Assembly: GCA_963827655.1 (NCBI GenBank)
Contig: CAWHCF010000020.1
Coordinates: 256,001-320,000, forward strand
Direction of reading: 5' to 3'
Length of the DNA stretch: 64,000 nucleotides
Source: an uncultured Acidobacteriota bacterium
Lineage (GTDB): Bacteria > Acidobacteriota > UBA6911
The notes below the pieces were generated by a model, which did not search any database, was not told the origin of the DNA, and worked only from the letters and a program-made list of their open reading frames with translations. Of this stretch, positions 1-64,000 are shown in pieces; within the stretch, counting starts at the first letter, position 1; each line of letters opens with the position of its first letter. Both the position numbers and the translations under genes were made by a program.

Positions 1-398
1 TTTGCTGGCGCGGCCGGACAGGCGACAATGTAACCGCGCTCCTCTGCAATAGTCTGGATTCGGTCCGCATTTCCTTTCCATTCGAAATAGCTATGCTCGT
101 CACCGCCCCCGGGGTGGCACGCGATGACGAGAGGAAACTTCGGCACACTGCCGCCCTCTTTCTCCGGCGCCGGGACATAGCGGCTGGGAAAGAAAATTCG
201 GTAAGGATGAAGCCGTCCATCGAGCTCTACGACACAGAACTCGGTCGCGAGCTTCTGATCGCCTGCCGCGCGCTCTTGAGCCGGAGACGCGGCGGCGAGA
301 AAAAGGAAAGCGATTAATACGGCGTGCAGGGTGCTTCCTTGCTTCTTTGGCAAGATTCTTGGTGTCTTGGTGTCCTGGTGGTATTTGTTGCGCACGAG

Positions 399-1284
399 TT
401 ACTTCTGCATCTCCTCGCGCAGGATTCGCCATCTGCGCTCTTGCGTATTCGGTGCCGTACTGAAGAGGGATGATCGTGGTCAGTTTCTGGGCCAGGAGCG
501 CCCGCCGCTTCTCGTCAGTGCCGGCCCAGGCGCGCAGCTGCCGCGAAGCCTGGTCGACATCGTCGCGCGTATTCTGAAGCCGTATCAGGCTGCGCAGCAT
601 ATCTGCCAGTTCGGGCGGGTCGGACCCACCGGTCGTGTTTCCCATGGTTTTGTCCTGCGCCATGCCCGCCGCCGGCCTTGCCCGGGCGCGCTCGGCCTGG
701 ATCTCTTCGGCAGTCGGCACCCGGCCGCCGACGTGCTGGGCTACGGCCGCCATGACCTTGGGCGCATCGACCATTCCTGGCTGGACGATGGCGAAGTTGG
801 CCGATACTTTCTTGTCCTTGGCGACAATCGCAGTGACGGCGACTTCCTTGTTCAAGCCGTAGGAGCCCGGACCCTCGAGGCCATCGAGCGATACGCCGAC
901 CAGTGATTCCAGACGCAGGGATCCAATGACGGCGCGCATGCGGCGTTCGGCCTCGATCTTGTCCGCGGCCAGGTAGACGATCAATGTCTTCAACCCGGCC
1001 GAGGCCCGGTCCTGGGCAAATCGCTCGCAGGGATGCAGGAAAGCGCCTACATTTCGATCGAGCTGGTGCAGGAAAATCAGAAAGACCGGCGCATCCCCGA
1101 AACGAGAGATGTAATCCACCTCCTTCCCGGCATCGGCCCCGTTTACGGCCAGAACCTTGAACGGTTCGATCGATTCGCCCGGCTGCACTCCCGAAAAAGG
1201 TTTTTCCTGGGCTAGAGCCAAAGGACACGCTACTAACCACACGAGAAAGGCTCGCTTCAGCAATTCGACTCTCATCGTCCTCAC
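399..1284 (-). CDS. Secreted protein: redoxin/thioredoxin-like module lacking CxxC, plus helical C-terminal module (frameshift near 425)
   Basis: Signal peptide then QEKPFSGVQPGE..FKVLAVNG, paralogous to modules in 1281-4008 and 6525-8210. Removing one base near 425 gives ...AQMAILREEMQK* (TAA at 401-399), matching the paralogue end AQTQIAALQAELDKY*. Confidence 0.75.
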
Positions 1285-4008
1285 CGGTCAAAAACGAATG
1301 CGCGGCTGTTCAGCAGAGCCCAGACCAGATCTTCTACCACGGCGTCGGACTCGCTCGATTGACGAATCCGCGCGAGCCAGAAGTCTCTCTCCTGCCCGGA
1401 AGGCGGGCGGCTCAAAGCCGCGAGGTAAAACTCCTCGACTATGGCCTCAGCTGGGGCCTTCTTCTCCCGCAGTGAATGCAGGCGTCCTCCCGGCGCGCCG
1501 ATCTTCGCATTCAAGGCCGGGCCATTGATCAAATGCAAAGCTTCCCGAACCCCGCCGGCAGCCGGGTTCGGGCCGTCGCAGCTGCCGTCGCGCTGGCATC
1601 GGCCGCAAACATCAAGCAGGTACGACTCGACACCGGGATCGGCGACCTGGCTCGCGCGCGTTCCGGGCGGCAGATTTCCGAAGGTTTCCGGGATGCCGGT
1701 TACATGCGCAATTGCGTCCGCGTAACCATAGGGATCAAGCGGGCGCGCCAGCGCGCGCGAATAGAAGCGGTCGTCCAGGCGATTGATCCCGTTGGGCTCG
1801 GCGCTCCGCTGGTAAGCCTGTGAGGTAACGATGACCTTGATGAGCGCCTTGATGGAATAGGGGCGGGAAGGATTCCCTGCCAATCTCCCTTTGAAGAATT
1901 CGGCCAGCGCGTCGAGAAGCTCGGGGTTCGACGGGGCATTGCTTACCGTAAGGTTATCGACCGGCTCGATAATACCGCGCCCCATGAGGCGGGCCCACAC
2001 CCGGTTGGCGGTCGAGCGCGCGAAATACTGGTTGTCAGGTGAAATCAGCCAATCGGCGAGGGCGATGCGGCGGTCAGGTTCGGTTTGCGGGGCCGCCGTG
2101 TTGTCGGGAAACCCGGGCGCCACGGGTTTGCCCGTCTTGGGATGTTCGATCTCGCCGTGGTCGGCGAGGTGGGTTCCCTTCTCGGTCCGGTCAACCCGGA
2201 CGAAGAATGAAACCATCTGGTGGTATTGAGTCTGGGTCCAGCTGTCGAACGGATGGTTGTGGCACTGAGCGCAGCGCGAGCTGCTTCCCATCAGGGCTTC
2301 GGTGGTCAATTCCGAGAGCAGCTTCGGGTCGTTCGTCTGCCGCAGATAATTTACCGGCGCATCCTGGGTGCCGTCGCCGACGGCGGTTAGAATCTGCTGC
2401 GCCGTTTCGCCAAAAGAAGCATCGGCGCGCAGCCGTTCCTTCAGCCAGGCGGCGAAAACCTGCAAGTTCGGTTCGCCGACGTTTCTTGACTTCACTCGCA
2501 TCAGATCGAGAAGCCACAGGCTCCAGTAGTCTCCGAACTCCGGCCGGTCGAGCAGGGCATCGACCAGACGCGCGCGCTTGTCGGGCGCGCTGTCCCCGAG
2601 AAAGGCGCGGGTTTCTTCGACCTTCGGCAGGGTTCCCAGGATGTCGAGATACGCCCGGCGAATGAATTCCGAATCAGTGCAGCGGGCGGAGGGAAGAATG
2701 CGCAAGCGGAGCAGGTTGTCATTGATCGGTTTGTCGATAAACGACGAAGAGGCTGGAAGGGCGCGGGCAATTTCAGCCGCGTCGCCCGCGAACGGCATCC
2801 CGACGCGCGCCGTGCGAAAGATTCCCATGTAGCGCGCGGCAATGCCGGTCTCTCCTGCGGAATGAATTGTGAACTCGCCGCTAGCCGGTAACGGTTGCGA
2901 TGGCATCGTCGTTGGAGCTGTAGAGCGCGTAGGCGGTGACATCGTCCTTGGAACCGTCGGAAAACGATGCCACCACCTTCAGCTGCCGCTTGCTCCCGGG
3001 AGATTCCGCAAGGGCGACGGCTGGAGTAACGGTCAGCCCGGTGATCCGGCGCGGCTTGGTTGATTCGTAAGGCGCGCCGCCGCGGATCCAGGCGAGGACC
3101 GTGCGGTAGGTCTCGGAGTCTTTGGTGAAGCGTTCCCCCCCGAGGTGGACCTGCTGCATGGTCGGCTTCTTTAACAACAGGCTTTCTTCAGGACGAACGA
3201 AATTGACGCGCCGGCCGCGCAGCTGGTAGATCATCGCTTCGTAGTCCAGCTCGGGATCGTAGCCCAGGAGCGATAGCTTGAATCCGTTCTTTCCTGCTCC
3301 GGCCCCATGGCACGCGCCCGAGAAGCATCCGGCCTTGACCAGCATCGGCTGAACCCGCGTGACGAAGTCGGGCGGAAGAGCGGCGCCCTGGTCCGGGGTC
3401 GAGGAGGGCGCCATGCGCGAGCCCGGTCCACGGTTCAACTCCTCCGCGGTCGGGACGTGTCCGCCCACCAGCTTGGCCACTTCGGCGATAATCCTGGGAG
3501 AATCGGTCAGCCCGGGCTGGACCAGGGTCACGTTGGCCACAACTTTTCGATCTTTGGCCACGATGACAGTCACCGCGGCCTGCTTGTTCAAAGCGTATGC
3601 GCCGGGACCTTCCTCGCCATCGAGCGAAACCGCAGCAGGCACCTCCAGGCTGAGGGATTTGACCACCTGCGCCATGCGCCGTTCGCCGGCGACTTTCTCC
3701 GGCGCCAGATAAACGTAAAGCGTCTTGAGGCCTGCCGACGCGCGCTCGGCTGCGTACCGGTCGCAAGGCCAGAGGATCCGGTAGACGTTCCGGTCGATGT
3801 AGTGCGCAAAGACCAGAAGAAGAGGCGAATCGCCGTAGCGGGAGATGTAATCGACTTCTCGCCCGGAGTCGGGGCCGTTCACGGCCAGGACTTTAAACGG
3901 AAGGAGAGGCTCGCCCGGTTGCGGTCCCGAGAAGAGTGTGTCCTGGGAATACACATGTAGATTCGGGAGAAAGAGCAGCAGGAAGACTGCGGCTGATGCG
4001 CGTTTCAT
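1281..4008 (-). CDS. Redoxin-like + Ig-like (BIG_2-type) + DUF1549/DUF1553 protein (frameshift near 2886)
   Basis: ATG at 4008 overlaps the WD40 stop (ATGA). Motifs AGCFSGACHG, FIRRAYLDILGTLP, RCAQCHNHPFD, ANRVWARLMGRGIIEPVD, EDLVWALLNS. ORFs 2881..4287 and 1281..2942 join at ATVT/ASGEF. Confidence 0.85.
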
Positions 4009-4949
4009 TCCGGAAGTCTCGCGACCCGGTAGCGCCCGGCGGTATCCGCCCAGGCCATCCATCGGGCGTCCTGCGACGTTGCGACTGTATGAAGCCAGGG
4101 AATGCGCGCGGACGGTTCGGCGGCGAAAGACTTTACCAACTCGCCCGTCTCCGCATTCAGCAGCCGTGCGCTCCCATCGGCCACCCCAGCCAGCAAAAGT
4201 TGCCGGGCCGGCACATGCGCCAGCCCCAGCACCGGCTGTCCGAAGCCGCGGAAAATCCGCTTCATTCGTCCGATGTCGTGGAGCCATACTCGGATCGTCC
4301 CGTCCGACGACGCGCTGAAGAGCGTCTGGCCGTCGGGAGCAAATATGACGGCCTGCACCGCGCCGTTGTGATTATTGAGCGAGCGTACCATCTTCCCGGT
4401 TGAAGCCTCCCAGATTCGAATCGAACGATCCGCGCTGCCGCTTGCAATCCAGTTTCCGTCGGGCGACCAGGCCACGCAGAGCACGGGACCCGAGTGCCCT
4501 GTCAGCGTGCCCGGAGTCTGTCCACCGGGAAGATCGACGATTCGGATTATCCCCTCAGCCCCTGCGGCAGCGAGGCGCTTTCCGTCAGGGGCGAATGCCA
4601 CGGCATAAACCAGATCTCGAAACGGATTGTCTGCCTGCACCAGCCGCCGCTCACCGGGATTCCACAGCTCGATCCCGCCGTTTCGGCCGGCGTTTCCGCC
4701 GCCCACGGCCAGCGTCTTCGAGTCAGGGCTCCAGGCGGCATCCATTACCTGGGCGAGTTTTGAAGGAAGCTCGAACGCAATCTCGTTCCGTTCGGGGGAA
4801 ACAATCCGGACGGTTTCTCCTCCGGCCAGGGCAACCCAGCGGTTATCCAGCGAGAAACGAACCGCGGCGACTGGAGAAACGACAGCCCAGCCTGGCGCTG
4901 ACGCGAGCGCGATCGCCAGGCAGAAATACATTTTTCGCGTTAACCTCAT
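4005..4949 (-). CDS. WD40-repeat protein with signal peptide
   Basis: Repeats such as GHSGPVLCVAWSPDGNWIASGSADRSIRIWE; hydrophobic N-terminus. Confidence 0.9.
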   Translation of the reverse strand: MRLTRKMYFCLAIALASAPGWAVVSPVAAVRFSLDNRWVALAGGETVRIVSPERNEIAFELPSKLAQVMDAAWSPDSKTLAVGGGNAGRNGGIELWNPGERRLVQADNPFRDLVYAVAFAPDGKRLAAAGAEGIIRIVDLPGGQTPGTLTGHSGPVLCVAWSPDGNWIASGSADRSIRIWEASTGKMVRSLNNHNGAVQAVIFAPDGQTLFSASSDGTIRVWLHDIGRMKRIFRGFGQPVLGLAHVPARQLLLAGVADGSARLLNAETGELVKSFAAEPSARIPWLHTVATSQDARWMAWADTAGRYRVARLPE

Positions 4950-4994
4950 GGGAGTTTTCTCTGCGTCTTTGCGCCTTGGTGGTGGCGGCTTGGA

Positions 4995-6284
4995 TCAACC
5001 GGCGATGAGCTCCCGCATGAAACGTCCGCCTTCGACCAGCTTGATGGGGCGCCCGTCGGCGGTCTTGAACGTCTGGTCGGGATCGACTCCAAGCAGAGTG
5101 TAGAGAGTCCGGGCGAAGTCTTCGGGTGACACCGGAGATTCCACCGGCAGCTCGCCCATCGGGTCGGTCTTTCCGATCACCTGCCCTCCAAGGACGCCCC
5201 CGCCGGCCAGAAGAAGCGAATTCGCCCCGGGCCAATGGTCGCGCCCGCCTCCCGGATTGATCTTGGGCGTGCGGCCGAACTCACCCATCACGACCACCAG
5301 AGTCGTCTCGAGCAGCCCGCGCTGTTCCAGGTCCTCCAGAAGGGAACTGAGAGCGCGGTCCAGTCCGGGCAGCTTGCCCGGAAAGCCATAGGTCAGGTTG
5401 TAGGCGATCTGCTGGTGGGTATCCCATCCGGGATCCATGACGGTGACGAACTTTGCGCCGGCTTCGATCAGCCGGCGGGCGAGCAGGCAGCTATTGCCGA
5501 TCTTAGGCCCGTACTGCTCTCGGGTTGCGGCGGATTCCTTCGCCAGGTCGAAAGCCTCTTTGGCTTTGGGCGAAGTGACCAGCCTGTAGGCTTGCTCGAA
5601 AAAGCTGTCGCGATCTCTGGCTTGCGGGTTGTCTTCCAGTCCCCTCTGAAATGAATCGAGGGTCTGGACCATGGCCTGGCGCGTGCGCATGCGCTCTTCC
5701 GTCAATCCGATCGGAAAGTCGAGATCGCGCACCTTCACACCGCCGCGCGCAGGGTCTCCTCCCGCAATGAAAGGGCTGAAAGCTCCCGGAAGATAGCCGG
5801 CGCCCATGTAAGGCCGGGTCTGTGGAACGCCGATGTATGGCGGCAGGGCGCCGCTCTCACCTTGGGTCCGGCTGACCACGGATCCAAAACTTGGGTACTG
5901 CAGTGAGGGCGTCGGCTTGTACCCCGTATTCAAATAGGTACCGGCCTGGTCGTGCTCGCCGATGACCGAAGTCAAGGTGCGGACGAGCGCGATTTTCTTC
6001 ATATGCTTCGCGATCGACGGCAGGTGCTCGCAGACGTGAACTCCCGGAATGGTTGTTGGAATTGACTTGAATGTGCCCCGAACCTCTGACGGCGCGTCCG
6101 GTTTGAGATCGAAGGTGTCGAGATGACTGGGACCGCCATCGAGCCAGATGAAGATGCAGGACTGGGCTTTTGCTTGCGCCGCCTTCAGCCGCTGCCACTC
6201 GGGAAGCGTGATCCCAAGAAAGGCGAGCGATCCCAGCTTCAGAGCATGGCGGCGGGTGACACCGTCACAGCGCGTCTCTGGCAT
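4995..6284 (-). CDS. DUF1501 family protein (Tat-like signal)
   Basis: CDGVTRRHALKLG, IFIWLDGGPSHLDTFDLKP, GWDTH, GEFGRTPKIN..GGRDHW. Confidence 0.92.
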   Translation of the reverse strand: MPETRCDGVTRRHALKLGSLAFLGITLPEWQRLKAAQAKAQSCIFIWLDGGPSHLDTFDLKPDAPSEVRGTFKSIPTTIPGVHVCEHLPSIAKHMKKIALVRTLTSVIGEHDQAGTYLNTGYKPTPSLQYPSFGSVVSRTQGESGALPPYIGVPQTRPYMGAGYLPGAFSPFIAGGDPARGGVKVRDLDFPIGLTEERMRTRQAMVQTLDSFQRGLEDNPQARDRDSFFEQAYRLVTSPKAKEAFDLAKESAATREQYGPKIGNSCLLARRLIEAGAKFVTVMDPGWDTHQQIAYNLTYGFPGKLPGLDRALSSLLEDLEQRGLLETTLVVVMGEFGRTPKINPGGGRDHWPGANSLLLAGGGVLGGQVIGKTDPMGELPVESPVSPEDFARTLYTLLGVDPDQTFKTADGRPIKLVEGGRFMRELIAG

Positions 6285-6301
6285 GAGTGAATCTTCTCCT
6301 T

Positions 6302-6315
6302 TGGAACATGTTCTA
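6302..6315. promoter_or_regulatory. Palindromic operator site 1 (TGGAACATGTTCTA)
   Basis: Lies 17 nt upstream of the DUF1501 ATG and downstream of a minus-strand TTGACC-N16-TATTAT promoter candidate (6376-6349). Confidence 0.75.
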
Positions 6316-6397
6316 ATCGATTCCACCCCTGAAGACGAACTAGCAATCATAATACCGCACGATCGAATCCGGTCAACCTAATTTACCTTTAGTGTTT

Positions 6398-6498
6398 CTT
6401 AGGCGCTTGGCGAAACGTTCAAACCAACATGTTGTCGTTCGAAGGCCTTCGTTGGGCGAAGTCCCCAACAACCTTAGCGTCTTCGTGTCTTCGTGGTT
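6398..6498 (-). repeat. About 100-bp dispersed repeat, copy A (inverted relative to 36526-36637)
   Basis: AACGTTCAAACCAACATGTTGTCGTTCGAAGGCCTTCGTTGGGCGAAGTCCC aligns closely with the reverse complement of 36526-36637. Confidence 0.8.
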
Positions 6499-6524
6499 AG
6501 GGTTTGTGAAACAAATACCATCTG

Positions 6525-8210
6525 TCAATACTTGTCGAGTTCCGCCTGCAGGGCTGCGATCTGCGTCTGGGCATACTCGGTTCCGTACTTCAAGGGCAGG
6601 ATCATTCCCAGCCGCAGGGCCAGGTCGGAGCACCGCGACGGATCCGTGCCCGCCCAGCTTCGGAGCGCGGCCAGGACCCGGTCGACTTCCGCGTTGGTGC
6701 GGGAGTTGTCGCTCTTCAGGCTCCAGAGCAGGCGCATGAGCTCAGGCGGATCACCGCGGATCATGCTGCTCATGCCGGTTCCTGACGGGTCGGATTTGCT
6801 GCGCATCATGAACTCGATCCGTCGAGCGATCCCGAGTTCCTCGCGCGTCTGGACGCGCCCGCCGACGTGCGCGGCCAACTCGGTCAAGATTGGAACCGAG
6901 TCGACGATCGAGGGCTGAGTCAGGACGAAGTTCGAAACCACCCTCCGGTTCCGGGCAAACAAGATCGTCAGTGCCGCTTCCCTGTTCAACCCGTAGGAGC
7001 CTGGTCCTTCGGCGCCTTCGACCGAGACGCCGACCTGCAGGTGCAGCCGCATCTCGGCGAGTGCGGCCCTCATCTTGCGCTCCCCCTCGACCTTGTCCGG
7101 CGCGAGATAGACGTAGAGAGTCTTGAGCCCGCCGGCTGCGCGATCCTGCGCGAAGCGCTCGCAAGGCAGGATGAAAGCCTCCGCGAGCCGGTCGAGATGG
7201 TGAATGAATATCAGGAAGGTCGGGTCGTCTCCAAATTGGGTGATGAAGTCGACTTCCTTGCCTGCTTCGGGTCCGTTGACCGCGAGCACCTTGAAGGGCG
7301 CAAGCGCTTCGGCTGCCTGCGGCCCGGAAAAAATCTGGGCTGCCTCGAGATCCTGCTTGAGCCGCTGCAGCCGTGCCCGCGCAGGGGCGGAGATTCCGCC
7401 TTCGAGAAGGGGCGTGATCCTCGACGCCAGAAGCTTGCCCCGGATGACATCCGAGCCCGCCCACGCCCGGAGGTCCGCAACTTCCCGGTCGACGTCGGCT
7501 TCCCTCGCCTGCGGACGCGCCGCGCGCCGGAGCGTCTCCGAAAGCGCCCCCGCATAACTCGCGCTCCGCCCCCGCCTGGGCGGACCGTACAGGAAATCAG
7601 CCTCTTCACTCAGCGGAACCAGACGGGCGCCGTTTCCGTTGGAGGGGCCGCGAAGGAACTCCTCCGCAGCCGGGACCCGGCCGCCTACGAGTTTAGCCGT
7701 CTCCGAGATGATCTGCAGGGCGGCTGGATAGCCCGGTTGAATGATGACGACGTTCGCGACTACGCGGCCCTCCCGGGCAAGGATCGCTGTGACGGGAACC
7801 TCCCGGTTGAGCCCGTACAAACCCGGGCCCTCGGACCCGTCGAGCGAGACCGACATCGGGACCTGGAACCCCATCGATCGATCCCAGTCGCGTATGCGCC
7901 GCTCGCCTGAAACCCGGTCGGCTGCCATGTAAACGAGGAGTGTCTTCAGCCCTGCCTGGACGCGGTCGCCGGCGAAGCGATCGATCGGCCAGAAGGTATT
8001 GATGATAGGGCGGGTCACATCGTGGACGAACAGAAGCAGAATGGGAGCCTTGCCGAATTGTGAGACGAAGTCGGTCTCGCGGCCCGCCTCGGGACCGTTG
8101 ACAGCCAGGACCCGAAACGGCGTGAGCGCCTCGCCAGGCTGCGGTCCGGAGTACGGCTTCTCCTGGGCCGCAACCGCCATCACCGCGAACAATAGCAGAA
8201 ATGCTCGCAT
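6525..8210 (-). CDS. Secreted protein with tandem duplicated [redoxin-like + helical] modules
   Basis: Signal peptide; SGPQPGEALTPFRVLAVNGPEAG and SGPQAAEALAPFKVLAVNGPEAG; two copies of VDR...LR.WAG.D. Confidence 0.85.
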   Translation of the reverse strand: MRAFLLLFAVMAVAAQEKPYSGPQPGEALTPFRVLAVNGPEAGRETDFVSQFGKAPILLLFVHDVTRPIINTFWPIDRFAGDRVQAGLKTLLVYMAADRVSGERRIRDWDRSMGFQVPMSVSLDGSEGPGLYGLNREVPVTAILAREGRVVANVVIIQPGYPAALQIISETAKLVGGRVPAAEEFLRGPSNGNGARLVPLSEEADFLYGPPRRGRSASYAGALSETLRRAARPQAREADVDREVADLRAWAGSDVIRGKLLASRITPLLEGGISAPARARLQRLKQDLEAAQIFSGPQAAEALAPFKVLAVNGPEAGKEVDFITQFGDDPTFLIFIHHLDRLAEAFILPCERFAQDRAAGGLKTLYVYLAPDKVEGERKMRAALAEMRLHLQVGVSVEGAEGPGSYGLNREAALTILFARNRRVVSNFVLTQPSIVDSVPILTELAAHVGGRVQTREELGIARRIEFMMRSKSDPSGTGMSSMIRGDPPELMRLLWSLKSDNSRTNAEVDRVLAALRSWAGTDPSRCSDLALRLGMILPLKYGTEYAQTQIAALQAELDKY

Positions 8211-8276
8211 GATCCCTGGTGTACAAAAGACGCGGATTAACGGTGAGAGCGCGGATCGCGCGTGATTCGATCCGCG

Positions 8277-10041
8277 TCAGCGAAAATCTCCCCCGGCGCC
8301 GCAAAGCAAGCTTGGCGATCTCGCTCGCACTCAGCGCCCGATGGTACAACCTGACCTCCCTGATCCTGCCGGAGAAATAGTCGAACTCGCCGAAGCCGAT
8401 CTTGAGAGGCGCCGTGGTCGATAGATCATAGTCCCCCGCGGTAAAGGGCTGGGATGTCGCCTGGAGCTTGCCATCGATGTAGAGCTCCAGCCGGCCGCCG
8501 CGGCGCAATGCCGCCAGGTGCTTCCAGCCGGCGCCCAGGTCGCGATCGTAGCAGACGCACTGGCCCGCCTGGAACGCAAAGACCTTTCCGCGCGTATTGG
8601 CAGGGGCATCGGCCAGGGCGCTGGTATAGCCGCCGATCCCGGCGAACAGCTTGCCGCCGTGAACCGTGAGGCTGGTCACTCGCCCCCAGCGGATGTTCTT
8701 CAACGGCGCTCCTTCGGCAACCTCCGGGCTTGAAAACCGGCGGAGCCGTGTCCAGCTTTGCTCGCCCTCGAAACGAAACACCTCCGCGCCGGGGATGGTA
8801 CCGGCATAGAGTTTGCCGTTGTAGACCACGAGCGCATTGCTTTCGGTGCTATCCCCAAGCCGGCCGCAGTCGATCCACTGGCCGTTGTCATAGGCCCCTA
8901 CTTTGCCGGTCGGCCAGGTGGTAGCGTGAAGTTTCCCGCGATAGACCATCAGGGCATGGATCTGGTCTTCGCGCTCGGGCATCTGGATCGGGCATCCCAG
9001 GCTCGTCCATTTCGCGCCGTCGAAGGCGTATACCTGTGCCTGCCGGAAGGCTCCGCCCACGTTGCCGCCGAAGGCGCCGACGTGCAGCATCCCGTCGTGC
9101 ACGAGCATCGGATGAACCAGGCTCGGAAACGAACCGCAGGGCCGCCACGACTGTCCACCCTCCCATACGTGGCACTGGTTGTCGTCTCCGAGGACGTACA
9201 GGTTGCCGTTATAGGAAGCCAACCCGAACAGCCTGCGGCACCGGCCAGGCGCGCCGCAGTCTTCCCATTCCTGTCCGCCCCGGTAGCGATAGACATGGCA
9301 CGTATCCAGCGCCTCCTTGCTGACCCGCGTCCAGTCGTAGCTCCAGTTCGCCGCAAACAGACTCGATTCGTGAACGATCATCGGACCCACGCCGCGGGTC
9401 TTCAAGGCACCGACGCGACCGCAGTCTTCCCAGCGCGCGGAACCCGCGTAGCGGTAGACGTGGGACCAGTCACGCTCGGTGGCGCCGTCGGTGGTGGCGG
9501 CGTAGAGGCTGCCATCGAAGACGGTCAGGGAGTTGCTCACGTAGCTGCTCGTGGGACTCGGCCTGCCGCAGTCCTCCCACTCACCGGTCCTGGCGTTGTC
9601 GATGCCGAACGCGACATGCCGGTCGCTACCCTGGCCGTTGTAGCCACCGGAAGTCGAGTAAAGGGAGAGCGTGAAACCGCGCCTCGCCGCGGGATCGAAT
9701 TTCGATACGACATCGCCGAGCGTGTCGAGGACGGGAGCCTCCGTGTAGACCCACGACGAGATCGAGAAGTCGCCTGTCCGCGGATCGAGCACAGGACGGG
9801 CCGGAACTTCGAGGTAGCTGCCCCGTCCGTCGAACTGCCCGGTCTCGAGGTTTACGCCGTGGTTCACTGCGTGGTTTTCCTGGCCGGAGTGATCTCTTGC
9901 GTCTCCGCGGAGGGGCCAGTAACCGACCAGCTTGGATTCACGGGTCTGGGCGCGGGCGGCCACGGGAAGAAGCGCAGCCGCGCGAAAGAGCTGCCGCCGT
10001 GTCAGTGAACGTGGCGCGTGAAAGGGCCGCCCATCGGACAT
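8277..10041 (-). CDS. LamG/concanavalin-like domain protein with inserted beta-propeller-like repeats, Tat signal (3' end approximate)
   Basis: LTRRQLFRAAA; LVGYWPLRGDARD..FDGRGSY; repeated WEDCG; WKHLAALRR...LYIDG...FSGRIREVRLYHRAL. The ORF runs 500 nt into the next gene, so a frameshift near 8295 is inferred. Confidence 0.75.
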
Positions 10042-10310
10042 ACTAGATCTCTCCGCAGATCCGAAGGTCAGACGGCTGGGATCGACCTCGAGCAATTCCG
10101 CGAGCTTCCCCAGCCAGGGGCACAGGCCGGGAGAAGACGGCTTTGATGAAGCCGCGTGAATCGGTGCGGCTACCAAGGGGGTTACTCCGCGGGCGCGCCG
10201 TCCTTCGACTGTGCGTAGCCGATCAGAGAGAGCGTCGCCAGAATGTCGGGTCACGAATCGCTGCTTATCTTATAGGATGTAGCGGTGCCGGATCAATCCC
10301 GACCCTTGTT

Positions 10311-12480
10311 CTAATCGACCCAGCCCAGCAGGTTACGGATAATCGACCAGCGCGGCTCGCGTCTGGCGGCCCGCTTGCCCAGAATCCAGTGTCCGTAGAG
10401 CGCGTCGATGGTGCCGTCTCTGCGTTTCAGCTCGATCCAGGTATTGACGAATTCCAACCACTCGTGATCGCGTCTGGCCACGGGATAGGCTAGCGGTATC
10501 TTGACGATCCCCGGTTCCGGCACGACAACCGTGTATTTCGGGTAAAGCAAAGTCAGCACCGATCCGCGCTCGGCGGGGAGGATTACGGCCTCGAATGTTC
10601 CGTCTTTCAATCCGTCCTCGATTTGCTTGATCGTTTCCACAGTCTGGAGCTTCACTGCCGGCGCGCGCGTTTTTACTCGATTAATGTAATAGGGCGAGTC
10701 TGGAACCGTGACGGGAAACGCGCCGAGCTCCCGGATGGTGGCCCAGCTGGAAAACTTCTCGCGCAGCTGATCCTTCACCACGAAGGCAAGCGTCTCGTCC
10801 AGGTAGGGCTCGGAGAAAAGCATTTCGCTGGCGTTCTCGGGCGTCACCACAACACCCGTCATGGCAAGGTCGAGATGACCCGCTGCCAGCAAACGCGGTA
10901 ACGAGGTCTGATCTTCCATCTCTACAAATTCGACACCGGACGCCGAGGTCGCGGGCGAGCTGTTGAGCCATTTCCACATCGAACCCGACCAACTTGCTAT
11001 CGCGGTTGACGAATGCAAACGGAAGGCGATCAGCCAGGACGCCGATGTGCAGCACGCCGCGTTTCTTGATTGAATCGACGACCGATCCGGCCGGCTTCTC
11101 GACAGCATCACCAAGGTCGACGAGCTTGGTGAGACGTGCCTCCTGATGTGTCATGAGGGGTCGCATGCTGTAGACCAACTCGTCGCCGGCAAACGTCGGC
11201 CTCAACGCGGTATTGAACAGCATTCGCAACCCCCCAATCGTCGCCGCTGATAGCACTACAGTGAGGACAAGATATCGAAGGACGCGCGCCGGGTTGAAGC
11301 GCAACACACCGAGAATGGCAGCGCTGCCAAGCAGCGCAACCGCCACCGTGTAGACCGCCGCGATGAGAGTTCCGAAGTGCGAGTTTACGACGCCGGTTGC
11401 AAGGAACAACTGGAAAGTATCAGCGGGGATGCGAAACAGATCCAACAAAAATGGCAGTGCCACATTCAGGCTGCCGAAGAACGTCAGTAGACCGGTCAGC
11501 GCAAGTCGTGGATATTCCGTCACCGGAACCGCCGCGTCGGCGAACCATCCAGCGAACAGGATGAAGCTGATCGACAATAGCTTGCCGGCGTGGGGAAAAT
11601 TGAAGGACGTGGGTACGATCACGTCGGGGAGCGATTTCGTCTGCTCGTTTACGAGCCGGTGTTGCTCGAGCAGTTCCTTGCATGCCTGGATGAGAATCGG
11701 CAGGACGATGAATAGATCGGCTGCCATGAAGGCGGTGACGAGCGCGTCGTGCGTCCTCGCGAGGACCTCCCTGTAGCCGAACGGGGTGAGCGCCGCGACC
11801 AGTCCGGGCAGTACCCACAACGCGACAAGCAAGGCGACGGCTACGTACGTGATCACATACACCTGGAGCCGGGCGACTTGCTCGATGTTCAACGTCCCCG
11901 CCGTGCTGGCGGCAATGGCGAAGATGCCGTAGGGCGTCAGACCCACGACAAATTTCGTGGCGCTCGACAACGCTTCCTTGGCAACCGCGAAGACGTCGAG
12001 CAGCACATGCTTGCGCTCCACACCAACCAACGCAACACCAATGAAAACGGAGAACAGGACCACGGCCGGCACAATATTGTTGGCCAATGAATGAAACGGA
12101 TTAGAGGGAATAAACAAATCGACAAAGTTAAAAGGCAGGGGCCGCTCAACCAGCGTGGTGCTGAAGAACGTGGCCGTTTCGGTTTCGGGAAATGCCAGAG
12201 GAATGAGGAAGGTAAAAATCAGCGCAAGACACCACAGGCCAAGGACAACCATCCCCGCCCGGAGCCCGAGCGTCTTCAGCTGATCGTAACGCAATGTTCC
12301 CAGACTGCCGATGATGGAGATGGTGATATAGGGGAGCACCATCATCTGGAGTAGCTTGACGAAGCCGTCCGCCACCACCTTGAGCACACCCGCATGTTCG
12401 CCGAAAAAGAGTCCCACGATCACGCCGGAGACTAGCCCAATGAGAATCTTTCTGGAGGTGGTCATCTGCGGCAGGGTCAT
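10311..12480 (-). CDS. Dicarboxylate/amino acid:cation symporter fused to an amino-acid-binding (SBP family 3) domain (frameshift near 10936)
   Basis: Multi-TM FVKLLQMMVLPYI, IPSNPFHSLANN; C-terminal LVGFDVEMAQQLARDLGV joins VEFVEME...NTWIELKRRDG. Confidence 0.88.
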
Positions 12481-12585
12481 AGACGGTTACGACTCCAGGT
12501 TTTTTCCAGCCTCGATGTCGACCCGGGCTCAGGGAGCTGGATCGGCAAGTGCGGGGAGTGAGGCTCCGAGCTTAACCGATGAAAT

Positions 12586-12780
12586 TCAAAACAGGAACTT
12601 CAATCCAAACTGAATTTCGCGACGCGCTCTAGCCCGGCTGATTCGGCCAAAAGTCGAATCTACATTGGTGTCAGGCTCGGCGAACAAAGGGTGGTTGAAC
12701 AGGTTAAAGAACTCGGGCCGGAATTGGAGCGTAACTCTTTCGGTAATACCAGTGTTCTTCAAAACCGAGAAGAAAGCAAG
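12586..12780 (-). pseudogene. Orphan C-terminal fragment of a TonB-dependent (Oar-like) receptor
   Basis: SVLKNTGITERVTLQFRPEFFNLFNHPLF...FGRISRA...REIQFGLKFLF resembles the C-termini of the full receptors in this window; no upstream body. Confidence 0.75.
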
Positions 12781-12815
12781 AAAGCACCGACTTGGTCTAT
12801 CAACTGGTTTACTGA

Positions 12816-12829
12816 TGAAACATGTTCCA
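12816..12829. promoter_or_regulatory. Operator site 2 (TGAAACATGTTCCA)
   Basis: Intergenic, upstream of the GH172 gene. Confidence 0.7.
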
Positions 12830-12921
12830 CAAACCTCCAGAAACAATAATCAACTAGACCGAGACACCAGAAAAGGCGAAGAGTAATGTATTCTGTACGA
12901 CTCAAGAAGCAGGGGGCAAAA

Positions 12922-14274
12922 ATGACACACCGTCGACTTTCCTTGGTGACCCTGACGCTGCTGGCGCTAGGCGTCAGCTTGTTCGGGACTCAGGCAAAAG
13001 AAGACCTCTACGCGCCCATGAGCGCCTTCGTGCGGCAGTTTGCCGAAATCCATGATGCCCGGACGGCCCGGATATCCAGCTGGGATCAAACCGGGGGGAA
13101 CAAAGACTGTGTGATGGTAGACCCGGGAGAAGACAAAGTGCTGGCAGAAATAAAGGGCCCCGGCAGCATCAGGCACATCTTCGTAGGAACGACGACTCCC
13201 GCAAGAACCTTCTCGAGGGAACTGGTGCTCAGGATGTACTGGGACGGCGAAAAGGAACCGTCGGTCGAGGTGCCGCTAGGAGATTTCTTCCTGACCGGTC
13301 ACGAAGCCTATGTTCGCCACTTGACCAGCACCTTTGTCGTCATTAACCCGGGAACCAGCGGCCTGGGGAGCCATGGCTACAATTCCTATTTCCCCATGCC
13401 CTTTGGCAACGGGGCCAGAATAACCCTGGAGAATCAGACCGACCGGAAGTCGAACCAGTTCTGCTATCAGATCGAGTACGAGTCTTACGATCGACCTCTT
13501 CCGTCAGACGTCGGCCGGTTTCACGCCCAGTGGCGGCGGGAAAACCCCACAAGGTCCACAGTCGCGGCGGGCAACAAGAACAAGGTTCTCTGGGAGGGGA
13601 CGAACACGGATGGCCAATGCAATTACGTCATTCTCGAAGCGGAAGGCAAAGGACATCTGCTCGGATTTCTGCTGAACATCGATAATGCTCAGGAAGGCTG
13701 GTATGGCGAAGGAGATGACATGATCTTCATCGACGGCGAGACCTGGCCTCCTCGTTATCACGGCACCGGAACGGAGGAGATCTTTGGCGGCGGAGCTACC
13801 CCCAACGGTGAATTTGCGGGCCCCCACTCCGGCTTTCACATGACCGAGAATAGAGGCGGGAAGAATTTCGCCGGCAAGGTGTCGTTATTCCGCTGGTATG
13901 TGCACGACCCCGTCCGTTTTCAAAAGTCGATCCGCTGGACCATCGAGCACGGACATGCCAATAACTTCGAGAACGATTATTCCAGCGTGGCCTACTGGTA
14001 TCAACTGGAGCCGCATGCGCCATTCCCTCGCCTCCCTGCTCCCCAGGAACGTCTTTCGCTGATGCCGGAGGAGTATTTCAAGGCCAGAACATTGCTCTTC
14101 AGCACTCAAGATCAGCTCGGAGTACTCGACCGGCTTCCGAGCGAGGTCAAAGAGAGGCTGAGAAACATCCGGCGCGAGGGACATCGACTCTTCCAGGAAG
14201 GACAGTTCGCCCGCGCCCTGGAGAAGTTCGAGTATCACGCCCGGGAGGCGAGAAAGCTGAGCGCCTGGAAATGA
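12922..14274 (+). CDS. DUF2961 / glycoside hydrolase family 172 protein, secreted
   Basis: SSWDQTGGNKD, GPGSIRHI, LRMYWDGEKEPSVEVPLGDFF, WYGEGDDMIFIDGE, GTGTEE, IEHGHAN, SVAYWYQ. Confidence 0.9.
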   Translation: MTHRRLSLVTLTLLALGVSLFGTQAKEDLYAPMSAFVRQFAEIHDARTARISSWDQTGGNKDCVMVDPGEDKVLAEIKGPGSIRHIFVGTTTPARTFSRELVLRMYWDGEKEPSVEVPLGDFFLTGHEAYVRHLTSTFVVINPGTSGLGSHGYNSYFPMPFGNGARITLENQTDRKSNQFCYQIEYESYDRPLPSDVGRFHAQWRRENPTRSTVAAGNKNKVLWEGTNTDGQCNYVILEAEGKGHLLGFLLNIDNAQEGWYGEGDDMIFIDGETWPPRYHGTGTEEIFGGGATPNGEFAGPHSGFHMTENRGGKNFAGKVSLFRWYVHDPVRFQKSIRWTIEHGHANNFENDYSSVAYWYQLEPHAPFPRLPAPQERLSLMPEEYFKARTLLFSTQDQLGVLDRLPSEVKERLRNIRREGHRLFQEGQFARALEKFEYHAREARKLSAWK

Positions 14275-14377
14275 ATTAGAGCCGTCTGCAATCGTGGTTA
14301 GAGCTGAAAAAAATACCACGAAGACTCAAGACACTAAGGACTGCCGAAAAGCGAAACAGGCGCGCGGGTGGATTGTC

Positions 14378-14396
14378 TTGACTAGAACATGTTCCC
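14378..14396 (+). promoter_or_regulatory. TTGACT -35 with operator site 3 (TAGAACATGTTCCC, 14383-14396) in the spacer
   Basis: Directly upstream of the receptor gene at 14459. Confidence 0.75.
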
Positions 14397-14458
14397 GTGT
14401 TATTCGGGATGCATCGTTGGCCTTTCGATAACCAACTCTCGAGGCAAAGGAGACCCCC

Positions 14459-17400
14459 ATGAAGAGGCTCGCTCTTTCGCTTCTGGCCTCGCCGCTCATT
14501 GCCGCCACGCTAAGCGCCCAGGATATCAACGGCTCCCTCTTCGGATATCTCGCCGACCCTCGCGGCCTGCCGGTCGCCGGGGGTACCGTTACCCTCAGGA
14601 ACATCAAGACCGACGCCCGCCGGAGTGCCCAAGCCGACGAGCGGGGCGCCTTCGAGTTCCTCTCGGTGACGCCGGGAAGCTATGACCTGGTGGCCGAACA
14701 GTCCGGCTTCAAGAAACTGGTGAGCTCGGGACACGAGATCTCGCCGACCGAGCGTCTTTCGGTGGGAACCTTGACGCTCGAGCTGGGCGAGGTGAACGAA
14801 TCGGTCGTGGTTTCGGGCCGGCTCGAGACGGTCCAGACCGTCAGCTCCGAGCGCGGCCAGAACATCAGCCGCTATCAACTGGAAAACCTGCAGCTCCTGT
14901 CGCGCGATCCGATGGAGCTCGTGGTCCGAATGCCGGGTTTCGCGAGCGGCGAGACTTCCACCTTCGCGGCGCAGGATCCCTCGGCGCTGCGGCTGCTCAC
15001 GGTGGGCGGCCTGAGGGCTACGAACAAGAACTTCACGGTCGACGGCGTCTCGGCCAAGGACTTTCGCACCGGCAATGCGAGCACGGTGGCAATCACGGCC
15101 GACGCGGTCGAAGAGGTGCAGGTTCAGGCGGCGAACTTTCAGGCCGAGTACGGACGCACTTCGGGCCCGTCAATAAACATCATCACGCGGGCCGGCTCAC
15201 AGAACTTCCACGGCTCGGTCTATTATTACCGGCGCCATGAGAAGCTCAACGCCAACGGCTTCTTCAACAACAGAAACGGGGTCGGGAAACAGCCCAACCG
15301 CGAGCAGACTCGCGGTCTGACGATCGGCGGCCCGATCTACATCCCGGGCCTGTTCAACACCGACAAGCGCAAGCTGTTCTTTTTCTTCTCCGAGTCGCAA
15401 GCGCCGGCCACCAACCCGGCGATCACGCATCAGATCACGATGCCGACGCCGCTCGAGCGCCAGGGGGATTTCTCCGAGTCGCTGGACCAGACCGGCCGGC
15501 TGATCGTCATCCGCGACCCGGCCACGGGAGCGGCCTTCCCGGGGAATCGCATCCCGGCCAGCCGCCTGAATCCGCTCGGCATGCAGCTGCTCGATGTGTT
15601 TCCACAGCCCAACGCCACCGACCCTCAGCGGCGATTCAATTTCCAGCAGAGCGGCTTCCGCTTCCGCCGCGACACGCGCGAGGAGGTGGTGCGGGTCGAT
15701 TACCAGATGAGCGATCGCATCGCGTTCAACGGCAGGTACATCCAGGACAAACACGATGCCCTGAGGAACCAGTTCGCGAACTGGTCGCTGATCGACGGCC
15801 GCAATGCGCGGCCGGGGAAGAACGTGTCGCTGGCGAGCACCCAGACCCTCTCGACGACGCTGGTGAACCAGGCGACTTTTGGGTACAGCCGGGCTCACAG
15901 CGACCTGCGGCCCGAGGATCCGGCAGATCTTGCCAAGATCCAGCGCTCAACCTACGGAGTCCAACTCGGGCAGCTCAACCCGCAGAACAACCCCGATGAC
16001 CTGCTCCCTCAGCTCAACTTCGGCGCCACCCTGCCATCCTTGCCCACCATCGATCCGGGACGCGAGCTCGACCTGCAGCAGGGTTTCACGGCGATCGACA
16101 ATGTTTCCAAGGTCTACCGGTCGCACATACTCAAGGCCGGGATCTACTACGAGCGCGCCCTGGAAGATATCACCCAGCCAGGAGGTTTCGGCCGCCTTAA
16201 TTTCGCCGTCAACGCGAACAACCCGAACGAAACCAATCACCCGTTTGCCAACGCCCTGCTGGGCAACTTCAATACCTATATGGAGGAGAGCAGCATCCCG
16301 GGAAGCAGGCTGCGTTTTACCAATCTCGAGTGGTACGTTCAGGACACCTGGCGCGCCAGCCGCACCCTGACACTGGAGTATGGCCTGCGCTTCTACTGGC
16401 ACCCGCCTCAGACCGAGGCCGACGATCAATTGGCCGGCTTCGACAGGTTGAGCTTCGATCCGTCTCGCACCGTCCGGTTGTACGAGCCCTTCCGCGATCC
16501 GCAGCAGGGACTGGTAGGGCGCGACCCGGCCACGGGCGCGCTGGTTCCGAACGCCCTGGTCGGCGCGATCGTCCCGGGGAGCGGCGACGTGGCCAACGGG
16601 ATCGTCACGGTTTCCAGCCGCGATCTGGTCAAAGGGGGATTTGCCGTCGCTCCTCGCTTCGGGTTTGCTTACGACCCTGCCGGCGACGGCAAGACTGCCA
16701 TCCGGGGCGGCTTCGGCATCTTCTACGATCGACTGCCGGACAACTTTTTCCAGCAGCTGGCGGTGAATCCGCCGCTCATCTTTACCCCGACGATCTTTTT
16801 CGGAAGCCTCCCGAGTCTGCCCAGCTCGACTGGAGTCGTCTTCCCGCAGACGATCCGGGGCATCGCCCCCTTCGGCGAGCTTCCGACCGTGATGAACTTC
16901 TCCGTCGGGGTTCAGCGCCGCGTCGCGAACCTGTTCGTCGCCGATTTTGCCTACGTCGGCTCGCTCGGGCGCCACCTCACGGAGACGCGTGACTACAATA
17001 CGACTGCGCCCGGTACGAACTTCCTGCGGGCCAACGAGAATCCGACCGCGCCCAATACACCGCTCGCGCCCGCCTTCCTGCGCCCGTACCGCGGCTACCA
17101 AGGGATCATCGTGACCGATATGGGGAGTAACTCAAATTATCATTCGCTCCAGGCCGGCTTTACCCGCACGTTCGGAAATCGGTTCAACTTCCAGGGAAAC
17201 TGGACCTACTCGAAGGCGATGGATTTTGCCAGCTTCGACGCGACCGGGCGCTCCGTTCTGCTCGACAAGTCGCGCGACTATGCCAAGTCGAGCTTCGACG
17301 TGCTGCACATCCTGCACTTCAACTGGATCTACCAGCTGCCCGGCCTGAGCTCGCACCTGGGCGGCAGCCGGATACTGGCGCACATCTTCGACGATTGGCG

Positions 17401-17887
17401 GCTCACCGGAAACGCTCAGATCCAGGGAGGCGTTCCGCGCGACATTACGCTGACGGCTCCGAACGACTTTACCGGCTCAACCGAGGGGGCGCGGGTAACC
17501 GTCCTTGGCGCGCTGCAGCCCGGCAGCTTCGAGAAAAGCTTCGAGACGTGGTTCGATCCGAACGCCGTCGGCCGGCCCCGGCCGGGACAGTTCGGCGTGA
17601 CCCAGCCCGGGGACGTCGATTACGGCAACGCCCCGCGCGACATCGTGCGCGAGCCGGGCATCAACAATTGGAACATCGCTCTGAGCAAGATCTTTCGTCT
17701 TTACGAGGACCACCGGCTGCAGTTCAGCGGCGAGTTCTACAATTTTCCGAACCACACACAGTTCCGCACGCTCGACCGCGCGGCGCGCTTCAGCGCCGCC
17801 GGGCAGCCGACGAATGCGACGCTGGGGCAGGTGATCACCGCCCGCGACGCGCGCGTGATCCAGCTCGCCCTGCGCTATAATTTTTGA
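14459..17887 (+). CDS. TonB-dependent receptor-like (Oar-type) protein with carboxypeptidase-regulatory N-domain
   Basis: Signal peptide, N-terminal Ig-like domain, AEYGR..G..INIITR.G, PRFGFAYD..GDGKTAIRGGFG, C-terminal Phe. Confidence 0.92.
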   Translation: MKRLALSLLASPLIAATLSAQDINGSLFGYLADPRGLPVAGGTVTLRNIKTDARRSAQADERGAFEFLSVTPGSYDLVAEQSGFKKLVSSGHEISPTERLSVGTLTLELGEVNESVVVSGRLETVQTVSSERGQNISRYQLENLQLLSRDPMELVVRMPGFASGETSTFAAQDPSALRLLTVGGLRATNKNFTVDGVSAKDFRTGNASTVAITADAVEEVQVQAANFQAEYGRTSGPSINIITRAGSQNFHGSVYYYRRHEKLNANGFFNNRNGVGKQPNREQTRGLTIGGPIYIPGLFNTDKRKLFFFFSESQAPATNPAITHQITMPTPLERQGDFSESLDQTGRLIVIRDPATGAAFPGNRIPASRLNPLGMQLLDVFPQPNATDPQRRFNFQQSGFRFRRDTREEVVRVDYQMSDRIAFNGRYIQDKHDALRNQFANWSLIDGRNARPGKNVSLASTQTLSTTLVNQATFGYSRAHSDLRPEDPADLAKIQRSTYGVQLGQLNPQNNPDDLLPQLNFGATLPSLPTIDPGRELDLQQGFTAIDNVSKVYRSHILKAGIYYERALEDITQPGGFGRLNFAVNANNPNETNHPFANALLGNFNTYMEESSIPGSRLRFTNLEWYVQDTWRASRTLTLEYGLRFYWHPPQTEADDQLAGFDRLSFDPSRTVRLYEPFRDPQQGLVGRDPATGALVPNALVGAIVPGSGDVANGIVTVSSRDLVKGGFAVAPRFGFAYDPAGDGKTAIRGGFGIFYDRLPDNFFQQLAVNPPLIFTPTIFFGSLPSLPSSTGVVFPQTIRGIAPFGELPTVMNFSVGVQRRVANLFVADFAYVGSLGRHLTETRDYNTTAPGTNFLRANENPTAPNTPLAPAFLRPYRGYQGIIVTDMGSNSNYHSLQAGFTRTFGNRFNFQGNWTYSKAMDFASFDATGRSVLLDKSRDYAKSSFDVLHILHFNWIYQLPGLSSHLGGSRILAHIFDDWRLTGNAQIQGGVPRDITLTAPNDFTGSTEGARVTVLGALQPGSFEKSFETWFDPNAVGRPRPGQFGVTQPGDVDYGNAPRDIVREPGINNWNIALSKIFRLYEDHRLQFSGEFYNFPNHTQFRTLDRAARFSAAGQPTNATLGQVITARDARVIQLALRYNF

Positions 17888-18216
17888 CCACGGAAACTCG
17901 ATGGCCGCGCCCGTGAGAAGATGTGAACTAATTGGGTCTGTGGCGCGGGTCATCAGAGGCTTTCGCAAAACGACCCGATCCATGTGCGGACGGGCTATCA
18001 AGCCCGTCCGGCCTCTAATGGCACGAAAGAACGTTTTAACGCTGAATCCTCCCGATCACGTTACTGCGACGGTCGATGACCGGCCTGAGACTCGCCGGCT
18101 GCGCCTTCGGCCCAAGGGACTTCAGCCCGCGTTAACGGGACGCGAGAAAAACTTTCGAAAGGAATAACGCTACTGTCGAATCAAGATTGAATACAAGAGA
18201 AGTTGACCGCGCTTCA

Positions 18217-18244
18217 GGAAACATGTTCCAAGATTGTATTGACG
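18217..18244 (+). promoter_or_regulatory. Operator site 4 (GGAAACATGTTCCA, 18217-18230) followed 8 bp later by TTGACG
   Basis: In the intergenic region upstream of the second receptor. Confidence 0.7.
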
Positions 18245-18528
18245 CCGCGCTCGCGGCATGCTACTAGACTAGCAAACATGAACCAGGCGGTCTTGGTTTT
18301 CGTTCACGGTGGCAGACAGTCGGCCGCGGGTCCTCACGCTCCCTGGCAGAGACCCGCACGATGCTCGCTGCCTCGAGCGCTTGGCTGGCGGTCGAGTCCG
18401 GTCTAAAGCCGGGTCGAATCGGATGAAGCGTTCGCAGGAGCGCGGTTGAGCGCGCAGGCGCGGCATTGAAGCGGGAAGGGCAAATCAAATACTTTTACTT
18501 TGTTGATTCTCTGGAGGCGAACAAGAAA

Positions 18529-21500
18529 ATGCGTAGGACAAAGGCGGCTTTAGCTCTCTTCTTCTTCCTGCTGGGGTGCGGTTGGCTAGCGGCTCAGAGC
18601 ATCTCCGGATCGATCACCGGCACCGTGGTTGATCCCAAGGGCCTGGCGATCCCGGGTGCGACCGTGGTATTGACCAACGTGGGGACCAGCGTCCAGCTCA
18701 CGGCCACATCCAACGAGGAGGGCCGGTTCGAGTTTCTTTCGCTCCTCCCCGGGACCTATGACCTGACGGTGGAGATCACGGGGTTCAAGAAGCTGGTGCG
18801 CGCCGGCAACGTGCTTTCAGCCACCCAGCGTCTGACGACCGGGCCGCTCACGCTCGATCTGGGCGGTGTTCAGGAATCGGTCATGGTATCGGGAAGGGTC
18901 GAGGCCGTACAGACCGTTAGCGGCGAGCGCAGCGGCCTGATCACGCGGCAGCAGCTCGATAACTTGCAGACCTTTGCCCGGGACCCCCTCGAGCTGTGGG
19001 CCAAGCTTCCAGGCATCATCACCGATGGCGCCGGCAACGCCGCCTTCCAGACGCCTCACGCCATCCGAGAAATCAGCGTCATGGGTGGACGCCGCAACAA
19101 CAAGAACGTCACGATCGACGGCCTGTCGGCTATGAACACCGTGACGAACCAGGCCCTGAGCGTCACCCCGAGCATCGACTCGGTGGAGGAGGTCCAGGTC
19201 CTGCTCTCGAACTATCAGGCCGAATATGGCCGCAACGCCGGAGCCGGCATCAACATCATCACCCGCTCCGGAAGCCGCGACTTCCACGGCTCGGTCTCTT
19301 TTTACATGCGTCACGAGAACCTGAACGCGACGAGCTTCTTCGACAATAAATTCGGCCGCGAGAAGCCGCTCAGCCGCACTCAAACCCGGGGTCTGACGAT
19401 CGGCGGCCCGGCCTACATTCCCGGCATGTTCAACGTCGACAAAAAGAAGCTCTTCTTCTTTTTCTCGACCTCGCAACAGCCGTTCAAGCTCCCGCCGCCG
19501 CTACACCAGATCCAGATGCCGACCGACCTGGAGCGTCAGGGCGACTTCTCACAATCCTTCGCCCAGAACGGCGCTCTGATCACGGTGCGCGATCCCCAGA
19601 CCGGACAGCCTTTCCCGGGAAACCGGATTCCCTCGAACCGTCTGGAGCCGCTCGGGGTCCAGCTCCTCAGTATCTTCCCGAAGCCCAATACCAGCGATCC
19701 GCAGCGCCGATGGAACTATCAGCAGAGCGGGCTTCAGTACCGGCAGCCGCGGCGCTCGCGAAGTTATCCGGCTCGATTACAACCTGAGCGACCACTACTC
19801 GCTCATGGGGCGCTACGTCCAGGACAAGAACGACATCATCACGGATTATTTCTCGAACTTCTCGCTGGGCGAAACGCGGCTTTCGCGGCCAGGCAAGAAC
19901 GTGCTGCTGCGCTTCAATCAGGTGCTCTCGCCCAGCCTGGTGAACGAGTCGTCGTTCGGCTACAACCGTGTCCTCACCCAGACGGGACCTGAAGACGATG
20001 CGGCGCTGGCGGCCTTCCAGCGTTCGACCTACGGCATCCAGCTCTCGCAGCTGAACCCGGAAAACAACCCGCAAAACCTGGTGCCGAACATCAACTTCGG
20101 CGCGCCTCTGTCAGGGAATTTGGCGCCCACGTTGAACAACGCCTTCAGCAGCGAGTTCGTGGAGCATTTCACCGTAGGCGACAACCTGTCGAAGAACTTC
20201 ACCAATCACATCTTGAAATTCGGGGTTTATTTCGAGCGCGGCATGACCGACAGCCTGCCGGCTGGGGGCAATGGTGCGCTCACCTTCAACGTGGATGCGA
20301 ACAACCCGAACGATGCGGGCTATCCTTACGCCAACGCCGTTCTGGGAAACTTCAGGACCTACACGGAGCCGACCATCCGGCGCGAAGCCGGCTTCAGCTT
20401 CACTAATCTGGAGTGGTACGCACAGGACAACTGGCGCGTGAACCGGAAGCTCACCTTCGAGTACGGACTGCGCTTCTACTGGCATCCGCCCGAGTTCGAG
20501 AGCGAGGACTTCATGTCGAGCGCTTCCCTCGCGAGCTTCGACCGGTCGAAGGCGGTGCGGCTCTACCTGCCGGCACCCGGCAACGCAGGGCCGTGATCCT
20601 GTGACGGGAGCGACCGTCCCTCGCGCTCTGATCGGCTCGATCGTCCCGGGGAGCGGGGATATAACGAACGGAATCGCGCTGCAGTCCCAGGAAGACCTGG
20701 TCGATGACCGCGGGATTCATCTGGCTCCGCGCTTCGGTTTTGCCTACGACCTGGCCGGCGACGGGAAGACCGCAATCCGTGGCGGATTCGGCATGTTCTA
20801 CGACCGCCTCTCGAACGCGGTTCTTTCGAGACTGGCCCAGAACGCGCCCCTGGTCCTGAACCCGACCGTCTTTAATTCGAATCTCAACGGGCTGCTCGGC
20901 GCTTCGGGCGCGATCTTCCCCGGTGACCTGTTCGGAATCGGCAATGAGGGCCAGCTGGCGACCGCGATGAACTACTCGCTCGGCGTACAGCGTCGCATCG
21001 GCTCGGCTTTCGCCATCGACGTCGCCTACGTCGCGTCGCTGAGCCGCCACCTGGCGGAAGGTCGGGACTACAATACCCTCCCGCCGGCCGCTCGCTTCCT
21101 GCGGGCCAACGAAGATCCGACCGTGCCGAATCGCGCCCTGGCCGATCCTTTCCTTCGGCCCTACCAGGGATACAATCAGATTCTGATGACCGAGATGAGC
21201 GGCAACTCGAACTATCATTCGATGCAGGCCGGCCTCACGCGCCGCTTTGGTGACCGGTTCAACTTCGATGTCAACTACACCTGGGCCCGCGCGCTCAATT
21301 ACACCGCGAACGACGCCGGCCTGCGCTCGGTGCTGCTCCCCGGCGGACGGGACTACGGTCGTGCCGACATCGCAGCCAACCACGTCTTCAACGCGAATTA
21401 CATCTACCAGATCCCGAACCTCAGCCCACATATGGGCGGAAACAAGTTTGTCAAGGCGATCTTCGACGACTGGCGCATCTCGGGTGTCACCCAGTACATG

Positions 21501-21965
21501 AGCGGCTACCCGATGGGGATTGTGCTCAACGCCCCGGGCCAGGACTTTACCGGGTCGAACGAGCTCGCGCGCGTCAACGTCACGGGTCCCGTTAACCTGC
21601 CCAAGGACGAACGAACTTTCTCGCGCCATTTCGACACCAGCGCCATTACGAGGCCGATTCCCGGCGCCTTCGGCGCGACCCTGCCGGCGAACGTCGATTA
21701 TGGCAGCGCTTCCAAGGATGTCTTCAACCAGCCGGGATTTAACATGTGGAACGCGTCAGTGACCAAGGTGATCCGGATCCACGAGAGCCACCGCTTCCAG
21801 ATCAGCGCCGAGTTCTACAATTTGCCGAACCATACTCAGTTCCGGCGCGCCAACAACACGGCTCAGTTCAACGCTGCGGGCGCCCAGACCAATCCGCAGT
21901 TCGGCGAGTACATCAGCGACCTCGGCCCGCGCCAGATCCAGCTCGGGATCCGCTACGACTTCTAA
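18529..21965 (+). CDS. TonB-dependent receptor-like protein, close paralogue of 14459-17887 (frameshifts near 19759 and 20589)
   Basis: Three consecutive ORF pieces are colinear with the upstream paralogue; GGAGG RBS before ATG 18529; ends IRYDF*. Confidence 0.88.
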
Positions 21966-22054
21966 CGATTGACGATTGACGATTGACGATTGACGATTGG
22001 AGATGAACTAGTGACCAGGCTTCAATCGTCAATCGTCAATCGGAAATCGTCAAT
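21965..22054. repeat. Heptamer tandem repeat (ACGATTG)x5 with inverted arm (CAATCGT)x~4.5
   Basis: Arms at 21965-21999 and 22023-22054. Confidence 0.9.
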
Positions 22055-23341
22055 TCTCTTGCTCCTCACCGCCCTGACTCTCTCCGGCCTGCGCAGGAAG
22101 AGTGGTTGGCCGTCGAGGGCGGAACGCTGTTTGACGGCACCGGCGCGGTCCGCCAGGATCAGTCGATTCTGGTCCGCGGCCAGGAAATCCAGGAAGTAGC
22201 TCCCCTCGCTCAAGCAGGACCTCCCAAGAATGCGCGGCGGTTCGACGCTCGGGGCAAGTTCATCTTGCCCGGTCTTATCGATGTTCATTTCCACTTCAAC
22301 GTCCGCATCGATCCCAAGATCTCTCCCTGGTTGCCGCTTCACTTTCTCGCCAACGGTGTCACTACCTTGCGGGAGATGGGCAACTGGATTGTGGAGGAAA
22401 ACCAGCGCTGGTTGGACGAGATTCAAGCGCGAGGCCTCCCGGTTCCGCGGCTCCTGTACACGGGTCCGGTGCTCGACGGCGCCAACTCGTTGATCCCTGC
22501 TCAATCCCTGGTTCTTCTCGATGAGATGGATGCCCGGCGCGAGGCCAACCGGCTGCTTGATCAGGGAGCGTCTTCTCTGAAAGTATATTCGCGGCTGCCT
22601 CTGAACCTGGTCCGGGTCGTCATCGAAGAGGCCCATCGCCGGGGCCGGCCCGTCCACAGTCACCTCGGAATCGTGGACCCGCGCGACGCGATCGCGGCCG
22701 GTCTCGACGGCATTGAGCACGCGACCAGTCTGTGCCGGATCTTTCTCTCTCCGCGCGAATCCGAGGCTTTCCGGCAGGCGTCACTCAAGGAGGGAAACCC
22801 GGGCAGCATGCGGATCTGGACCAGGGCGGACCCGGCAGGACCGGAGGCCACTGCGCTGATTGAGCTGATGCTGCGCCACAAGGTTAATCTCGATTCCACT
22901 CTCGCCCTGCATGAAGCGCGGCGTGAAGCCCGGGATGAAGACCGGGTCAAAGCCGTCCGGAACATGGCGGACTTTACGGTGCGCTATCATCGGGCCGGGG
23001 GTTCGGTCACAATCGGATCCCATGGCAAAGTCCCGAATGCTCCGCCCGGGCTGGGATTTCACCGCGAACTCGAAATGCACGTCGAAGCGGGGATGTCGCC
23101 GTCGGATGCCCTTCAGGCAGCGACCCGAGTGGGGGCCCGGGCGCTGCGACTCGAGGACCGGGGCGTGATCGCCAAGGGGAAACTGGCCGATCTCGTCATC
23201 CTCGATGGCAATCCGCTGCAGGATATTTCGAATCTCCGGCGTGTTCACGCGGTGATTCTTGGCGGCAAGATTCTCGACCGCGACGCCCTGTTTGCGTCCC
23301 GCGAGATCCTGACCGGAACTGGCGAGAAACCGGAGAAATGA
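22011..23341 (+). CDS. Amidohydrolase family protein, secreted (frameshift near 22090)
   Basis: ILPGLIDVHFH, SLKVY, VHSH, IEHA, GKLADLVILDGNPL; a signal peptide from GTG 22011 joins AQEEWLAVEGG. Confidence 0.85.
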
Positions 23342-23422
23342 TAAACTTCGATCTCTGAAGATGCCTTGTTCTCATCTCAAGAGAATGTCATGCAGCAGTT
23401 GCTGCAGCTCGGCTTCTACCCG

Positions 23423-23659
23423 CTAGCGGAGTTTTTCAAGACTCATCCATCGCTTGCTTTGGGTTGCGCGATCAAACAGCTCCCAGAAGCGTTTATTGCC
23501 GGATAATAAGAGCGTTTCCACATCGGTGCCTTCATCGAGTGCGATCAACAGGGCTGTCCCTTTTCCATTTCTTGTGATGAGAACCGGTCCGGTATCCGGC
23601 AGTTCCTCAATGACGCGGCTAAGGTTGTTCTTAACTTCCCTCAAACTCTCGACTTTCAT
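23423..23659 (-). CDS. Phd/YefM family antitoxin
   Basis: SLREVKNNLSRVIE...PVLITRNGK; 4-bp overlap with the toxin gene. Confidence 0.85.
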   Translation of the reverse strand: MKVESLREVKNNLSRVIEELPDTGPVLITRNGKGTALLIALDEGTDVETLLLSGNKRFWELFDRATQSKRWMSLEKLR

Positions 23660-23949
23660 AACATGAAATCCTCTCCCCCTATGAGCAGCTTATCGCCACG
23701 CTTCTCACCGATCAGTATGACTTCGACGCGCTCATCCTGTACCCGATAGAAAATTCGCCAACGATCTAAACGCAGCTCGTATTCGGCGAACGGTGAAGCA
23801 CGCCTCAGACGGAATTTGTTTCGTGACTGTTGCCTAGGATCGGCGTCCGCCAGATGTTGTCGAATGCCTTCCTTGATTGAAGCGCGAACCGATTTCGGAA
23901 GTTTCGAGAACAAACGTACCGCTTCATCGGCGAAGACGACCTCGTTCAC
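23656..23949 (-). CDS. RelE/ParE family toxin (toxin-first order)
   Basis: 97 aa, YELRLDRWRIFYRV...VILIGEK. Confidence 0.8.
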   Translation of the reverse strand: MNEVVFADEAVRLFSKLPKSVRASIKEGIRQHLADADPRQQSRNKFRLRRASPFAEYELRLDRWRIFYRVQDERVEVILIGEKRGDKLLIGGEDFML

Positions 23950-24009
23950 AGATTAGAATGTAGCATAATTGTGCTACAGGCCGCCAAGTGTGATTGTTGG
24001 CGTACAAGG

Positions 24010-24110
24010 TTTCCCGGGAAGGTCGTCGGCACCCCGGGCTACATGTCGTCTGAACAAGTCCGCTGCTCCAGGCCGACCACCGAACCATGTTTGCCTTCGG
24101 CGCCATCCTG
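24010..24110 (+). pseudogene. Relic of a Hanks-type Ser/Thr kinase (subdomains VIII-IX)
   Basis: PGKVVGTPGYMSSEQVR, then ADHR and MFAFGAIL in shifted frames. Confidence 0.6.
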
Positions 24111-24142
24111 GCCAACTCCGGGGTCCGTCCTTGCCGCTGCAA

Positions 24143-24170
24143 GTGAACATGTTCCCAATTTAGGTTGACT
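24143..24170 (+). promoter_or_regulatory. Operator site 5 (GTGAACATGTTCCC, 24143-24156) followed 8 bp later by TTGACT
   Basis: Upstream of the third receptor. Confidence 0.75.
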
Positions 24171-24228
24171 CCCGCGAATTCTCTATGAAAATATCCCGGC
24201 ATTAACAACCTTTCTTCCAGGTGAAACT

Positions 24229-27200
24229 ATGGCTATTTCCCGTGTCTTCCGTCTTAGTCATCGGTTTTTGCTCCTGGGCGCGCTGGTCAGCGCAAGCGGT
24301 CCTTTCCTTTCGGGTCAGATTGACACCGCCACGATGTCCGGTCGTGTAACCGACAATACCGGCGCGGTCGTCCCCGGAGCGAGCGTCAAGATTGCCCATC
24401 TGGCGACGGGTCGCGAGCGGGATTCAGTCACGAATGAGCTGGGCGAGTTCTGGGTGCCTGCGCTGCCGGTGGGTACCTATAAAGTCACGGTGACGATGCC
24501 CGGTTTCAAACAGTTCGTTCAGGAGGGCATCGTCCTGGAGGTCAACCGTGTCGCCCGGCTCAATCTGCGGCTCGACGTTGGTCAGCTGAGTGAGAACGTG
24601 GTGGTCACCGGCGATGCTCCGCTGGTCGAGACTACCCAGAGTACCGTCAGCAAAGTCGTCGACAGCGCTCAGATCCTCGAGCTGCCGTTGAACGGCCGCA
24701 ACACCGCGGAACTGGTCCAACTGGTTCCGGGAGTGACCTCATTTGGCGCGGCCTCCAGCCTCGGCTACGTCGAGTACCGCGTCAGTACCGGGGGCGCCGA
24801 TGCCTTCAATACCCAGTTCCTCATCGATGGCGGGACCAATACCTCGGCGTTCCGGAATACCGGCGACGTCCTCCCGAATCCAGACGCGGTCGCCGAATTC
24901 CGCCTCATCCGCAACATGACCGCGGAGTACGGAAGACTGGGGGGCGCCGTCGTCAATACCATCACGCGTTCCGGCACCAACGCCCTGCACGCGACTCTGT
25001 TCTCGTTCCATCGTAACCGGGCGCTGAACGCCCGCGAATGGCACCGTCCGGACAAGAGCCCCCTGGTCCAGAACCAGTTCGGAGGTTCCGTGGGTGGGCC
25101 GATTGTGCGGGATCGAACCTTTTTCTTCGCGACCTATCAACAGCTCGAGCGCAGGACGGCCGCATTTGACAATTCCGCGGTGGTGCCTACGGCGCTGGAG
25201 CGTCAGGGTGATTTCTCGCAGTCCAGGATCAAGCCAAGAAACCCGCAGACCGGTCAGCCTTACCCGGGAGATATCATTCCGCCATCGCAGTTTGACCCGG
25301 TCTCGAAGAATGTCCTGGATCAATACGTTCCGCTCGCCAACACCGCCGACGGACGTGCTGCGGTTCAGCGGCCTGTGGCTAACGATGACAACCAGCTGCT
25401 GGTCAAGATCGATCACGACTTCAGCTCATCTCATCGGGTGGCCTTTAACTATCTCCTCGGTAACAACTACGATCCGACGCCGCTGGCGGGTAACCTTCCT
25501 TACGGAACCCAGATCTTCGACGGGCGGCAGCAGAACATCGGGGTCAGCGAGACCTGGACCGCCAGTCCGACGCTGATCAACAGCTTGCGACTCGGTTACC
25601 TGCGGACCGTGGGCCAGCGATTCATTGAGCCCGCGATCTCGTTGAAGGACCTGGGCGGGAAATGGGAGACCGACGGATTTTCTTTTCCGCCCGAGATCAA
25701 CGTGATCGGGTATTTCTGGCTGCGCACCCGTTTTCTGGGTCCCACTTACGACAACAGTTATCAGTTCATTGACACGGCGAACTGGCTTCGAGGCCGTCAC
25801 AACCTGAAGCTAGGAGGGGAAATCATCCACAATCGCGGATCGAACTACTCCGGACTGTGGAGCAACGGCTGGTTCGATTTCAACGGGGGATTCACCGGCA
25901 ACGCCCTGAGCGATTATCTGATCGGCCGGGCCTCGAATCTTATAGTGTCGAGCGTCAATCGCGCCATCGGGCATGTTTCCTACTACGCTCTCTTTGCCCA
26001 GGATGACTTTCGCGTCACGCCCAGGCTGATGCTGAACCTCGGCTTGCGCTATGAGATCTTTACCCCGTCGATCGATCCGCACGACCGCATGAGCACCTAC
26101 ATCCCCGGACATCAGAGCAACACCGTGCCAAGCGCCCCTCCGGGAATCGCTTTCTTTGGAGAGCCGGGAGTGCCAGGCAAACTGCGAAACTACGACAAGG
26201 ACAACTTCGGGCCGCGGATCGGGCTGGCTTACGATCTCTTCGGCGACGGCCGGACCGCCGTCCGGGCTGGTTACGGAGTCAGTTACAGCGCGTCCACCAT
26301 CAACGCCCAGAGCAACAACACTCCGCCTTACAGCTTCAACACCAACTATTTCGGAGTTCAGCTCAGCGACCCGTGGAAGGACGCCAATAACGGAGTCTCG
26401 CTCTTGCCTTTTCAGTTCGACCCGCAGAATCCAGTGTTTTTCTATCCGAGCAGCATCGGGTTCGTCGACCAGGACTGGCACGAGCCCTATTTCCACCAGG
26501 TAAACCTGACTCTCCAGCAACAGTTGGGCCCGAGCCACGTCATCGAAGTCGGCTATTTCGGAAACATGGGACGCAAGCTGCGGTCGCAGCTGGACATTAA
26601 CGAGCCCAGGTACGTTCCAGGCAGCTCGACTGCCGGCAACGTCCAGGCCCGGCGCCCCACTCTCCCTCAGTTTTACTCCAATCTGAACATGAACTCGAAC
26701 CAGGCCAGGACCGACTACCACTCGATGCAGGCGTCGGTCAAAAGGCGTTTCTCCGCCGGTGTCACATTTGACGCGAGTTATGTGCTGAGCAAGGAGACCG
26801 AGTTGCCCCAGGGCGCGCCGGTTACCGTGTATGATTTCGGGCTGGAGTACGGGCGCAGCATCGTTGACGCGCGCCACCGGTTCATCAGTTCATTCATCTG
26901 GGAACCGCTCTGGGCCAGTCAGCTATCGGGTTTTGCCAGGCATGTCCTGCATGGATGGCAGTTCAGCGGCATCGTCAATCTTCAGAGCGGAATGCCGTTT
27001 ACCGTTACTGCAGGGTCGGACGTGAACCTGAACGGCGTCAACAATGACCGCCCGAACGTCAGCCGTGATGCCCAGCTCGATCCCAACCGGCCGCGCGACG
27101 AAGTCGTCCTGCAATGGTTCGACACGGCTGCCTTCAGCCAGCCGGCCGCCGGTCAAATCGGCACGACGGGACGGAACACTCTGGACCGTCCTGGCTTCAA

Positions 27201-27405
27201 GAACATCGATCTGGGGATCAATCGCAATTTCCGGATCGGACCTCACCGGCTGCAGTTCCGCAGTGAATGGTTCAACACTTTTAATTGGGTCAATTTGAGC
27301 GCTCCTGTCTCCAACATACGGTCCGCGACAGCCGGGCGGATTCTTACGGCCTCAAGTGCCCGCGTGATCCAGTTCGGGCTGAAATTCTTCCTCTTTGCTG
27401 ACTGA
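24229..27405 (+). CDS. TonB-dependent receptor-like (Oar-type) protein
   Basis: LPLNGRN, PNPDAVAEF, AEYGR.GGAVVN.ITRSGTN, FGPRIGLAYD.FGDGRTAVRAGYG, RVIQFGLKF. Confidence 0.92.
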   Translation: MAISRVFRLSHRFLLLGALVSASGPFLSGQIDTATMSGRVTDNTGAVVPGASVKIAHLATGRERDSVTNELGEFWVPALPVGTYKVTVTMPGFKQFVQEGIVLEVNRVARLNLRLDVGQLSENVVVTGDAPLVETTQSTVSKVVDSAQILELPLNGRNTAELVQLVPGVTSFGAASSLGYVEYRVSTGGADAFNTQFLIDGGTNTSAFRNTGDVLPNPDAVAEFRLIRNMTAEYGRLGGAVVNTITRSGTNALHATLFSFHRNRALNAREWHRPDKSPLVQNQFGGSVGGPIVRDRTFFFATYQQLERRTAAFDNSAVVPTALERQGDFSQSRIKPRNPQTGQPYPGDIIPPSQFDPVSKNVLDQYVPLANTADGRAAVQRPVANDDNQLLVKIDHDFSSSHRVAFNYLLGNNYDPTPLAGNLPYGTQIFDGRQQNIGVSETWTASPTLINSLRLGYLRTVGQRFIEPAISLKDLGGKWETDGFSFPPEINVIGYFWLRTRFLGPTYDNSYQFIDTANWLRGRHNLKLGGEIIHNRGSNYSGLWSNGWFDFNGGFTGNALSDYLIGRASNLIVSSVNRAIGHVSYYALFAQDDFRVTPRLMLNLGLRYEIFTPSIDPHDRMSTYIPGHQSNTVPSAPPGIAFFGEPGVPGKLRNYDKDNFGPRIGLAYDLFGDGRTAVRAGYGVSYSASTINAQSNNTPPYSFNTNYFGVQLSDPWKDANNGVSLLPFQFDPQNPVFFYPSSIGFVDQDWHEPYFHQVNLTLQQQLGPSHVIEVGYFGNMGRKLRSQLDINEPRYVPGSSTAGNVQARRPTLPQFYSNLNMNSNQARTDYHSMQASVKRRFSAGVTFDASYVLSKETELPQGAPVTVYDFGLEYGRSIVDARHRFISSFIWEPLWASQLSGFARHVLHGWQFSGIVNLQSGMPFTVTAGSDVNLNGVNNDRPNVSRDAQLDPNRPRDEVVLQWFDTAAFSQPAAGQIGTTGRNTLDRPGFKNIDLGINRNFRIGPHRLQFRSEWFNTFNWVNLSAPVSNIRSATAGRILTASSARVIQFGLKFFLFAD

Positions 27406-27444
27406 CTACGCTGTTCGCAATTACGGTGACGTGTTTTGGCAGTT

Positions 27445-27648
27445 GAGGCCTGAAGGGCCGACAGAGCGTAGCCGGCCGTAAGGCCGGGATTAGACGTGCA
27501 TTAAGGACGTGCATTAAGGCGTGCATTAAGAAGGAGCGCCGAAGGTGCGACACAGCCGGAGTGCCGGTCCTTCGGACCTCGTGTCAGAGGCGTCTTGAAA
27601 ACCCCGCCCTGACGGGCGGGGCTACTCACTGACGGGCCTTCGGCCCTG
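27445..27648. repeat. About 200-bp palindrome-rich REP/MITE-like element, copy 1, with internal CGTGCATTAAG x3
   Basis: The reverse complement of 27534-27648 aligns to 53841-53960; contains CCCGCCCTGACGGGCGGG and GGGCCTTCGGCCC hairpins. Confidence 0.8.
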
Positions 27649-27761
27649 CGACAACACAGCCGACTCCCGTGGCTCTGCGAAATACGTCACCGTATTTATG
27701 AACCAGCCAACAACTAATCGGTTTTTTTCGCGCTCCCTCGCGCCTTCGGGTCTCTGTGGTT

Positions 27762-27812
27762 TGGAACACGTTCCACGAGGAGCTTGCCGGGCCGCGGGGA
27801 CTTTGCTATTTT
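27762..27812 (+). promoter_or_regulatory. Operator site 6 (TGGAACACGTTCCA, 27762-27775), TTGCCG -35 (27784) and TGcTATTTT extended -10 (27804-27812)
   Basis: 17-bp spacer; heads the operon that ends in lacI. Confidence 0.72.
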
Positions 27813-27820
27813 GGGATCCA

Positions 27821-30800
27821 ATGCAGACAAGATGGATTCTGGCGATCGTGTTGGCCGCCACACCGGGGGTGTTCTCTCTCACGACACCCCAGTCGGCCGA
27901 GGCTCCGATCTGGCTCTTCGATATGGGAACGGAAAGTTCACCTGTGGCCGACGGGTACATCCGAATCACGCCGGAATCACTGTTTTCAGCCCAGAAAGGA
28001 TACGGGTGGAAGAGCACCGGGCAGGCTGGATTTGACGTCGAGCGTCCGGCCAAGGATCCTGCATGGGACGGTCCCAGCGCCCAGCTCATCCCGCAGGAAT
28101 TTGTCATCTACAAGGAGCACGACAATCTCACCCGCGACGGTGTTCGGAACAAAGACGATCTTGTCTTTCAGGCGAACCTCCCGAACGGCAGATACAGAGT
28201 CGCCGTCACGCTTGGGAAACCTGGCGCAGCCGATCTGCTCGCAGCAGGTCTACGTCAATGACGAGCTCGTGGCGTCCGATATCGATGCCAGGCATCTCGC
28301 GCAGCGCGGCGAGGCTGACAACCAGTACGGCTTTCCGCGAAAGGTGAGGGCGGTAGCCACCGTCAAAGACGGCTCGGTCCGGATTCGCATCCACGGAGAT
28401 GACAGCGGATTTCGCGCTCGGTTCTTGAAGGAGTTCGAGAAACCGATCCCCGTCAGCTATCTTACCGGCGCTCCGTTCCGGATGCGAAAGCCGGAACATC
28501 CCGATCTAGCCGCCTGGGGCGCTTCCCGGACCAGAGGTGAACCAGGCCAGGTCTGGGTGTGGGAAGACATCGGAGGGCCTTTCACAGAGAACTCGGTGAT
28601 GGCGGTCGAGATCTATCCTTTCGTCGAACCGCCGCTCTGGCGCAAGGATGGGAAGTTAACAGCCACAATACCGGATAGCGCTCTTCAGCGAGGGGCGGAC
28701 CTGTTCAACGCGGGACGCTTTGCCGAATCGGAGAAGGCTTTTGAAGCTGCCGGCGGCGAGTATGCCCGCGCTCTTGGCTACCTCTGGCTTGCAGGGAGGC
28801 CCGAGTATGAAGAAGAGCAACGCCTGGTTCCGGCGGCGCTCAAGCTTTTGGAGACGGCGGCTCCTCAGAAGAAGGACGACCGGATGTTCGCCGAGATCTT
28901 AGAAAACGCCCGGCGCATGAACCAGGCCATTTACCGGTTCGTGCACCGCGCCGATCGCCAGCGGACGTATAACGAGCTTCTCCTGATTTCGGGTGAAGTC
29001 GCCTCCATGCAGCCCGAGGATCCGACCTACTACAAAGGACTCATTTACGCAGGTCGCGGCCTCTACATGATCATTCCGCATCGCTGGACCTTTGCCGCGG
29101 GCGCAGGCCGGCAGTTGTTCGAGAAGCTGAAGGCCGCTGGATTTGCCGATAACCGTTTTGTCCGATGGTACCTCGACGACCGCTGGACGGAACACAAACC
29201 GGACTGGGTCTTTCCTGATTACAGCGCCGGGAAGCAGGGCGCGCCGCCATGGGCCGCGGAAGTCTACGAAGCCTTCAACCGGGAGCTGGATCTCGCCGAA
29301 TGGTGGATCCGGAACCGCCAGGCGGCCGATGGCTCGCTGGGCGGCGGCTGGGGGGATGACGTCGAGATCCTGCGCACTTTCGGGACCTCTCTCATTATCT
29401 GTCCCGACAGCAGTCCTCTGACGCTTGACGGCGTGCGCAAGCTGGCCAACGGCGCCTGGGACAGCGGTTCCATTGACCGGGAGGCGGGTTATTTCGCGAG
29501 CGTCAGCGACACCGAGCATTCAGGCGAGTGGACCGCCGACACACTGACCGCGATGGTGCGCATCGACTACGGTAATCCTGTCTATGTCGAACGAGGACTC
29601 AAGACGGCGCGTCTCATGCGCGACCTGTGGATGGACTCTAATCGGTAACGGCCATTTTCTGATGAGGTCAAACTTTCTCGGCGCCACCGGCATCGGGATG
29701 GAGCCGACCCGGAATGATTCACGGATTAACTATCGTCCGGCAGCGCCTGCGCGCGCGGTATTCGAATACAATAATCTGCCGACACTGAAACAACTCTTCG
29801 TTCGATGGGCCGATTCCTGGCTGGCTGTCTCGCTTTCAACGGATCGTGGAAAGCCTCGAGGGATCATTCCGCAGGAGATCGGCTTTGAAGACAGCCGCGT
29901 CGGAGGAATTCAGTCTCCCAACTGGTATACCGCCGACCATGGTCCCGGGACCGTGAACTATGACTGGGAAGGGGCGGGCGGGTACCATGACGCTATAGTC
30001 GATCTCCTCCTTCTGGCTTATCGAGCGACGGGTGAGCGGAAGTATCTCGAACCGATGGACCTGGAGGCCGCGTTTGTCCGCCAGCATTGCCCGAAGGAGT
30101 TGTTGAATTCGAATGCCAATCAAGCTCAAAACTCCGGCATTCGGCTCACTCCGGGGAGCGCCGAATGGATCGCCTCAAAACTGGCGCCCTGGCCCAAGCA
30201 ATGGGACGCCACCCGGCGAATTCTCTTTCCTCAGGAATTACCGGAGCAGGGGGATCTATGGGATCTGGCTGCGGTCGCCCGAATGGCCGTGGACGCGAAT
30301 GAAGGGGCCAGAAGGCGGTGGCCGCATGTCACGGCAGAGTGTATCGCTACGGATCGGGTCTACTGGCCGGGCCTGGGGAACGCGCGCCGGATCATGTCGG
30401 GATTCGGGGTTCTCGGTTTCGATCCGCTTGTGACTTACCGCGGACTCGGGCGAGATTTCGCGGCGGCGCTGCTCGCTGCTCACGCGGCCGGCATTCGCGT
30501 CGCCATTTTCAATATTTCGCCCGAGACTCGAAACGCTGCCGTGGTTCCATGGATTCTGGATCTGGGGGCGGAGTACCTTTTCAGGCTGGGTTCTGACGAA
30601 AACCATGACGGCAAAATGGACCGCGTAGTCTCCGAGCAGACGGTCCGGCTCGAGCATCGCGGCCAGGAGGTCGCGTTTCGCCTGCCGGGACGCACCCAGT
30701 ACGTAGTCGAGATGAAGAGAACCGCGCAGAGTGAAGCTCCCGGGCTGTCTGCGGATCTTGCCCTGTCGAGCGACGACATCCAATACCTTCCCGAGTACAC

Positions 30801-31095
30801 CAGGGTCGACGTCACTGTCCACAACCTGGGGAGTGAGCCGGCCCGGGGGATCTCGGTGACGTTGTACGACGGAGACCGGGAAATTGGCCGCCAGCGAATT
30901 CCCGGGATAGAGGCCCCGCTCGGTTTTGATCCGAAGACCGTGCGGGTAGGTTTCCGTTTTACGCCCGCGCGTGCGAGCCATACATTCAAAGTCGTAGTCG
31001 ACAGCGCGGCGCCCGAAATCACGAAGCGGAATAACACCATTGTTGTGGAGCGCGCCACCCCGAGCGCTCCGCCCAAGCAGCATGCGACTCCGTGA
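27821..31095 (+). CDS. Large (~1090 aa) secreted protein: galactose-binding-like N-domain, helical core, CARDB-like C-domain (frameshifts near 28218 and 29645)
   Basis: WLFDMGTESSPVADGY..KGYGW; LGGGWGDDVEI; VDVTVHNLGSEPA..VTLYDGDREIG; three colinear ORF pieces. Confidence 0.75.
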
Positions 31096-31139
31096 TTCGT
31101 TGCGCCTGGCGTATTGATTGTGAAAAGGAGGTGGCGGGA

Positions 31140-32915
31140 TTGTTGAGCCGAAGAAAGTTTCTCGCGGGAACGGCCGGTGTTTGGGCTGTGCCCGCCCTGG
31201 GCCAGCAGAAGACTCGACCGAACGAAGTCGCCGAGTTCGGCCCGCAACAATCAGGCGAGGCTCAGCTGCTCGACCCGACGGCGCCGTTCGGGTCCGCCGT
31301 TGGGCAACCGGGATGGCGCGGTCGCGCGCCCGACGATCTGGTCGCCCGCGCGCGCCTGGCGCTGGAAGGGACTCTAACGAACCACATAAGGGATAACGGC
31401 CTCCCTTATTTCGATGTCGTCATCAATTACACCACCGGCGAGGTGGATCTTCCGTCCAAGGTGACTACCTGGGACCACACCTCGCAGACAGGAAGGAGCG
31501 TCAACGCAATCCTCTGCGCCCGGGAAATGACGGAGGATTGGAAGACCGGCGTGGAGAACGAGCGGAAGATCCGCCGCGTGATGCTCGACGACTTCCGCGA
31601 GGACGGCTTCAACTACATGGAAGGCGGCGTGGCCATGATGCACGACCAGAACCGCGCGCTTCTTGGGCTGACCGGTTGGTACCGCCACGCCGAAGGCGAG
31701 CGGGAGCGCCAGATGCTGAAGGGCTACGGCGACAAGCTGGTTGCGGCCTTCATTCGGACGGCTCGCAAGCAGGGAGAAGCGTGGGACATGCCGGGCATGT
31801 TCTATTCTCCCGAGAAGGGCTTTTATGACGCGGCGCGCGCTCCCGGCAAGCATGGCCGCACCATCATGCCGCTCATTGAATATGGCCGGACCACGGGTAA
31901 CTCCGATGCGATCAAGCTGGCGGAGCGATATGCCAACCACGTCCTCAGGGTCAGTGACTCCTTCCGCTTCGATGAGGCGGGCAACTTCAAAGATTTTGGC
32001 GACGAGGCTCTGCACGTTCATTCGGTGGGGGCTACCATCTCCGGTCTCATTCTTCTCGGAACCGAGCTTGGGCGGCGCGATCTGGTGGAACAGGGGCGGG
32101 CGCTGTACGAAAACGGGCTGAAGTGGATCGGAAACGAATTCGGCTGGATTCCGGAATCGAACCCGAACTCTCCGGTCAATCGCCGCCGGCGCATGCTGCG
32201 ACAGACTACCTGCGAAGGGTGCTGCGTCACCGATTACATCGAAGCCGCCCTCTATCTGGGGCGGGCCGGATACCCGGAATGCTGGGCCGAGGCCGAACGC
32301 TACGTCCGGAATCATCTGTTCGAGAGTCAAATCACAACGGTGTCGTGGGTGAAGAGCAAGGGGTCCGTCGATATGCAGCCGCGCGTTCTGGGGAGTTCGT
32401 CGGCGCGCAGCTCACCCAACCGGCTGTTCGATCTGTTTCATCCTTCGGGCCCGATTGGCTGTTGCAGCGAGGCCATGGTGAGGGCGCTGCATCTGGCCTG
32501 GAAGCATGGCCTGGAGGAGATTCAGGGCGCGGTTTGGGTTAACCTCTTGTTCGACCGCGATACCCCCTTTGCGAAGCTCGAGACCGGTCTTCCGTCGAAA
32601 GGGCAGGTGCGGGTGACGATGAAGCGAGACGGCGACCTGTACATCCGGGTGCCGGACTGGGCGCGCCCGACCATTTCATACCAGCCGGCGGAGATTGCAG
32701 CCTCGGCCGCATGGAAGGGGCCGTTTCAGCGGCTTTCGGCGTTAAAGAAAGGACAAACGGTCGAAATGAACTTTCGCCTTCTCCGTTCGAGCCGTGAGTG
32801 GTTGCACTCGATTATGGGGATCACCTACAGGTCCGAGTGGCTGGGAGACACGGTGGTTTCGATCTCGCCTCGCGGCAACTGTTTTCCCTTGTACGAGAGG
32901 ACGTACCTGCTGTGA
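31140..32915 (+). CDS. GH127/GH146-like (beta-L-arabinofuranosidase-type) protein, Tat signal
   Basis: LSRRKFLAG; HVHS; CEGCC; AERYVRNHL.ESQ; GCC; DLYIRVPDWA; AAGGAGGT RBS. Confidence 0.7.
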   Translation: MLSRRKFLAGTAGVWAVPALGQQKTRPNEVAEFGPQQSGEAQLLDPTAPFGSAVGQPGWRGRAPDDLVARARLALEGTLTNHIRDNGLPYFDVVINYTTGEVDLPSKVTTWDHTSQTGRSVNAILCAREMTEDWKTGVENERKIRRVMLDDFREDGFNYMEGGVAMMHDQNRALLGLTGWYRHAEGERERQMLKGYGDKLVAAFIRTARKQGEAWDMPGMFYSPEKGFYDAARAPGKHGRTIMPLIEYGRTTGNSDAIKLAERYANHVLRVSDSFRFDEAGNFKDFGDEALHVHSVGATISGLILLGTELGRRDLVEQGRALYENGLKWIGNEFGWIPESNPNSPVNRRRRMLRQTTCEGCCVTDYIEAALYLGRAGYPECWAEAERYVRNHLFESQITTVSWVKSKGSVDMQPRVLGSSSARSSPNRLFDLFHPSGPIGCCSEAMVRALHLAWKHGLEEIQGAVWVNLLFDRDTPFAKLETGLPSKGQVRVTMKRDGDLYIRVPDWARPTISYQPAEIAASAAWKGPFQRLSALKKGQTVEMNFRLLRSSREWLHSIMGITYRSEWLGDTVVSISPRGNCFPLYERTYLL

Positions 32916-35494
32916 TCACACGCCGGACTTTTCTGGAAGTGCCTCTGGTCTGGACCGCAGGCCGGTGGCTCTCGCCGGCGGCTCAGACCACCGAAGGCAA
33001 ATTCACTCTGGTTGATTTCGCCCCGCATGCGACCGACGGAGTATTGCCGCGCGACATTCAGACCCGCGGCTGGTTCGAGGGCAGGGTCGAGGGCTTGCCG
33101 AACCTGCGGGGAGGGGAAGAGCGGCTCGCCGGCGTCCCGTTTCGACTTGTGGACTCCGCCGCGCGCCAGCGTATTCTGGTGCTGGGAGGGAAAAGCCGCA
33201 GAGCGTCGATTCCTCTGGGCAAAGCCTGCCACTACGTCTGCGTGGCCCATTTCTGCGATCGGCACCCGGACGACACCGAAGGCCCCTTCGGTTCCGAAAA
33301 CCCCCGGTCGGAGTTCGAACCGGTAGCGCAGCGGCTGGCTTCGTACACGCTCGTCTTCGAGGACGGCACGCGGCACGAACAGGCGATCCGGCGGCGCTAC
33401 GAAATCAATCCGCCGGGAATGGATCCCTCCCACGTGCCGGCCGCGGCCCTCCCCGCTTATGAACCCGATTTCATTGGACTGGACGCAGCGCTCGGATCGG
33501 CTCTCGAGTGGGCTTACGCGCAAACCTCGGTCTCGCGCGAGCGGCCTCGCGGTCCCGTGATCTGGGTCTACGCTCTCGGCAATCCGCATGCGGACAAGAT
33601 TGTACGATCCCTGGACCTGGAAGCAGCGGGCCAGGATCTGTTAGGGATCTGCGCGATGACCCTCTTTCATCGTCCTGAACATCCGCTGCAGCGCGCCCCC
33701 TTGCGCAGGTTTGGGATCCAGTTGACAGGCGCGTCCGAGGACTGGCGCAAGCAGTGGCAGATCTCGGTTGACCTGGGAGTGGTCGCGCGAGTGTATCCGG
33801 CCCCCGAATTCAACACGCGCGAGTGGCTCGAAAATCCCTACCAGGGTCTCGGTGAGCCGGCGCCGGACTTTTCCAAGACAAACCGGCTGATTGCCGAAGT
33901 CACGGCCTCTCCGGCGTCCACTCTTACTTTGGAAGACAAGCTTGCCGGGAAGCGTTTCTCCTACGATCTGGCGGATGCTCTTCAACCGGAGGTCCGCGTC
34001 CTGGAGCCTGCGGCTGCCTGGGTGCACTGCAGAATTGTCGATAAGGAAACCGGGAAACCATGCGCCGCGCGCATCAGCTTCCGTGGTCCGTCGGGCCGCT
34101 ACATTGCTCCTTACGGTCATCCGGAAGACATCAATACGGGATGGATGCAGAACACCGGACCGGACGTGAAGATTGGCGGCGCCTCGTATGCGTATGTCGA
34201 CGGGAACTGTCAGGTCGAGCTTCCGCCGGGCGAGGTCTACGTCGAGTTGTCGAAGGGCTTTGAGTTCGCTCCCTTGCGCAGACAATTAACCATCGCACCC
34301 GGGCAGCGGGAGATCGAGCTTTCAATTTCACGGGCGCTGCACAGCGGCCGCGATGGATGGGTAACCGCCGACACCCATGTGCACATCGGATCCCCTGAAC
34401 TTCTGGTGCTGGAGGGGGCCGCCGAGGGACTCAACCTGGTGAATCTGCTGGCCGCGCAATGGGGACGGCACTTCACCAATTTCGCCGATCCCCCCGGCCG
34501 TTTTTCGGGGAGCACTGCCGAGACGACGGTATGGGTCGGGTCGGAGAATCGCAATCACTTTCTCGGACATATCGGCTTGCTCGGCCTTAAGACGCGCGTT
34601 CTTCCCTTTTCCGACGCGGGGCCGCCCGTCGCCTACTTCGGTTCGCCGTTGACGGCGAGCCTGGCCGATTGGGCCGACGCCTGCCGAAGTCAGGGTGGCG
34701 TGACGGTCGGAGTACACTTCCCGATTCCGAATGGCGAGACCGCGGCCGATGTCGTCCTGGGCAAGCTCGATGCCGCCGAAATCCGCTATGATCGCGGTTT
34801 CGCTTCGCTCGGTGTGACCGAGTACTATCGCTACCTGAACTGCGGGTTCCGACTTGCGGCCGTGGGGGGCACCGACAAGATGTTCCCGACCCGCGCGGTA
34901 GGCGCCGTGCGAACCTACGCGCGGCTGGACCGGGGCGAGCCCTTCAGTTTCGAAGCCTGGGCCAGAGCCCTGCGCGCGGGACGAACCTTCGCTACGGCCG
35001 GACCCCTGCTCTTCCTCAAAGTCGACGGAGTGGAACCCGGCGGGGTGATCGAAGTCAAAGGCCGCGGCCAACTCGAAGTCCACGCGATGGCTGAGTCCGT
35101 TTATCCGCTGGGCGAGATCGAGATTGTTCAGAATGGGCGTGTCGTTGCATCGGGCTCAAACCCGCTGCGCGCGAAAGTCCCGGTCAAAGGCGCAGGCTGG
35201 ATAGCCGCGCGTTGTTCCTCGCAGAAGCGACTCTCTTATGGAATGCGCAACATCGGAGCTCACACGTCGCCGGTCTACCTCACCGAGGATGGGAAAGGTT
35301 GTTTCTCGATTCCCGCCGCGGAATACATGCTGAGACTCATCGAAGGGGCCGTTCTGTGGGTCGACACACTCGCGGTACGTTCGAGCCGTGAAGATCTGGC
35401 TCGCATCAAGAAGCTGTTTGCCGAAGCTCGAACTCTCTTGGGATCCCGGCTCGGACCCCATACACACCCGCACAATCCAGGAATCAAACCATGA
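32912..35494 (+). CDS. CehA/McbA-type PHP-fold metallohydrolase, Tat-like signal
   Basis: TRRTFLE; GWVTADTHVH; YYRYLNCGFRLAAVGGTD; GRTFATAGP; AHTSPVY; GTGA overlap with the upstream gene. Confidence 0.82.
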   Translation: MITRRTFLEVPLVWTAGRWLSPAAQTTEGKFTLVDFAPHATDGVLPRDIQTRGWFEGRVEGLPNLRGGEERLAGVPFRLVDSAARQRILVLGGKSRRASIPLGKACHYVCVAHFCDRHPDDTEGPFGSENPRSEFEPVAQRLASYTLVFEDGTRHEQAIRRRYEINPPGMDPSHVPAAALPAYEPDFIGLDAALGSALEWAYAQTSVSRERPRGPVIWVYALGNPHADKIVRSLDLEAAGQDLLGICAMTLFHRPEHPLQRAPLRRFGIQLTGASEDWRKQWQISVDLGVVARVYPAPEFNTREWLENPYQGLGEPAPDFSKTNRLIAEVTASPASTLTLEDKLAGKRFSYDLADALQPEVRVLEPAAAWVHCRIVDKETGKPCAARISFRGPSGRYIAPYGHPEDINTGWMQNTGPDVKIGGASYAYVDGNCQVELPPGEVYVELSKGFEFAPLRRQLTIAPGQREIELSISRALHSGRDGWVTADTHVHIGSPELLVLEGAAEGLNLVNLLAAQWGRHFTNFADPPGRFSGSTAETTVWVGSENRNHFLGHIGLLGLKTRVLPFSDAGPPVAYFGSPLTASLADWADACRSQGGVTVGVHFPIPNGETAADVVLGKLDAAEIRYDRGFASLGVTEYYRYLNCGFRLAAVGGTDKMFPTRAVGAVRTYARLDRGEPFSFEAWARALRAGRTFATAGPLLFLKVDGVEPGGVIEVKGRGQLEVHAMAESVYPLGEIEIVQNGRVVASGSNPLRAKVPVKGAGWIAARCSSQKRLSYGMRNIGAHTSPVYLTEDGKGCFSIPAAEYMLRLIEGAVLWVDTLAVRSSREDLARIKKLFAEARTLLGSRLGPHTHPHNPGIKP

Positions 35495-36516
35495 ACATTC
35501 GCGAAGTAGCGCGCAAAGCTGGAGTGGGCATCGGGACCGTCTCTCGCGTGCTGAACGGTCGTACCTCGGTCAGCCCGGAAGTCCAGCAACGCGTGCTCGA
35601 GGTAGTCAAGGCACTCAAGTACACGCCAAATATTCATGCCCGCCGCATGTGGAGGGGACGAACCAATACCATCTGCTTCGTTCTGGCCAACCGCCAGATA
35701 CTGCTATCCCTGCACGGACATATCTTTCATGGCGTCGAGGAATTCTGCGGGGTGAACCAGTATAGTGTCCTGTTCACAACGTTCCGGTATTCGCCTCACA
35801 TTCCTCCGGAGGAGCTGGAGCTGCCGCCGATTCTCAGGAATAAGGGAGTTGTCGACGGCGTGATTCTGGGAGGAGTGAACTATCCGAACCTGCTCAAGCG
35901 CATGGAGTCGGAGGCCATTCCCTACTCGCTGTTCGGCAACAATCTGATCGATGACAGCCCCCCAAAGAGCAAGGCGGTGCTGTTTGACGATCGTGATGGA
36001 GCCGAGCAAGCGGTCGAATACCTGATTCGGCTGGGCCACCGGGATATCTGGTTTGTAGGCCATACGGCGTGGCCATGGAATCGGCGGCGTCACGAAGCTT
36101 ACGCCAAGATCATGAAGCGGCACGGCTTCAAACCTCGAGCCATCATTGAAGGCCCGGCCCAGCCCGGGCACGAACTCGGGCTTCAGGCAGGGCGGCGGAT
36201 TCTCGAAGGCGATAAACCGTGCTCGGCAGTTTTCGCGGGCAGCGACTACATCGCGTCGGGATTCATCGAAGCCGCCACGCGGATCGGACGCCGGGTACCG
36301 AACAACTTGAGCGTCGTTGGCTTCGATGCGCTCGATGAGTTCACATACTACCGGCCCCGCATCACGAGCGTCGGGACTGAAAAGGAAAAGATCGGCGAGT
36401 ACTGCGCTCTTCTCTTGATCAAGCAGATTGAAGGCGAGGACCTCGGCCATCAGTCGAGCGTCCGTATCCCCATGCACATCGTTGAAGGCGAATCCTGCGC
36501 GCCCGTGCCGCAGTGA
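35491..36516 (+). CDS. LacI family transcriptional regulator
   Basis: MNIREVARKAGVGIGTVSRVLN HTH, YTPNIHARRM hinge, LGHRDI, VPNNLSVVGFD. Confidence 0.95.
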   Translation: MNIREVARKAGVGIGTVSRVLNGRTSVSPEVQQRVLEVVKALKYTPNIHARRMWRGRTNTICFVLANRQILLSLHGHIFHGVEEFCGVNQYSVLFTTFRYSPHIPPEELELPPILRNKGVVDGVILGGVNYPNLLKRMESEAIPYSLFGNNLIDDSPPKSKAVLFDDRDGAEQAVEYLIRLGHRDIWFVGHTAWPWNRRRHEAYAKIMKRHGFKPRAIIEGPAQPGHELGLQAGRRILEGDKPCSAVFAGSDYIASGFIEAATRIGRRVPNNLSVVGFDALDEFTYYRPRITSVGTEKEKIGEYCALLLIKQIEGEDLGHQSSVRIPMHIVEGESCAPVPQ

Positions 36517-36525
36517 CAGCTTCTT

Positions 36526-36637
36526 AACCACAAAGACACGAAGAAACACCAAGACTCAAGGTTCGTTGGGACTTCGCCCCGAACGAAGGCCCTTTGAACG
36601 ACGACATGTTGGTTTGAACGTTCACTAAGCGCCTAAG
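36526..36637 (+). repeat. About 100-bp dispersed repeat, copy B
   Basis: Inverted near-copy of 6398-6498. Confidence 0.8.
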
Positions 36638-36666
36638 CTGAATGCGCTCCATTCAAAGGACAAGGC

Positions 36667-38367
36667 ATGAACGGCTGGAAGCGTTGGCTGCCCGGACTGC
36701 AGATCCTCAGCCGGTACGAAGCACGCTGGCTGTCGCACGATCTGATCGCCGGCCTGGTGCTGACCACGATGCTGGTGCCGGTCGGAATCGCGTACGCAGT
36801 GGCTTCGGGCGTCCCGGGAATCAACGGTCTGTATGCCACTATCGTCCCGCTGCTCGCTTACGCGCTGTTTGGTCCCAGCCGCATTCTGGTGCTGGGGCCG
36901 GACTCCTCTCTCGCCCCGGTGATTCTCGCGGTCGTGCTGCCGCTCTCGGGTGGCGATCCGATGCGGGCCGTGGCCCTGGCGAGCACGATGGCGATAGTGT
37001 CGGGGCTGGTGTGCATCCTGGTAGGAGTGATGCGCCTGGGGTTCGTCACCGAGCTGCTGTCCAAGCCGATCCGCTACGGTTACATGAACGGCATCGCGCT
37101 CACGGTGCTGATCAGCCAGCTGCCCAAGCTGTTCGGCTTTTCGGTCGACGGCGTCGGGCCGCTGCGCGACCTCGCGCAGATCGCTGAATCGGTGCTGGGC
37201 GGCCAGGCTAACTGGACCGCGTTCGCGGTCGGCGCCGGCACGCTGACGGCGATCCTGCTGCTCAAGCGCTTCGAGCGAATCCCGGGCATCCTGATCGCAG
37301 TGGTGGGCGCTACTGTCGCGGTCGGTGCGTTCGGCCTCGACGAGGGCGCCGGGGTGAAGGTGCTCGGTCCGCTGCCGCAAGGTCTGTCGTCGTTCGCACT
37401 GCCGTGGATCAATCTCGCGGACCTCGGAGACGTGGTGATCGGCGCCTGCGCCGTCGCCATGGTGGCGTTCGCCGACACCAGCGTCCTGTCGCGCACGTAT
37501 GCGGCCAAGACCCGTTCCCAGGTCGATCCGAACCAGGAGATGGTCGGTCTGGGAGCCGCCAACCTGGCCGCTGGACTGTTCCAGGGGTTTCCAATCAGCA
37601 GCAGTTCCTCGCGCACCCCGGTCGCCGAAGCCTCGGGCGCGAAGACCCAGCTTACTGGCGTAGTCGGCGCCGTGGGCGTCGCCTTGTTGCTGCTACTGGC
37701 ACCTAATCTGCTGGAGAACCTGCCCACCAGTGCGCTCGCAGCGGTCGTGATCGCTTCGGCCATCGGCTTGTTCGAATTCGACGACCTGCGCCGCATCTTC
37801 CGCATCCAGCGCTGGGAGTTCTGGCTGTCCGTCGTCTGTTTCCTCGGCGTTGCCGTGGTGGGAGTGATTCCCGGCATAGGCCTGGCGATCGTCATCGCGG
37901 TCATCGAATTTCTGTGGGACGGCTGGCGGCCTCACTACGCCGTGCTGGGCCGAGTCAACGGCATCCGCGGCTACCACGACATCAAACGCTATCCTGATGC
38001 GCGGCTCATACCCGGCCTGGTGCTGTTCCGTTGGGACGCACCGCTGTTCTTCGCCAATGCCGAGCTGTTTCACCAGCGCGTGCTGGAAGCCGTGGCGAGT
38101 TCGCCGACGCCGGTGCGGCGGATCATCGTGGCCGCCGAGCCGGTCACCAGCATCGACGTCACTTCGGCGGACATGCTCGCCGAGCTCGAGCAGACCCTGC
38201 GCGCATCGCGCATCGAGCTGCGGTTCGCCGAAATGAAGGATCCGGTCAAGGACAAGCTGAAGCGCTTCGAACTGCTCGAGCGTTTCGGTGCCGCGAACTT
38301 CCATCCCACCATGGGCGGCGCCGTCGACGCCTACCTCGAAGAGCACTCGGTGGATTGGAAACCCTGA
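36667..38367 (+). CDS. SulP family anion permease with STAS domain
   Basis: DLIAGL...VPVGIAYA, GPDSS, SSSRT, APLFFANA, IDVTSADML. Confidence 0.93.
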   Translation: MNGWKRWLPGLQILSRYEARWLSHDLIAGLVLTTMLVPVGIAYAVASGVPGINGLYATIVPLLAYALFGPSRILVLGPDSSLAPVILAVVLPLSGGDPMRAVALASTMAIVSGLVCILVGVMRLGFVTELLSKPIRYGYMNGIALTVLISQLPKLFGFSVDGVGPLRDLAQIAESVLGGQANWTAFAVGAGTLTAILLLKRFERIPGILIAVVGATVAVGAFGLDEGAGVKVLGPLPQGLSSFALPWINLADLGDVVIGACAVAMVAFADTSVLSRTYAAKTRSQVDPNQEMVGLGAANLAAGLFQGFPISSSSSRTPVAEASGAKTQLTGVVGAVGVALLLLLAPNLLENLPTSALAAVVIASAIGLFEFDDLRRIFRIQRWEFWLSVVCFLGVAVVGVIPGIGLAIVIAVIEFLWDGWRPHYAVLGRVNGIRGYHDIKRYPDARLIPGLVLFRWDAPLFFANAELFHQRVLEAVASSPTPVRRIIVAAEPVTSIDVTSADMLAELEQTLRASRIELRFAEMKDPVKDKLKRFELLERFGAANFHPTMGGAVDAYLEEHSVDWKP

Positions 38368-38371
38368 AAAC

Positions 38372-38410
38372 AAAAAAGAACCCGGCCTTGTTGTCAGCAG
38401 AGGGCCGGAT
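38372..38410 (-). terminator. Probable intrinsic terminator
   Basis: On the minus strand CCGGCCCT...AAGGCCGG is followed by TTCTTTTTT; lies between convergent units. Confidence 0.5.
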
Positions 38411-38783
38411 TCCGAACCTCAGTGGCCAGATGATCGGCCGCGGTCGTGATGCAACATAAGAGCTAGTCGAAATCGAAGGCGAGTCTTCAAGGCGCATTCC
38501 ACTGCGTATCCCAAGTAAGTAGTACGCAGCAGAAGAAGCGACCGGCGCCGACAAGCATCAAAGCGTCGTCTACCCGAAGGTCAGCTAGGGCTTGGAGGTC
38601 CGGTTCTATGCACGGTTGTCGTTTGTCATATGGGAGATATCGGCACGTGGAGACGGTCGCCAGAGAAGCCGAGTGCTACAGCGCGGCCTCAGGGCAACCT
38701 CGGGCAATCGCGGGTGGCGTAGCCGAGATAAACCCTCTGCGAAGCGCGAAGACGTTCCCGTGAGGGACTAAGGACTGAATGAC

Positions 38784-39047
38784 TCACCGGTAGACGTCTT
38801 TCCTGTGACCTACTTTCGCGACGTTCACAACGAGGGTGCGGTCATCGACTGAATAAACAATCCTGTAGTTACCTTCTCGGACTCTGTAGCGATCGCTCTG
38901 TCCCGACAATTTTTCGCAACCGGCAGGTCGTGGGTTATCGGCAAGAGACTGAATCTGACGGACGATGCGTTGACGATCCTTTTTTTGGCCAACGGCCTCG
39001 ATTTCTTTGGCGGCCGACGCCTTCATCAGGATCCTATATTTTCCCAC
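38784..39047 (-). CDS. RelE/ParE family toxin
   Basis: LADNPRPAGCEKLSG..RYRVREGNYRIVYSV...KVGHRKDVYR. Confidence 0.92.
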   Translation of the reverse strand: MGKYRILMKASAAKEIEAVGQKKDRQRIVRQIQSLADNPRPAGCEKLSGQSDRYRVREGNYRIVYSVDDRTLVVNVAKVGHRKDVYR

Positions 39048-39264
39048 GCCGCCTTAGCTCTCTGACTACGGCTTCGAAGTCCAGATTTTTTTCATCGGCT
39101 CGTTCTTCGAACGCTGCCAGGTCTTCGGCGTCTTCGGCGAGGGCCAGCTGAACGGCTTTGTTGACCATTTCGGAAATGGATTGGTCCGTTGCTGCAGCCT
39201 TGAGCCGGAGGGCACGATGGATCGCTGGATCGAAATAGACAGTGGCTCGTTTCGGTGCGTTCAT
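39034..39264 (-). CDS. Ribbon-helix-helix (CopG-like) antitoxin
   Basis: KRATVYFDPAIHRALRLKAA..SISEMVN; EDAEDLAAFEER. Confidence 0.88.
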   Translation of the reverse strand: MNAPKRATVYFDPAIHRALRLKAAATDQSISEMVNKAVQLALAEDAEDLAAFEERADEKNLDFEAVVRELRRRGKI

Positions 39265-39269
39265 GGGGA

Positions 39270-39298
39270 CATTATGACGCTATGACGTCAAAGCGTCC
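39270..39298 (-). promoter_or_regulatory. TA promoter/operator: GACGCT-TT-GACGTC-AT-AGCGTC overlapping CATAAT
   Basis: Inverted hexamers immediately upstream of the RHH antitoxin ATG. Confidence 0.5.
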
Positions 39299-39300
39299 GC

Positions 39301-41155
39301 TCAGTGGGCCTTCATCGGCTTCATGTTGACCAGTAACTCGGCGATCTCGCCCAGATGCTCGCCGTCGCGCCAGACGTCGCCGGTGATTACCCAGCGTCGA
39401 TTGACCCGGGTTTCGCCCACCGGAATCTGCACCTGAAACGGAGCGGAGGATTCGGCTCCGGGCCGCTACCTGCAGCTCGATCGTAGGCGGCGTCACTTTC
39501 CATTGATCGGGTACCTGAATGACGGACTTGATGCGGCTGGCGCGGGGGAGCCAGTTCCGCACCTTCAGCTGATACCGCAGGGTGTCTCCGGGTCCCGCCT
39601 CGACCTGGTAGGGATAGAAGGACAGCCAGTTGTTGTCGACCCCGAGCTGAGGATGCGGCTGATCTACGATCTCCCGGATTGCGGCCACGAAATCCTGCGA
39701 CGATTTCAAGTACGACTCGAGAACTTCCGGTGTGGCCCGGGTCCAACCGAAATGATTCGGGCAGACGTAGTCGGGTCTCAGTTCCAGAAGTTTTCTCGCC
39801 GCATAGATGTGACTGCCGTCGAGCCGCTGGAAGTTCCGGCACACGAAATGGCCGAGCAGCGGAGTACCGGGGAGGGGCCGGGCCACGTTGTCGCCCGTGA
39901 ACAGCAACCGGGTCCCATCAACTTCCGCGAGCATACCCTGGCTGTACTCCGTCTGGCCGGGAAGATAAAAGAACTGCAGGGGAATGCCTTCCCAGATGAC
40001 TTTCTCGCCGTCCGTGAGGACCCGATCGACCTCGAGCGGCTCATGCCAGAGGCAAGGGAGATTGTAGGCCGCGGGATTCTTCAGCACGTCGATCATGTGA
40101 GACATGGCCCAGAGTTTGGCTCCATGACGCTGCTTCAAAAAACCGATTCCGCCTACATGATCCTCGTGGTAATGGCTTGGAACGACGACATCGATGGTCT
40201 TGAAACCGGCCCTTTTCTGCATCTCTTCGAGATAGCGGGTTTCGACCTCATGGATGTCCCAAAGGAGCGCCCGGCCGGAGTCGCTGACAAAAATGTACGC
40301 CACACCGTTGATTTCAGGCGGGCGAATCTGCCAGAGGTGTTTCGAGATCTGCAGCGGGCCGGTTCGTGGACGAGGTTCCGCCGTGCGATTCCAATCGTAT
40401 CCGCGGTAGAGCGTGGCCAATCGCGCCAGCAGCGTCGGTATCCATTCCACGGGATTTCGCGACGGCGCGCCGTGCGAAGGGAGGAGCAGATCGGGTCCCA
40501 GCCGGATCACCTGCTTGAGCGAGTTCATCTGGGCTTCGATTCCGCGCGCTCCGACATAGGGCCACTCCAGGTCGTGGAGGGTGGGAATTTTGTTCTGCGA
40601 GGCCACCAGGTCACCGCAGAACAGCGCTCTCTCGCGGCCGGTATCCAGCAGGAACGAAAGCGAGCCTTCCGTGTGTCCCGGTGTAGCCACCACATCGAGA
40701 CGGATGTCGCCGTCGGCGAAGACTTTGCCGGGTACAAGTCCAAGGTCGACGGGGACGTTCTGTCGCAGCGCGAAGAACTCGTTGCGCAAATCGTACAGCT
40801 TGAATACCTTCTTTTCGTCCCAGAGCCTTTCGACCGCTTCGAAGTACTTCCTTTCGGCGTCGGGAACGGCCAGTCGAATCCCGCGCGAGCGGGCGAGCAG
40901 ATCCCCCTGGGCCTGGTCGCGATGAAAATGCGTGTGCACGATCCAGGAGACGGATTCGATTCCGAGCGCCGGAAGCTCGTTCAGGATGGCGCCCGAGCCG
41001 AAGTCGACCAGCACGGCTCGCTTGCCGTTGATGATCGCGTAAACATTGCAGGTGTCCTTGAAAAGGTAGACGCCGCGGGCGACTTCCTTCAGAGCCGGTT
41101 CGAGACGCAGTTGGGGGAGCCAGATCAGAACGGCGAAGAGAGCGACCCGCTTCAT
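39301..41155 (-). CDS. Tandem metallo-beta-lactamase-fold hydrolase, secreted (frameshift near 39453)
   Basis: HTHFHRDQ, TPGHT, SHYHEDH, FTGDN; corrected end ...GEIAELLVNMKPMKAH*. Confidence 0.85.
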
Positions 41156-41156
41156 C

Positions 41157-44100
41157 TCAGCGTCTTTGCGCTCTTGGCGGGCTGGGGTTGCTCGGACGCG
41201 CGTAGTTGGCCGCCCGGCCCGGGTCGCCGCGATACTGATGCGAGACTGCGGCATTGGGACCGGTGCGCTCTCCGCCGACCACGTAAAGATAGCCGTCGCG
41301 CGAGCCGAAGATCACGTCGGCGTATCCGTCGCCTTGCAGATCGGCGATGGCCGGCGAGCCGCTCAATTCATCGTCGGTTTGAAACTTCCAGAGCAGTTTT
41401 CCCGCGCTGCTGATTGCGCACAGGTAAGTAGCCCGCGTACCGGCGATCAGATCGGGTCGTCCGTCGCCGTCGAGATCGGCGCTGACCGGCGCCTGGGTGA
41501 AGAAGTCGCGCGAGTTCTCGAGCGAGAACTTCCACTGGTCGCTCCCCCGGCCGTCAACCACATGGATGGTCGCGGCATCGGAAACGACGATCTGCCGTGT
41601 GCGATCTCCCGAGAGCTGCGAGATTTGAGGCATACCGCGCACATCCTTCCGCTCCCAGACAAGATGACCGTCGAGATCCAGGGCCTTCAGGTGTCCCGCG
41701 CCCACCACGATGCGCACCGGACCTCCCTCTTCGAGGGGGCCCGCCGCGGGCGTCATGGTGTTGGGAACCAGCCCGGGCGTGCTTGAGCCAAGCCGGTGAT
41801 CGTGTTTCCAGCGCAGCTTGCCCTGTGAGTCGAGGAGATAGGTGCAGCCGTCATCGGCGCTGAAGACGACCGCGGTTGCCTGCCCTTCGGCGCGGATCAG
41901 CACCGGAGTCGTCAGACTCAGACCTCGAGTGCGCGGGCCTGCAGTCGAAAAGCGCCAGCGCAGCCGGCCCGTATGCTCGAGAGCGAAGACCTCGCCTGTG
42001 TCGGACGCGGCCACGATCTCCAGATTGCCGTCACCGTCGAGATCGCCCAGAGCGGGTGATTTCGCGCTGCGGTCGAACTGGCGGATTCCGTCGCGCTTCC
42101 AGCGCAGCCGGCCGTCGGCCGACAGCACATAAAGGATGCCATCGGAATTGAAGACGATGGACGGTTTTTCACCCGGCACCAGGGGCGCGACCGCGGGTGA
42201 AGAGATTACCGTTCCTCCGGAATCGAAACGCCAGAGCTCCTTCCCCTCTCGGCTGATGGCGTAAAGCGAGCCGTTGTAAGACCCGACCACGATCTCAAGC
42301 TGCCGGTCGCCGTCCAGGTCAACCACTGCGGGTGACGACAAGAGCCAGCCCGAGTTTGCGAAGCGCCACTCGGTCGCTCCGGCCGCCCAGCCTACCGACG
42401 AAGAGGGAGGGCCGCTCTTTTCGCCGCTGAGGGCGACGACCTTGTAATAAAACCCATAGCGAGGCGGTTTCGTGTGGTAAGGAGGGGCCGGCACGGTCCC
42501 GAGCAGGTTCTCCTTCGAGACGATGAAATCCGGGCTGGTGCTGCCGTGAATATTGTAGCGATCAACACCCTTCACCGATTCCCACTCCAGTTTCAAATCG
42601 CCGGTGTCAGGTCTGGGGACGAGCCGCGTTTCGAGCTGAGGAGGAGCTTGACGGATCTGGAGTTCGGCGGTGTCTTGAACTTTTGTCCCTTTTCTTTCTC
42701 CGGCTGCTTTCAGGGAGTTCAACCCTTCCCGGAACTGCACCTCCCAGCTGAAACGCTCTCCCTTGCGACGGGATCCCAGTGACCTGCCATTATGAAAAAG
42801 CTCCACAACGTCGCAGTTGCTGAACACTTCAATCGATTCAGGCTGGCCGGGAGGCCACGAATCGCGAGGCGTCCACGACTTCTCGCTGATATGAACCATC
42901 GGTTCGGTGGTCCAGATGCTCTGGTAATAGTAGTAGGCGTCCTTCTTCATCTCCTTCATGTCGATGACGCCTTTCCAGGTATGGCGCGGGATCGGCTGTC
43001 CCGATTTTGAATCTCGAAAGGCGAAGATCAATCCGCCGGCGACCCAGGGTCGGCGGGCGATTTCCTGTTCGAAGCGGCGGTGGAACGCCGTGTGATACTC
43101 GTGTGAGAAGTCGTTGCGGCGGGGATTTCCGGCATGAACGTCGGAATCGGAGGCCGCCCCATAATTCGAAACGATGATGGGCATGTCGCGTCCATAGCGC
43201 TCACGCAGGAGGGCGCGATAGGAATCCATGTAGGGTCCGATGTGTTCGAGTGTGCCTTCGTACCACCCGGTGTAGTTTCCCTGCCCGGCTATGTCGGCGT
43301 CGATCAATCCGACCGTCCCCGGCGACCGCCATCCAAGCTCCACGCAGAAGACCGGGCGGGTCGTGTCCAGGGCTCGAAGAGCCTTGGCCGCTTCGGAGTA
43401 GACTTCTCCAGCCGCCGCGTCCTTGCCTTCGCCGTTGAAGTGCCACGAAATCAGCGACGGATGATTGTATCGCCCCTGAACGTCCCGGCGCATGTTCTCC
43501 CGGACGCGCGCGCGGTCCGCGTCAGCATGTACATCGACCGTGGCCAGGATGCCCGCCCTGTCGAACTCCTCGAGGATGGTCTCGTCGATTCCACCGGCCG
43601 TGCGCACGAAGTTGATTCCCATCCCTTTGATGAGTCCCAGCTCGTACTTCCATAGACTGCCTCGGTCGGCAAACTTGCCAGGCCCGATTTTGTAGTAGAC
43701 CGTACCCTTCAGCTTGAGATGATTTCCGTTGAAAAAGAAACCCTTGTCCGCGTCAAAATGAAATCTGCGGAAGCCAAAGTTCGACTCTAGCTTGCGAACC
43801 GTGGTCCCCTGTACGCGCAGCTCGGCGACCACCCTGCAGAGCTGGGGCTTCTCGAGCGACCAGACTGGAGGTTGGGCGATGGTCTCGGTCATGAGCTCCA
43901 GACCGCCCTTAGCTCCTGCAGCTACGCTTCGAGTGCCCGTTTCAGCTTTCGCGAGGAGCTTTCCTTGCGGGTCGAGGACCGAAGCCGTGACCGCGTAGGA
44001 CTGGTCTTGCGTCGACACGTTTTCGACGGTCGTGCGGATGCGCACTCGCGCCGCCCCACCCTCCCATCCGGGCGTGTCGATCATGAGAGAGTCTGGCTCC

Positions 44101-44582
44101 AGATCCAGGGGCGCCTGTACGAACAGCCGGACGCGACCCTGAATGCCAGGAACCTGGCAGCGCAAAACCAGTAGATTCTCGCCCCTGCGGACCAGCCGCG
44201 TGACATCCAAATGCAGCCAGGGCTGCCCGGCCGGGCTCTTGCTCGCGAAGGCCCCGTTGAGCCAGGCCTCGAGTCCGGGCGAGTCGCTGACATCGAGCAA
44301 AACGCGATGTCCGGACGGAATCTCCGGAAGGTCAAAGCGATGGCGAAACCAGACTCTCCGGGTAGATCGGGGCAGCTCGTCTGATATTTCCTGCGCATTA
44401 TGAGGGACATGAGCAGTTTGCCACTTTGAGTCATCGAACTCGGGCCGCTCCGCCCCGCTGGCGGGTTCGAGACTGAACCGCCAGCCTTCGGCGATGGTAA
44501 TGCTAGCCTGCGTGTCTGCCAGAACGCTCTGACACCACGCAAGAAAAGCAAGGTAAATGCAAAGCCGACTGATGCGCCCCAT
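41157..44582 (-). CDS. GH2-like glycoside hydrolase with C-terminal FG-GAP/PQQ-type propeller
   Basis: FDDSKW, FGFRRFHFDADKGFFFNG, NHPSLISW, KKDAYYYYQS.W, VFSNCDVVELFHNG; repeats SSPAVVDLDGD. Confidence 0.85.
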   Translation of the reverse strand: MGRISRLCIYLAFLAWCQSVLADTQASITIAEGWRFSLEPASGAERPEFDDSKWQTAHVPHNAQEISDELPRSTRRVWFRHRFDLPEIPSGHRVLLDVSDSPGLEAWLNGAFASKSPAGQPWLHLDVTRLVRRGENLLVLRCQVPGIQGRVRLFVQAPLDLEPDSLMIDTPGWEGGAARVRIRTTVENVSTQDQSYAVTASVLDPQGKLLAKAETGTRSVAAGAKGGLELMTETIAQPPVWSLEKPQLCRVVAELRVQGTTVRKLESNFGFRRFHFDADKGFFFNGNHLKLKGTVYYKIGPGKFADRGSLWKYELGLIKGMGINFVRTAGGIDETILEEFDRAGILATVDVHADADRARVRENMRRDVQGRYNHPSLISWHFNGEGKDAAAGEVYSEAAKALRALDTTRPVFCVELGWRSPGTVGLIDADIAGQGNYTGWYEGTLEHIGPYMDSYRALLRERYGRDMPIIVSNYGAASDSDVHAGNPRRNDFSHEYHTAFHRRFEQEIARRPWVAGGLIFAFRDSKSGQPIPRHTWKGVIDMKEMKKDAYYYYQSIWTTEPMVHISEKSWTPRDSWPPGQPESIEVFSNCDVVELFHNGRSLGSRRKGERFSWEVQFREGLNSLKAAGERKGTKVQDTAELQIRQAPPQLETRLVPRPDTGDLKLEWESVKGVDRYNIHGSTSPDFIVSKENLLGTVPAPPYHTKPPRYGFYYKVVALSGEKSGPPSSSVGWAAGATEWRFANSGWLLSSPAVVDLDGDRQLEIVVGSYNGSLYAISREGKELWRFDSGGTVISSPAVAPLVPGEKPSIVFNSDGILYVLSADGRLRWKRDGIRQFDRSAKSPALGDLDGDGNLEIVAASDTGEVFALEHTGRLRWRFSTAGPRTRGLSLTTPVLIRAEGQATAVVFSADDGCTYLLDSQGKLRWKHDHRLGSSTPGLVPNTMTPAAGPLEEGGPVRIVVGAGHLKALDLDGHLVWERKDVRGMPQISQLSGDRTRQIVVSDAATIHVVDGRGSDQWKFSLENSRDFFTQAPVSADLDGDGRPDLIAGTRATYLCAISSAGKLLWKFQTDDELSGSPAIADLQGDGYADVIFGSRDGYLYVVGGERTGPNAAVSHQYRGDPGRAANYARPSNPSPPRAQRR

Positions 44583-44719
44583 GTGTAGCCCTTCCGTCAC
44601 TGTATTAGGATTCTTGGTGTTTCTTCGTGTCTTTGAGCCTTGGTGGTATTGGTTAGACAGCTCTAACCACGAAGGTCACAAGACACGAAGAAACTCGATT
44701 CGTCCCGGGGCGTCAATGC

Positions 44720-45730
44720 TCAACTTTCAAAAAAGGCCCCGTTACGTTCCTGGCCGAGCGCGGCAAATAAGACATTTTGCGGACCGTCGTCAGATTCGAA
44801 CATGGCCCCTCTGCGAACGGCCCGCCATTTGATGCTCGCGCTGGTTTTTTTGTTAAGGTAAACGAATCGGTTCGCGAAGTTGCGGGCTTGCTCCTGGGCC
44901 CCACCGCCGAACCACCGCACTTCCATGGACACCGTGGACGGAAACACCGGCCTCAAGGGCATGCCCGCACCATCAAGAGCTGCCTCCGTCCCACAGCGCG
45001 GTGAGAACGTTACCAAAGTCCGGCATCTGGGCATCACTCAGACAGAAGATAGCCTCTCCACTGGCGAAGTCCATCGCCACACTCGCCGGCGGGATAGGCA
45101 TGGTCCAGAAGAGCCCGGTTTCGGACGTTCCTGGGTTGTGATCATGGAGCTGAAAATCAAATTCGCCGAGGTGACCCACCTCGAAAACGTCCATTCAATA
45201 GAGTGCGAAGTTCCGTGGTGTTCGGATCCGTCGGTGCCGATGTAAAAACCGTTCATGAAACGGGCGTCAACGCCAAAGGGAAGACCGGTAGTTGTCCTTA
45301 TGACCGCGCCGGTAAAGGGATCCAGCTCGGTCCGCGTACCCGTTCCCTGGATGTCGAGGACGGCAACGTCTCCTCTGAAATTAAAGATCAGTGATGGCTC
45401 CGCCTGCGGTCCCCCGAAAGTAAAGTGGAAGAGTCTATCAGGAAACCGAGGACCTAGCGCGGCACGAGCATTGAAGCCTCCCGGAATCGGTACCGGGGCG
45501 GGGCTGCCAAGTGGATTCACGACAGAGATCGAGGGATTCTCCATCGCCTCGGTCTTATTCCGCAATCCAGCACCGGCGACCAGACTCATACCTGCGGCCG
45601 CCTGAATGAAATGCCTCCGCGAGACAGCCGGCCCAGGAGAGCCGGATTGGACGGTGTGACTTGGTCTTCCGCCGGAAGGCGTCGAACCGCGTTTGGACAA
45701 GTCGTCCCACAAATGGCGTTGACAGAACAT
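44720..45730 (-). CDS. Tat-signal hypothetical protein, candidate selenoprotein (UGA 45197-45195; two compensating frameshifts near 45209 and 44980)
   Basis: AAAGGAG RBS, SRRHFIQAAAG; the three ORF pieces join into about 336 aa; SECIS-like hairpin 45183-45167. Confidence 0.65.
45167..45197 (-). promoter_or_regulatory. Candidate bacterial SECIS element
   Basis: UGA-AUGGACGUUUU-CGAGGUG-GGU-CACCUCG: perfect 7-bp stem starting 11 nt after the UGA, with loop G/U at +20/+21. Confidence 0.6.
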
Positions 45731-45911
45731 CGCAAGATCTCCTTTCTCGCTGAATCGGTGATCAGTTTACCCAGAACCGGAATCGGTCAGTGAAGGTCCG
45801 GGTTCACACGGCGTTCCTTGTCGCTAACTGCTTGCAGCGTAAGGAAAACTCAAGTCCATGTCAAGCGTTTGCCAATCCGTTGCGGGTCTTCGTGGTTGTC
45901 CTCGAATCGCC

Positions 45912-45946
45912 TTGACATGGAGCGATGAAATCTAGAACATGTTCCA
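45912..45946 (+). promoter_or_regulatory. TTGACA -35 with operator site 7 (TAGAACATGTTCCA, 45933-45946) over the -10 region
   Basis: Upstream of the 46001 operon, divergent from the candidate selenoprotein gene. Confidence 0.78.
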
Positions 45947-46000
45947 CTTCCGGAAGGTTCCAGTCCCAATGTTCCTCTGGCGCGGAAACGCGCGCCCGCT

Positions 46001-48075
46001 TTGAGCGATACCAGCTTGCGAGCATCGATCGTCGTCGTCATTCTTGCGATTCTGATGAAACCCTCGGTTCACGCGGCCGATGGCGAGGGACGGGTGACGA
46101 TCTCGCCTGATTTCTCTGTCGCTGGAATGGCGGGTACCTGGACCGTCACCTTCACGGCCGGCCCGGGCGGACTTGCAACCGGAGGGAGCATCCGGATCGA
46201 GCTGCCAACCGGGTGGTCCGACGCGCGCTTCTCGGAGCCCCAGTTTACCAAGCCTGCGGCTGCGCACTACACCACGATCCGGACCTCCTCGAAAACGGCA
46301 AAACTCTACCGGCATCTTGAGAACTATCTGCCGCTGGAAGAAAAGCGTCACTGGTTCCGCAGAGTCATCTACGTAGGAGTTCAAGAAGGTGAGATCGCGC
46401 CCGGAGAGACGATCACGGTGGTCTACGGCGACACCGCCGGCGGCAAGAACCCCGGATCCGTAGGACCAAGGTTCGTCAACGATGGCATAGTAGTGGTCGT
46501 TTCGGACCAGGATGGCGACGGCCGGGGCAAGAGGGTCGCTGAAGCCCCGCACCTGGTAACGCGCGCTGCCGATCCGGTCGAGATGCAGTTGATTGCGCCC
46601 AGTCAGGCGGTCGTGGGCCGGCCGGTGGAAGTTCAGATCAATATCACCGACCGATTCGGTAACCTGGTGACCGATTACGCAGGGGAAGTCCGGCTGTCCG
46701 CTGCGCAGGGCCAGGTTCGACCCGACCGCGCGCGTTTCGCCAAGGGCTCGCTTCGGGTCGAAGTTATTCCGGAGAGGACCGGGTTTCTCCGGATTGAAGC
46801 GCGCGGAGAGGAGAAATTCGGAACGCCGCTCAGCAATCCTATTAATGTCGGGACCAGCCAGGAGAAAACCAGCCTCTATTGGGGAGACATACATTCGCAC
46901 AGCGGCATCAGCGAGGACGGCAGCGGCGGAGACCCGTTTCCATACGCGCGCGATGTGTCGCGCCTCGACTTCTACAGCTTGACCGATCACCTGAACGTGC
47001 GCGGCGAGGCCCTCAACAATATGGGCAAGGTCGGCAATGACTATGGCGAGGGAGTGCTGCCCAACGAATGGAAGTGGACGCGCGAGCAGGTCGATCGCTA
47101 CTATAGGCCCGGCCGTTTCGTTACACTTCTCGCCTTCGAGTACACGTTGATCTGGCCCTGGGGGCACCACAATGTGTATTATCGCGATAACAAGCAGGAT
47201 TACTTCATCGGAGACAAGGTGCCCACGACCGAAGCGCTCTGGGCGGCGCTGGACGAGAAGGGGGCGTTCACGATTCCGCATCACACCGGGATCGACTGGA
47301 ATGATGGCGGGGTCACGAGCGCAGCCGTGGAATGGCGCACACGCAACGATCGGATGCGCCCGTCGATCGAAGTCTATTCCGTTCACGGCCAGAGCGAAAT
47401 GTACGACTCCACCAGCAAGATTTCTTATGAGATTTCAGGCAGGATTCCGATTGATGGTCCTCACTACGCGCGCGACGGATGGCTCCGAGGTCACCGGATG
47501 GGGGTGATTGCTTCGAGCGACAACCATACGTCGCAGCCCGGGCAGAGGCAATACGGTCTCGCGGCAGTGCGGGCGCCTGGGCTGACGCGGGAGGCGATTT
47601 TCGACGCCCTGCGTAGCCGGCGAAGCTATGGCACCACGGGCGAACGTATCTGGATGGAGTTCAAGGTGGAAGACCATGACATGGGAGAAGAATTCCAGAG
47701 CCGCGCTTCACAGCCCAAGATAACGTTTCGAGTGGCGGGCACCGACACGGTTGATTTTGTCGAGGTGGTCAAGTTGGATCTGGTGGAAAAGAAGTACGAG
47801 CGGTTGGGCGTCCTGAATCCCGGCAGCCAGGATTGTGACGGCACGTTCTGGGATAAGAGCTTCAAGAACGACAGCATGTATTACCTCCGGCTGCGCCAGC
47901 AGAAGCCGGTGCGCGACCGCGAGGTATGGGCCTGGTCGAGTCCGGTTTGGGTCAGGAAAGCCGATCGGCAAGTGGCAGATGGCTGGAATCCAACAGGATG
48001 GTTTGCGTTCCTCGCGTCTTGTCTCGCCGCGCTCACTGCGAAGACACTGCGACGCGAAGGGAAGAGGAGGGTGTC

Positions 48076-48079
<4 letters not shown>
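46001..48079 (+). CDS. DUF3604-like PHP-fold metallohydrolase, secreted
   Basis: LYWGDIHSHS, LDFYSLTDH, GHHNVYY, IPHH, IEVYSVHG, ASSDNH, AWSSPVWV. Confidence 0.82.
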
Positions 48080-50338
<2,259 letters not shown>

Positions 50339-50361
<23 letters not shown>

Positions 50362-50608
50362 GCTTCCATTCTGAGTCGGTGTCTTGACGTTTCTTTGCTA
50401 ACGCTGAGTCTTCCTCGCCAGCGTCTCTCACTACGCGCCGTAGAGTCGCTCGCGCTGCATCGGCCTGGCCTGCAATGCGATATCTGCGCAGTGGTGGCTT
50501 TTGGTGGCTCGAACCGTCTCCTGAAAACCGGCGGTAGAGCCAAAAGGTCAGGATGAATGAGAGAAGCATAATCAAGGCGGGGACCACGACACCCCAGAAG
50601 AATTTCAT
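50339..50608 (-). CDS. Small single-TM membrane protein (true 3' end uncertain)
   Basis: MKFFWGVVVPALIMLLSFILTFWLYRRF, downstream of the SSS transporter. Confidence 0.5.
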
Positions 50609-50761
50609 GCCGGCGCCCGGGCTGTTTTAGATGGCTTTCATTCTTTTCCGGCCGATCCTTTCTTCCGGCGGCGGTAGCCGAGGAAAGCGCAGAGCATTCC
50701 CAGTAACGACGCCGCGTAGGCGATGGTCATCCCGACCACGACAGCCCAACCCTGCTCCACT

Positions 50762-51052
50762 CTATCTCTCCTCCCAGCTCATGATCCGGTCCAGTTCCTT
50801 GAGATACTCCTTCTGCCTTGCTTCGTATTCAAGCGAAATCGTCCTGAGCTTGGGATCGATAATCCAGTACATGACGCCCGCACACACAAGACCTGCGCCG
50901 GTCAGCAATATGCCCCATACAGGCAGCAGAAAGCAGAGGGCGCTTCCGATCGTAACCAACAAATAGGAGAGAGAGGAGAATACGACCGCCCAATAGTCTT
51001 CTTTGGTCCACTCGTCCGCCTCGTGGGCCGTCCATTTCCTGCGAAAGACCAT
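50762..51052 (-). CDS. Small two-TM membrane protein
   Basis: GAGGAG RBS; WTAHEADEWTKED followed by two hydrophobic helices. Confidence 0.75.
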   Translation of the reverse strand: MVFRRKWTAHEADEWTKEDYWAVVFSSLSYLLVTIGSALCFLLPVWGILLTGAGLVCAGVMYWIIDPKLRTISLEYEARQKEYLKELDRIMSWEER

Positions 51053-51109
51053 TTATCTCCTCACGGACGTCGTGTTTCCACCGCTAAGACGCGAAGACAC
51101 GAAGAAACA

Positions 51110-52696
51110 CTAAGGCTCGGCTTTAATCAATCGGAGCAGGCCGAGTCTTTCGGCTTCTTTCCTCACCGGACCCCAGAAACCGATGGGACGCGATTGCACG
51201 TAATATCTCACAAGATGGTTCAATTCGTCTGGCGCGGTCAGCAGCGTGACCGGGATGTAAATGACGAGGCCGAGCACCAGGAGCAGCCAGAACTGGACGT
51301 AGTCGGGGAGTACCGGCAGGATCCCAAAGGCCGGCAGCACCCACACGACCAGCCAGCTCAGGCCGAGATTGGCAATCCAGGACGCAAGGTAGCCCCAGCT
51401 GTTGAAGCGCCACCAGATCACCTGCAGGATATTGGGAAGCCAGACGCCGGCAGCCATTATCCAGATAGCGAAGATCAACCAGCGGGTGATCTCCTGCATC
51501 ATGGAGCCGTACACGAAAGAGCCTAGAAGCAGGACTAGAGTTGAGAGTCGGCCCACCCACACGAGCCGGCTTTGGCTTGCTTCAGGCCTTACGTAGCGGT
51601 GATAGAGATCTCGTGTCACGTAGAGCGCGCCCAGATTCAGGGATGAGGCAATCGTCGACAGGTGAATGGCCACAATTGCAGCGAAGAAGAAACCGATCAT
51701 GCCCGGCGGGAGATAGTCGAAACCGATCCGGTACCAGGCCATTTCGTATTCAGACGTGTCGGGGATGTTCGGAAAGAGCACGAAGAAGGCAAGCGCGGCG
51801 ACTGCCCAAAGCGAGTTGGTGACCAGGATCAACAGCGTGCCTGACCAGATCCCGTAGGCCGCGTCTCGAACCGTGCGCGCCGACTGGATGCGTTGCGCCT
51901 CGGTGTACCAGTCGATCGTGGTTCCCATTCCGAAGCCGCCCAGCAAGGCGATCACCACCATGGTGAGAAACCAGGCCGCCGGGAAATCGCCGGTGAAGAA
52001 GCCGGAGAAAGCAAAAGGGTTGATGCGCCAGAGCTGGTCCATTTCTGTCAAGCGCCGGATAATACCGGCAGGACCGTTCGCCACCACGACGCCCCAGACC
52101 GACACGATGACGATGGCGATACCCGCAATCACGCCCTGCTGGAAATCAGCCATCACCACTCCCCAGTAACCGGACGCGAGCGCGTAGATCGCTGAGACCG
52201 AAGAGAAGAGTACCATCCCTACCCATTGATCCCAGCCGAAGGCATAGTTGCAGACCTTCCCCATGGCCATTCCTACCCAACCCATGATGAACATCTGCAT
52301 GAAGATCTGCCAGCCGGCCATCCATCCGCGCAGCAGCTCGGCCCCGAGGCCGCTGAACCGGAGCGTCTGCCACTCAGCCTGGCTGTAGGCCAGAGAGCGG
52401 CGAAAGATACGAGTGGAGATGAACGCGCTCGTGGCGCACCACGCAGCGAAGAAGGCATACCAGATTCCGGTCATGCCGTAGCGATAGATTACGCCGGAGA
52501 TCCACATCGGAGAGTCGGTGGCCGTGTGGGTGGCAAATACAGACGACGCCGGCAGCCACCACGGCAGGCCGCGTCCGGCCAGAAAGAAATCAGATTCCGA
52601 GCGCTTCCCCAGCCGGTAAAAGAGGACGCCACACAGAGTCATCAGAACCAGAAATGAAAGAAGCCAGAACCAGTCAAGAAAGGTGAATACGACCAT
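51110..52696 (-). CDS. Sodium:solute symporter (SSS) family protein
   Basis: DFFLAGRGLPWW, AQRIQSA, HLSTIASSLNLGA.YVTRDLY, WWRFNSWG; many TM helices. Confidence 0.9.
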   Translation of the reverse strand: MVVFTFLDWFWLLSFLVLMTLCGVLFYRLGKRSESDFFLAGRGLPWWLPASSVFATHTATDSPMWISGVIYRYGMTGIWYAFFAAWCATSAFISTRIFRRSLAYSQAEWQTLRFSGLGAELLRGWMAGWQIFMQMFIMGWVGMAMGKVCNYAFGWDQWVGMVLFSSVSAIYALASGYWGVVMADFQQGVIAGIAIVIVSVWGVVVANGPAGIIRRLTEMDQLWRINPFAFSGFFTGDFPAAWFLTMVVIALLGGFGMGTTIDWYTEAQRIQSARTVRDAAYGIWSGTLLILVTNSLWAVAALAFFVLFPNIPDTSEYEMAWYRIGFDYLPPGMIGFFFAAIVAIHLSTIASSLNLGALYVTRDLYHRYVRPEASQSRLVWVGRLSTLVLLLGSFVYGSMMQEITRWLIFAIWIMAAGVWLPNILQVIWWRFNSWGYLASWIANLGLSWLVVWVLPAFGILPVLPDYVQFWLLLVLGLVIYIPVTLLTAPDELNHLVRYYVQSRPIGFWGPVRKEAERLGLLRLIKAEP

Positions 52697-52742
52697 ATGC
52701 GCAGGAACGATTTATCACGAAGACGCCCGGACGCAAAGCGGT

Positions 52743-52760
52743 TTGACGGAACATGTTCCA
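52743..52760. promoter_or_regulatory. TTGACG overlapping operator site 8 (CGGAACATGTTCCA, 52747-52760)
   Basis: Between the divergent SSS and SDR genes. Confidence 0.78.
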
Positions 52761-52900
52761 GAGCCAGGCGCGATTCTGGCTTGACCCTTCAGTTTTCCAT
52801 CGGCCAGAATGGGTCCCTTCCGAGAGAGGCGTTTTCGTGTCTTTGTGTCTTGCGGTATTTGTGACAACCGCGTATCAAGGTCTTGAGGAGTAACGGCACC

Positions 52901-53710
52901 GTGAACTTGCCCTGGGTAGAGACGTCGGCCTTCCGAGACCGTGTCGTCCTGATTACCGGCGGCGGCAGAGGAATCGGCGAGGGGCTGGCCGAGCGGTTTG
53001 CCCAGGCCGGCGCATCGGTCGTGATCAACGATGCCATTGCCGCGCGGGCCGGGGAGGTGGCGGCGAGGCTGCAGGGGGCGAATTGCAAGGCCAGCTCCAT
53101 AACGGCCGATATTACGAGAATCCGAGAGGTTGAGGCTCTCTTCCAGCAATGCGTCGAGCGCTACGGACGCGTCGATGTCTTTATCAATAGCGCCGGCTTT
53201 AGCGAGCGCCGCCCCCTGCTGGAGATTGACGAACCTTACTGGGATCGAATGCTGAACGTCAACCTCAAGGGCCCCTTTTTCTGTCTTCAGGCGGCGGCAA
53301 GGCACATGGCCGGACAGAAGAAAGGGCGGATCATCTGCCTGACCTCGATCGGCGCCCACGCGGCTCAAATGCACCTTGCTGCCTACTGCGCCGCTAAAGC
53401 GGGGATCGTTTTGATGACGAAGGCGGCCGCGGTGGAGCTGGGATCGCACGGCATTACGGTTAATGCCGTCGGGCCGGGGGCCGTGGAAGGGCCGTGGAAC
53501 AGGCCCTTCTTTGAGGATCCGGAGTACCGCCGGCGGTGGCTGGCTACGGCGCCTCTTGGAAGAATGGCGACCAATGACGACATTGCCGCCGCCGTCCTTT
53601 TTCTTGCTTCGGATGAAGCCGGCTATATCACGGGACAGGTCCTGTATGTCGAGGGAGGCAAGCTTTCTTATATTCCGAGCCCGGACTCCCTGCGCAATTT
53701 CTTTGAGTAG
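52901..53710 (+). CDS. SDR family NAD(P)-dependent oxidoreductase
   Basis: TGGGRGIG, INSAG, YCAAK, VNAVGPG. Confidence 0.93.
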   Translation: MNLPWVETSAFRDRVVLITGGGRGIGEGLAERFAQAGASVVINDAIAARAGEVAARLQGANCKASSITADITRIREVEALFQQCVERYGRVDVFINSAGFSERRPLLEIDEPYWDRMLNVNLKGPFFCLQAAARHMAGQKKGRIICLTSIGAHAAQMHLAAYCAAKAGIVLMTKAAAVELGSHGITVNAVGPGAVEGPWNRPFFEDPEYRRRWLATAPLGRMATNDDIAAAVLFLASDEAGYITGQVLYVEGGKLSYIPSPDSLRNFFE

Positions 53711-53840
53711 ATCGAGGCTTCTTTGGAGTGCAAGAACAGTCTTTTGTTCTGCCAACTCCAGTGACACGGCTTTCTCGAGGCTGTAGTTTGATTACGGCAA
53801 CGTATTGGGGCAGCGCGGGGAGAGTCGGCTCTGTGGGCGC

Positions 53841-54035
53841 CAGGGCCGAAGGCCCGGCAGTGAGTAGCCCCGCCCGTCAGGGCGGGTTTTCAACACCTCC
53901 AGGAGCGCGGAGGTCCGAAGGACCGGCACTTCGTGCTGCTGTCGCACCTTCAGGGCGCTCCGTCTTGACAGCACTTCTGAATCCCGGGCTGCGCTTCGCT
54001 TGCCCGGGCTAATTTCTGTCGCCCTTTCAGGGCTC
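53841..54035. repeat. About 200-bp REP/MITE-like element, copy 2 (inverted relative to 27445-27648)
   Basis: CAGGGCCGAAGGCCCG.CAGTGAGTAGCCCCGCCCGTCAGGGCGGG...GAGGTCCGAAGGACCGGCAC is shared with copy 1. Confidence 0.8.
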
Positions 54036-54252
54036 GAACTGCTCCAATGAGCGTTACTGTAGATTGCGAATGCAGTGGTAAGAGCTACGCGTTTCGTGAA
54101 TGCGGTGTCTATTCCTGATGGCTTGCTGCGCGAGCATAGGAGTTGTTCGTCGGCAGTGGGCGAAGCAAGCTTCGCCAAGACCAAAGGCGGTGGCAAGCTA
54201 CCGCACCCGCGTTACGTGTGATTTGGAAAGCGCTCGCGTCCCTGATCCGAAG

Positions 54253-54283
54253 GCTGACAGCTGACTGCTGACAGCTGATAGCT
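54253..54283 (+). repeat. Heptamer tandem repeat GCTGAC(A/T)/GCTGATA x4
   Basis: Directly before the ltaE RBS. Confidence 0.7.
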
Positions 54284-54305
54284 TCATCGTAAGGAGGTTG
54301 GATCC

Positions 54306-55371
54306 GTGCCCGACTTGATCGACCTGCGCAGCGATGCCTGTACCTTGCCGACTCTCGCGATGCGGCAGGCAATGGCCGATGCTGCCGTGGGTAACGACGA
54401 TTTTTCGGAGGATCCGACCGTCCGTCGGCTCGAAGAGACTGTCGCCAGGCTTGCTGGGTAAGGAGGCGGCGATTTTTGTTCAGAGCGGGACGATGGGAAA
54501 CCTGGTCGGGATCATGTTGCAAGTGGAACCAGGGGACCAGGTTCTTGCCTCCTCCAGCTTTCATGTCGTCGATTACGAGCTGGAGGCTATGCTGCGAATC
54601 GCCCGGTGTTCGTTCCGGATGATTGCCGAGGAAACCCGAGGCGGGGCCACCCGGCTTCTCCTGCCTCCTTCAAAAGCAAACGGAAACGGCCGCGATGCCC
54701 GGCTTCTTTCCCTGGAAAACACGGTCAATCGCCTCGGCGGGACCCTGCTGACGCTCGATCATCTGGAAGAACTCTACAGTTGGGCTGCTCAGCAGCATGT
54801 TGCCGTGCACCTGGACGGCGCCAGGCTCTTCAATGCAGCCTGCGCGCTCGAGGTGTCTCCGGCAGCGCTGGCACGGTTTGCCGACACGGTCATGGTCGTC
54901 TTCACCAAAGCGCTCGCCGCTCCGGCCGGCGCAGCCCTGGCCGGCGCGCGTGACGCCATCGATAGAGCGCGCCGCTTCCGGTGGATGCTTGGAGGAAACT
55001 GGAAGCAAGGGGGAATGATCGCGGCGGCTTGCCTGACCGGCGTGGAAACCATGGTCTCGCGTATACCCGAAGATCATCGCAGGGCGCGCCGCCTGGCCGA
55101 AGGACTGAATTCGATTCCCGGAATTGCGGTCGACCTGTCGCGTGTGGTAACCAACATTATCCTGATGCGAATCGAGGATAGCCGGATCGATCCGGCGCGC
55201 TTGAAGTCGGGTCTCGAGGAGAAGGGCGCGTGCATCGGCGCTTTCAGGCCAGGTAACATCTCGCGCCTGGTCACGCACAAGGATATCGACGACGCCGCGA
55301 TAGACCGTTTCCTCTCACTTGTGGAGCAGGGGGTCAAGAGCGATCTTGCGCGTTCGGCGCGCCGACGCTAG
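54306..55371 (+). CDS. ltaE: Low-specificity threonine aldolase family, PLP-dependent (frameshift near 54450)
   Basis: [48 protein letters not shown]; AAGGAGGT RBS. Confidence 0.82.
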
Positions 55372-55393
55372 AAATTCCGAAGCGTAGGACGAT

Positions 55394-56650
55394 ATGGTCA
55401 GAAAACAAAGTTCAGGTTCAAACACCCGCACCGTTGCTATCCTTGGCGCTCTGGACACCAAGGGCGCCGAGTTTGAGTTTCTCAAAAATGAGATCGAACA
55501 GCGGGGCCATCGGACGCTGGTCATCGACGCCGGCGTTCTGGCTCCACCGCCGTTTTCACCCGACGTCTCGCGTGAAGACGTTGCCCGCGCGGCCGGAGTC
55601 GAGATCTCATCGCTGATCGAAGCTCGGGACCGGGGCGCCGCCGTAGCCGCGATGGGCCGCGGCGCCGAGGCCGTCGTCTCGCAACTCTACTCGGGAGGCC
55701 GCTTCGACGCGATTATCGGAATGGGAGGCAGCGCGGGGACTGCGATCGGAACTCAGGCAATGCGCGCGCTCCCGCTGGGGGTGCCGAAGCTGATGGTATC
55801 GACCCTGGCCGGGGGCGACGTGACCGGCTTTGTCGGGGTCAAAGATATTGTGATGGTCCCGACCGTGGTAGACATCAGCGGCCTGAATCGAATCAGCCGG
55901 CGCGTGCTGGCTCAGGCGGCTGGCGCGATCTGCGGCATGGCGGAAAGCCGTGTCCGGACGACCGCTGAGAAGGCCCTTGTGAGCGCAACGATGTTCGGCA
56001 ATACGACCGATTGTGTCGAGCGGGCTCGGGCGCGGCTCGAGCAGGCGGGATACGAAGTTCTGGTATTTCACGCAACCGGAACCGGCGGGCGCGTGATGGA
56101 AAGTCTGGTTGAAGCCGGCGACATCGCGGGCGTGCTCGACGTAACGACCACCGAGTGGGCCGACGAATTGGTCGGAGGGGTGCTCGCGGCGGGGCCCAGC
56201 CGCCTCGAAGCTGCGGCCCGTTCGGGCACGCCGGCCGTGATTGCGCCCGGCTGCCTCGATATGGTGAATTTTTGGGCCCCGGAGACTGTTCCGCAGAAAT
56301 TCGCCAGCCGCCGTTTCTATCCGCATAATCCGAACGTGACGCTGATGCGCACGACACCGGAGGAGAACGCCGAACTGGGCCGTCTTCTTTCCGGGAAGCT
56401 CAATTTCTCGAAGGGTCCGGTCGCGGTCTACCTGCCGCTGCGTGGAATCTCGGTGATTTCCGCGCCGGGCGGTCCATTCTATTGGCCGGAGGCAGATGCG
56501 GCACTCTTCGACGCCCTGAGACGCAATCTTCGCCCGGATATTCCCGTTTATGAGATTGACGCCAACATCAATGATCCGGTTTTTGCCGACGCCGTCGCAC
56601 AAGGACTGATTGAAATGCTCGAGAGCAAGAAGATGAGAGAAACAGTATGA
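55394..56650 (+). CDS. Tm-1-like ATP-binding domain protein (UPF0261)
   Basis: [47 protein letters not shown]. Confidence 0.92.
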
Positions 56651-57498
56651 CGAGACGAGAGAAGTATGCGGTTCAATCGAGAGAACAGATCCTGGATCGC
56701 CTGCGTGATCAGGCTTCCAAGGGTATACCGATCACGGGCGCTGGCGCGGGTACCGGGATTTCGGGGAAATGCGCCGAGGCGGGCGGAGCCGACCTGATTG
56801 TAATCTACAACTCGGGCCGCTTTCGTATGGCGGGTCACGGATCCTTGTCGGGTCTTCTTCCTTACGGAGATGCCAACGCCATCGTGGTCGAGATGGCGCG
56901 CGAGGTCCTGCCTGTAGTTCGCAAGACCCCCGTCCTGGCCGGCGTTTGTGGAACGGACCCATTTCGCATCATGGATCTGTTCCTGCGGGATTTGAAGGCG
57001 ATCGGATTCAGCGGGGTTCAGAATTTTCCCACGGTTGGTCTTATTGACGGCATGTTTCGCCAGAATCTGGAGGAGACCGGCATGAGCTTTTCCAAGGAGG
57101 TCGACATGATCGCCGCCGCGCGCGAGCTCGATCTGCTCACCACGCCCTATGTCTTCACTCCCGGCGAAGCCGTGGAAATGACGCGGGCTGGAGCCGACAT
57201 TCTCGTTGCACACATGGGTCTCACGACCAAGGGACTGATAGGAGCTCAGAGCTCCAAGACCCTTGACGAGTGCGTTGGCGAAATCCAGTCCATTCACGAT
57301 GCCGCCAAGGCAGAGCGCGACGACATCCTCGTGATTTGCCACGGGGGTCCGATCAGCGAGCCGGAAGACGCCCAGTTCATCATGGAAAGGACGCGTGGAC
57401 TCGCGGGGTTTTTCGGCGCAAGCAGCATGGAACGCCTTCCGACCGAGCGCGCCATTACCGAGCAGGTCCGTCGTTTCAAGAGTCTTCGGGTTTCCTAG
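56647..57498 (+). CDS. PEP-hydrolase-like / TIM-barrel signal transduction family protein
   Basis: [55 protein letters not shown]. Confidence 0.92.
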
Positions 57499-57566
57499 CG
57501 TCTTCGCGTCCTGGTGGTGAATCGGCGGTCCGCCGGGACGCGAAGCCAGCAAAAAAGGGAGGATTT

Positions 57567-57869
57567 GTGGCTGAAATCAAGCACATCGTGCTTCTGAAAT
57601 TCAAGCCTGCGACGACGGAGTCGCAGATTGCGGGCTTTTTTAAAGAGTTGGACGGATTGACTCACAAGATTCCCGGGCTGAACAACTTCATCGGCGGGCG
57701 CTACTCGAGTCCGGAAGGGCTCAACCAGGGCTACACCCACGGTTTTATCATGAGCTTCAGAGATGCCGCGGCTCGCGACGGCTACCTCCCGCACCCCGAG
57801 CACGAGCGGGTCAAGAGTGGCATCGTTCCTCACGTCGATCAGATCGTGGCGTTTGATTTCGAGGTGTAG
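57567..57869 (+). CDS. Dabb family (stress-responsive A/B barrel) protein
   Basis: IKHIVLLKFK, GYTHGF, YLPHPEH, FDF; GGAGG RBS. Confidence 0.9.
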   Translation: MAEIKHIVLLKFKPATTESQIAGFFKELDGLTHKIPGLNNFIGGRYSSPEGLNQGYTHGFIMSFRDAAARDGYLPHPEHERVKSGIVPHVDQIVAFDFEV

Positions 57870-57986
57870 TGTCTACTCAATCGGATCTGAGGATTTTCTA
57901 TTCAGATTCTCAACCCGACGCTCCAACGACGGCACGGCTCGCCTGCTCAACGCTTGATCAAAGGCGATTGACTCTGACTCGCCCTC

Positions 57987-58065
57987 AAATCCCCGCGCGG
58001 GATGATTCACGGAGTTCGGACCGAACTAGGGGACGCGCGGGGATTTCAAGGGGCGAAGCCCCTTG
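57987..58065. terminator. Inverted repeats between convergent genes
   Basis: AAATCCCCGCGCG (57987) pairs with CGCGCGGGGATTT (58034), followed by CAAGGGGCGAAGCCCCTTG. Confidence 0.45.
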
Positions 58066-58072
58066 GCTAGGT

Positions 58073-60123
58073 CTATTCACGCGCCGGTGGACTCGACAGA
58101 TATCGTTCTATGGCAGATCCCACTTCCCAGAGCTTCGAAGCTCGGAGCGCGGGATCGGTGGAAAGAAAGATCCCGGGGACAAGCGCCGCATCAATACAAT
58201 GATCCCCGCTCCACTTGCTGTCATTGGGCGCGCTGAATTCCGGCGGGACCCCACCCAGGGCTGTTTCCCAGGAAGCCCGATAGCCGCGCCCGTATCCGAC
58301 AATCAGCTCGGGCGAATTTGTTTTATCGATCGATGGGTCGAGCTCCTGATCCACGAGGACCTGCCGGATAGGTTTGCTTCCATCCTGCGGTAGAGTCCAT
58401 TGCTCCAGAAGGGTTTTCATCTTTGCAGCCAGTGCAGGAGCGTCGCGCAAGGCTACAATACCGTGCTGCTCGCGCCCCGCGAGATTGAGGTAAATGGCGT
58501 TGAAGCCGAGGGCGTAAGCCTGTGTTCGCGGCCAGTCCACGCCCGCGAAGAATTGAGCCGAGCTCGGCGAATCATTCTTGAGCTTCAAAAACCCGAGGTC
58601 GCGCAGCACGGAGTTAAGGTGGATCGCCGTCCGGAACGGGGCAAAACCGTGGTCCGACAAAACTACCAGAGTGCCGCGGCCACCGAGCGCCGCCCGCGCT
58701 CTTCCGACCAGGGCATCCATCTGCTCGTACCATCGGGCAATGGTATCCCGATGCCCCGCTGCTTCCGGCGTCTCGTACAGTGGATGCTCCCGATCGATTC
58801 CACGCCAGAACATGTGCTGGATGATGTCGGGCGATTCGAAGTAGCTGAAGAGCATTCCGGTTTCGAAGCGCCCCAGCTCGAAGAACAGCATCTTCTCGGT
58901 TTCTTCGTCAATTATGCGGCAGTGGGCCAGAAAATCTTCGTCGGAAAGAAAGCCATCGGTCAGCGCGGGCGTGTCAAAAGGCATCCCGCGGGTGTGATAG
59001 AGGCCGACTGCATCCACCAGGTCCCTGGCGTACGACCCGGGATGGCTGATGGGATAATACGGGGCGGCAGGATCGAAGTTGAGCGGTGAGATATAGAGGC
59101 TGATTTCGCCTCGTTCGCGCTTCAGGAGCATGCGGGTCACGGCGCGCACTTTTTGCAGATTGAGAGGACCGAAGCGGAACTCGAGCCTGATCCAGTCGCT
59201 CCAGCGACCTTCGGGTAGCGCATAGTCCTTTCCCTGAAGTTTCAATACTGCGGGACGCTGCGAGGCATCGATCACGAAGGGCTCGCGCACATTGTCGGGC
59301 TGCCCGGCATGATAAGGCCCGGGGATCTTACCCCGCAGCGCGCGGTCTTCCCCCTCGAGCCTGAGAATAATTCCGCGAGCTTCAGGGTGGTCGATGGCAG
59401 CAGTTGACAGATAAGTGTAAGTTCCTTCCGTTCCCCGGATATCCCAAACTCCCATCCCGGCCAGGATCCTGCCTTTGACCACGGGAGGAGGAAAAGACAT
59501 TGGCATCCGCAGGGCTACTATCCCCAGTCGCGACAATGCGGGTCCTTCCCAGAAAGGTGTGCCCTTCCAGGGGAGTGACAGGTGTTCACGATCGGCGATG
59601 GCCAGATCCGGCGCATACGACGCGGGATCACGCTTGATGAAATCAAACATGCCGTGACGGCTCGGCTCGGAGGCGGTAATGAAGGACGACCAGGCTACGG
59701 GACTCTGCGGCGGGTTCGTGGTGGCAAGCCTGTGCAAACCTGACTCAGCCGCCAGGCGTGAAAAATTCGGAAGCCGCGCCTCGCCCATGAACTGTTCTAG
59801 AAGCACGGGATCCAACCCGTCCAGCGCCAGTACCAGTACCCGTTGCGTGCCTGCACTCTGAGAGCTGGTTTTCGTTCTTTAAAGATCGACATGACTGCGA
59901 AGAAACCCAGGGGAACGATGATCACGATGCCGATAATTGCGCGATAATGGCGCTTGACCAGGGCCGCGCCCGACGACCAGAGCTGGCGGCCGAAAGTTCT
60001 GATTGTCAGCCATGCTGCACCAAGCGAAGCAAGGATCCCGGACAGAATCGAAACCCAGATTGAGGGGGGCAAGCCGCCGGTGGGATCAATGTAAAGCAGC
60101 GTGGATGGAAAAATCGGAAGCAA
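58073..60123 (-). CDS. Membrane-anchored alkaline phosphatase superfamily (phosphodiesterase/NPP-like) protein (frameshift near 59860)
   Basis: RVLVLALDGLDP, PPQSPVAWSSF.T, VLSDHGF, WSGDHC; the N-terminal two-TM segment lies in ORF 59797..60123. Confidence 0.85.
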
Positions 60124-60169
60124 TCCCGCTTCTCCAGCTTGCGTGATGTCACATCGGGGTGTCGCGTCG

Positions 60170-61420
60170 CTAGAGGACGATCCCGGCCCCGGCGGCCACT
60201 CCCTTGCGCTCTAGCACTAACCGCCCCAGTGCTGCCAGGCGCTCGAACGGTTCCGTGACTATAGGCTTGTCCGCGGCAAACACTACATCCCCGACATTGG
60301 GAGCGTCAAGCCGTTCGGATCTTCCTTCCTCGATCGCGAGCGTCGAACTGTCGATGGTGCGCAAGATTTCAGCGACCGAGACCTGCGCCTCCTGGGTGGA
60401 GCACCGGAGTGTCAGGTTCTGTCCGACCTGCATCGGTTCGAGATCCCACCAGAAAACGCGACTCGTTATCTTGCGCGATATGGCTGGGGGATTTTTCCAG
60501 GTTTCGCCCACCAGTACGGCTCCGCGTTCCACCTCGTGCCCTCCCGGAAGGCCTGATGCCGATTCCAGGCACAGGGCGACGCATTCCCCTGCCTCGGCAG
60601 GCTCGCGGTTTGTGGGAAAGCGCACGATTTCCCGCACGGTCACCACGTCCTGCGAGGGATAAACCGTCAGGCAATCCCCTTCGTGCACGCGTCCAGCCAG
60701 GACACGACCCGCCAGGCAGGTCCGCCCGCCCACCGCATAGGAATCCTGGATCGCGAAACGGACTGGTAGTCCCTCCGGAGTAGCGGTAGGGAGACGCTCA
60801 ATCGCCTCGATCAGGGTGGGTCCGTGATACCAGGGGGTTGAAGCTGCCAACGAAGCGATGTTGTCCCCATGAGCCGACGAGACTGGAACGATGCTCAGCG
60901 GCTCGATGGACAAAGAGGAGAGCAACTGCTGGGCCTCCTGAGCGGTTTTTTGGAAGCGCTCCTGGGAAAAATCGAAGAGGTCGATTTTGTTGCAGGCAAC
61001 AATGACCCGGCAGATGCCGAGGAGCGCGACCAGTAAGGCATGGCGGCGCGTCTCGGCGCGGACGCCCTCATCGACGGCGACCACCAGCAGGGCGGCCTCG
61101 GCGCGTGTCGCGCCTGTCATCATGTTCCGGAGGAAGCGAGAGTGACCGGGAACGTCGATGAGTACGAGGGCGCGGGCGCCGGTTCGGACAAATACCTGCG
61201 CTGTGTCGATAGTCAGGCCGTCCTGGCGCTCGGCCTCGAGATGGTCGACCAGAAACGCCCACTGATTCTCGCAGCCGGCTTGCCGGCTGAGTACAAGGAT
61301 TTCCTCAACGCGACGGGCGTCGACGCCGGCGCTGTCGAGCAGCAGCCGGCCGATCAAAGTCGACTTGCCATGGTCGGGGTGGCCCGTGACGACGAGGTGC
61401 AGCGGCGACGTCCGATCCAT
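60170..61420 (-). CDS. cysN: Sulfate adenylyltransferase subunit 1 (GTPase), no APS-kinase domain
   Basis: GHPDHGKSTLIGRLL, ER..GLTID, DVPGH..FLRNMMTGA, NKID; adjacent to cysD. Confidence 0.9.
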   Translation of the reverse strand: MDRTSPLHLVVTGHPDHGKSTLIGRLLLDSAGVDARRVEEILVLSRQAGCENQWAFLVDHLEAERQDGLTIDTAQVFVRTGARALVLIDVPGHSRFLRNMMTGATRAEAALLVVAVDEGVRAETRRHALLVALLGICRVIVACNKIDLFDFSQERFQKTAQEAQQLLSSLSIEPLSIVPVSSAHGDNIASLAASTPWYHGPTLIEAIERLPTATPEGLPVRFAIQDSYAVGGRTCLAGRVLAGRVHEGDCLTVYPSQDVVTVREIVRFPTNREPAEAGECVALCLESASGLPGGHEVERGAVLVGETWKNPPAISRKITSRVFWWDLEPMQVGQNLTLRCSTQEAQVSVAEILRTIDSSTLAIEEGRSERLDAPNVGDVVFAADKPIVTEPFERLAALGRLVLERKGVAAGAGIVL

Positions 61421-61421
61421 G

Positions 61422-62225
61422 TTACATGTAGCCCAGTGATCGAAGCTTTTGCATCAAGTAGGCCGATTCCCCCTCGTGCATTCGGCCTGATCGCTCGGCA
61501 CTGGCGGGCGTTCGAATCTCATGAAGAATATCGTCAACTGAAGTGGCCGGCGAGTCGATGGGATGACAGCACGTGCGGCACCCAATGCTTCGATAACGCT
61601 TTCCCTCTCGAGCGAAGTAGGGCTCGGCGACCGGTATGTTCTCCCGTTTGATATATTCCCAGATATCCAGCTCGGTCATGTGAAGGAGCGGATGAATACG
61701 AAAATGTTCGGCCGGGTCTGTGGCTGAGCCGTAAAGATCCCACAACTCGGGTGGCTGGCTGTTGAAGTTCCAGCGCGATTCGCTGTCTCGCGGCGAGAAG
61801 TAGCGCTCCTTGGCCCGGATGCCATGCTCGTCGCGGCGAATGCCCAGGAAAACCGCTTCGAGCCGGAGATCCCGGACCGCCTGTTTGAGGGCTTCGGTCT
61901 TGAGGGCATTGCAGCAGGTCAACATGTCGTAAGCATGTCTTCCCATTCCTGCCGAGAGGGCGGCCTCGTTACGCCTGACAACAAGATCGAGGGCCCATTC
62001 TTGCGCCAGTTGAGCGCGGTACCGGTAAATCTCATCGAATTCGTAGCTGGTGTCGACATGGATGACCGGAAAAGGGATGCGGCCTAGGAAGGCCTTGCGG
62101 CAAATCCAGAGCAGTACCGTCGAGTCTTTCCCCATCGACCAGAGCAGGGCCAGACGATTGAAGCGGCGGTGAGCTTCGCGGATGATGAAGATGCTCTCAT
62201 TTTCAAGTTCTGAGAGGTAGTCCAT
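61422..62225 (-). CDS. cysD: Sulfate adenylyltransferase subunit 2
   Basis: LENESIFIIREA, WSMGKDS, GIRRDE...AKERYFS, YRSIGC, LRSLGYM. Confidence 0.95.
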   Translation of the reverse strand: MDYLSELENESIFIIREAHRRFNRLALLWSMGKDSTVLLWICRKAFLGRIPFPVIHVDTSYEFDEIYRYRAQLAQEWALDLVVRRNEAALSAGMGRHAYDMLTCCNALKTEALKQAVRDLRLEAVFLGIRRDEHGIRAKERYFSPRDSESRWNFNSQPPELWDLYGSATDPAEHFRIHPLLHMTELDIWEYIKRENIPVAEPYFAREGKRYRSIGCRTCCHPIDSPATSVDDILHEIRTPASAERSGRMHEGESAYLMQKLRSLGYM

Positions 62226-62340
62226 ATATTGCCGGGAAAGTATAACAGCATCGGATCAAGTTTCCGCGCCGCAAAAGATGAAGACGACCCTGAGACCGCG
62301 TTTTAGCGCGCGCTTCAACATCATCGGAGGGGGACAGGAT

Positions 62341-62580
62341 TCAGATATTCTCGATCTGAACGAGCTTAATGCGCCCGGACGCCCCGCTTTTGATAGAGAC
62401 CGCGGACTTGGGACAGCCGAAGCGCTCGGCGACCAGAGCGACCAGCTCCACATTGGCCTTGCCATCCACTGGCGGCGATTTCAGCTTCGCTTGCCAGAGC
62501 CTTCCATCGCTCAATAGTTCCAGCGAGCTTGTCCGGGCGTTCGGCTTGACTTTCACTTGGATGGTCTTCGTGCTACTCAT
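62341..62580 (-). CDS. yggU: DUF167 (YggU-like) protein
   Basis: VKVKPNAR, PPVDGKANVEL, SGASGRIK. Confidence 0.85.
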   Translation of the reverse strand: MSSTKTIQVKVKPNARTSSLELLSDGRLWQAKLKSPPVDGKANVELVALVAERFGCPKSAVSIKSGASGRIKLVQIENI

Positions 62581-62670
62581 AGCTACCGTCAATGAGCCAA
62601 GTGTACCGCCGGCCCACTCGAGTACGCCGGTCACGTAAACCAACGGCAGCTCAACGCGCTGTTAGGCGAA

Positions 62671-62922
62671 TCACCGCTGTGAGCCTTTTCTTTGGCGTTT
62701 GGATTCTGGTAGCGCGGAGATAACGGAGCGTAGGAAAGCGTTGACCGACTCCGAGGACTTGAATACCGCGGCAACGTCCGGCTCCAAGATGACTGCCACT
62801 GTCCGGCTAGCCATCTTCGAGGCAAAGCGATTTGGCTTCGCTTTCCGGTAGTCGAACCGATATTCCACTGGTAAACCAGCACGGCTTGATTTTCTTTTGT
62901 TAAGAACCGACGTTTTCTTCAT
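62671..62922 (-). CDS. BrnA-like antitoxin
   Basis: EYRFDYRKAKPNRFA, LEPDVAAVF..SESVN..LR; downstream of brnT. Confidence 0.8.
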   Translation of the reverse strand: MKKTSVLNKRKSSRAGLPVEYRFDYRKAKPNRFASKMASRTVAVILEPDVAAVFKSSESVNAFLRSVISALPESKRQRKGSQR

Positions 62923-63422
62923 AATCCTTACGCTCCCATCTTGTCGCTCTTCGAGCGCTGAACAGCCGTACTATCGTTCTGCGCTCGGTGAAATGGACTA
63001 GAATCAGTCGGTGTTTGATCGAGTGTCCGATAATGATCTCCCGGTGCTCCTCGGTGGAATGTTTCTCGTCGTCGAAAATACGAGCTAAGGGCTCGCGCAG
63101 AAATAACTTCACATTCTGGCGCGAGAGTCGTTGGTGAATCATGAACGGTTTTCTTTTGCTAAGCACGCTGAGAATCGCGCCCCTTCGGGCTGCGGCCCGC
63201 AGGCCCGCTGGCTTTGTTGCTCGCTCCTCACGTACCGCACCGGGTACGCATCGTCGCTCACGCCTCGCCAGCGGGCCTGGGGGCCTGCAGCAGAATGCGA
63301 ACTTATTTCTGCGCGAACCCTAAGGGATCTGCAAAAACGGTTAATGCTTCATCGAATGAAACACCATGTTTCCTCAGATTCGCGCGCGCTTTTCTCCGAT
63401 CCCACTCGAAATGCAGACTCAT
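62900..63422 (-). pseudogene. brnT: BrnT (DUF497) toxin interrupted by a MITE
   Basis: 5' part MSLHFEWDRRKARANLRKHGVSFDEALTVFADPL (ATG 63422) and 3' part ARIFDDEKHSTEEHRE...FSARRATRWER; removing the insertion restores a 95-aa frame. Confidence 0.9.
63090..63319. mobile_element. 230-bp non-autonomous MITE
   Basis: TIRs GGCTCGCGCAGAAATAACTTCACATTCTG / GGTTCGCGCAGAAATAAGTTCGCATTCTG (26 of 29 match); flanked by CTAAG at 63085 and 63320. Confidence 0.92.
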
Positions 63423-63664
63423 TTCCCGAAGGAGATGTTACCAGAGGCAGGGCATTTTGTAACCCGGCGGGTTAACGTCGGGCGGTCAACAGCGGCCGGC
63501 AATGACGACGCCCTCCGACTTCTGCGCTTCGGACCTGGGCAGGCGGTCGAACTCCTGGAATAGCTGCGCCAGCGTTTAGCGTCTCTAGCAGCAATCGCGC
63601 TCGCCCTCTGACTTTGCCGACAAGTACTTTCGGGCGGAGAATAACGAACCGTAGATCCTGAGCA

Positions 63665-64000
63665 TTATCTTTTCGTGGAACTAAGCTGTTTGTGTTTTGC
63701 GAACTCTTCTTCCGCCTCCTTGGGCATTCCCTTCTGAAGATATACCTTTCCCAGATAGTAATGTGCCTCGGCGTTTTTGGGATCGATTTCCGTGGCCCGT
63801 TTGCAGGCCTCGAGTGCCTCGTCCGTCATACCTTTATGCATGAAGACCAGTCCCAGGTTGACATAAGCCTGGACGAGTTTCGCGTCTCTTCGAATGGCTT
63901 CGCGGTATGCGTCGGCGGCTTCATCATAACGCTTGCCAATCTGATGGATCGAACCCAGGGTATTGTATGCCTCCGCGTTATCAGGATTGATCACGATGGC
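63665..64000 (-). CDS. TPR-repeat protein (3' part, truncated by the window)
   Basis: AEAYNTLG, AYVNLG, AEAHYYLGKVY. Confidence 0.88.
   Translation of the reverse strand, partial: AIVINPDNAEAYNTLGSIHQIGKRYDEAADAYREAIRRDAKLVQAYVNLGLVFMHKGMTDEALEACKRATEIDPKNAEAHYYLGKVYLQKGMPKEAEEEFAKHKQLSSTKR

Follow-up and report, generated by a model that had tools for sequence, protein, structure and literature searches.

A conserved in-frame TGA followed by a SECIS-like hairpin points to an undescribed selenoprotein family with a probable Tat signal

Introduction

Does the TGA codon within a fragmented gene of an uncultured Acidobacteriota bacterium end translation, or does it specify selenocysteine (Sec)? 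The gene lies on the minus strand, between positions 45730 and 44720, of a 64,000-nucleotide stretch of genomic DNA that was analyzed as a whole (‘the window’). Selenoproteins are few and are mostly thiol-type redox enzymes of anaerobes, and each new family tends to bring new chemistry.

A first-pass annotation, made from the sequence alone, had described three open reading frame (ORF) fragments with a ribosome-binding site, a twin-arginine motif, an in-frame TGA and a hairpin beginning 11 nt after that codon, all of which held on direct reading of the sequence. It had further proposed that the UGA is read as Sec in a novel Tat-exported selenoprotein. The reading as Sec is supported by every check proposed there that could be run, but remains an inference without selenium data. 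The claim of novelty held in part: FdnG, the catalytic subunit of E. coli formate dehydrogenase-N, is a Tat-exported selenoprotein, so that such a protein is not new as such, while the family is. We consider it likely that the locus encodes one polypeptide of ∼336 residues belonging to an undescribed selenoprotein family, with Sec insertion inferred and no experiment showing selenium.

Results

One gene in three frame pieces

The minus-strand region 45730–44720 is a single gene split over three frame pieces. An AAGGAG ribosome-binding site (45744–45739, minus strand; read from sequence) lies 8 nt upstream of the ATG at 45730. The first coding piece (45730–45210, minus strand, frame 1) extends from Met1 to Thr174, encodes the N-terminal half of the protein with its signal peptide, and lacks the third base of its final codon in the present assembly; the frame-1 ORF to which it belongs (45730–45038) opens with MFCQRHLW and includes AVSRRHFIQAAAGMSLVAGAGL, with the paired arginines at codons 38–39. 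Homologues of this piece, 29 aligned of 33 found, extend as far as GTF[AG][FL][FYV], where they stop. The second piece (45209–44982, minus strand, frame 0, its upstream limit approximate when read as an ORF) runs through NFALY-TGA-MDVFEVGHLGEFDFQLHDHNPG to GLFWT and, aligned with the homologous loci L001–L003, corresponds to F-A-L-Y-U-MDVFEVGH...HDHNPG...GLFWT...TALWDGG. The third piece (44980–44720, minus strand) picks up frame 1 again at ALDGAGMPLRPVF, includes LDGAGMPLRPVF, and ends in GQERNGAFFES (ERNGVFFS at the C-terminus of the family) followed by a TGA stop codon at 44722–44720.

Comparison with metagenome contigs from relatives, 90–95% identical to the window, located both frame breaks. 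One base is absent between 45210 and 45209 (minus strand) with respect to all close relatives, and each covering contig inserts a base behind 45209 (T in contigs X2 and X3, C in X4). One surplus base is present within 44981–44978 (minus strand), dropped at 44981 in X2 or at 44978 in X4; after its removal the length equals that of L001 (LWGGGAVDGQGMPL versus LWDGG-ALDGAGMPL). The first-pass annotation had called for one added base near 45209 and one removed near 44980, and had stated that the corrected product would be 336 residues long with Sec at codon 179 (TGA at 45197–45195, minus strand) and that a further TGA at 45040–45038 belongs to the uncorrected frame only. Each of these claims held.

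Conservation of the in-frame TGA

The first-pass annotation had named an in-frame TGA in homologues as the thing to look for. Every one of the 56 genome loci, which come from five phyla, and of the 80 metagenome loci has TGA at the homologous codon, with the second half in the same frame. In 55 of the 56 genome loci the TGA is followed by 141–157 (up to 275) conserved in-frame codons; this conserved stretch, typically ∼140–157 codons, carries the motifs HDFNPG, GLFWT and ERNGVFF. Locus L056 has kept the TGA despite a frameshift and truncation, and a second paralogue in L041 likewise has the TGA.

An alternative explanation is that the UGA is a true stop codon separating two adjacent genes, which would encode a 178-residue exported protein and a partner of ∼150 residues and might be translationally coupled. 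In its favor, gene callers annotate nearly all members in this way, and an ATG directly follows the TGA in the window, L001–L003 and L013. Against it, all 136 loci would have to use TGA for this stop, whereas the same genes terminate with a mixture of codons (TAG 26, TGA 21, TAA 5); the second half always follows gaplessly and in the same frame; and only 5 of 55 loci have ATG or GTG directly behind the TGA, the other 50 having CTN, ATC, ATT, GTC or CCC, codons that serve poorly or not at all as starts. The predicted protein fold, which requires strands from both halves, and the proximity of the gene to selA, selB, selC and selD (both described below) argue further against two genes, and we regard this explanation as all but excluded.

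A second alternative accepts a single read-through product but dispenses with the Sec machinery, invoking near-cognate insertion of Trp or Cys, or a changed genetic code. Some database entries do have W or G at the site. Among 16 full-length representatives the residue is W in eight, Ser in three, Cys in one (P0036), and L, F, G and K once each. The only W that could be checked at the DNA level belongs to P0194 (not one of the 16), which is 99% identical (307/311) to the product of locus L020, where the codon is TGA; that W is therefore a gene-caller artefact. No other W-containing full-length protein had a near-identical locus through which its DNA could be seen. In addition, 21 of the 52 terminal stops in the same genes are TGA, so that TGA still terminates translation in the carrier genomes, and both a hairpin with SelB-type spacing and a GU loop and the adjoining sel genes speak against this alternative. 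We consider it very unlikely, and return to the reading of the UGA as Sec.

A SECIS-like hairpin follows the TGA

In the window the RNA after the UGA consists of AUGGACGUUUU (11 nt), CGAGGUG, GGU and CACCUCG. The resulting hairpin (45184–45166, minus strand; U-CGAGGUG / GGU / CACCUCG-G) has a perfect 7-bp stem, or 8 bp if the basal U-G pair is counted, with GGUC at +19 to +22 and with a loop that includes G20 and U21, counted from the TGA. The SECIS element of E. coli fdhF also has 11-nt spacing and GGUC at the same place, a likeness put forward in the first-pass annotation. Model R1 matched the window at 45199–45157 with a score of 15.3 bits.

We scored a hairpin as present where at least 6 bp were formed, the loop began at +20 to +24 from the U, and GU occurred in the loop. 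This criterion was satisfied at 31 of 55 homologous loci, versus 272 of 14233 (1.9%) other codon positions in the same genes. The remaining 24 loci failed it; one acidobacterial clade has a different geometry, with the loop AAGUCCC at +17 and a stem of 5–7 bp. On a model-fitted alignment, compensatory changes were observed in 7 of 7 pairs, 91.6% of cells were paired (24–46% when the partners were slid), and the covariation score was 0.454, compared with at most 0.113. The first-pass annotation had proposed looking for a conserved downstream hairpin in homologues; the hairpin is conserved in position and covaries.

Several results limit the weight of this evidence. The model-fitted alignment was seeded with 11 sequences picked because they showed the hairpin, and the covariation count rests on that alignment, since RNAalifold on the plain MAFFT alignment (A3) predicted zero pairs; the latter failure we attribute to differing loop lengths. 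The 42 nt downstream of the TGA do not stand out in folding energy, 37% of same-gene windows being more stable at the median locus. A search of Rfam at E-values up to 10 returned no family, only spurious matches to mir-35 and SNORD35.

Selenocysteine machinery and the gene neighborhood

The genome to which the window belongs encodes selB (380 bits), selD (384 bits), tRNA-Sec (74 bits) and selA (398 bits, frame-broken in the assembly); looking for these genes was a check called for in the first-pass annotation, and it came out in favor of its reading. One in-frame TGA also occurs in the FdhA gene of this genome.

In three Kribbella genomes the target gene lies directly behind selD and beside tRNA-Sec, selA and selB: selB, selA and tRNA-Sec run in one direction, followed by selD and the target gene in the opposite direction. 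At locus L011 the order is target gene, selA, selB, and at L013 selD lies ∼700 nt upstream. All 17 molybdopterin-domain matches in the three Kribbella genomes were free of stop codons, no Sec-bearing molybdoenzyme was found in them, and one (G033) gave no match to TIGR01553. The downstream ORFs in Kribbella were assigned to no family by Pfam or NCBIfam.

Among 50 carrier genomes, 42 had a selB match above the cut-off and 8 had none. We had considered selB co-occurrence as evidence within the Acidobacteriota and dropped it: in the window's class it is uninformative, selB being present in 58 of 61 relatives irrespective of the target gene. The other carrier among these relatives (G060, 86% complete) has no selB.

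Clustering of 2498 flanking ORFs from the 136 loci revealed no conserved neighbor, the common clusters being only the two halves of the target and their shadow ORFs. The next cluster, a kinase, occurred at 11 loci.

Frame breaks in the window copy

The two one-base breaks raise a third alternative, in which the selenoprotein family is genuine but the window copy is a true pseudogene. Were both indels real, neither the Sec codon nor the hairpin nor the HD(x)NPG motif would be in frame. The covering contigs derive from relatives and not from the source sample, and so cannot settle whether the indels are errors; no sequencing run contained at least half of the window's words (best 0.27).

Several observations favor decay. 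The target gene has two indels in 1 kb and selA three in 1.4 kb, versus three in ∼10 kb for rpoB, rpoC and dnaE of the same assembly; the neighboring 1147- and 692-residue ORFs are unbroken; the base missing at 45209/45210 lies outside any homopolymer run; and degraded copies are known elsewhere (L056). Against it, rpoB, rpoC and dnaE each carry one frame change, which shows that indel errors exist in this assembly; the two indels cancel each other out and are unaccompanied by any further stop; the same genome has unbroken copies of selB, selD and the FdhA gene that contains the in-frame TGA; and neither indel occurs in any covering contig from the 90–95% identical relatives.

Because the three essential genes are frame-broken in the same assembly, we consider both breaks in the target gene likely to be one-base assembly errors. 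Genuine decay of the target gene and selA is not excluded, since both are denser in indels than those three genes, and the pseudogene explanation remains possible. The window copy cannot be called intact from the present assembly.

Export signal and predicted fold

The window protein has a twin-arginine motif, S-R-R-H-F-I-Q, at codons 37–43 (45622–45602, minus strand), followed by the hydrophobic stretch AAAGMSLVAGAGL; its N-terminus, VSRRHFIQAAAGMSLVAGAGL, can be set against the pattern of an [ST]-R-R-x-F-L motif, a hydrophobic core and an A-x-A cleavage site. The Tat model TIGR01409 scored 15.7 bits on this protein, just under its curated cut-off of 16.7, and matched 18 of 53 family members at E-values up to 0.1; the RR motif is present at 45 of 55 loci. 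The family product, ∼320 residues in length, is therefore probably exported by the Tat pathway, export being inferred from the signal.

The AF2 model (mean pLDDT 79, and above 90 across most of residues 100–320) predicts that the mature part forms a single eight-stranded beta-barrel with strands contributed from both sides of the Sec codon. In this predicted fold Sec falls close to where the third long strand ends, an invariant Asp follows two residues later, and a conserved Q-I-H-D-F-N-P-G turn occurs after a variable linker of ∼7–17 residues. The alignment contains neither a CxxU/UxxC motif nor a second conserved Cys.

A Foldseek search of the PDB gave no convincing match, and a wider structure search gave only generic barrels, covering residues 104–321 of the model: NspA, OmpW, PagL, nitrobindin, YceI, hemophilin, TbpB barrels and acetoacetate-decarboxylase-like enzymes. 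The family profile matched no PDB sequence at E-values up to 1. Pfam and NCBIfam searches with the three window fragments returned nothing beyond the sub-threshold Tat signal, and searches of Pfam-A and NCBIfam with 53 members at E-values up to 0.1 returned only Tat-signal models and four single-member matches (E 0.016–0.1).

By protein-language-model features, the clusters nearest to the Cys homologue P0036 belong to DUF1838 (PF08894; score 0.94, 26 of 30 matches). We rejected this identity: none of the 53 members matched PF08894, and hhalign, run against one DUF1838 protein only, gave a probability of 0.06%.

Extent of the family and comparison with known selenoproteins

The family comprises 2197 cluster representatives at 50% identity, from Acidobacteriota, Chloroflexota, Actinomycetota, Planctomycetota and Armatimonadota as well as soil and rhizosphere metagenomes. 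The 150 best representatives are mostly N-halves that end immediately ahead of the TGA, at profile position 126, or C-halves that begin right behind it, at 128 or later, and all are named ‘hypothetical protein’; the databases thus show the split into two hypothetical proteins that the first-pass annotation had expected of annotators. No TGY codon was found at the site among the 136 loci, and the classical Sec/Cys pair is nearly missing from this family.

The gene resembles those of the fdhF/FdnG type in its in-frame UGA, in the 11-nt spacing to a short hairpin displaying G and U at +20/+21 in the apical loop, in the presence of selA, selB, selC and selD in the genome, and in a twin-arginine precursor like that of the periplasmic formate dehydrogenase. 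It differs in lacking a molybdopterin or Fe-S domain and the U-H-x-P motif, and in encoding a predicted 30-kDa beta-barrel for which Pfam, NCBIfam and the PDB offer no relative by sequence.

Table 1 of a 2026 review (PMC13188914) lists 119 prokaryotic selenoprotein families or subfamilies, nearly each with a Pfam, NCBIfam, PTHR or cd identifier. Our family shares with these a single Sec, a bacterial-type SECIS located in the coding sequence, and database entries that break off at the UGA; unlike them, it has the local motif F-x-F-x-U-[LIMV]-D, absent from that table, and almost no Cys homologues. It matched none of the 119 in a comparison by Pfam and NCBIfam profiles and by motif that left out the PTHR and cd identifiers. 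We found no description of it in the literature searched, which did not cover the supplementary tables of other selenoprotein surveys; these could list it.

Discussion

The conserved TGA, the continuity of the frame across it, the covarying hairpin, the presence of the sel genes (adjoining the target in Kribbella) and the prediction of a barrel are shown; that Sec is inserted, that the protein is exported by Tat, and what Sec does chemically are each inferred. In the mechanism that we propose, the mRNA would present UGA at codon 179 and, from 11 nt downstream, a short hairpin whose apical loop displays G and U. This hairpin, as inferred from its likeness to that of fdhF, would recruit SelB together with GTP and Sec-tRNA(Sec), and the ribosome would insert selenocysteine rather than stop. 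Because the predicted barrel draws strands from either side of the Sec codon, the protein could fold only if translation passes the UGA, and because the precursor has a twin-arginine signal the folded protein would probably be exported by Tat. Sec may then serve as the catalytic or cofactor-binding center of an extracytoplasmic redox enzyme.

A bolder reading joins these elements: aerobic soil bacteria would have a Tat-exported beta-barrel selenoenzyme for which Sec is nearly obligatory. Sec, the invariant Asp two residues later and the His and Asp of HDFNPG would bind a metal or cofactor acquired prior to export, or perform chemistry impossible for cysteine. In Kribbella this enzyme would be the client for whose sake the entire selA-selB-selC-selD cluster is retained, and the family would have escaped every screen based on Cys/Sec pairs because it has almost no Cys homologues. 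Taken jointly, these claims are less likely than not. If they are true, the enzyme would be a second ‘anchor’ of the Sec trait besides formate dehydrogenase.

What sets the family apart is that it is large and putatively exported, lacks a CxxU/UxxC motif and is nearly without cysteine counterparts. That near-absence of Cys forms is possibly the reason why it was missed by methods that rely on Cys/Sec pairs, and the family exposes a blind spot of prediction pipelines that demand Cys homologues, as described in the methods of PMC12013277. Thousands of split ‘hypothetical protein’ entries could be corrected. The Kribbella arrangement offers an answer to why such aerobes retain a costly Sec system; as the gene lies inside the Sec-machinery cluster of cultured, non-pathogenic strains in which no Sec formate dehydrogenase was found, the proposal is directly testable in the laboratory.

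Two further features of the locus lie outside the protein. The neighbors in the window are, by Pfam, a GH2/beta-propeller protein and a DUF3604 protein, and the neighboring ORFs of 1147 and 692 residues are intact. Directly 3' of the stop codon, at 44609–44694 (strand not given), is a palindromic intergenic repeat with a fold energy of −42.9 kcal/mol and 304 BLAST matches in the window's own genome, which may possibly act as a terminator; the depth of metagenome contigs aligned to the window is very high over 44600–44680.

Organization of the interrupted gene

The gene under study lies on the minus strand (45730-44720) and is preceded by a ribosome-binding site (AAGGAG, 45744-45739, minus strand) located 8 nt ahead of the ATG at 45730. 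Its coding sequence is divided among three pieces. The first (frame 1, from the ATG to ~45210) begins with MFCQRHLW, includes AVSRRHFIQAAAGMSLVAGAGL and continues up to GSEHHGT; the second (frame 0, ~45210 to ~44980) is homologue-like and reads F-A-L-Y-TGA-MDVFEVGHLGEFDFQLHDHNPG, followed by GLFWT and TALWDGG; the third (frame 1 again, from ~44980) includes LDGAGMPLRPVF and ends with GQERNGAFFES at a stop codon at 44722-44720. The in-frame TGA, a reading of the sequence, occupies 45197-45195 and is followed after 11 nt by a hairpin (CGAGGUG/GGU/CACCUCG, 45184-45166, minus strand) with a perfect 7 bp stem (8 bp if a flanking U-G pair is counted). The first-pass annotation, made from sequence alone, had proposed a Tat-exported selenoprotein of about 336 amino acids with selenocysteine (Sec, U) at codon 179, and every detail of that sequence observation was correct.

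An internal TGA is conserved across a protein family

The first ORF, used as a protein query, returned 33 relatives, all 129–179 amino acids long, and the 29 that were aligned share the same end residues (H-x-G-T-F-[AG]-[FL]-[FYV]). Genome contigs provided 56 family loci from Acidobacteriota, Chloroflexota, Actinomycetota (including three cultured Kribbella), Planctomycetota (Gemmataceae) and Armatimonadota; two unpublished genomes (G034, with its locus L034, and G096) enter the counts given here only as single members. In 55 of the 56 loci a TGA directly follows the GTF motif and the same frame then remains open for 141–157 codons (longer in a few), encoding conserved blocks [LIMV]-D-[VL]-[FY], Q-I-H-D-F-N-P-G, G-L-F-W-T and E-R-N-G-V-F-F. 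In the 56th locus (L056) the TGA is retained in a copy with a frameshift and a truncation. A single TGA was also present at the site in all 80 loci from JGI metagenome contigs, in a scan where one of the two search patterns spelled Cys at that position, so that Cys forms would have been favoured.

The true terminal stops of the 55 genes are mixed (26 TAG, 21 TGA and 5 TAA, with three genes running off their contigs), and the internal TGA is followed by CTN in 35 loci, by ATC or ATT in 10, by GTC in 4, by ATG in 4, and by GTG and CCC in one each. Two alternatives to recoding are all but excluded by these data. An ordinary stop with a restart, giving two separate genes, does not accommodate the fixed TGA, the continuous frame, the mixed terminal stops and the next-codon usage; genome-wide reassignment of TGA is countered by the same data, since TGA still serves as the terminal stop in 21 genes.

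Searching 1.84 billion cluster representatives with the family profile gave 2197 matches (E up to 0.001); wherever a source supplied a name, it was ‘hypothetical protein’. The best 150 were mostly N-terminal halves ending at profile position 126 or C-terminal halves starting at position 128 or later. Sixteen proteins were full-length, with W (8), S (3), C, L, F, G or K (one each) in the Sec column. A further W-containing full-length protein from one of the clusters (P0194) is 99% identical (307/311) to the L020 gene, in which the codon is TGA; its W therefore reflects a gene caller reading TGA as Trp. Genuine Cys forms of the family are thus very rare.

Two loci deserve separate mention. L056 (~1216-1700) is a degraded copy, with a frameshift in its N-terminal half and a C-terminal half that is gone after HDFNPGITASGL, where a Ser/Thr kinase-like ORF comes next. 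L041, from a Candidatus Acidoferrum MAG, holds two paralogous copies ~2.6 kb apart (1-790 and 2905-3816), both with an in-frame TGA, and the upstream copy has a divergent motif (GTMTEI-U-LDSTSPSG, RDHSWDGG).

A hairpin follows the TGA

Folding energy alone was not distinctive (for the median locus, 37% of the gene's 42-nt windows are more stable), and RNAalifold, run on a plain MAFFT alignment, predicted no pairs owing to differences in loop length. A position-specific criterion, comprising a helix of 6 bp or more without interruption, a loop start at +20 to +24 from the U of the UGA and GU in the loop, was satisfied in 31 of 55 loci versus 272 of 14233 codon positions elsewhere in these genes. 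Unlike folding energy, this test singles out the region behind the TGA. Stem sequences vary widely among loci (GAGGUG, AGGGUCC, CGGGGGC, CCGUGUC, GAGCCC, UGAUCCCG, CGGUCCC, CUGACUC), with loops of GGU, GUU, AGUU, GGUC or AGGUC.

A covariance model seeded with 11 loci picked for a common register found the site again in most of the 57 source sequences (56 loci plus the window) and made only a few weak matches elsewhere in 387 kb. In the resulting alignment double-sided changes occur in all seven pairs, 91.6% of cells are paired versus 24–46% with slid partners, and the covariation score is 0.454 versus at most 0.113; the alignment was fitted to the model and is thus biased towards structure. 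In an acidobacterial clade (L004, L014 and relatives) the geometry differs and is weaker, with the loop AAGUCCC at +17. No Rfam family matched the hairpin. The SECIS (the hairpin directing Sec insertion) of E. coli fdhF, a formate dehydrogenase gene, has 11-nt spacing and GGUC at +19 to +22, with G and U at +20/+21. The window's hairpin resembles that element in spacing and GGUC position, in agreement with the fdhF geometry originally claimed for it.

Selenocysteine machinery in carrier genomes

The window's own genome encodes selB (380 bits), selD (384 bits), tRNA-Sec (74 bits) and selA (398 bits, frame-broken in the assembly), all four of the components that the first-pass annotation had proposed to look for. 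It also carries a formate dehydrogenase alpha subunit gene (G000:C26:166295-169291; TIGR01553, 1381 bits) whose frame is unbroken and contains a single in-frame TGA, which gives the organism at least one further selenoprotein gene. Although selB is above cut-off in 42 of 50 carrier genomes, it is also found in 58 of the 61 genomes related to that of the window, and only two of those 61 (G000 itself and G060) carry the gene; its co-occurrence is therefore uninformative in this class.

The informative machinery evidence comes from Actinomycetota loci. In three Kribbella genomes (L033 1-3816, from a complete genome, L017 and L040), selB, selA and tRNA-Sec lie on one strand and selD and the family gene on the other, the latter starting 22 nt after selD. 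The gene order at L011 is family gene, selA, selB, and at L013 selD lies ~700 nt upstream of the family gene. TIGR01553 gave no match in the complete Kribbella genome (G033) at E up to 1e-30, and none of the 17 molybdopterin-domain matches across the three genomes is interrupted by a stop; neither a formate dehydrogenase with Sec nor any other molybdoenzyme containing a stop turned up in them. Given this adjacency and absence, the family gene is probably the obvious client of the neighbouring Sec cluster, with the reservation that the search for other selenoproteins there was not exhaustive.

Origin of the two frame breaks

Metagenome contigs from soil, rhizosphere and sediment (four runs) were aligned to the window at ≥85% likeness. 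All covering contigs have one additional base at position 45209 (T in X2 and X3, C in X4), and those covering 44978-44981 (X2 and X4) have one base fewer, so that both originally proposed corrections match 90–95% identical relatives. These contigs are not from the source sample (the best run shared only 0.27 of the window's words); they reveal the form of the intact gene, not its actual state in the window's organism.

The assembly (8.18 Mb, 53 contigs) also changes frame inside rpoB and rpoC (C8:77700-86155) and dnaE (C29:159420-162483), and three times in selA (C23:243631-244996). Since essential genes cannot be pseudogenes, one-base indel errors must be present in this assembly, and the two breaks that disrupt the window's copy are therefore read as probable assembly errors. 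It remains possible that this copy is a real pseudogene and that both indels are genuine: their density is 2 per kb, versus 3 in about 10 kb for the three essential genes, and the long ORFs neighbouring the gene are unbroken. Against this stand the indel errors in rpoB, rpoC and dnaE, and we favour assembly error. The error rate is roughly one per 3–4 kb across those three genes, with three in selA, and any ‘pseudogene’ call in this genome requires read support.

Predicted structure and novelty of the family

For 53 full-length members (Sec read as Cys), no Pfam-A or NCBIfam model matched besides Tat-signal models and four single-member matches (E 0.016–0.1), and the family profile matched no PDB sequence. 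A relationship to DUF1838, a protein-atlas lead, was unsupported on follow-up comparison. AlphaFold2 (53-row alignment; mean pLDDT 79, >90 over most of residues 100–320) predicted an all-beta barrel of eight long strands, drawn from either side of the Sec codon, for which Foldseek gave no convincing structural match. In L001 numbering, U167 lies near the end of strand 158–171 and is followed by invariant D169; H90, E99, P100, R145, Q183, D186, W198, T199, W262 and E317 are also invariant. The family alignment contains no second conserved Cys, making a CxxU-type thiol-selenol couple unlikely. Twin-arginine motifs occur in 45 of 55 loci, immediately preceded in 29 of 55 by H-x-H-F/L-x-x-R. We infer, without having shown either export or catalysis, that these proteins may be exported barrel enzymes in which Sec, the neighbouring Asp and a His/Asp turn would form a redox or cofactor/metal site. 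No conserved neighbour gene among the family loci provides a functional hint.

In a 2026 review of prokaryotic selenoproteomes, 119 families and subfamilies are tabulated, nearly all with a Pfam, NCBIfam, PTHR or cd identifier (Table 1 of PMC13188914); our family fits none of them as judged by Pfam-A and NCBIfam models, PTHR and cd identifiers being outside the search. The deep-Sep filter and an older SECIS-independent method both require Cys-containing homologues (PMC12013277), which this family almost lacks, and BSepDB was built from previously reported families (PMC13326102). No description was found in the full-text literature searched, excluding supplementary tables, and mention elsewhere is possible. 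The first-pass observation is confirmed and its interpretation as a Sec-decoded UGA supported, homologues having the in-frame TGA at the same codon with a continuing frame. Very probably, the locus belongs to a large and apparently undescribed family of beta-barrel proteins that are nearly Sec-obligate, bear a Tat signal and are encoded with a SelB-type hairpin downstream of the UGA, Sec insertion and export being inferred. The recoding mechanism is already known in kind; what is new is the protein family and its inferred chemistry.

At the N-termini of the 29 of 55 loci with this extra motif (e.g. L008, L024, L026 and L044) it reads G-H-x-H-F-[WA]-x-R and lies just ahead of the twin arginines, in the expected signal-peptide n-region, where it could conceivably let a dedicated export chaperone dock. 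In the window's clade its place is taken by QRHLWDD, located far upstream.

The gene's neighbours are a 1147-residue GH2-like glycosidase fused to a PQQ/FG-GAP beta-propeller (41157-44600, minus strand) and a 692-residue DUF3604 protein (46001-48079, plus strand), neither conserved beside family members elsewhere. Immediately past the stop codon lies a ~90-nt near-perfect palindrome (44605-44700; RNA fold −42.9 kcal/mol). It gives 304 BLAST matches in the genome that contains the window, and contig depth over it in soil metagenomes is very high. The palindrome resembles a REP- or MITE-like intergenic repeat, and a terminator role is conceivable.
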